Numbered from the stretch's first letter, positions 1 through 30,863 are shown. The stretch: 30,863 bases of DNA from Bdellovibrionales bacterium (GCA_043739185.1 JAYUEN010000471.1:1-30863), one strand, 5' to 3'. Translations and numbers: made by a program. Notes: generated by a model not told the origin, from the letters alone.

Positions 1-706
1 CGGCAGGGTAAAAAAAGCCGACCCAGTAATATGAAGCGATATGAAAGACGAATAGGAAGGCAAGGCCGCCCACTCGAAATCTAAAGTTTTTAAAGCTAAG
101 TAAAAGTGGGGCGGACAATTCGATTAAAATGACTGTTATTGCCTGCCACTGCATGAGTTCAATTTTATTGAAGGGAATTTTCCAGGAAAGACTTGCTCCA
201 GTGAGCCATTCATAATTGAGTTTCAAAGAGGCCGCGCCAACATAAAAACTGAGCATCCAGATATTGATCCAGAACTTTTTATTCGAAGAAAATAAAAACA
301 CCAAAGTTATAATATGGGGCATGAAATGATAGTTGCCCATAAAGCGGTAGTCCAGAGATTGAAATAGTAGCTTCATTACTTCGAGGCCAATAAGAAGAAA
401 CCATGTGGACTTTTTGAATATTGTTGATTGCAATAGGCCAAAAATACTTAAGATTGCATAGGTTGGCAAAAGTAAAGGAACGATGGGTAAAAGCAAAATT
501 TTGGCTGACTCGCAAGAAGAAAAAAACGGCCAACAATAACTTTGGTTCACATTTGTTAAAATTGATTCGAAGCCCTGGTAAAACCAAAATAGTGCAGTTA
601 AAAGATGAATTCCAATTAGAAAGTGGCTGTAGTTAGAAAGCAAACTGTCGGACTTTATTTCATCAATTTGCTTGTCGGCATATTTGTGAAGCTGCCAAAA
701 ATTCAT
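1..706 (-). CDS. HTTM / vitamin K-dependent gamma-carboxylase-like polytopic membrane protein (3' partial, absent from ORF track)
   Basis: Manual translation: ATG at 706 overlaps the TGA of the pentapeptide gene (ATGA) and the frame stays open for 235 codons to the edge. MNFWQLHKYADKQ...CWPFFSSC...DYRFMGNYHFM...FYVGAASLKLNYEWLTG...IELSAPLLL...FVFHIASYYWVGFFYP. These motifs parallel HTTM/GGCX motifs (NNHSYL, YFIAGVKKLDADWVEG, FHCMN). Confidence 0.8.
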   Translation of the reverse strand, partial: MNFWQLHKYADKQIDEIKSDSLLSNYSHFLIGIHLLTALFWFYQGFESILTNVNQSYCWPFFSSCESAKILLLPIVPLLLPTYAILSIFGLLQSTIFKKSTWFLLIGLEVMKLLFQSLDYRFMGNYHFMPHIITLVFLFSSNKKFWINIWMLSFYVGAASLKLNYEWLTGASLSWKIPFNKIELMQWQAITVILIELSAPLLLSFKNFRFRVGGLAFLFVFHIASYYWVGFFYPA

Positions 707-1239
707 TTAAACTCTAAGGGCATATTATTTTTGTCAGTGAAAGTGCATGCGTTGCATTTTGCATTTTTTAAATTGGCTTGGTCAAATTGAACCTTATTAA
801 AATGACAAAACTCAAAACGAACTCCACGTAAGTCGGCACGTGAAAAATCAACTTGGTCAAAATTGACAAAACTAAAATGACCTGCCTGAATTTGGCTATT
901 CAAGTACTTTACTTGCTTTTGATTTTGGTTGTAGAAAATAGCTGCTTTTAATTCAGCATTCGAAAAATCGACATTTTCAAAATCGGTATTCATGAATCTC
1001 GAAAATTGAAAGGTCGCATGCTGAAAATTGATGTTTTGAAATCTTTTATTTGAAAAAATAGAGTTGGTGATATGCGATCCGTGAAGGTCGGAGTCAAACA
1101 GTGTTTTTCCAAAAAATTTGCGTCCATCAATATGGCCGCAGGCGGCCATATTGAGAGCTGAATCTTGAGCCAATCTTGGTGGGCAATCGCCTTCTTTGCT
1201 AAGAGCCACCATCGCAACCATCAGCGCCATCGCAACCAT
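703..1239 (-). CDS. Pentapeptide repeat protein, possibly exported
   Basis: Runs of A(D/N)(L/F)xx pentapeptides (VDFSN AELKA AIFYN; VDFSR ADLRG VRFEF; ANLKN AKCNA). Start moved from 1290 to ATG 1239, which has GGAGGT 4 nt upstream and gives a hydrophobic N-terminus MVAMALMVAMVALS. Alternative start at 1149. Confidence 0.85.
   Translation of the reverse strand: MVAMALMVAMVALSKEGDCPPRLAQDSALNMAACGHIDGRKFFGKTLFDSDLHGSHITNSIFSNKRFQNINFQHATFQFSRFMNTDFENVDFSNAELKAAIFYNQNQKQVKYLNSQIQAGHFSFVNFDQVDFSRADLRGVRFEFCHFNKVQFDQANLKNAKCNACTFTDKNNMPLEFK
1127..1154. other. Perfect 13-bp inverted repeat (hairpin) inside the pentapeptide gene
   Basis: TCAATATGGCCGC-AG-GCGGCCATATTGA, about 45 nt downstream of the third pilin stop. 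No adjacent U-tract. Confidence 0.7.
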
Positions 1240-2152
1240 CCCCACCTCCATCGCCGGTATAACTTGAGCCGTCCGCACCACTCCCATCACGAGGGCCTGC
1301 GACCCATGGGATAAAGGTATTAAATCTTGTAAATCCGGGGCAGGTAATAATAGGTTTGCAAATTAAGGCACCATTGATGTCGATACGATCAATCGCAGTG
1401 TGAAGCGGACAAACGCCAACAAAAAGAAATCCGCATATTTTTTGATTTGCGCCATTGAGACCAATTACGACTTGAGCAGGTGGACAAAGTCCGACCAGGG
1501 GCAATATACAACTGCCATCACCAGCATTAAATGTGCCTCCAAAGGATGTGCAGTTTTGAGCTAGACCACCATCAATTTTAGACGGGAAGACAACAAAATT
1601 AAATTTATTAAGGTTTACTGAAGTGACTACTTTATTTACTGGCTTGAAGCTGAAGGTTCCGGTAAATCGATTTTGTGGATTCATGCAGCCGCCTACAGGC
1701 TGACAGATCGGTCGCCAAGTCACTGAATACTGAAATGAACAAGTGTCGCTGCCAGCGGCAGCGTCGAAGCCATTGCAAGTGCTGCCATCTTCTTGAAGAC
1801 CTAAAGCTGCTTGGCTTGGGTCCGTCAATATTTCGCCTGATTCATCAACCACTGAAATTGGCCAGTCATTATTTTTACGGCCTGCGCAGTCGGTATGGTT
1901 TTTAAGACAATCCATATTGGCGCTTGCAGCAATGGTTCGCGCCAAAGCATTGCCTGTACTAACTGAACTTATAATTTTACCGCGCACCTGAGATAAATTA
2001 AAACTGTGATTGAGAGAAGTTCTCATTGAAATGACGGATTGAAAACCATCAGATAAGATAATAAATCCAATGAGAATAATTAACGAAGCAACCATGGCTT
2101 CGACGATACCCACTCCATTTTGATTTCGAAGTCTTTTTAAAATTTCCAGCAT
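1199..2152 (-). CDS. Type IV minor pilin-like protein 3 (class III signal, Cys-rich, C-terminal Asp-Gly repeat tail)
   Basis: True start ATG 2152 with GGAGG 6 nt upstream. MLEILKRLRNQNG|VGIVEAMVASLIILIGF has G-1/E+5 followed by a hydrophobic helix. Paralogous to the two upstream genes. Tail RDGSGADGSSYTGDGGGDGCDGADGCDGGS. Confidence 0.85.
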   Translation of the reverse strand: MLEILKRLRNQNGVGIVEAMVASLIILIGFIILSDGFQSVISMRTSLNHSFNLSQVRGKIISSVSTGNALARTIAASANMDCLKNHTDCAGRKNNDWPISVVDESGEILTDPSQAALGLQEDGSTCNGFDAAAGSDTCSFQYSVTWRPICQPVGGCMNPQNRFTGTFSFKPVNKVVTSVNLNKFNFVVFPSKIDGGLAQNCTSFGGTFNAGDGSCILPLVGLCPPAQVVIGLNGANQKICGFLFVGVCPLHTAIDRIDINGALICKPIITCPGFTRFNTFIPWVAGPRDGSGADGSSYTGDGGGDGCDGADGCDGGS

Positions 2153-3000
2153 TCTAATCCTCCACCAGGATTTATTTTTACCGGAGCGAATCCAGAGCCA
2201 CAGCTTTTGTCTAAAAAGCCATTGTCTCGACAAACGCTTGTTCCATCCGGTTGAAAGCCTACAAAAACTTGGCCTAGGGGACAAGTCACATCAGAAACCT
2301 GGCAAGTATTTGTTACCGGGTCATAACTTCCGTGAGAAGCGCGACAACTCGCTGCCAATGTTCCAGCGGCACTTCCGCGTAAAAACTGTTTTTGAAAATG
2401 TTGAGCCAAATTAATTTTAAAAAAGTCGTCTCGACTTCCTGAAAGTAAGATTTGAATATTGATTTGAATTTTGGGGTCGATGGCCACTCCGTTTGTGACC
2501 GAAAGTAGTGTCGGAGGACACGCACCTGCGCATTGAGGTGTCCAGGTAATTGAAAAGGCAAAAGGGCAATTGTCGTTTTTAACGGCCGCAGAAAATCCTA
2601 CACAACTTGTTCCGTTGTAATCAAAACCTTTGCCGCTTGCAGGATTACCACTTGCCAAAACAGTAACGCCATCTTCGAGATAGACATCAAAAGGAGTTGT
2701 GCCTGCGGCGCAAACAGAGCCGTTCGTGGTTAAGCAATTCATGGCCGCGCCACCTTTAGTAATTATGGCTTTCCAGGCTTCATCGTTTTCAATGGTCCAG
2801 ATAACACTGTCTTCAAGAGTTTGAAGCATGGTCACGTCATCAAGTTTCTTTTTTGATGCAAAGCTCGACACAAATGAATTTGAAATGACGATCAAGCCCA
2901 TCGAAACTGAAAGCACAATGATCAGGGCCATCACCAAAGAGCTACCCTGTTTATTGCTTATTAGCCGAGCTCCAAATTTTTTTTTGATAATTTTTACCAT
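2137..3000 (-). CDS. Type IV minor pilin-like protein 2 (PilX/GspK-like, lacks Glu+5)
   Basis: Basic leader ...SNKQG|SSLVMALIIVLSVSMGLIVI with Met at +5. Shares the GFxxxGxxCxGF...NDxCPF...WxPxC core and the C-terminal CPxGQ repeat. Confidence 0.8.
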   Translation of the reverse strand: MVKIIKKKFGARLISNKQGSSLVMALIIVLSVSMGLIVISNSFVSSFASKKKLDDVTMLQTLEDSVIWTIENDEAWKAIITKGGAAMNCLTTNGSVCAAGTTPFDVYLEDGVTVLASGNPASGKGFDYNGTSCVGFSAAVKNDNCPFAFSITWTPQCAGACPPTLLSVTNGVAIDPKIQINIQILLSGSRDDFFKINLAQHFQKQFLRGSAAGTLAASCRASHGSYDPVTNTCQVSDVTCPLGQVFVGFQPDGTSVCRDNGFLDKSCGSGFAPVKINPGGGLECWKF

Positions 3001-3857
3001 ATGCTACCCGAGCTGGTTCCTACTGGATCCGTGCAGCCTGGTCCGCAATGGGCAATTCCCGTATTGTCTATACCCAATAATACCTGACCTCTGGGGCAAT
3101 CGACACCTTTGAGATGCTGGCAAATTTTATTATTATTATTGTCAAAGCCAACCAGATAATCACCTCGAGGACAAGGTCCACTATAAAAAGGCAAAGTGCA
3201 ACTTTGATCGGGGTTAAGAATGCCGCCCATTTTTGTGCACGTATCACTCAATGTAGCCGAAAAATTTGATTTAACATAAAAAATTTCAAACGAAGAAACG
3301 TTCATATTGCCAATTTGAGAAGTATCTTTAGGGGCAACATCTAATGTTACTTTAATTTGCACTACAGGATTCAAACAGCTTCCTGCGCTTGGGCAACCCG
3401 GTGCCCAGGTGGCAACGAATCTATAAGGGCAACTGTCATTACCACTAGCCAGATCAAAACCAGTGCAAGGTACGCCGTCTTTATTAAAGCCCTCGGAGCT
3501 TCCTGGCGTAGAAACTCGCGAAACTTGATTTCCTTGCGCATCGTAAATATTGAATGCTCCGCCTTGGCCGTGACAATCCGTTTTGTTGTTGAGACAGGCA
3601 AACACGCCAGCATTGGCTGGGGCACTGATTGAGTTTGTAAAAGCGGTATCGCTTTTTAAATTGTTCAAGAGCGTTGATCGAATATCGCTAATTTTAACAA
3701 ATGAGTTTGCGGACTTCGACATTTCTGACGAAATCTTCAAAACTGAAAACGCAGTCGTGAGTGCCATCGAGCCTAAAGCAACGTAAACTATGGCTTCAAC
3801 TAAACTGAAACCTAAAGCTGTGCTCAACTTATAAGACTTAGGGCCCCTAGTCTTCAT
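2994..3857 (-). CDS. Type IV minor pilin-like protein 1 (prepilin N-terminal cleavage/methylation motif)
   Basis: MKTRGPKSYKLSTALG|FSLVEAIVYVALGSMAL is a canonical G|FxxxE site. Cys-rich body. C-terminal CPRGDYLVGFD and CPRGQVLLGID repeats. Confidence 0.88.
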   Translation of the reverse strand: MKTRGPKSYKLSTALGFSLVEAIVYVALGSMALTTAFSVLKISSEMSKSANSFVKISDIRSTLLNNLKSDTAFTNSISAPANAGVFACLNNKTDCHGQGGAFNIYDAQGNQVSRVSTPGSSEGFNKDGVPCTGFDLASGNDSCPYRFVATWAPGCPSAGSCLNPVVQIKVTLDVAPKDTSQIGNMNVSSFEIFYVKSNFSATLSDTCTKMGGILNPDQSCTLPFYSGPCPRGDYLVGFDNNNNKICQHLKGVDCPRGQVLLGIDNTGIAHCGPGCTDPVGTSSGSIW

Positions 3858-4404
3858 TGACGTCTCCCGTTTGGTCCGAAAGACTTCGTAAAATGGATTT
3901 TTTCATATAGCGAAATCTTTCATTTGTATAGCCTGTATAGGCGGTAAGCTCCTTGGTTTTTTTGTTTTCGACTAAGACGGCGGGTAGCCGATTCATTTCT
4001 GATGGAGCTTTGATTTTACTTCGAACTACATGAAAGTGTTCAATCGCGGGCATAGCTTTTAATTTATCCTTTACGGCTAAGTTAATTTCTTCATCTAAAC
4101 AATACCCTAATATTTGAATTTTGCCATTCGCTTCGGGATTCTCTTTTAGTTCTTTTAAAGACAAATAGGCCTTCTCACAATATTCGCACCACGAGGCCCA
4201 AATAAAATGCACTACAATGGGGGCGTCCGTTTTTGGGGTTTGATCTGTGACCTGTGCAAAAGCTTCTTTTTTTACCTTGATATCATTTAAATATTCTTGC
4301 AACTTCTTATCAGATGTTGAGTTCGTAAAGCCTATTAGGCTCTGGGGCCCAATGAAGACAATCAGAATCAGCGTCAACAATGATTTAATCTTTTTACCTA
4401 TCAA
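3847..4404 (-). CDS. Exported TlpA/DsbE-like thiol-disulfide oxidoreductase
   Basis: N-terminal signal/TM segment, VVHFIWASWCEYC active site, and a RLPAVLV cis-Pro-like loop. Overlaps the pilin 1 start by 11 nt. Confidence 0.85.
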   Translation of the reverse strand: MIGKKIKSLLTLILIVFIGPQSLIGFTNSTSDKKLQEYLNDIKVKKEAFAQVTDQTPKTDAPIVVHFIWASWCEYCEKAYLSLKELKENPEANGKIQILGYCLDEEINLAVKDKLKAMPAIEHFHVVRSKIKAPSEMNRLPAVLVENKKTKELTAYTGYTNERFRYMKKSILRSLSDQTGDVNED

Positions 4405-4445
4405 AGCTTTTTCCTAAGTAAATAATTTAGTCACACCTTAGTATA

Positions 4446-4670
4446 CTATGATTCAATTTTGTTGCTAACCATTAATGTTATAGAATCGATACTTATAAAT
4501 TGTTTTTGGTCATATTCTATAGGCGAAATCTCAAAATTAAACGTTTCTTCAAGCCTGATAATGAGCTCAACAAGCGCCAAGCTATTTAATTGTTTATTGA
4601 TCGGTTCTGTTGAATCAATTGTTCCGCCTAAATCTTCGACAATTTTTGATACTTTGGCTTTTAAATTCAA
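4446..4670 (-). CDS. Acyl/aminoacyl carrier protein (DltC-like)
   Basis: 74 aa and acidic. LNSLALVELIIRLEETFNFEI matches the phosphopantetheine-Ser helix II motif (D/N-S-L...ELI..LEE.F). TTG start with GGAAG upstream. Confidence 0.85.
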   Translation of the reverse strand: MNLKAKVSKIVEDLGGTIDSTEPINKQLNSLALVELIIRLEETFNFEISPIEYDQKQFISIDSITLMVSNKIES

Positions 4671-4873
4671 ATGAGACTTCCATTTCTAGCTTTGATTTTC
4701 ATCTTTTCGCTAATCCAAAATGTATACCCTTCGATCCATTATAGGTTTGCAACTTATCATCAGTTAAAAAAATTACTTTTGCTAGTATTTCTGCGGATAA
4801 GTTAATTCATAAAAATGCTTAACAAGAGTTTCTGACATAGACTTTGTGATAGAAGTTTGGAACCCTGAGTACA

Positions 4874-6244
4874 ATGATATCCGCCGCGCATCAACTTTGT
4901 CAGAAACTAAGCCCTGAGTTTGTATATCAGGGCATTCACAAGCTTATAAATAGACTCATCAGGCTATTGAATCGAATTTTGTTAAATGAAAGCTATCTTC
5001 AGCTGCGCATCGGCGTCAGCGTTGGCTTGATTTCGACTCTCTATATATTATTTTTCAGATATGTTTCAAGGTCTCCTGAGCTCACAGGGCAAAGCGTAAG
5101 TTTTTTTGAGCTGCGCTATTTTTGGATTATTCCTAGTTTGGTGCCACTGGTTCTTATTACTGATTATATCGTTTTACTCTGCCGTGGAGCGGCCCAGATT
5201 TCAATTTTTGTCGCCTTTGGGCTGGCCTTTTACTTCATACCTGAAATGACTTCTTATGAGAGCTTCATTTATCATCCGCTCTTGATTCGCGTCTCAATGT
5301 TTTTTGTTTTGTCATCGCATATGTTTTTTCTCTTTGCGTGTCGAAGTCTTAAGGTTTCGACACGCCTTATGATTTTCTTCTTACTAGAAATGGGCCTCAT
5401 TATATTCTTTACCAAATTTGGGCAAGAACATTTTCTTGAAAGTTTTTGGGTCATTCAGCCGTATCGATATATCTTTATATTTTCTGTATTGTCTGCTGAG
5501 TCGAGTAATCATATTGGTTTTAAATTTTTGAATCTTCGTTTCTTTACCTATTTGTTGAGTCCAACCAATTTTATTACGCCCTTGCCGTTGCAATTTAAAC
5601 AGTGGCATTTTAGGGGTGAGAGACATCGCTTGAAAGCTAAGGCTATGTTCTATCTTCTTTTAGGACTAGTTGCACTTATGGGAACGGCGGTCATGCAGCT
5701 GTTAAAGCATAAGGTTTTTTATTTGCATCATGGTTCCTACCTTGCATGGTTTCTCGGCGGCGGGTTTAATTATTTATATTTCTTTTTGTTTAGTTATTCG
5801 AATATTACAATTCCGACTGCACTTTTTTGGTGGTTCGGAATTGAAGTGCCAGAGGCATACGATTTGCCGCTTCTTGCAACCAACCCACAGGATCGCTGGC
5901 GTCGTTGGAACTTTCATTTTTATGATTGGTATTTTAGGTTTATATTTTTTCCGATTTATAAATCGACGAGAAGCCAATTTTTAGGAGTGATGACGGTCTT
6001 TGGTGCAACTTTGTTTATTCATTTAGGCGGCTACAATCACGAATTGCTTGGAGCGGTTTTTACCAATAATTTGTCGCGTACTTATCTGAAAAAGATGGCA
6101 TTTTTTATGGGGCATGGATTATTGGTATATATTGGTATGCGATTCACGCGCTGGTTTCCTGCTGGCGATAAATTGAGTGGTTGGTTAAGCGTCATAGGGA
6201 TGTTTGTGATCATGAGCTTTTTACATTATATTTTAATGTTATGA
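4874..6244 (+). CDS. MBOAT family membrane-bound O-acyltransferase (DltB/AlgI-like)
   Basis: Polytopic. FSYSNI...GIEVPEAYDLPLLATNPQDRWRRWNFHFYDWYFRFIFFP matches the MBOAT PxNFxxP..A....FWxRW(H/N)...W....(I/V)xxP motif. Putative catalytic His in TLFIHLGG, and a downstream GHGL. Confidence 0.9.
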   Translation: MISAAHQLCQKLSPEFVYQGIHKLINRLIRLLNRILLNESYLQLRIGVSVGLISTLYILFFRYVSRSPELTGQSVSFFELRYFWIIPSLVPLVLITDYIVLLCRGAAQISIFVAFGLAFYFIPEMTSYESFIYHPLLIRVSMFFVLSSHMFFLFACRSLKVSTRLMIFFLLEMGLIIFFTKFGQEHFLESFWVIQPYRYIFIFSVLSAESSNHIGFKFLNLRFFTYLLSPTNFITPLPLQFKQWHFRGERHRLKAKAMFYLLLGLVALMGTAVMQLLKHKVFYLHHGSYLAWFLGGGFNYLYFFLFSYSNITIPTALFWWFGIEVPEAYDLPLLATNPQDRWRRWNFHFYDWYFRFIFFPIYKSTRSQFLGVMTVFGATLFIHLGGYNHELLGAVFTNNLSRTYLKKMAFFMGHGLLVYIGMRFTRWFPAGDKLSGWLSVIGMFVIMSFLHYILML

Positions 6245-7521
6245 AATTAAATCCATTTTTAAGTAAAAAAGAACTCGCTCTTGAAATATCGATAGTTCCT
6301 TTATTAATCTTTAAAATTGGCTTGATTTTATCAATTCTGATTCAAGTTTACGCCTACTTTCGCGATTCGAGTTTAATATACGGTAACCAAAGCCTTTTCC
6401 CTCCTCAAATCGCCGATCTATATTTAACTTCGGGTGTCTTGGCGCTATCTCAAAATGTGGGGCCGCAGATTCTCATTGTAATATTTGGCTTGGCAATTTT
6501 AACGCTATTTAAGAGGCCTCAGCGATTTTCCTTTGGCTTGCTTGCACTTTTAGAGATTCTTTTAAATCAGCGAAATTTTATTTTCAGCAATCGTGGTGAT
6601 TACTCTTTGGTTTATTTCTGTCTGATGGCTGCGCTTGTGCCAACTGTTACTTTTAACAATCGTAAGCAAAAAATTCGAATCGCAGAAATGTTTCCTCTCT
6701 TTTTGCTTCACTCAATCATTTATTTTTTAAATTTTGTATTTAAGATTTCGAGTGCTTGGGGTAGGGGAGACGGCCTCAAGTTCACACTCAATCATGTTGA
6801 GTTATTAAGGTGGCCGGTGAAGCTTGATTCTTCTCAAATGCTATTTTTAAACTATTCGGCGATTTTGACAATAATGTTCGCAGGATTTTCAGCTTTCATT
6901 TCCGTTCGTTTGTCTCGTACAAGAACCTTTATGAGTGTGCTAACGATTGGTTATCATTTAGTAGCGAATCTATTGATGCGTCTGAGCTGGCTTTCAATGC
7001 CATTTTTATTTTTAGAGATTGCTATGTTTTGCTTTCGTTCGACCGAAATAAAACCAGGTAAGGGGACTCCAGGTATTTTTCATTGGACACAAAAAATCGC
7101 AATTGCTCTCTTGCTGATAGGTTTTTTTGGAATTAAGGATGTCGGAGACTTGAGTGTTTTTGACGGACGACAAAATATTTTTTTGGGGCACAATTGGTAT
7201 ATGTTTTCGCCGCCGCCGCCAATGTCGGGCGAATGGCGGGCTTTGATTAAGTCGTGGGATAAAAATCGTCCCATTTATATGGCTGAGCTCAGGCAAAAGT
7301 TAGGGTTCTTTTTATTTCAACATGAATACAAGTATTTTTTTAATTTACGGAGAACTGAACTGCTTCCTGTGGTAGGGCGCTTGGGTCAGAAACTATGTGA
7401 GATTTATAAAGTCGAAAATCCAAAGGAGATTCAATTGATTTATTCGGGACGATTGTTTGAGAAAAGCGAAAGTTTCGAGATGAAATACCAAGCTGTGGAT
7501 TGTACTGCACGTAGTTTATAG
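6241..7521 (+). CDS. HTTM-domain (SdpB-like) membrane protein with a C-terminal soluble domain
   Basis: Start ATG 6241 overlaps the MBOAT TGA (ATGA). Motifs LNQRNFIFSNRGD, IYFLNFVFKISSAWGRGDGL, YHLVANLLMRLSWLS and HNWYMFSPPP. Confidence 0.78.
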   Translation: MKLNPFLSKKELALEISIVPLLIFKIGLILSILIQVYAYFRDSSLIYGNQSLFPPQIADLYLTSGVLALSQNVGPQILIVIFGLAILTLFKRPQRFSFGLLALLEILLNQRNFIFSNRGDYSLVYFCLMAALVPTVTFNNRKQKIRIAEMFPLFLLHSIIYFLNFVFKISSAWGRGDGLKFTLNHVELLRWPVKLDSSQMLFLNYSAILTIMFAGFSAFISVRLSRTRTFMSVLTIGYHLVANLLMRLSWLSMPFLFLEIAMFCFRSTEIKPGKGTPGIFHWTQKIAIALLLIGFFGIKDVGDLSVFDGRQNIFLGHNWYMFSPPPPMSGEWRALIKSWDKNRPIYMAELRQKLGFFLFQHEYKYFFNLRRTELLPVVGRLGQKLCEIYKVENPKEIQLIYSGRLFEKSESFEMKYQAVDCTARSL

Positions 7522-7642
7522 CTTTCTAGATTGAGTGAGAAGCAGTTGGACTCGATTTTGACCCTTAGCTAAATAGACTTGCATTATAAAGTATTGTTGG
7601 GCCAATATCTTAGTAGTGTAAACGATCTTTTGGGAGAGCAAA

Positions 7643-8077
7643 ATGAAAGCACTTAAAAAGAAAATGTGGTCCCGTAATTTTAAAAGAAAGTTAATTGTAA
7701 ATTCAAATATTCAGCTCGTCCTGCTCAGGTATGCAGTAACGATGGGGATATTATTTCTTTCGCTGGGAATGTTTATTGCTTTTTCGTTTGAAAAAATGCT
7801 GCTCATTAATATGACTGGATTTGACTCATTCGGGAGAAATGACAAGATTGTTTTTTCATTATTGATATTATTAATTATCGTAGTTTGTTATTTGAGTATG
7901 GTTATATCCAATCGCATAGTGGGACCCATTTATAGACTTGTTCGACATATGGAAAACGCTAAGAATACTGGCCAGTATAATGAAATTCACTTTCGTGAAA
8001 ACGACTACTTTAAGGAACTCGCCATTTCATACAATCAAATGTTGACGCGTTTTCGTGAAAACGACACCAAGAAATAG
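7643..8077 (+). CDS. Small 2-TM plus HAMP-like protein with no output domain
   Basis: KRKLIVNSNIQ leader, two TM helices, then SNRIVGPIYRL...FRENDYFKELAISYNQM. GGGAGAG RBS. Confidence 0.8.
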   Translation: MKALKKKMWSRNFKRKLIVNSNIQLVLLRYAVTMGILFLSLGMFIAFSFEKMLLINMTGFDSFGRNDKIVFSLLILLIIVVCYLSMVISNRIVGPIYRLVRHMENAKNTGQYNEIHFRENDYFKELAISYNQMLTRFRENDTKK

Positions 8078-8091
8078 GTCTACCTCTCGCT

Positions 8092-9609
8092 TTATGGCTG
8101 CTCCTGAAAGTGGTGAAGAATAGAGCTCAATGGGCTTCCGTGAGCCGAAGCATTTGCGGCCGCCTCACGCCAACTTATAGGAATTGGATCCGATATGTCC
8201 CATACTTGGGTGCTGAAAGCAGGGTCAGCAAAAGTAACTGCCTGTGCGTCGGCAGCAAAAGTCCAAATGAAATCGGGGTGGCTATTCGAGTACCATTCAC
8301 CCTGACCTATGATATTCATATTATCGTCGAGTTCGAGATCGTAGATGAGGCGAAGCGTTTTGCTTGGAGCATTGGGCATGGCTTTGCGGGTTGGAATCAC
8401 CTCTACTAAATAAGTGATATCAAGCGAGACTCCTATGATGAAGTGAGCATCGGGCGAACGGTGATCTGAGAATTTGTCGATCGTAAAATCTTTAAGTGGG
8501 ATTGCAGTGAAGCGCAAGCTTGAACCTTCCTGCCAAGTCTGCGGATTGAAATAATGATAGCGATAGGAGACGACAGGATAATTCCAAATCTCAGCATCAT
8601 GACCAAGATCCATGACAAAACTTCGGTGATGCACGCCGAGCTGATTGATGAGGGCCACGTGCCAGGTGCTCGGATTTACTCCTCTGCAAGCGTCGTCAAT
8701 TATTCTACCCACAGAGTCGCGCGGCAGTTTCGCGATTTCACAGCGATCACCCACAAAACGTGTTTTGGGTGGTGAATTTGCCCATAACATCGATTGCAAA
8801 GCCTTGACGTCTTGAGGGTAAAAATTCACCGACAATCCGCTCGGTGACTTGAAGGTAAGCGACCCCGTAGGGATTGCAACCTTCATCGAGGCAGCTGCTG
8901 CCCATCCGTGACAGATCCCTGCCCATGACGGGACTCCGTTTGCGCCCTTTATATATTTACTACCCTGACTCCATGAGTATTTTGTGAGACTGAAGTTAGT
9001 ATCGCCCACCAAAATGTCATATTTTTCAGCTGGCGAGAGAACATCGATTGCCTCAGCGTTACCCTCAGCGACAATAGCCTCAGGTGGATTGTCATTATAA
9101 TAAGCTAAATTGGTTTCCCAATTTTTTGTACTTATCACTTTTGGATCGGCGTAACGAAATCCTATAAGTCCTTTACGGAAAGGCCAGTAGGAGTCCGCCC
9201 AAACGCCATCTGCTGCGCCACCGACGGCAAGATTTTGCAATTGCATCTCGCGCAAACTATACACGAGAGTGCCAGGGTCCACGAGTACCTCCGGGGCATC
9301 AACTCTTTTTGTATTTGTTGCATTTGGAGCCGGAGAACTTGCGACATTCATAATTAGCAATCGATATTCATTGCGAAGTCGAACATCAGCCACTGATTCG
9401 TCGGGCCGTATATATCCCCGCGAATGCGTCTGACCATTTTCATCAACAAAGTCTGGGCGCCGTTCTGCCATTAATGCCGGATTATTTTGAAATGCCTGCA
9501 GATATTCTTGCAGACTATCAAAGGCAAAAAGCGGTTTTGAGTAAGACGCTATAATTATAGACATTATAAGTATAGACACGAAACCAAAAGCTAATTTGTC
9601 GTTTTTCAT
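8092..9609 (-). CDS. Secreted transglutaminase, GP42/TGase-elicitor family
   Basis: Signal peptide. WADSYWP, LSPAEKYD, catalytic-type WAGICHGWAAAA (adjacent Cys-His), Pep-13-like IWNYPVVSY, and GEW...HPDFIW. Confidence 0.85.
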   Translation of the reverse strand: MKNDKLAFGFVSILIMSIIIASYSKPLFAFDSLQEYLQAFQNNPALMAERRPDFVDENGQTHSRGYIRPDESVADVRLRNEYRLLIMNVASSPAPNATNTKRVDAPEVLVDPGTLVYSLREMQLQNLAVGGAADGVWADSYWPFRKGLIGFRYADPKVISTKNWETNLAYYNDNPPEAIVAEGNAEAIDVLSPAEKYDILVGDTNFSLTKYSWSQGSKYIKGANGVPSWAGICHGWAAAASMKVAIPTGSLTFKSPSGLSVNFYPQDVKALQSMLWANSPPKTRFVGDRCEIAKLPRDSVGRIIDDACRGVNPSTWHVALINQLGVHHRSFVMDLGHDAEIWNYPVVSYRYHYFNPQTWQEGSSLRFTAIPLKDFTIDKFSDHRSPDAHFIIGVSLDITYLVEVIPTRKAMPNAPSKTLRLIYDLELDDNMNIIGQGEWYSNSHPDFIWTFAADAQAVTFADPAFSTQVWDISDPIPISWREAAANASAHGSPLSSILHHFQEQP

Positions 9610-9802
9610 AGCGCCCCCCGCAGATAAATAATTTTACTCCAGCAAAATATATACCGCGGATCTTTAAGATCTAGGCGAGCGAGGCATAGCGCGGAAGCTC
9701 CCGAGAAATTGATGGGGCTTTTTCTTTGATGAGCTTTGGGGCTTTTTAGTACTCGTTTGTTTCAAAAGTGATCCTAACTGAATTGCAAAGCGCATTGAGG
9801 AC

Positions 9803-9818
9803 TGGTCCGGCAGTTGCA
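9803..9818 (+). promoter_or_regulatory. Possible sigma-54 (-24/-12) promoter
   Basis: TGGTCCGGCAGTTGCA has GG-N10-GC with TTGCA, 63 nt before the lipoprotein ATG at 9882. Confidence 0.45.
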
Positions 9819-9881
9819 GAATCTGCACTTAGTAAAGATTTCTATTTAATGGTCATGCGATTTCAATCCTTAGGAGGTTTT

Positions 9882-10727
9882 ATGAAATCAAGATATTTAG
9901 TTTTCGGGCAACTCGCATTGGTGATGGTAGCAGCGGCAGCTTGCCAACCGAGAGACAATGATGCATCAACATCCGCGACTCCAGTTGCGGTAAAAGCAAG
10001 TCCTGTCGTAAGAGTGGATGGAGTCCCTGCAAACAATGCTACTTCTGCACCAGCAGCTTCGATCTCGGCCAATTATTCGGTGTCGTCAATGCAGGTTTCA
10101 GTAGATAATCACGAGCTCAGTTTGACCGATGATTCAAGTATCGCAGCTTCTTCTGTCATGGCCACAGATGTATCTGCGCTCAAATCCATCGACTCTGCGA
10201 CTTTGATGACCGATGGCACGTTGCATCTTTATTCAGGTTCAATAATCGTATTTGTTATCAACTCTTCATCTTCAACAATAACAAAAGCTCCTGAAGGATT
10301 CCGTGCTGATAGTTTCCCAGCGACTTTCACTCCTGCAGCCACTGCGCAATCTCCAGGAAGCGGAATACTGACATTTAATTTCAACGAATGTAAAGCGGCA
10401 CCACAACAGCAGCAGCCACAATTACAAGGCAAAGAGCAGAATGCACAACAGCCACAATTACAAGGTAAAGAGCTGAATGCCCAACAACCACAATTGGTAA
10501 GCAAAGAGCAGTCTTGCAATAACATGAAGGTAATCTTGAATTTGTCGCAAGTTATTCCTCAAGTAAAGCAACAGCAAGAACCAAAAGTAGAAGAAAAGGC
10601 CCCTGTTGTACAAGCGCCAAAAGAAGAACTTAAAGCGCCTGTTACTCAAGCGCCAAAAGAAGAATTAAAGGCACCTGTTACCCAAGTGCCAACTCAAGCT
10701 CCGGCACCCGCTGTACAAGCTAAGTAA
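9882..10727 (+). CDS. Lipoprotein with Gln-rich and Pro/Lys/Glu-rich tandem repeats
   Basis: True start ATG 9882 after TAGGAGGT. MKSRYLVFGQLALVMVAAAA|C lipobox. (QQPQLQGKEQNA)x~3 and (APVxQAPKEELK)x~2.6. Confidence 0.85.
   Translation: MKSRYLVFGQLALVMVAAAACQPRDNDASTSATPVAVKASPVVRVDGVPANNATSAPAASISANYSVSSMQVSVDNHELSLTDDSSIAASSVMATDVSALKSIDSATLMTDGTLHLYSGSIIVFVINSSSSTITKAPEGFRADSFPATFTPAATAQSPGSGILTFNFNECKAAPQQQQPQLQGKEQNAQQPQLQGKELNAQQPQLVSKEQSCNNMKVILNLSQVIPQVKQQQEPKVEEKAPVVQAPKEELKAPVTQAPKEELKAPVTQVPTQAPAPAVQAK
10410..10511 (+). repeat. 36-nt tandem coding repeat (QQPQLQGKExNA)
   Basis: Units start at 10410, 10446 and 10482 (third partial). Confidence 0.9.
10599..10691 (+). repeat. 36-nt tandem coding repeat (APVxQAPKEELK)
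   Basis: Units start at 10599, 10635 and 10671 (third partial). Confidence 0.9.
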
Positions 10728-10735
10728 TTATTTTT

Positions 10736-10762
10736 GAGGGAAGGTTTCGGCCTTCTCTTTTT
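10736..10762 (+). terminator. Rho-independent terminator
   Basis: GAGGGAAGGT-TTCG-GCCTTCTCTT stem with a UUCG loop running into a T-tract, 8 nt after the stop. Confidence 0.8.
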
Positions 10763-10782
10763 CGCTCGATTGAGGTTTTCTG

Positions 10783-11706
10783 ATGAAATACTGCGTGTGT
10801 TACTTTTTTCTCAGTCTTGTCGCGCTACTGACCGCTTGCTCAAACCAAACTTCTCAGTCAGCAGGTCCCATCCCTCTGGGGCCGACACCAGCTAAGAACT
10901 CCGAGCTTATTAAGACAGTACAACTAGAGCAAGTCTCGGGCATATGCCTTGATATCAATAAATTTTCAAAAGCTTTTTTGGCATTGGATCCGGGACTCAA
11001 ACTTTTGCGAGTAACTAAAAACTTTAGCTTTGAATCAGAGCATCCTGCACGTGAAGAATTTAAGCTGATCGCCGCATACTCAGCATTTGAAGTGAGCAGG
11101 GATCTGCTTAGCAATGTAAATCCCTTTGACGCTTATTCGCAGACAGACTGCAGTACTGTAGAATTCATTGGAGCGGATCATTTTTCTGAAAAATATACTG
11201 TCAAACACTCCTCGCCCAATTCGATATTAGCTCAAACTGATAAAAGAAAAGAAGTCGGCTTTACTTGGATTTCTCCAAATCAATTCGCACTACACCTAAG
11301 GTATCCGATTTATGATCTCCCATGTACCGAAGGTTCAGGCTTTGTTAGCGTCGATAAAATTTTCGATTGGAGCGAAGATCAACCCCTTGCGATTGACCTC
11401 AACACCTCTCCTCTGGCCATTGATCGTGGCTTTCTGAAAACCTATGCGGATATCGTCGACTATACATTTGCAGATCTTTTTCTCGAGCTTAGCTCTGCTG
11501 GTGATTTTAATTTGCTGAACTTTCAAAGGCTGAATGAGATGGCAGCTAGACCCATTCCTCACAAATATATACTTTGTAATCAAGATGGCGACAGCGTTGT
11601 TATCAATGCAAGCGATTCCGCTCCGGCGCCGACGCCTACGCCAAATCCTGATGTCATTTCTGTTGGGCCGAACCTGCTTCGAGCATATATGAGGAAAAGA
11701 GATTGA
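10783..11706 (+). CDS. Hypothetical lipoprotein
   Basis: LVALLTA|C lipobox, 307 aa, PAPTPTP near the C-terminus. Confidence 0.75.
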   Translation: MKYCVCYFFLSLVALLTACSNQTSQSAGPIPLGPTPAKNSELIKTVQLEQVSGICLDINKFSKAFLALDPGLKLLRVTKNFSFESEHPAREEFKLIAAYSAFEVSRDLLSNVNPFDAYSQTDCSTVEFIGADHFSEKYTVKHSSPNSILAQTDKRKEVGFTWISPNQFALHLRYPIYDLPCTEGSGFVSVDKIFDWSEDQPLAIDLNTSPLAIDRGFLKTYADIVDYTFADLFLELSSAGDFNLLNFQRLNEMAARPIPHKYILCNQDGDSVVINASDSAPAPTPTPNPDVISVGPNLLRAYMRKRD

Positions 11707-11831
11707 CGATTTCTTTCTGATATTTTCGTGAACTGGCACGCCCGTAAGCACTGAGTAATTTCTAATTGACTTTAAAAGATCTCCAATACAAATTCAGCTC
11801 TTGCTATCAGAATGTTCAATGTGGGTTTTAA

Positions 11832-12233
11832 ATGAATCTTAAATTTCTTGTAAGTGTTTCTCTTATCATTTTTAATGTTAACGCGGCTTATTCGGGCAAT
11901 TGCAAATGGGAATCTTCTTCTTTAAACGAATTAAATGGAATAGTAGTAAAGGGCAATGAAGTCAAACTTGCCGTTGGCAACTACAGTGGAAGCTTTGAGC
12001 AGTATACTTATTATTTTAAGCCTTACCATGCAGATTTAGGCCGTAACAGTCCATTTGAAGAAGTGCGGGGAGTTAATTTTGAAATGATTTGTAATTTAAT
12101 GGATTGTAAAATTACCGCAAGAGTTCCGCATTCCGCAAAACTTATGGTTCCAGGAGATCAATTCAATATCGGCGGTATTTATTGCAATTTTAATTGCAAT
12201 AAAAAATCCTCTTATTTTTGTCGCTGGCAATAA
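11832..12233 (+). CDS. Small secreted Cys-containing hypothetical protein
   Basis: Signal peptide MNLKFLVSVSLIIFNVNAAYS and six Cys. Confidence 0.65.
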   Translation: MNLKFLVSVSLIIFNVNAAYSGNCKWESSSLNELNGIVVKGNEVKLAVGNYSGSFEQYTYYFKPYHADLGRNSPFEEVRGVNFEMICNLMDCKITARVPHSAKLMVPGDQFNIGGIYCNFNCNKKSSYFCRWQ

Positions 12234-12329
12234 TCGATTATTATAATTAATAGTTGAAATCTCAAATAGCAGTTTCTCTTAGCAAGCGTTCTTCTAAAAA
12301 TCATTAAAAATGAAAACAATAGTAAAGCG

Positions 12330-12358
12330 TTCAAGACCTCTCGATGATAGGTCTTGAA
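12330..12358. other. 10-bp perfect inverted repeat (operator or hairpin)
   Basis: TTCAAGACCT-N9-AGGTCTTGAA in an intergenic region. Confidence 0.5.
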
Positions 12359-12491
12359 GTATGCCTAGAATACCTTAACTTGATATTTCAAGGCAGTCAT
12401 TTTTAAAGAAAAGCCGGGTTCGGTTACTTTAATCTGGGCCAGCAATCGCAGCACTTGATCTCACTCAAAAAATTTGCTTCACTCAGATCTT

Positions 12492-13304
12492 ATGCCTAAT
12501 AATTGTTTTAATCTTGCCCTTTTTATCTTTTTAATTAGTTCTTTTAACGCTCGAGGAAATTCTATGGAACGACATTAATTCAGCTCAGCAAAGAGGTATT
12601 ATACCCAAGACAATAAGGCTTTTTATACGCAAGGAAATCCCGACTCACCGGACATTTTTGAACTAAAAAATGCTGATGTGAAAACTTTTAAAGAATTTGA
12701 TTTTGCCCCATTCAAATCGCATTATGCACAGACCATGGCTGCGGACTCTAGAGGTTTTTATTTTCATAAAGAATTTGCAAATTTTCAGGATGCCCATTTA
12801 GCAGAATTCTTGACGCCATTTTTAGCTCGCGTGAAGAAAAAATTTTATTTAATTAGTGGTGGAGATGCCTCGATCAAAGCTTTAGATCTTGAAGCGAGTA
12901 CCCGAATGATCGAACATCAACGTACCGACAATTCTCACCATTATTTTAATAGCGAAAACACGATCTATCATCAAAATAACTTTTTGGCAGAATTTAAAAG
13001 ATTGGAGTCTGTGAATTTGTCTAAATTTGAAAGTTTTGATGGGTATTGGGCGCGTGATGATCAGCGTGTATATGTCAGGGACCAAATTGTCCCAGAGGCT
13101 GATCCAAAAAGCTTTAAAAATGGGTATGTAGGATACGGCACAGACGCAAACTTTGTATTCTGGCTAGGACCAAAGCCTTTTAAAATTGCCAACGCCGACC
13201 TCAAGAGTTTTAAGGAATTAGAATCTTCAGAGGATGGATATGATGCCGAAGATAAAAAAGGAGCTTTTATTGGTGGCAAACGTGTTTCCAAAGATAAGAA
13301 CTAA
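12492..13304 (+). pseudogene. DKNYY-like repeat secreted protein interrupted by an in-frame TAA at 12576-12578
   Basis: ATG 12492 gives signal-like MPNNCFNLALFIFLISSFNARG...MERH*FSSAKRYYTQDNKAFY...LKNADVKTF, in frame with the 12678 ORF. Repeats ADxKSF/ADxKTF, WARDDQRVY and YGTDANFVF. Confidence 0.65.
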
Positions 13305-13390
13305 CGGCTACATATTTAGAAGTCCCGACTTAAGCCTGATCATTTGCAAACGAATGGCTATATGAACTCTTTCAATTTAAGATAGTAAGT

Positions 13391-13873
13391 ATGAAACATC
13401 TACTCATTGCTCTTGCATCGGCTATGTCGTTTTCAGCTCATTCAGATGACAATATTCCAATAAAATATGTCTGTTTTCAGCTGCCGACACTTATCAATCA
13501 AACTTTTGAATCGGGCCTTCTTAGTTGCAACTCCGACGGAAAACCCCAACGAAATGAACGTAAAAAAGTTTGCTCTGAAACTGCTTTTTGTCTTGTCGAC
13601 AATCCTGATTTAGAGGACAGCTTTAAATCAGCTGGCTATACCGGAGGAGAAAACGCCCTTGCAAAATCCCAGTATCTAGCTCTGAATTACCAAAAAATGG
13701 GAGTCAATCCACACACCTCGTTTTTACTCTGTAATACCGAAGATAATGGCGACTGCCCGCACCCCTCACGCTGCCAACAGGATTTGCTTTACAATTTGAA
13801 ATCCAATAGTACTCCAGATGCATTTGGCGCGACTTACTTTCGGGGAGCGAAACCCGCGAGAGCAACAAATTGA
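13391..13873 (+). CDS. Secreted Cys-rich hypothetical protein
   Basis: Signal peptide ending SAHS and seven Cys. Confidence 0.75.
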   Translation: MKHLLIALASAMSFSAHSDDNIPIKYVCFQLPTLINQTFESGLLSCNSDGKPQRNERKKVCSETAFCLVDNPDLEDSFKSAGYTGGENALAKSQYLALNYQKMGVNPHTSFLLCNTEDNGDCPHPSRCQQDLLYNLKSNSTPDAFGATYFRGAKPARATN

Positions 13874-14130
13874 ATATCATTCACAAAATCATATTCCTTC
13901 TAGCCTTTAGTTCGTCGGTATTTGCCTCAGGCATTATGAATCTTGAAGGCACTATTTACGGAAAGACCGATAAGACATTTATGATCTTATCCAAGAACGA
14001 AATTTTCACTCTTAGCAAGGCAAAGCTTTCTGATACTCAGAAGAAGACAATAGAGCCAATGAAATTTGGTACCCCAATCACGATGACTGTCCCAATGGAT
14101 GCCGTCATTCAGGTTAAAACTAAAAAATGA
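13870..14130 (+). CDS. Small secreted hypothetical protein
   Basis: TTG start overlapping the previous TGA, and a signal peptide ending VFA. Confidence 0.7.
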   Translation: MNIIHKIIFLLAFSSSVFASGIMNLEGTIYGKTDKTFMILSKNEIFTLSKAKLSDTQKKTIEPMKFGTPITMTVPMDAVIQVKTKK

Positions 14131-14266
14131 AAAGGGCCGCAAAACCTCAAGCCAGGACTTAAAGGGCCCTGGGTAGGATTTTGAATGGCTATATCTATTA
14201 AGAATATTATCCGCCAATCGACTTTAAACACTCGGATTGGCCTCCGCTAAGGACGAAATGAATAAT

Positions 14267-14554
14267 TTATTTACAAATGGAGGGTGGCGGAAGTAGAGTC
14301 TCGGGTACTGAAGGCATGCCCTGATTATCATATTGAATTGGAACCTTCTGATCGTAGCAAATTCCTTTGCTGTTAACGTAAGTTAATATGACCGAAGAGT
14401 TGGAGTTTTTTAATGATACAATTTGTGTCATTTCATCTAAGCTTACGGACGCAAGTGCTAAGCGAAGAGTACTCTTACTCAGCTGAAGTGGAGTGCTGAT
14501 AGCAAATGCCGAAGCTGTGAAAACCGTCGCCATTAGAAAAAATAAAGACTTCAT
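14267..14554 (-). CDS. Small secreted hypothetical protein
   Basis: AAGGAG RBS, signal peptide ending AFA, two Cys. Confidence 0.75.
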   Translation of the reverse strand: MKSLFFLMATVFTASAFAISTPLQLSKSTLRLALASVSLDEMTQIVSLKNSNSSVILTYVNSKGICYDQKVPIQYDNQGMPSVPETLLPPPSICK

Positions 14555-14732
14555 TTCGATCTCCTTTAAATATTAATTTAGTCACTGAGGGGCTAATCTA
14601 GCTTAAATGTTTATCTCTTGCTAGAGAGTATGAAATCATTTCTTTAGCCGTGCCAAATTTTGATATTGATTCAAATTACAGAAGCAACTGGCTCAAATTT
14701 GATCTGTAAGCGGATTAAATTCTCCCAACAAG

Positions 14733-15740
14733 CTATTTGCTAAAATAGCTTTGCATGGAACTCACTAGAGGTGCCAGAGAATCAACGTTGCACGATGAGC
14801 GAATTAAATTGGACATCAGCTCGCCATCAAACATTTGGAGTTTCTTTCTGTTGGCGCCGATAAGATCCCGATAGGACGGGTAAGGAGCGGCACTATGTGT
14901 TTTTTCTAATACGGCACGGCCGATGGCGTATTCAACGGGAATCCAATCTAGATCAATTTTGCCTTCAGTGAGTCCACCAGCCAAAAGCTGATGAGCGAAT
15001 TGAGTATCCTCATTTATTATCAACATATCTTTAAGAGCCACATAGTCGGGAATAGGAGCCTGCGCCCAATTTGAAATAGCCTCAATCAAGTCAGACGAAG
15101 TTTGCACTTGTGCAAAAAGAGTTCTCGAATAGTCAGTGACATAGGAGTCGAAGTGGTTACTTGCTTTGGCCCGCGAAAGAAAATAAGTTGCGCGCTCTAA
15201 CTGACCAGTTCTCCTCGCGATGATGGCTGCATATAGGAAGGGGGCTGAATTCGTTGGATCTTCGTCGATCACGTCCTCTAACAACATGAGAGCTTCATCA
15301 TTATCGACTTGTAAGTGTCTGCCTTGAAGAAGATCGGCCCGAGCTAAGGCTAGTAGAAACCTACCTTGAATAGATCCCTCGGGTTTCACACTTTCCGAGT
15401 TCGAGTCATACCAGGGCCCAACTACTTTATTTAGGATGTCGCGGTTACGCGGCAAGAATTCATTGCTTGCGATTTGGGAATTGATTTTTTCCCAACACTT
15501 GGTCTCTTCATCGTCTAAATCTGGGAATAAGGCTTGTGAATTCGTAACAGAATTCAACTTGCGGTCTTGATTTTTTATGGTCGAATTGTCAGCCCTGCGG
15601 CTCGTCGGTTCGATAGACGTGACACTCGGATCCAAGGCTCTCAGTGGAGTTTCGATTGACGAGCGCTTTGAAATCAAAGTCCCGCGAAAAAATAGCGCTC
15701 CAACTACAAGAACTAAAAGAAACATCCATTTTTTTTGCAT
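14733..15740 (-). CDS. Membrane-anchored helical protein with a TPR-like segment
   Basis: N-terminal TM helix. EALMLLEDVIDEDPTNSAPFLYAAIIARRTGQLERATYFLSRA is TPR-like. Confidence 0.7.
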   Translation of the reverse strand: MQKKWMFLLVLVVGALFFRGTLISKRSSIETPLRALDPSVTSIEPTSRRADNSTIKNQDRKLNSVTNSQALFPDLDDEETKCWEKINSQIASNEFLPRNRDILNKVVGPWYDSNSESVKPEGSIQGRFLLALARADLLQGRHLQVDNDEALMLLEDVIDEDPTNSAPFLYAAIIARRTGQLERATYFLSRAKASNHFDSYVTDYSRTLFAQVQTSSDLIEAISNWAQAPIPDYVALKDMLIINEDTQFAHQLLAGGLTEGKIDLDWIPVEYAIGRAVLEKTHSAAPYPSYRDLIGANRKKLQMFDGELMSNLIRSSCNVDSLAPLVSSMQSYFSK

Positions 15741-15890
15741 CTATTTCAATTTTAGCACCAATTTTCGGAATGGAACAATATTCTTTTTTGACGTATTCGC
15801 TTTTAAAGCGGCACTCACTCTCAAGCTAAAGGTGACTCTAACTCTCTAATTAGACCCCAGAATCACTACTCAGCTGTATGGCTGTCTTGA

Positions 15891-16649
15891 CTATTTTAGC
15901 GACGCTCGTAACTTGTCAGCTGAAACGTAACATGAGGGAGGCGAAAGATAATGAGACATGAAATCTGCGACATTCATAGCGTCGCCATTGAGTCCGTTTG
16001 TGCCGCTAATCAAAACCTCTGGAGAATCGATTCCTTGAATGGCAGAAATAGACACAGAAAATTCTTTTGGAAAGAAATTAGGTGAATCAAAGTACCCGCC
16101 GTGAGTTGTGAACTGAATCTGCTGGGCCTTTGGGATTGGAAATGTCAGTTTGAGCTTGCTTCCATCAGCTGTGAGATACTCTACTACTTTTGCATCAATT
16201 TGAGCACCTGATTTTAAACCCACAGCAACAGCAGCTAATTTTTGAAAAATAGGCGCAGTCAAAGCTCTATTGGCGGCTACATCTTGATTGTTTCTTTTCA
16301 TGCCGTTTCTTTTTTCTAGTATTTGAGTGGCGAGAGTTAATTTCTCATCATCATCTCGGCTATCAGCGTATTTTTTATCTAGAAGCTGTAGTTGGAGATC
16401 AAGAGAAGCTAATTCTTCATGACGTTTAGCTTGTTCTCTCACAATTCTGGCTTCGTCAGGTGTCAGTTGAGAAACGATGCGCTTCATAGTTTCAGATGCT
16501 ATGTCGAGGTTGATCGCAGTGCTATAAACTTTATAGCCGGCCTTGATTTGGTCGATGCAGACATTCTTTTGCGCGTCTTCGATTGAAGTTTGCGCAGTTA
16601 CGGAAAGTCCTACCAATAAAACGCTCAAAATTGTCAATGCCGATTGCAT
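15891..16649 (-). CDS. Secreted hypothetical protein with a coiled-coil region
   Basis: AGAGG RBS, signal peptide, heptad-rich central segment. Confidence 0.75.
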   Translation of the reverse strand: MQSALTILSVLLVGLSVTAQTSIEDAQKNVCIDQIKAGYKVYSTAINLDIASETMKRIVSQLTPDEARIVREQAKRHEELASLDLQLQLLDKKYADSRDDDEKLTLATQILEKRNGMKRNNQDVAANRALTAPIFQKLAAVAVGLKSGAQIDAKVVEYLTADGSKLKLTFPIPKAQQIQFTTHGGYFDSPNFFPKEFSVSISAIQGIDSPEVLISGTNGLNGDAMNVADFMSHYLSPPSCYVSADKLRASLK

Positions 16650-16829
16650 AAGAACCTCTTTACGATTGTTTGATATCTAAAAACAAGATTAGGTTAAAGG
16701 CCTGCAAAACTCCGGCCTAAAAACAAATGAATCGAAGTCGAGGTTTGGACAGCTTGCCATTAAATAACAGGGGAAGGTCCCAAACACTTGGATGTGGTCA
16801 AAGATATCTAAAACCTGAATTGAAAACAT

Positions 16830-17078
16830 TTACTGCGCTTTTTGACTATTTTCTCCCGCAAACTTTCTGAAGTATCCACACTCTTGAATTATTTCCTGAT
16901 AATATTTTGTATCTGAAAAGTTTTCGATTAATACCTTGAAATACTTGGGCGAGTAGGTGGTCACATCCTGCCGCTGCAACGACCAAAGAAATGCCCAGGT
17001 TTCACGTTTCGAATTACTAACTTCGCTATAGAGAGAACTAAAGAATTTGTTCTCCTCTGTTTTTGCGTCAAGAATTTC
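16830..17078 (-). pseudogene. Start-less C-terminal gene remnant
   Basis: 82 sense codons with no start at the 5' end: EILDAKTEENKFF...YFKVLIENFSDTKYYQEIIQECGYFRKF...*. Protein-like composition, preceded by TGA TAA. Confidence 0.45.
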
Positions 17079-17163
17079 TTATCATAAACCCGACCATTAT
17101 CGGTGTCGAATTCAATCTCTCACTAAAATTGACTATTGAAAGGAAGAAGATTAGTTTTTATTA

Positions 17164-18231
17164 ATGAATCCAATTCGCATCATGCTCCTCTTGCTAATTG
17201 TGTATGGTCCTCCAACCTCAGCTGCCGAATCGACGTGGGTCAGGTGCACATCGCCTAACGGAATGTCGAGTAAAATCCAGAGAGGAAAATGCTCTTCACC
17301 CACAGACGTTCAGACTTCTGTAGCAGTAGTCGTAGGGACGAACCCAAGTCTACAAAGGCCCGCAGTTGAGACCGTCAAAGCCTCAGCCTTGGCCGAAGCT
17401 CGAAAATCCTTTAAAACAACTATCCGCCCACAAGTATTAACTCACCAGAGTATGCCTAAGGCGCCCGAACTGATTTTTCGAAACGTAAAATACCTTGCTC
17501 CGGTCGGAGACTTGGGTGCGTATGTCACTCCATCTCGCAATGATGGCAAAAAGTATCCCGCGATCATCTGGATCACCGGAGGTGATTGCAATTCACTTAG
17601 CGATGTGTGGACTCAGGCAGACAGACTAAATGATCAAAGTGCATCGGCGTACCGCAAGCTCGGTATTGTGATGATGTTCCCTTCGCTAAGAGGCGGAAAT
17701 GAAAATCCGGGGACAAAAGAGGGCTTTTACGGTGAGATCCAAGACGTTCTGGCCGCGTTGGATTATCTAGAGAAATTGGATTATGTGGATCAAAAACGCA
17801 TTTACCTTGGAGGGCATAGTACAGGAGGAACACTTGCACTTTTGGTAGCTGAGTATTCTAATCGCTTTCGTGCTATTTTCTCATTCGGTCCAGTTAGTAA
17901 TGTATTGTCTTACAGAAGTCAGCCCAGCTATATTCCAATTGATATTTTAGACAGTAAAGAAGTGGAATTGAGATCGCCGATTTTCTGGCTTTCTAGCGTT
18001 CAATCACCGACGTGGGTCTTCGAAGGCACTGGCGGCAATATCGGACCTTTTCGTGAAATGGCCATGGCATCGAAAAGCAAAATTATTCGTTTTATGGAAG
18101 TCAAAGGCGCCAATCATTTTTCAATTCTTGCACCGATGAACGAGCTGATCGCAAAGAAAATTCTTGAAGACAAAAATCCTAAACTCGAGATGTCTTATTC
18201 TTATAGTGAATTGAATGCACTATTTAAGTGA
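17164..18231 (+). CDS. Secreted alpha/beta hydrolase (peptidase S9-like)
   Basis: KYPAIIWITGG, PSLRGGNENPG, nucleophile elbow GGHSTGG, and GANHF. Signal peptide plus a small two-Cys N-terminal module. Confidence 0.88.
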   Translation: MNPIRIMLLLLIVYGPPTSAAESTWVRCTSPNGMSSKIQRGKCSSPTDVQTSVAVVVGTNPSLQRPAVETVKASALAEARKSFKTTIRPQVLTHQSMPKAPELIFRNVKYLAPVGDLGAYVTPSRNDGKKYPAIIWITGGDCNSLSDVWTQADRLNDQSASAYRKLGIVMMFPSLRGGNENPGTKEGFYGEIQDVLAALDYLEKLDYVDQKRIYLGGHSTGGTLALLVAEYSNRFRAIFSFGPVSNVLSYRSQPSYIPIDILDSKEVELRSPIFWLSSVQSPTWVFEGTGGNIGPFREMAMASKSKIIRFMEVKGANHFSILAPMNELIAKKILEDKNPKLEMSYSYSELNALFK

Positions 18232-18806
18232 TTTTTCTCGAGGTTCATACTTGTCAGATTGCAATAAGGACTAAGCCCTTATTGAGTCCATATCACCTTT
18301 GTTTGAAACGAATTCTCAGTGAAAGTTTGGGTATGGCTTCAAAATCAATTAAGAAGGCGTACGCGCCTCTGATTGATTCGGGTATGGCGGCAACTTCAGA
18401 GCAATCTCCGGAACGAACTCTTTTTCGACTTAAAAGTGGCGAATCCTTTCTTGGGTTTTTGAATTCGGAAATTGTGGGTACGATCACAATCATGAAAGAC
18501 GACAATCTTGAACCAATCCCGTGGTTTAAAAAGCCAGGAGTATTCTGGTTTCAGCAATTCGCTATAAGGCCAGGATTTCAAGGAAAGGGATTAGGAGGAG
18601 AGCTTCTCTCATTTGCAGAATCATTTGCCTTGACCGAAGGCGCCAACGAGCTAGCTCTTGATACCGCAGAAGTTGCAAAATCGCTTGTCGAATGGTACCG
18701 AAGTCGCGGCTATAGATTTATTGAGTATTGCCAACTACCAGGTGTTTCCTACCATAGTATCGTTCTAAGCAAGAAGCTTCACATCGCCGTGTCCGCTGTT
18801 GATTAA
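18228..18806 (+). CDS. GNAT N-acetyltransferase
   Basis: FAIRPGFQGKGLGGELL (motif A), LALDTAE and WYRSRGY. Start uncertain (GTG 18228 or ATG 18333). Confidence 0.9.
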   Translation: MIFLEVHTCQIAIRTKPLLSPYHLCLKRILSESLGMASKSIKKAYAPLIDSGMAATSEQSPERTLFRLKSGESFLGFLNSEIVGTITIMKDDNLEPIPWFKKPGVFWFQQFAIRPGFQGKGLGGELLSFAESFALTEGANELALDTAEVAKSLVEWYRSRGYRFIEYCQLPGVSYHSIVLSKKLHIAVSAVD

Positions 18807-19029
18807 TTTCACTTAACTGAAGAAAAAACCAGATACTTGAAGACGTGGACTGCGTGTACAAAAACGCCTATGAAAAATCGGATCGAATTATGTGCTTTCA
18901 AGATCTTTATTTGGACCCCAAAATTCATATAACTCCTGATCTCTTCCACTTTACTCTCCGCGAAATTGACTAAGCAGTTGAGAGCATGCGATATTTCAAC
19001 TCTTATCGTGAGTCAGGAAGGAACCAATA

Positions 19030-20100
19030 ATGGATGTGCGTAAGGGCCAGTTAAAAGTCACCTTGACCGAAGCAGAATTTAAAAAACGTATGCGTGAAAA
19101 ATTTTATGATCCTGAATTTGATTCAGTAGAAAAAGAACTTCGAAGTGTTATTCAGGTGGCTTGGAAAAATTATATTGAATATCGAAAAAGTCCACGGTCA
19201 AAACTCGCTGGCTCAAAATTTGCCGATCCTAAATTTGAGCTCCCAATCGAGTGGCTTGAAACCAGTGATAAACTCAAGAAAGCAGAAAAAATTCAAAAAA
19301 ATGCTAAATCAAAATCTCGCATTCTCGTGATTTGTGCTTCTCCACGTAATGATCAAACATGCCCAGGTGAGATGTCAAAAACCTTTCGTTTGGCTGAGAT
19401 CGCTAAAAAAATTATTGAACGTGAAAGGGGCTTTGAATGTGATTTCCTTGACCTCAGTAGAGTCACGGCTGAGTTTGGCAAAGTTATTTTTCCGTGCAAA
19501 GGCTGCGTTTCAACTGCCATGCCTCTTTGCAACTGGCCTTGCTCTTGTTATCCTAACCATGCATTAGCACAATCGGGCGACTGGATGGCTGATATTTATG
19601 AAAAGTGGGTTTTAGCTCACGGCGTGATGATTGTTACTCCAGTGCACTGGTATCAGAGTCCTTCCGTTTTGAAACTGATGATCGATCGGCTTGTTTGCGC
19701 AGATGGTGGCAATTCTGATCCGACGTTAACAGGTGGCAAAGATCCAGCAAAAGCAAAAAAACTAGAACTCGAGGGCTGGGATTATCCTAAACATCTTGCA
19801 GGCAGAGCTTTTTCTGTCGTTGTTCATGGTGATGCAGCAGGTGTTGAAAACCTGAGACGTATTCTTTCCGATTGGCTTACCGATATGCATTTGATTCAGG
19901 CAAGTGCAAGCTCTGTCATTGGACAATATATCGGTTATTATAAACCCTATGCGATAAGTCACAAAGAGCTCGATAATGACAAAAATATTCAAATCGAAGT
20001 AAAAAATGCAGCAAAGAGTTTGCTGAAACAAATAAAGATGATTCGTTCGGGAGCCTACGTCAGTCCTGATACAGGACTGACGGATCCAAATCAAAAATAA
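19030..20100 (+). CDS. Flavodoxin-like NAD(P)H-dependent FMN reductase / iron-sulfur flavoprotein family
   Basis: ILVICASPRND, PCKGCVSTAMPLCNWPCSC, TPVHWYQSPSVLKLMIDRL and VVHGD. Confidence 0.9.
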   Translation: MDVRKGQLKVTLTEAEFKKRMREKFYDPEFDSVEKELRSVIQVAWKNYIEYRKSPRSKLAGSKFADPKFELPIEWLETSDKLKKAEKIQKNAKSKSRILVICASPRNDQTCPGEMSKTFRLAEIAKKIIERERGFECDFLDLSRVTAEFGKVIFPCKGCVSTAMPLCNWPCSCYPNHALAQSGDWMADIYEKWVLAHGVMIVTPVHWYQSPSVLKLMIDRLVCADGGNSDPTLTGGKDPAKAKKLELEGWDYPKHLAGRAFSVVVHGDAAGVENLRRILSDWLTDMHLIQASASSVIGQYIGYYKPYAISHKELDNDKNIQIEVKNAAKSLLKQIKMIRSGAYVSPDTGLTDPNQK

Positions 20101-20640
20101 ATTCTAAAGTGATGAATATTTTGGAATTTAAAAACCATTAAGGCGCCGGGAAGCACCAGTTAAAGTGTTCCTTCCATCCTTATAATAAATACGGACCAGT
20201 GATCGTGGCCGAGACTAAAGTGGCAGCGGTTACGGCAATCATCTAACGCTTGAATCGATGAATTTTCGTAGTCGATTTTCTATATCGTGATGAGACTGCA
20301 GCTACACAATCAGTTACATAACTGGAGCCAGTGTGAGTGAAGCATCAGACAAAGAAATAAAAAACTGTTATGTTCATTTTATGAAAATACTTACAGTAAT
20401 TATAATGAACTTTTTGCCATGGTCCTCTTACTGTTTAGGTTGTCAAATTAATGTACACAACAACAAAGTTTAATCACTTGGTATTACAATATTTGAATTC
20501 ACTGAACATTGAATTTTACTATTCAACACTTCTTCAGCTTGAATACCTATTTAAAAGTCCATTCCTATATTACAATAGCTATAAGGCATGTTTAGAGACG
20601 CATTTTCTATATTTTGAAATGCTCAGAAATGGGATGAAAA

Positions 20641-21591
20641 ATGAATTCTCGAAAAGGCTACCATCTAAGAGTTGAAGTCATTGCAATCCTTACACTCTTC
20701 TACTTTATGCTTCAAGCTTGCAGCCCGGGCGATACATATTCGGTTTCAAAAGCGTCCCTTAACTTAAGTGCAAATTCGGGTGGAGTAACAGCTACGCCCG
20801 TACCCATTCCGAATTCAAGCAATCCAGCTAATGGACCATTGTGCTCTTGGCAATGGGCTGATGATTTTGCTCCACCAACTCCGCTCAGTCTTCGGCCTCC
20901 CATTAGGGCTATAAATTGTACTCAAGCTAATATTGGTCAAAAACAAAATGTGATTGATAGCTCGGCCGACTGGACATGTTTGTGTCAGACTCCGCCGGCT
21001 GCGAGCCCGACTCCAACGCCTACGCCACCGCCGGCTACTAGCCCAACTCCCACACCAACACCGCCCGTAACAACAGATGGATGTCCATCCGTTACACCAA
21101 TCCAATACGAATTAGATGCGGCAAGCCCCTACGTAAAGTTTAAGACGGGACATTATGCCAGCCAATCGTTTAATGTTAGCAGCAGCGGAATGACGGCTCT
21201 TTCGTATGTAAAACTTGAAGACCAAACGAATGTTGTTATTCGGCTGAATGTAAGGGCCACAGATACAACCTTAGGAAAACAATGGCCAGCTTCAACCGCG
21301 TACGCTGAGGTTAGTGCAAATATCGGGTCACAATACATAACAATCTCAAAATCTAAATGTGATTTTTCGGCTTCAGCTTTTTGGCTCACAGTGCCGGCTC
21401 CGGCACCTCCAGAATTTCGGGGAGGGTCATACTTTTCAATTAATGAACCGAACCGATTAGCCACCAGCGGGGCTACTTTCAATAATTTAACAACGGGTAC
21501 TTGGTATATTAATATTAAAAATTTCGGAACAAAGTGCAATGTGCCTTATGATGGCAATTGGTGCGATATACTTTTTGAATGGGCTAACTAG
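20641..21591 (+). CDS. Lipoprotein with a Pro-Thr linker and a C-terminal beta-rich domain
   Basis: FMLQA|C lipobox, a Cys-rich N-terminal module, and a duplicated PPA(A/T)SPTPTPTP linker. Confidence 0.8.
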   Translation: MNSRKGYHLRVEVIAILTLFYFMLQACSPGDTYSVSKASLNLSANSGGVTATPVPIPNSSNPANGPLCSWQWADDFAPPTPLSLRPPIRAINCTQANIGQKQNVIDSSADWTCLCQTPPAASPTPTPTPPPATSPTPTPTPPVTTDGCPSVTPIQYELDAASPYVKFKTGHYASQSFNVSSSGMTALSYVKLEDQTNVVIRLNVRATDTTLGKQWPASTAYAEVSANIGSQYITISKSKCDFSASAFWLTVPAPAPPEFRGGSYFSINEPNRLATSGATFNNLTTGTWYINIKNFGTKCNVPYDGNWCDILFEWAN

Positions 21592-21659
21592 TTAGTAATA
21601 TCGGCAATCAAGCGCCTTCTTAATCGACCTATCAGCTTAAAATCCACTCTTTGTGAAGC

Positions 21660-22322
21660 CGAGTAGAATAAAGAATTTACCTTTGTAAAAGCGATAAAAC
21701 ACCAAGCAAAACATTTTCCACGGTCGCTAAAATAAATTTTCGAATTTTGAAATCAGGTCAGCGATTTTTATCACAACTCCGAGAGATAAAGTGTTAAAGA
21801 GTCTCCAGCGTCCGTGAAATAGAGCGGCTTGCATTTCACAAGCACAAAGAGTCGACAGGGTTCGGGGCCAACCGGTAAATTTCAAGGAAGGAGACGTATA
21901 TCCATTGAACGAATACTCGAGAAGCGAAGGCCAGAAGACTCGAGCGGAACGCCCTGAATACGGAGTTGAGAAACCGTACCATAAAAGCTTAAGCAAAAGT
22001 GATAATTCCGGCAGAAGCTAAGTCGGGCAGAAGTAGCTTGGGTGAGCACCAATGTTTTCGAATTTTGACACAGGTAAATTGACTAAATTGAGTAGTCGTT
22101 TCATATGGCCCTAATGTCAGCTTCGCAATTTCTTTACAGCGAACGTTCATGCCAATTGAATGCATCACTCGATCCCGCATCGACTTCGTTGAACCCTTGC
22201 TCGCGCATCTGACTAATCTGAGCAATAAATTGATCTGCTTCGCTGAGCATCCACTTCTCCTAAGAAGCGGATACTACTTCTTTTGGATTGAGTAGGTTAG
22301 GCGTGTAATAGGCAGGAGTTAC
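21660..22322 (-). mobile_element. Heavily degraded IS66-like element (tnpA/tnpB remnants)
   Basis: Minus-strand fragments in shifting frames. TnpA-like: MLSEADQFIAQISQMREQ (ATG 22250, GGAG RBS), KSMRDRV...KEIAKLTLGPYET, GTVSQLRIQGVPLE. IS66 TnpB-like: IYRLAPNPVD, EMQAALF, FCLVFYRFYKGKF. GTAAC at 22322 is a possible left end. Confidence 0.5.
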
Positions 22323-22560
22323 CCAGCTCTGCCGTCAACTCTATCAATAAATCTCAATTTAGAACGATCTCGTCTTGAAACAGCAAAGAATAAAGTCCCC
22401 ATTTGTATGGGAATTCGGAAAACTTATCGTCAAATAAGTTCATTCAAAACTTACTCAAGGCAAGTCATTCTTAAGAGATCAAGGGCATCGTGCCTTGAAC
22501 GAAATGATGTCCCTAAACAAATAGCGGGGAAGTCAAAACACTTTCAAATAGGGGAACCAC

Positions 22561-23931
22561 ATGAAAAATGCCACGAGAAAATTTAGATACCAAATCAAAG
22601 ACCTTTATAAGAAGACGTATGATTCTTTGAATCACGAAGGAGAAACCAGCTATGACCTTTTGAAACGGCTACTCAAAGCAGCGACCATCACAAGATTTCG
22701 CAAACACATATTGCTGGGCATTTGTTCGGCAGCTGTTTCATTGGTGATGTTTCAAAATATGACCGCTGGTGATTTTAAGAACTTAATAAATAGCAGTTAT
22801 CAAAATATTACCGTCAGTATCGGTACATTGCCTCCAGGTTACTTAGGAACAACTCGGGTTAACGGACAAAATGAAAGCATCACCATTTCAAATGCGAATC
22901 CAGATGGCGTGCAATTTGTAACTATGGCACATGAGTTATTTCATGCAATTACTGCTTTAGACGATGGCCCCATGAATGTTCAAGTTATAAATATGAACAT
23001 TCCCGACAACTATCTGTATAGCGGAAACTTCACTGCCAGCGAAGTTGGTGCATATACGCTGGAGTTAGGTCTTTACGACAGCCTTTTTGCCGGGGCAAGC
23101 AATCAATATATCGCAAGCAACGGAATGAACCTCTTTAATAGCGCTAAGAATAATTTAATACAAATGTCCAACGCAAGTAATGCACTCATAAGCAAAATAA
23201 GTGATATGCTTGCTCAACCAGGTGTTGTTGATTCATTGAGTAACTCTGGCAATGCCAGTATTGGGCAGCAAGCTTTATCCATAGTTTGGTACGCCGGAAA
23301 TACTTTTGGAATTGTTTGCTTAAACTGCAATATACCTGGAGCAGTTACAAATGCGTCTCCAAGACTAAATTTTAGTGCTGGTAAGACGAATGCAATGGGC
23401 GATAACGCAGGCGCCATGAAATATATCATACCCAAAATCCAGAATCTAAAGACTATGTTGGCAGAATTTAATCCGAGCAATCCTCGTATGCGAGCTTATT
23501 TAGAAAGGGCACAAAATATCGTTCTTGCAAAAGTCAGAAAGTCCCAAACCATAGTAGGTTATGGCCCTTATGAAGCTGTTAGCGGAGCCGTTGCAGTTAG
23601 TCGTGGGCCGATTTATTATGGGGACTTTGAAATGTTTTATCCGCCTGACGCAGCTTCTGCAACCCCAATAAAAAAAGGTACGGTCGAGATGAGGTTTTAC
23701 GACCTCGACGGAAATCTCATTCCTGCATCTGATGTGATAGTTACATTCCCAGCTAAATCCGACAACACTCCAGTAGGAGGCGGAATTAACCAGAACCGAG
23801 ACGCAAGTATTCCCGAAAGTGGAACTTCGGGAGGACCAGTGCCAGATAGCTTCTGGGACCAAAACGGTAGCGGCGGCTTTGGCGGCGGCGGCGGCGGCTT
23901 TGGCGGCTATGTTTTTGAGGAACTGCGTTGA
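22561..23931 (+). CDS. Exported zinc metallopeptidase-like protein (HExxH) with a Gly-rich tail
   Basis: Hydrophobic segment ending LVMFQNM, TMAHELFHA plus a downstream SEVGAY Glu, and tail GSGGFGGGGGGFGGYVFEELR. Confidence 0.75.
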   Translation: MKNATRKFRYQIKDLYKKTYDSLNHEGETSYDLLKRLLKAATITRFRKHILLGICSAAVSLVMFQNMTAGDFKNLINSSYQNITVSIGTLPPGYLGTTRVNGQNESITISNANPDGVQFVTMAHELFHAITALDDGPMNVQVINMNIPDNYLYSGNFTASEVGAYTLELGLYDSLFAGASNQYIASNGMNLFNSAKNNLIQMSNASNALISKISDMLAQPGVVDSLSNSGNASIGQQALSIVWYAGNTFGIVCLNCNIPGAVTNASPRLNFSAGKTNAMGDNAGAMKYIIPKIQNLKTMLAEFNPSNPRMRAYLERAQNIVLAKVRKSQTIVGYGPYEAVSGAVAVSRGPIYYGDFEMFYPPDAASATPIKKGTVEMRFYDLDGNLIPASDVIVTFPAKSDNTPVGGGINQNRDASIPESGTSGGPVPDSFWDQNGSGGFGGGGGGFGGYVFEELR

Positions 23932-24002
23932 TAGGGAAAAAACATTGAGAACAAAGTTTATTGAAAATCGAAAACTGAACATTTTTAGAAAAGGAAAAAA
24001 CA

Positions 24003-25367
24003 ATGAGAACTTTAATTAAAATATTTATAGCAAATTTGATCATGATTTTGGGTTCGAATTTTACAAACCAAGCCTACGCACTATGCTCAATGAGTATTTT
24101 CAATTGTCCAAATTATCCCAACTATACGATGGACGATTTAAATCAAATTTATTTAGCTGGTGGTGACCTTACAAACATTATTCACAATGACGAAAATGCT
24201 TGTATTAATACTGTAAATAAAGCGCAAAAGGATTGCGGTATTAATTATCCAGTAATGGCTGGATTTGGCCTAAATGAAACATATACGAGCATGACATTGG
24301 TCCGATCCTACCTACCAATTGTTTCAGATGTTCCCTTGACTTGCCCCCTCACTTATTCTGATACAGGCGTGCAAACTTCGGTGCCAGTCGGGACAAGTAT
24401 TACCGCATACTCAAGCTCTATAGACCCTGACTGTGCCCCACAACAGGTCACGTGTAATCTCAAATCAGACGGTACCCTTGGTCTTTCAAGCGCCGCCTCA
24501 TACAGCAAATGTAATATTGGCGTCCCCTCTCCCACGATTAGCTGCACTAAGCCTTCGTTTGCAGTGGGTGAATATATCAATTGCTCAATTAAAAATGCAG
24601 ATGTCGATACTCTCTGTTACCAAGCTGGTACCGGTGCAGCTCCAATGAGCTCATGCGTAGGCTACGGCTGGCTTTTCAACCCTGCTACCAAAACTCTAAC
24701 AACCCCTAAGAATTGGGCTGTCACACCAGCGACAATTGGGAACTATACTCTTTACGCCGTAAATGCCTCTAACATTTATCTCTGGTCAACTTTTAGGGTC
24801 TCTTATGTGCCCGTCGCACCAGTCATCAGTTGCACACAATCAACATACCTTATTGGTCAGACGATCAATTGCACAATTCAAAATGCAACACCGAATACGA
24901 TGTGCTCTCAATCAGGAAAATCGAGCGCGAGTTCATTGCCCTGCACGAGCTACGGCTGGGCCTACAATTCGGACTCAAATACGCTTAAGTTCAATCAAGG
25001 ATCCGTGACCCCTGGTGCCTTAGGTGACTACACATTGTTCGCAGCCAACGGCAATTTGGTTTCACAGGTCAATATTTCTTATGCAGAGTTGGTTCCGACA
25101 ATTAGTTGTACGCAATCCACCTACCATGTTGGTCAAACTATGAGTTGTACGATTCAGAATGCCGATGCTTATACTCAATGTTCACAGTCCGGTACCGCTT
25201 CAGCTCCCAAGCAAGATTGCCCAAATTACGGTTGGGTCTATCATCCGAGTTTAAATACACTTACTTTTTCAGGCACGGTCACTTCTTCGGTCATTGGTAA
25301 CTATACTATAAATACATCGAATTGGGTTGGTGCTTCTTCGTCATTTGGCCTTACTTACGCGCCTTAA
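24003..25367 (+). CDS. Secreted Cys-rich protein with three ~90-96 aa tandem domains
   Basis: Signal peptide ending AYA. Repeats start at 24531, 24819 and 25095: PxISCT...(V/I)GxxxxCxIxNA...C.Q.G.....C..YGW.(F/Y)...TL...VT....GxYT. Confidence 0.85.
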   Translation: MRTLIKIFIANLIMILGSNFTNQAYALCSMSIFNCPNYPNYTMDDLNQIYLAGGDLTNIIHNDENACINTVNKAQKDCGINYPVMAGFGLNETYTSMTLVRSYLPIVSDVPLTCPLTYSDTGVQTSVPVGTSITAYSSSIDPDCAPQQVTCNLKSDGTLGLSSAASYSKCNIGVPSPTISCTKPSFAVGEYINCSIKNADVDTLCYQAGTGAAPMSSCVGYGWLFNPATKTLTTPKNWAVTPATIGNYTLYAVNASNIYLWSTFRVSYVPVAPVISCTQSTYLIGQTINCTIQNATPNTMCSQSGKSSASSLPCTSYGWAYNSDSNTLKFNQGSVTPGALGDYTLFAANGNLVSQVNISYAELVPTISCTQSTYHVGQTMSCTIQNADAYTQCSQSGTASAPKQDCPNYGWVYHPSLNTLTFSGTVTSSVIGNYTINTSNWVGASSSFGLTYAP

Positions 25368-25489
25368 TGACGTAGGACCGTGAAATACAGAGGAGGTGTA
25401 ACGTATTATTATACAAGGAATTGAACATACAAACTGATTTAGAGAAAACAAAGTTTTGAAATTTAACTAAACAAGAAATAGGGAGTTTT

Positions 25490-25864
25490 ATGAAAAAATT
25501 AATGTCTGTACTTTTTATGATGACAGTCTTGTCCGCCTCTTCAGCGCATGCACTTGTCGATTGGTATTCTGATGCGCTACTATTCCAAACAGAAATGCTC
25601 TTAAACATTTACCAGGCCGAGAGAGCCATTAGTAATGGCAATTATTCACAGGCCTTTTCAAATGCTTTGATGGCGGCAAGTAACGGCTCAATGTCAAATG
25701 GCTATGCAACTATGGCATCTGGTTCCCAAGGGATTCCGACGACCGACTTGGTGAATTCCAATAATGAAATGATCAATCGAGCTGATTTCTTACAGCAATT
25801 TTCTGAACAAAGAGGCGGTGGTTCCGGTGGTGGTAAACCTCCAGTTCCTCAGGAGGCTTATTAA
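25490..25864 (+). CDS. Small secreted hypothetical protein with a Gly/Pro tail
   Basis: AGGGAG RBS, signal peptide ending AHA, tail RGGGSGGGKPPVPQEAY. Confidence 0.8.
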   Translation: MKKLMSVLFMMTVLSASSAHALVDWYSDALLFQTEMLLNIYQAERAISNGNYSQAFSNALMAASNGSMSNGYATMASGSQGIPTTDLVNSNNEMINRADFLQQFSEQRGGGSGGGKPPVPQEAY

Positions 25865-25885
25865 ATAAGAAATTTCAATTCACGT

Positions 25886-25915
25886 GTGCGGTCGCTTAAA
25901 TATAGGTGACCGCAC
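25886..25915 (+). terminator. Probable terminator hairpin
   Basis: GTGCGGTCGCTTA-AATA-TAGGTGACCGCAC is a 13-bp stem with two G:U pairs, about 20 nt after the stop. Weak U-tract. Confidence 0.6.
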
Positions 25916-26172
25916 TTCGTAACTCATGATGCGCGCATAATTGAAACAATAGAAAACGGATCGATGGTCAATACTGAATTCAATCTCTCGACAAGCGAAT
26001 CACTGATATCAATGCCAGCTTCTAATGAAATCTATTTGTAGTTTCGTTGCCATTGACCGTACATATTGTTTGGCAAAATCCAATAGCGAGAAGCTACAGT
26101 CTCTAAAATGAGCAAACTCAATAGAGCTAGATTCCGCGACAAAATTGACAAAACGATAGTGATTCACTTTGT

Positions 26173-26943
26173 TTAAGCTTCAACAAATGCCGTGAAAATT
26201 TTAATTTTGCCTGAGAACGTTTCGTTCCCAATATGATGCTTCTGTTCAAAGCAAATGGATAACCAATTTGAAATGCACTGACGGTCAAGCCAGTATGAAA
26301 CTGCAAAAACCTCACTTTCTGAACTTTGAAACGAATTTCGACCAAGAAAACCATCATGTTTGGCATCCACAGAAATTAATTTTGAAAGTATTTCGGCGCA
26401 ATCCGTTGACAGGCCTTTCAATGGACTCAATACCGTGACAACGTAATAAGAGCTTAAGTTTCCTTTGTTAGTCTCTGTAGTTGAAGTTAAATGCTTTTGC
26501 ATAAAAACACTCAGTGGGTCCAATTGGTAATTGCCAAATGGCTGGGTCAAGCCATATCCAATCTTTTTATAAAATCGTATAGCCGCATGTTGATGAATCC
26601 CTGTTTCAAGGCGACTTATAAAAATCTCCTTTTCAACTAAAAACGTTTCTAGGACTGCAATGATACATTCAGCAATGCCCTGGCCGCGGAAGGACTCTTG
26701 GACAAAAAATCGCTTTAACTCTCCGTAATTATCAGATTGTTTAGAGGCGCCAATTCCAAGCAATTTATTTTCTTTATATGCACCCACCAAGTTACAGTTG
26801 GCTTCTGCTAATATCTCCGGACCATCTAAATGATTGCTTTGTGCTGGATAGAGCTCTGCTTGGTATTGGTCAAGCATTTGAATCAGATTACTAACTTCGT
26901 CGTTATAGGGCGAAACTCTTTTAAGCAGCAAGTCTTCAAACAT
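26173..26943 (-). CDS. GNAT acetyltransferase fused to a degenerate ABM (antibiotic biosynthesis monooxygenase)-like domain
   Basis: Likely start ATG 26943 (GGAG RBS). YGELKRFFVQESFRGQGIA, RLETGIHQHAAIRFYKKIGY and PFGNYQLDPLSVFMQK, then YYVV...DGFLG...AVSYWLD...ISNW. Confidence 0.8.
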   Translation of the reverse strand: MFEDLLLKRVSPYNDEVSNLIQMLDQYQAELYPAQSNHLDGPEILAEANCNLVGAYKENKLLGIGASKQSDNYGELKRFFVQESFRGQGIAECIIAVLETFLVEKEIFISRLETGIHQHAAIRFYKKIGYGLTQPFGNYQLDPLSVFMQKHLTSTTETNKGNLSSYYVVTVLSPLKGLSTDCAEILSKLISVDAKHDGFLGRNSFQSSESEVFAVSYWLDRQCISNWLSICFEQKHHIGNETFSGKIKIFTAFVEA

Positions 26944-27099
26944 ATTAGCATACTCCGTTTGATTGGGAGGCAGAGATCGAGCCATTTTTAAAGCAGTAAA
27001 CGGCGGCTTTGTAAAGAAAAGCATTCTTGTAAAACTCAAATATCAAGTCAAAATGAGGCATATCAATTTAACTACGGATAAATCAATTTCAAAATGTTC

Positions 27100-27114
27100 A
27101 TCTCAAATTGAGAT
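27100..27114. promoter_or_regulatory. Palindromic operator-like site
   Basis: ATCTCA-AAT-TGAGAT, a perfect dyad in the divergent region upstream of the TPR-HTH gene. Confidence 0.45.
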
Positions 27115-27163
27115 ACAGTCTCTCTCTACTTCAGGCTAACTGGGCGTCTACCGATAAATCAAT

Positions 27164-28717
27164 ATGATAAAAGATGAACCAATGTCGAGTGATGCGCATT
27201 CGTACGCCAGCCTGTACAAGGCCTTAGATGAACAAACTAGAGCCGGAAAGCTCGTTGAAGCCCGACGTACAATATTGCAAATTTCTCCAAAAAGTATCCC
27301 ACGAGAATGGGCGCCCTCCTTCGGAGAGCTAGGTTTTCGACTTCAAGTTCCGATGTTTACTTTGAAAGTCCTACATCGCTTCGTGTATCCCGAAAATCAA
27401 TTTGCAACGAAATCAACAGAGAAAGAGAGGATGATCTTTGCGAGTGCTCTGTTTAGTTTAGGCGCCTCAACCGAAGCTAGGGTTTTACTCAAAGAAATGA
27501 ATTCAGAAGAAAACCCTGAGGTACTTTTTTATAGCGCCATCGCTCACTTCACGGATTGGAATTATAGCGAATCGATTCCGCTGCTAATGAGTTTCATAGC
27601 TTCGAAGCAAGTAACTGAATACCGTCGCTTAGTGGCAAAAGTTAATTTATCCGCAGCTCTTATCTTTTGTGAATCTTATTTCGAAGCTGAAAATTTAATT
27701 GCTCAAATTCAATCGGAGTGCAAACAAGCTGGCCACCATTTGTTACTGGGAAATTCTTATGAACTAATGGCCCAATGCCACATCTATCAAAAGCGCTTTG
27801 ATGAGGCTCTTGAATCACTAGAACGAGCCGGTCAATTATTAAATCAACAGTCTGGACTGTTTTCGCTTTTTATAGAAAAATGGATGGCAATTGCTGGTGG
27901 TCTAAAACATCGCACCAGAAAAGAATTATTAGGTTTAAGAGAGGTCCGAAAAAAAGCAGTTGAGATGCGACACTGGAATTCAGTTCGCGAATGTGATTTG
28001 TTTGAAGCTGTCATCACTCACGACCGCAAGCTTATACGAAAACTGGTTTTGGGTTGTCCATCTCAATCCTATAGACGGCGCGTGCGTAAACTTTTTGGTG
28101 AGCCCGTTGCGGCCAGAGGTAGTGAAGTATTTTTAATTGGAAGCACTCACGGAGATCTCGACGAAGATCAACAGAAACAAATAGCCATATTTGATCCTTT
28201 TGAATCAAAAGTTAAGACACAAGCCCTGTTCAAAAAACCAATGCTAATGGCACTCTTTGACTCCTTAACTCAAGATTTTTACAAACCCAGTCATTTGGGT
28301 TTTATTTTTCAAAATATTTACCCTGGTGAAAAGTTTGACCCGTTCTCTTCTCCTTCACGGGTATTGCAACTTTTGCGACGACTTGATAGTTGGTTCATGT
28401 CAAATGGGAGCGGACTAAGAGTAGAATTTAGGAAAAGTGAATTTCGCCTGAGGTCAGAAGCCCCAATATTTGTTAAAATTCAACGCGAAGTACCTGTGTC
28501 TGCAAATGAAGCTAAGTTTTCAGAACTCAGAAATCATTTTTCTGAACGCAGTTTTAATGCCGCTCAAGTTCAAGAAAAATTGCAAATTTCAAGGTCAAGT
28601 GCCGAACGTTTACTCGATCTTGGCGTTGCAACTGGACATCTAGTTGCGCCAAAGCAAGTGAGAAACAGAATGTTTTCCTTTGCCGGACGAAAAAAATGGA
28701 TCGGGGAAGCGGCATGA
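27164..28717 (+). CDS. TPR-repeat protein with C-terminal winged-HTH-like domain(s), putative transcriptional regulator
   Basis: TPR-like helices (PEVLFYSAIAHF; GNSYELMAQCHIYQKRFDEALESLERA) and a C-terminal SFNAAQVQEKLQISRSSAERLLD HTH pattern. Confidence 0.75.
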   Translation: MIKDEPMSSDAHSYASLYKALDEQTRAGKLVEARRTILQISPKSIPREWAPSFGELGFRLQVPMFTLKVLHRFVYPENQFATKSTEKERMIFASALFSLGASTEARVLLKEMNSEENPEVLFYSAIAHFTDWNYSESIPLLMSFIASKQVTEYRRLVAKVNLSAALIFCESYFEAENLIAQIQSECKQAGHHLLLGNSYELMAQCHIYQKRFDEALESLERAGQLLNQQSGLFSLFIEKWMAIAGGLKHRTRKELLGLREVRKKAVEMRHWNSVRECDLFEAVITHDRKLIRKLVLGCPSQSYRRRVRKLFGEPVAARGSEVFLIGSTHGDLDEDQQKQIAIFDPFESKVKTQALFKKPMLMALFDSLTQDFYKPSHLGFIFQNIYPGEKFDPFSSPSRVLQLLRRLDSWFMSNGSGLRVEFRKSEFRLRSEAPIFVKIQREVPVSANEAKFSELRNHFSERSFNAAQVQEKLQISRSSAERLLDLGVATGHLVAPKQVRNRMFSFAGRKKWIGEAA

Positions 28718-30863
28718 TATTTGGTCGCCATATAAATTTTTTAATAATCTGCCTGGTCGCAAGCATTCCCGTTTTTTCGTTTCAAAATTGCCAGCAAATG
28801 AACTTTGTCGGCATTGGCTCAATTGAATCTTTGGGATCATCAGCGATCCCGGTAACTAAAAATGGCGAGCCCTATGGTGGAATGACCCCAGGATTGTATT
28901 ACCACTTTATTCCTAATTTCGCCTGTGAGGGAAACTCAGCACCGGTTTCTTCTTTATCGATTGTAGGAAATCAAGTGACCTTGACTGAGAACAAAGCCTT
29001 GAAATGTGGTAGCTCGGTTACTCCGCTCAATTCGAACTTAATAGACTGGTCAATTTACCAAAATGAAATAGTAGGTTACCGCGAAGGAATCTATCAGGGC
29101 CTAAGCTCAGCCCCGGCTGCTATCCCAGCAAATCTGGTAGAAGTTTGGTGCCGTGACGCGAATACGACCTCAGGCATCGAAACTATCATGCATTTTAACA
29201 ACCAAACAAAGGCAGCTGTAAATCGAATTTACTACGGCGACAGTTTTCTTCCTGATTTTTCGGTGACTCGAACTTTAACTAGAAGTGAAATTGTAGTAAG
29301 TAGTCCGGGCCTTTTGTCTCTTCACATTCATAGAAATCAACCGGCGCCGCAACTCGGTTTGTTTATGGCCGATATACGAGTTAAAATCAATGGTGCAAAC
29401 TTCGATCGTATCACTTACTGCCGACTCGGCGGCAGTCTTGACCCAAGCGTTTGGCCGGTAAAGAAAATCACCGATCTCAATAGTGCGTCTGACTTTAAAG
29501 TTTCACCAGACTTCAATCGATTGGCTTATGCCACCACCGAAATTGAGGCTAGTTTTATTTTAGAAAATATTGAGGGGGACCAATCTAAACGGCTTGGTGG
29601 GCCAATGAATTCTTTGCTATCTGCTAGGACTGCAGGCTTTCAATTTTCTCCCGACGGAAACTCTCTCCTGTTTACTTCAGATTTTCAAAGTGCAAACTAT
29701 TTGGGTCTTTTTAGTCAGGGCATAGGCGACGGCGGCTCAATGGCTCCATTATCGGTTAACAACTCAAGTTTTAATTCAGATGGTATAGCAAATGACTTTC
29801 AGGTGACTCAAGACGGAAAATTTGTGCTCTTTCGCGAACCCGGAGCGAATGACCTTTTTCATAAGGGTTTAAATCTTTATAATTTGTTTTCAAAAGCAAC
29901 CGATAGCAGCATAAAAACTCTTTTAAATCCCTTGGTTGCGCCAGCACTTTATCCAGATTCTCCGCTTTTGAGCGTGTCGAATTTTCATCTGGTAAAAAAC
30001 GCAAACAAAGTCGTTTACCTTTGTTGTCAGTATTTGTCTGTCGGAAGTTATACCGGAGATTTGTATAGTTCGGATTTACTGGGTCAGAATATTTTAAATA
30101 TTTCACCCATTTTGCCGAAAGATTTTACGCTGAATCCAATTTTTGCCGATGCCGGTAGTGACAGCGTCTTAGTCATGGCATCGAATTCTTCAAATAATTT
30201 GCTTCTGCCAATTTGGTTCGTAGTCAAGCTAGATGGCTCAGGATCTTTTCAGCTACCTCCTTCAAATAAGGTTTTAATAAATAACAACGCTTTGGCCGCC
30301 GTTCTCGTACAAGGTCCCGAATCACCAACAAAGTTGGTGAACTTGAATTCTGGAGCTCAATTCAATATCCCAAGTCCATATAGTTTTCCTCGCGGAGGAA
30401 TGCCAGGCAGTTATAATCAGCAGCAATTCTTCACCAAAGATGGTAGCTATTTCACGGCTCTAAACGTCCTGAATATTGAAGCCATTCAGCCATTTTCAGT
30501 CAATACGAGCTCAGGTCAAGTGAGCCTATTGTGTTCTGATCAGCTCACCTCGAAAGCAAATCTCATTGAGCGAAACGGGAATCAAATCCTAATCGTTACA
30601 TATGATTTAAAATCACATTTATTGAAAGTTTGGCAAAGCGCTGTTGGAGGCCAGTGTAGGCTTCTCAATTCGGCAATGAGCGATGATATGACGGTCGATT
30701 CAATTGAAGATTTAGTTCTTTCTCCAGATCAGAACATTTTGATGGTTCGTCTCGGTCAAGACGTCGCGGTAGCGCCAAATAAACCGTGTCCCAATAAAAA
30801 CGTCGGTGATGACGTAGAAGAGGACATAGGGTATGAGGCTTTCTATGGGTATAGTGAAAGTGG
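28714..30863 (+). CDS. Large FQNC-type lipoprotein with TolB/PD40-like beta-propeller repeats (3' partial, absent from ORF track)
   Basis: ATG 28714 overlaps the upstream TGA and the frame is open for 716 codons to the edge. MIFGRHINFLIICLVASIPVFSFQN|C, NGEPYGG, and blade motifs FKVSPDFNRLAY, FQFSPDGNSLLF, FQVTQDGKFVLF, FFTKDGSYF and LVLSPDQNILM. Confidence 0.88.
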   Translation, partial: MIFGRHINFLIICLVASIPVFSFQNCQQMNFVGIGSIESLGSSAIPVTKNGEPYGGMTPGLYYHFIPNFACEGNSAPVSSLSIVGNQVTLTENKALKCGSSVTPLNSNLIDWSIYQNEIVGYREGIYQGLSSAPAAIPANLVEVWCRDANTTSGIETIMHFNNQTKAAVNRIYYGDSFLPDFSVTRTLTRSEIVVSSPGLLSLHIHRNQPAPQLGLFMADIRVKINGANFDRITYCRLGGSLDPSVWPVKKITDLNSASDFKVSPDFNRLAYATTEIEASFILENIEGDQSKRLGGPMNSLLSARTAGFQFSPDGNSLLFTSDFQSANYLGLFSQGIGDGGSMAPLSVNNSSFNSDGIANDFQVTQDGKFVLFREPGANDLFHKGLNLYNLFSKATDSSIKTLLNPLVAPALYPDSPLLSVSNFHLVKNANKVVYLCCQYLSVGSYTGDLYSSDLLGQNILNISPILPKDFTLNPIFADAGSDSVLVMASNSSNNLLLPIWFVVKLDGSGSFQLPPSNKVLINNNALAAVLVQGPESPTKLVNLNSGAQFNIPSPYSFPRGGMPGSYNQQQFFTKDGSYFTALNVLNIEAIQPFSVNTSSGQVSLLCSDQLTSKANLIERNGNQILIVTYDLKSHLLKVWQSAVGGQCRLLNSAMSDDMTVDSIEDLVLSPDQNILMVRLGQDVAVAPNKPCPNKNVGDDVEEDIGYEAFYGYSES

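Follow-up and report, generated by a model that had tools for sequence, protein, structure and literature searches.

Which of the proteins encoded at this locus is modified, and by which of its enzymes? The window, a stretch of 30,863 nucleotides of Bdellovibrionales DNA, begins with a cluster in which a carrier protein (ACP), an MBOAT, two HTTM-family proteins (HTTM-L and HTTM-R) and a thioredoxin-like protein surround three minor type IV pilins. The original prediction was that of a pilin-modification system centred on acyl transfer by ACP and MBOAT. What emerges looks like an extracytoplasmic protein-tailoring locus with a pilin as a likely substrate; that part of the prediction is supported, and acylation by ACP and MBOAT as its core is not. 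The conserved core is HTTM-L, a PQQ-type beta-propeller and a pentapeptide-repeat protein, not the MBOAT, and the linkage to pilins goes via HTTM-L and an Asp–Gly tail.

Organization of the locus

Positions 1–7700 are contiguous within one contig in two public runs from which this DNA may derive, and all nine predicted open reading frames were found at the place and on the strand assigned to them. Two arms diverge from a 203-bp intergenic region (4671–4873) between the ACP and MBOAT genes. On the minus-strand arm the measured overlaps are 11 nt between pil1 and the thioredoxin gene, 7 between pil2 and pil1, 16 between pil3 and pil2 and 4 between HTTM-L and the pentapeptide gene, and a gap of 41 nt separates the thioredoxin and ACP genes; on the plus-strand arm MBOAT and HTTM-R are coupled through a 4-nt overlap, ATGA. 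The divergent region, the gap and the ATGA coupling had all been predicted. The further claim that every other junction overlaps holds for the junctions measured, and for pentapeptide gene and pil3 it hinges on an uncertain start. As to domains, Pfam recovered the expected pentapeptide, thioredoxin and PP-binding matches but not MBOAT, N_methyl or HTTM (PF05090), for which neither HTTM-L nor HTTM-R in the window exceeds the cut-off. The MBOAT and HTTM identities, which have no Pfam or NCBIfam match to those families, are supported by structure.

A class III signal motif is visible in all three pilins, which are encoded on the minus strand: pil1 (2994–3857; G/FSLVE), the PilX-like pil2 (2137–3000), paralogous by sequence to the other two and devoid of Glu5, and the Cys-rich pil3 (1199–2152), whose signal NG/VGIVE is class III-like. 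Against the Pfam N_methyl profile pil1 and pil3 fall below the cut-off (14.5 bits for pil3) and pil2 has no match; pilin orthologues from two other loci, L096 and L097, pass it. Only pil3, the proposed substrate, carries an Asp–Gly tail, formed by its last 30 codons (1199–1291, minus strand) and ending in GDGGGDGCDGADGCDGGS; pil1 and pil2 (43–48% orthologues in L040–L042) have none. The Asp and Gly columns of the tail are invariant across nine pil3 orthologues at 28–45% identity, and among 18 pilin-profile matches in genome G000, two of them open-ended, this tail is the only one of its kind. In L096 and L097 the pilin at the pil1 position bears the tail. Both the tail and the beta-propeller gene were missing from the original prediction.

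A GGCX-like membrane protein and its partners

The HTTM-L gene (2–706, minus strand) is truncated by the window end after the first 235 amino acids and continues in frame on contig C500 of G000, through an exact 98-nt end overlap, to give ∼388 residues. HTTM-L is present in 150 of the 384 searched genomes of the order (∼40%). The structure model, made for a full-length orthologue from L040 that is 48–50% identical to the window protein, predicts a GGCX-like HTTM transmembrane fold. Its best 15 Foldseek matches are all GGCX (best E 1.9e-6; next family 0.12), and structural alignment with GGCX gives a Z of 12.2 over 228 aligned residues (rmsd 4.2 Å), compared with 8.7 for the best unrelated chain. 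The match spans about residues 47–329 of GGCX and leaves the propeptide-binding region unmatched; the C-terminal part has only a low-TM match to a VKGC lumenal cluster. PF05090 is detected at E≤0.01 in 4 of 63 HTTM-L sequences.

When a profile of these 63 sequences is compared with PDB families, GGCX comes first (E 0.009), and its catalytic K218 is aligned together with W223, D263 and H287; by alignment the window equivalents are K162, W167, E196 and H222. These positions are kept in 60, 63, 59 (as Glu) and 54 of the 63 rows, respectively. A GNYH motif (Asn 60/63, His 58/63) and a GxF motif are conserved, matched by motif only to N159/H160 and F299 of GGCX. Lys217 of GGCX is replaced by Leu in 48 of 63 rows, Lys being outside the four commonest residues, and the Tyr395 position, again by motif match only, is apparently Arg in 49. 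Passages of a recent report describe the same Lys217 to Leu replacement in a Leptospira homologue that lacks substrate activation (10.1101/2025.02.09.637231).

The PQQ-type beta-propeller gene follows HTTM-L on C500. Such a gene adjoins HTTM-L or is fused to it in 54 of 60 loci, 8 of which have the fusion, and its product is membrane-anchored, with invariant Arg, His and Lys residues. Homologues of the pentapeptide-repeat protein (703–1239, minus strand; PF00805, 65 bits) occur in 33 of the 60 loci. Its start is uncertain (1149–1290): the ATG at 1239 sits after GGAGG, and the hydrophobic leader that it yields is read in another frame of the pil3 tail. The product of the gene originally labelled TlpA (3847–4404, minus strand; WCEYC; PF00085, 23.8 bits against a cut-off of 23.5) is supported as a secreted CxxC thioredoxin-like protein, and nothing beyond that; it probably acts in disulfide formation in the Cys-rich pilins. 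Homologues adjoin the pilin triplet in L079, L096, L097 and L161 and lie a few kb away in L101, and both thioredoxin and rhodanese genes are found among the neighbours of HTTM loci. A search for cofactor genes identified MenB and VKOR above cut-off in G000.

Asp–Gly tails across the order

According to a rule set after the test loci had been seen, C-terminal tails occur in 24 of 60 sampled HTTM-L loci versus none of 20 control regions (Fisher p 4e-4, kin not being independent), and all 27 tails lie within 4.2 kb of HTTM-L. The same rule selects 5 ORFs in the 4.85 Mb of G000. The carriers are unrelated, comprising minor pilins, Ig-repeat adhesins, MAT prey-recognition fibres and lipoproteins, and in a tree of HTTM-Ls the tail-linked members are scattered, with 12 changes. 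In one MAT subfamily a CDGDGDG end is found in 18 of 18 full-length members versus 0 of 22 distant matches; its gene lies between two HTTM-L genes, and it occurs in the cultured and genetically tractable B. bacteriovorus. The 626-residue member of that species has the same length as Bd2872 (PMC10769870), with which it is equated from its size and the order of its neighbouring genes, not by sequence comparison; the MAT fibre passages and supplements searched mention no tail or modification.

At least two GDGGDG-coding matches are present in 34 of 150 genomes with HTTM-L versus 14 of 234 without it, and a reversed control pattern is no different between the groups (30/150 and 38/234). Several observations count against modification of the tail by HTTM-L: the rule finds no C-terminal tail in 36 of the 60 loci, many of the GDGGDG matches across whole genomes fall in internal Gly-rich repeats in both groups, and G405, a 93% complete genome with no HTTM-L match, encodes an 847-residue protein with a clear tail. 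In the part of a published Tn-seq dataset that concerns the propeller and the second HTTM-L, with genes mapped by gene order, values are low in the full screen (0.29 and 0.22) and not low in the validation pool (10.4 and 1.7) (PMC6561027). Taken as a whole, the tail is probably tied in function to the HTTM-L core.

The ACP–MBOAT–HTTM-R arm

The carrier protein (4446–4670, minus strand; LNSL, Ser kept) scores 20.9 bits with PF00550 against a cut-off of 20.8 and is 36–41% identical to the ACPs of L040–L042. The MBOAT (4874–6244, plus strand) has a DltB-like architecture: the best 25 Foldseek matches listed for its model (pLDDT 83.6) are all MBOATs, headed by DltB, and the matches include the protein-acylating PORCN and HHAT. 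His383 (10/10) and Asn346 are invariant, and one of ten members has a Pfam MBOAT match. The FxYxxF shuttle, a PatA/AlgI-type extension, is found in 0 of 10 C-termini; a Tyr near the end in 6 of 10 lies inside the last helix. HTTM-R (6241–7521, plus strand), present in 8 of 384 genomes, matches HTTM/LMF1 clusters of the ESM Atlas (feature score 0.95, TM 0.76–0.78), equally near to LMF1 and HTTM, and is related to HTTM-L by hhalign (E 7e-5, probability 63). In alignment it keeps the Lys/Trp/His pattern, with Gly-Asp replacing the Gly-Asn-Tyr-His of HTTM-L, and its C-terminal part is DUF5819-like (HNWYMF.PPP).

The place of the 203-bp intergenic region, in which 3 promoter-like matches do not differ significantly from the 1.1 ± 1.0 expected, is filled in L040–L042 by an acyl-CoA-ligase-type enzyme and a cupin, both absent at the window locus. 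A 34–37% identical ligase stands beside its own ACP on contig C72 of G000.

There is nearly an even chance that the arm delivers its acyl group to a lipid or glycan of the envelope and that the pilin cassette is merely adjacent. DltB is the best fold match; among the more distant members, the MBOAT of L046 lies near GT2, YdjC and PMT-type glycosyltransferase genes and that of L038 near a sulfatase-domain membrane protein; L151 and L152 have second MBOAT-like genes with Tyr-motif ends (by eye); and the same ligase and cupin families on C72 and C385 serve MBOATs that, by eye, have FxYxxF-like ends and SGNH-like partners. On the other hand, the window MBOAT has no shuttle motif, HTTM-R is tightly coupled to it in 4 of 4 close loci and, as originally noted, SGNH proteins and glycosyltransferases are missing, here from a scan of 18 proteins of the window and 6 of C500.

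Acylation of the pilins themselves by an ACP–(ligase–cupin)–MBOAT arm, with HTTM-R as a periplasmic partner replacing DltD, is unlikely, though compatible with the tailoring reading. As predicted, these pilins accompany the closest MBOAT clade in all 4 of its loci. The window MBOAT is coupled to HTTM-R and lacks both the FxYxxF shuttle and the SGNH partner that MBOATs acylating polymers have (PMC12148441), and the matches to PORCN and HHAT fit a protein substrate. Yet the whole arm occurs in 4 of 384 genomes, and these four loci are one clade and therefore one event. The predicted linkage fails further out, where all 13 more distant MBOAT loci (5 of them on contigs under 10 kb) are without this pilin family and HTTM-R, although two, L046 and L148, lie near other pilin triplets. 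The ligase and cupin have been lost at the window locus, and five pilin cassettes (L079, L096, L097, L101 and L161) reside in genomes with no match to the MBOAT subfamily at E≤1e-18, which argues against acylation as the core.

A proposed mechanism

From the folds, conserved residues, gene linkage, tail enrichment and the MenB and VKOR genes observed, we infer binding, substrate, chemistry and function as follows. On balance, the cassette is best explained as tailoring surface proteins, HTTM-L modifying the Asp–Gly tail, most likely by carboxylation. Covalent modification of the tail by HTTM-L is fairly probable; that it consists of menaquinone-dependent carboxylation is a tentative proposal, made by analogy with GGCX and with MloH as precedent. 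Exported pil3 would display a flexible C-terminal tail on the periplasmic face, where the propeller, with its invariant basic residues, may hold the acidic tail while HTTM-L modifies the aspartates outside the cytoplasm. The Lys218 equivalent would deprotonate menaquinol, from which O2 would generate a strongly basic species; the carbon adjacent to the carboxylate of Asp would lose a proton and then take up CO2. The product would be malonate-type, Gla-like Ca2+-binding residues at the tip of the pilus or fibre. The tail may be a portable tag for pilins, Ig-repeat adhesins, MAT fibres and lipoproteins, and the thioredoxin would act either on the disulfides of the pilins or in the recycling of quinone. 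A single gain in one clade would have added ACP, MBOAT and HTTM-R as an accessory arm, by which an acyl group activated by the ligase passes through the membrane to some acceptor. Against this mechanism stand the Leu at Lys217, the apparent Arg at Tyr395, the unmatched propeptide-binding region and the different site at which MloH acts.

It is rather improbable that HTTM-L changes the tail through a different base chemistry (epimerisation, cross-linking or the formation of aspartimide/isoAsp), closer to that of the linaridin and Sdp HTTM proteins. Asp–Gly is the classic aspartimide-prone dipeptide, and 133 such pairs dominate the 31 tails. The linkage data serve this reading as well as carboxylation, and HTTM-L departs from GGCX at Lys217 and probably at Tyr395. 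The maturation of linaridins involves HTTM proteins, through a mechanism that a passage of PMC9927463 describes as unclear. Conversely, the residues of GGCX for quinol deprotonation and acid binding are kept (K218, W223, D263 and, by motif, N159, H160 and F299), and no alpha/beta-hydrolase occurs among the neighbours scanned. Just as improbable is a reading in which the propeller binds the tail non-covalently, for recognition or anchoring, and the HTTMs help Cys-rich surface proteins as redox or folding factors linked to quinones (LMF1/DoxX/MauE-like). A Cys pair invariant in 63 of 63 HTTM-L rows, the thioredoxin and rhodanese neighbours, HTTM-L feature matches to MauE/DoxX clusters and the proximity of HTTM-R to LMF1 favour it, but HTTM-L retains both the Asn-x-His motif and the Lys218 set, its whole-length structural match is an HTTM+VKGC-lumenal cluster (TM 0.78) and most tails need no Cys.

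Implications

The repeated occurrence of HTTM-L beside Asp–Gly-tailed surface proteins in Bdellovibrio-type predators suggests an undescribed decoration of prey-contact proteins. The one characterised bacterial GGCX homologue found, MloH, acts on a small-molecule intermediate in the passages describing it; this locus family offers bacterial GGCX homologues a candidate substrate that is a protein and is marked by a simple tag in its sequence. If correct, the carboxylation reading would mean that proteins undergo vitamin K-dependent carboxylation in bacteria as well, and on aspartate, and would represent a new type of pilin and adhesin modification that bears on prey recognition by predators. 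A wider and more doubtful conjecture is that Bdellovibrionales perform vitamin K2-dependent carboxylation, the first on bacterial ribosomal proteins, in which a portable Asp–Gly tag becomes carboxy-aspartate, Gla-like Ca2+-bridging tips bind anionic prey surfaces and interchangeable transferases (the MBOAT acyl arm, sulfatase-type, SpeE-like) decorate further.

Comparison with known systems

The Dlt (DltA/B/C/D/X) and PatAB/AlgIJ systems share with this locus family an adenylation enzyme (the ligase of L040–L042), a carrier and a DltB-like MBOAT. The ligase, however, is acyl-CoA-synthetase-like and accompanied by a cupin, the MBOAT is coupled to an HTTM protein, and there is no FxYxxF shuttle, no SGNH protein among the proteins scanned and no DltX-like microprotein in the window, L001 or L040–L042. 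SdpB and the linaridin HTTM proteins share the HTTM domain with the locus proteins, whereas the candidate substrates here are large surface proteins; the scanned set, 18 proteins from the window and 6 from C500, includes neither a short precursor peptide nor a LinE-type alpha/beta-hydrolase. HTTM+DUF5819 proteins, for which passages of a bioRxiv 2026 report propose from models a vitamin K-carboxylase-like role and name no substrate, resemble HTTM-R with its Gly-Asp motif and DUF5819-like C-terminal part.

Passages of two papers describe MloH, from malonomycin biosynthesis in Streptomyces paromomycinus, as an orthologue of GGCX in bacteria with an aspartyl residue as its carboxylation target (PMC12647623, PMC12186529), and part of a third describes it as an HTTM fused to a DUF5819-like region (10.64898/2026.08.19.745780). 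Its likeness to HTTM-L is drawn from these descriptions. It differs in that its target is an NRPS/PKS intermediate, where the alpha carbon of the tethered Asp is modified and not an internal side chain, and in having no ribosomal protein substrate, propeller or pilins. The closest parallel in fold is GGCX itself: HTTM-L shares its transmembrane fold and the equivalents of K218, W223, D263 (as Glu) and H287, together with N159/H160 and F299 by motif. Its candidate substrates, like the substrates of GGCX, are exported and have clustered acidic residues, and the genome carries menaquinone and VKOR genes. HTTM-L differs in its length of 388 residues, in the unmatched propeptide-binding region, in having Leu for K217 and in its partnership or fusion with a beta-propeller, and its candidate substrate is a C-terminal Asp–Gly tail in which Asp makes up 16.8% of residues and Glu is nearly absent (0.9%).

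Composition of the locus and identity of its proteins

The nine open reading frames of the locus have the strands and junctions described in the original prediction: HTTM-L, a GGCX-like HTTM protein cut by the window edge, is accompanied on the reverse strand by genes for a pentapeptide protein, the minor pilins pil3, pil2 and pil1, a thioredoxin and an ACP, and MBOAT and a second HTTM protein, HTTM-R (6241–7521), lie on the forward strand. In profile searches the pentapeptide protein obtained a strong Pfam match, the thioredoxin and the ACP barely reached their cut-offs, and N_methyl stayed below cut-off in the pilins. MBOAT and both HTTM proteins went unmatched by their families' own models in Pfam and NCBIfam, and PDB sequence searches with the MBOAT query and with six-row HTTM alignments gave no useful match. 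Their identities are settled by structure comparison, which supports them where Pfam and NCBIfam do not. The predicted MBOAT model, obtained from a 10-row alignment in which His383 and Asn346 are invariant, has a pLDDT of 83.6, and the top 25 Foldseek rows listed are all MBOATs, with DltB best, followed by HHAT and PORCN. HTTM-R scores 0.95 by features against HTTM and LMF1 clusters and reaches a TM of 0.76–0.78 by model; its C-terminal part weakly matches DUF5819.

The reading frame of HTTM-L resumes, via an exact 98-nt overlap, on C500, another contig of the same genome (G000; 4.85 Mb, 97.65% complete). The leftward extension suggested earlier yielded, beyond HTTM-L, first a PQQ-type beta-propeller and then genes for a rhodanese, for two proteins with a CxCxxHHxY motif, for a SAM decarboxylase and for an 892-aa membrane protein with a SpeE domain, the stretch L001:8333–14675 of C500 continuing the cassette with the decarboxylase, SpeE-domain, CxCxxHHxY and rhodanese proteins. 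The SAM decarboxylase/SpeE group could constitute an aminopropyl-transfer arm. SpeE-like genes also adjoin distant MBOATs in L044 and L146. The two CxCxxHHxY proteins are secreted, and their orthologues weakly resemble Lsa20/LIC11469, below cut-off.

On the other side, a small HAMP-like membrane protein (7643–8077, forward strand) comes next after HTTM-R; by eye, look-alikes are present after a pilin cluster on C94 and, on C180, at a distance of some kilobases from the HTTM-L locus. Directly downstream of the locus, 8092–9609 on the reverse strand encodes a secreted member of the transglutaminase-elicitor family (PF16683, 108.8 bits). Towards the contig end, 27164–30861 (forward strand) holds a TPR protein and then a protein of at least 722 aa, with a weak PD40 match, that runs off the contig. 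A promoter scan gave matches not above chance expectation, and no RNA data set was listed as containing the stretch.

A conserved core of HTTM-L, propeller and pentapeptide protein

HTTM-L was found in 150 of 384 searched genomes of the order Bdellovibrionales and belongs to a large family (787 clusters at 50% identity with E≤1e-10). Sixty of 210 matches were fetched with about 9 kb per side, chosen for family spread and long contigs before any tail was known. In 54 of these loci HTTM-L either adjoins a propeller gene or is fused to it (fused in eight), and a pentapeptide gene occurs in 33, an approximate count since the search profile contained one out-of-frame row; by the thresholds used, this pilin family occurs in nine and MBOAT in none. 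Two further HTTM-L copies in G000 each adjoin a propeller. The conserved core consists of HTTM-L, propeller and pentapeptide protein, not MBOAT. The observation behind the original prediction stands; its interpretation, that ACP, MBOAT and HTTM proteins acylate or otherwise modify three minor pilins, survives in part, with the emphasis moved from MBOAT to HTTM-L and an Asp-Gly tail.

The ten members of a divergent HTTM-L clade (L112, L118–L122, L125, L126, L132, L133) differ in their active-site residues, go with a more distant propeller and lack tails in their vicinity; they probably have another substrate or reaction.

The MBOAT arm

At E≤1e-18, 12 of the 384 genomes gave a match to the MBOAT subfamily of the window; HTTM-R was found in eight. 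The whole cassette, comprising propeller, HTTM-L, pentapeptide protein, three pilins, ACP, MBOAT and HTTM-R, is kept at about 40% identity in L040–L042, where an acyl-CoA-ligase-type enzyme and a cupin, both missing from the window, sit between ACP and MBOAT. A ligase on contig C72 of G000, 34–37% identical to this type and accompanied by a cupin and its own ACP, could serve the MBOAT arm of the window in trans. Misassembly was rejected as the cause of the missing ligase: a single contig covers 1–7700 in two runs, possibly the source of this DNA. In a quick tree the HTTM-L proteins of the window and L040–L042 group together as a single clade (SH-aLRT 100), and the MBOAT–pilin linkage of these four loci therefore counts as one event.

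Thirteen distant MBOAT loci, each counted once, were compared (L038, L039, L043, L044, L045, L046, L145–L149, L151, L152). An ACP lies near MBOAT in ten and other pilin triplets in two; HTTM-R and this pilin family were seen in none, five of the thirteen being on contigs shorter than 10 kb. Five loci (L079, L096, L097, L101, L161) combine the pilin triplet with pentapeptide protein, HTTM-L and propeller in genomes (83–99% complete) that gave no match to this MBOAT subfamily. The MBOAT arm is an add-on to the cassette.

Sulfatase-domain membrane proteins of 900–1160 aa (L079:4277–7771, L097:2756–5506, L101:2330–5332, L038:12985–15906) are possibly phosphoester transferases forming an alternative tailoring arm; in L079, L097 and L101 they adjoin the pilin cassette in place of the MBOAT arm. 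An alternative arrangement in L092, L102, L103 and L148 comprises a PilX-like gene with two pilins, a secreted protein (which in L092 and L102 has an Asp-Gly block in its interior), an HTTM–propeller fusion, a rhodanese, a cupin and an ACP-like gene. L148 has pilins, rhodanese, MBOAT, ACP and ligase, and HTTM-L is absent.

As acceptor of the MBOAT arm, a lipid or a glycan is a candidate that falls just short of being probable. In polymer-acylating MBOATs an FXYXXF motif serves as acyl shuttle and an SGNH protein as partner (PMC12148441), whereas FXYXXF is found in none of ten C-termini of the present subfamily. A search around the arm found no DltX-like microprotein, and the earlier remark that no SGNH partner is visible holds for the 24 proteins scanned in the window and C500. 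A pilin, the acceptor originally favoured, is rather doubtful: it shares the cassette with MBOAT in a single clade. Elsewhere in G000, on C72 (1–7400) and C385 (L007), ligase, cupin and ACP genes adjoin MBOATs that have, by eye, FxYxxF-like ends and SGNH-like partners; these sets are the classical counterpart, within the same genome, of the arm in the window.

Asp-Gly tails beside HTTM-L

The C-terminus of pil3 is GDGGGDGCDGADGCDGGS; two Asp and three Gly columns of the tail are invariant across nine orthologues of 28–45% identity. A tail was scored where the last 30 residues hold at least two DG and eight G, or where GGDGG or DGDGDG lies inside the last 12, a rule fixed after the test loci and before the control regions were looked at. 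By this rule 24 of the 60 HTTM-L loci have a tail (one, L122, through a probably spurious 63-codon ORF), against none of 20 control regions taken from these genomes, 18 with a positive locus (Fisher p 4e-4, kin not being independent). The count excludes an edge-truncated tail in L078 as well as internal blocks in L092, L102 and L113. With about 9 kb read per side, none of the 27 tails is farther than 4.2 kb from an HTTM-L gene. Asp is abundant in the tails (16.8%) and Glu almost lacking (0.9%). On a tree of 63 HTTM-L rows the tail-linked members are scattered, with 12 changes, of which the starred branches force only two.

Tails occur on proteins with no relation to one another, namely minor pilins, Big_1 adhesins of 1359–2381 aa, lipoprotein-like proteins, short secreted proteins and a MAT fibre. 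Only one of 18 pilin-profile matches in G000 has a tail, and a general trait of these pilins was rejected as the explanation. Read in another frame, the DNA of the tail in the window and in L040 gives a hydrophobic leader for the pentapeptide protein; a mere by-product of this leader was likewise rejected, as tails elsewhere lie on the opposite strand or far from pentapeptide genes, those of L077, L085, L087, L089, L093, L094 and the MAT fibres having no such overlap.

Five ORFs in the whole of G000 satisfy the rule, two of them at HTTM-L loci. Tailed proteins of this genome include a 77-aa secreted peptide (L156:2171–2404, C39), a 163-aa secreted protein (L157:8635–9126, C465) and a 288-aa lipoprotein-like protein adjoining a second propeller/HTTM-L pair (L003:13978–14844); these three are possible substrates in trans.

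Of the 150 genomes that have HTTM-L, 34 contain at least two matches coding for GDGGDG, as do 14 of the 234 that lack it, compared with 30 and 38 for a reversed control pattern; as a noisy proxy for tails, this genome-wide pattern lends weak support. Among 19 regions around such matches, many are internal Gly-rich repeats in both genome groups, and four in HTTM-L genomes are tails or blocks, three on proteins with signal-like N-termini. One genome with no HTTM-L match (G405, 93% complete) carries a clear long Asp-Gly tail on an 847-aa protein (L195:264–2807), either a counter-example or an assembly gap.

Tailed MAT fibres in Bdellovibrio

The tailed fibre belongs to the MAT prey-recognition proteins (NF053851, 161.8 bits against a cut-off of 60). 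In all 18 full-length homologues CDGDGDG stands at the C-terminus, with a few residues after it; the same is true of none of 22 distant matches. A B. bacteriovorus member, P0165, has 626 aa, the same length as Bd2872 (PMC10769870), the two being matched by length and gene order, not sequence. Locus L082 reads pentapeptide protein, HTTM-L, propeller, two small genes, MAT and HTTM-L, which we infer to correspond to the published run EP01_RS10270–10305. Within this run RS10280 is annotated as a Ser/Thr kinase, and the propeller weakly matches a Ser/Thr kinase-type family.

In a Tn-seq study (PMC6561027), the full screen on planktonic V. cholerae gave fitness values of 0.22–0.53 for seven of the eight genes and 1.23 for one, with values above 1 among those seen for other prey conditions. 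Its validation pool reproduced low fitness for Bd2871 (0.0001) and Bd2872 (0.021), but not for Bd2869 (10.4) or Bd2874 (1.7). Because the former pair held up and the latter did not, the MAT fibre, and not demonstrably the enzyme, appears to matter for predation.

Likeness to GGCX and a putative mechanism

The full-length HTTM-L of L040, 48–50% identical to the window protein, was modelled. In Foldseek, GGCX fills the top 15 rows (best E 1.9e-6, TM only 0.37–0.45), and superposition on GGCX gives Z 12.2 and rmsd 4.2 Å over 228 residues, the best unrelated chain reaching Z 8.7. The 63-row HTTM-L profile finds GGCX as best PDB family (E 0.009) with K218, W223, D263 and H287 aligned. Their equivalents in the window protein, K162, W167, E196 and H222, are retained in 60, 63, 59 and 54 of the 63 rows. 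In the GNYH motif N is kept in 60 rows and H in 58; this and a GxF motif, matched by motif only, probably correspond to GGCX N159/H160 and F299. These residues form the quinol base and acid pocket of GGCX (PMC12647623, 10.1101/2025.02.09.637231). G000 encodes MenB and VKOR above cut-off; a search of it for MqnA, a marker of the futalosine route, gave no match. HTTM-L may, by inference, work like GGCX.

In the proposed mechanism an exported carrier protein would display its tail in the periplasm, where the propeller, whose Arg66, His98, Lys102, His144 and His230 are invariant, would grip it. HTTM-L would carboxylate the tail aspartates with menaquinol, O2 and CO2, the glycines on either side giving the shorter side chain access to the pocket, and the product might bind Ca2+ in a Gla-like manner at the pilus or fibre tip. 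The evidence in hand consists of folds, residues, linkage, tail enrichment and cofactor genes. That HTTM-L modifies the tail covalently is on balance probable; carboxylation as the kind of modification is a more tentative proposal. HTTM-L departs from the GGCX family in staying below the Pfam cut-off and in having Leu for Lys217; Tyr395 appears to be replaced by Arg. Alteration of the tail by another base chemistry is unlikely. Equally improbable is a tail acting as a non-covalent tag beside an HTTM-L that is a redox or folding enzyme, the complex prediction for HTTM-L, propeller and tail (score 0.00) being counted neither for nor against binding.

Comparison with known systems

A literature search, largely without subscription papers, returned no description of an HTTM-L/propeller/tail module, of tails of the Asp-Gly kind in Bdellovibrio or of ribosomal proteins carboxylated by a vitamin K-dependent enzyme in bacteria. 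For HTTM+DUF5819 pairs, a 2026 bioRxiv preprint suggests that they act like a carboxylase and names no substrate. The nearest precedent for tail carboxylation by HTTM-L is MloH, a bacterial GGCX orthologue reported to carboxylate an aspartyl residue (PMC12647623, PMC12186529, 10.64898/2026.08.19.745780). MloH works on an NRPS/PKS intermediate, at the alpha carbon, whereas the candidate substrate here is a protein tail. A known enzyme family is here combined with an undescribed set of partners and a candidate substrate tag.
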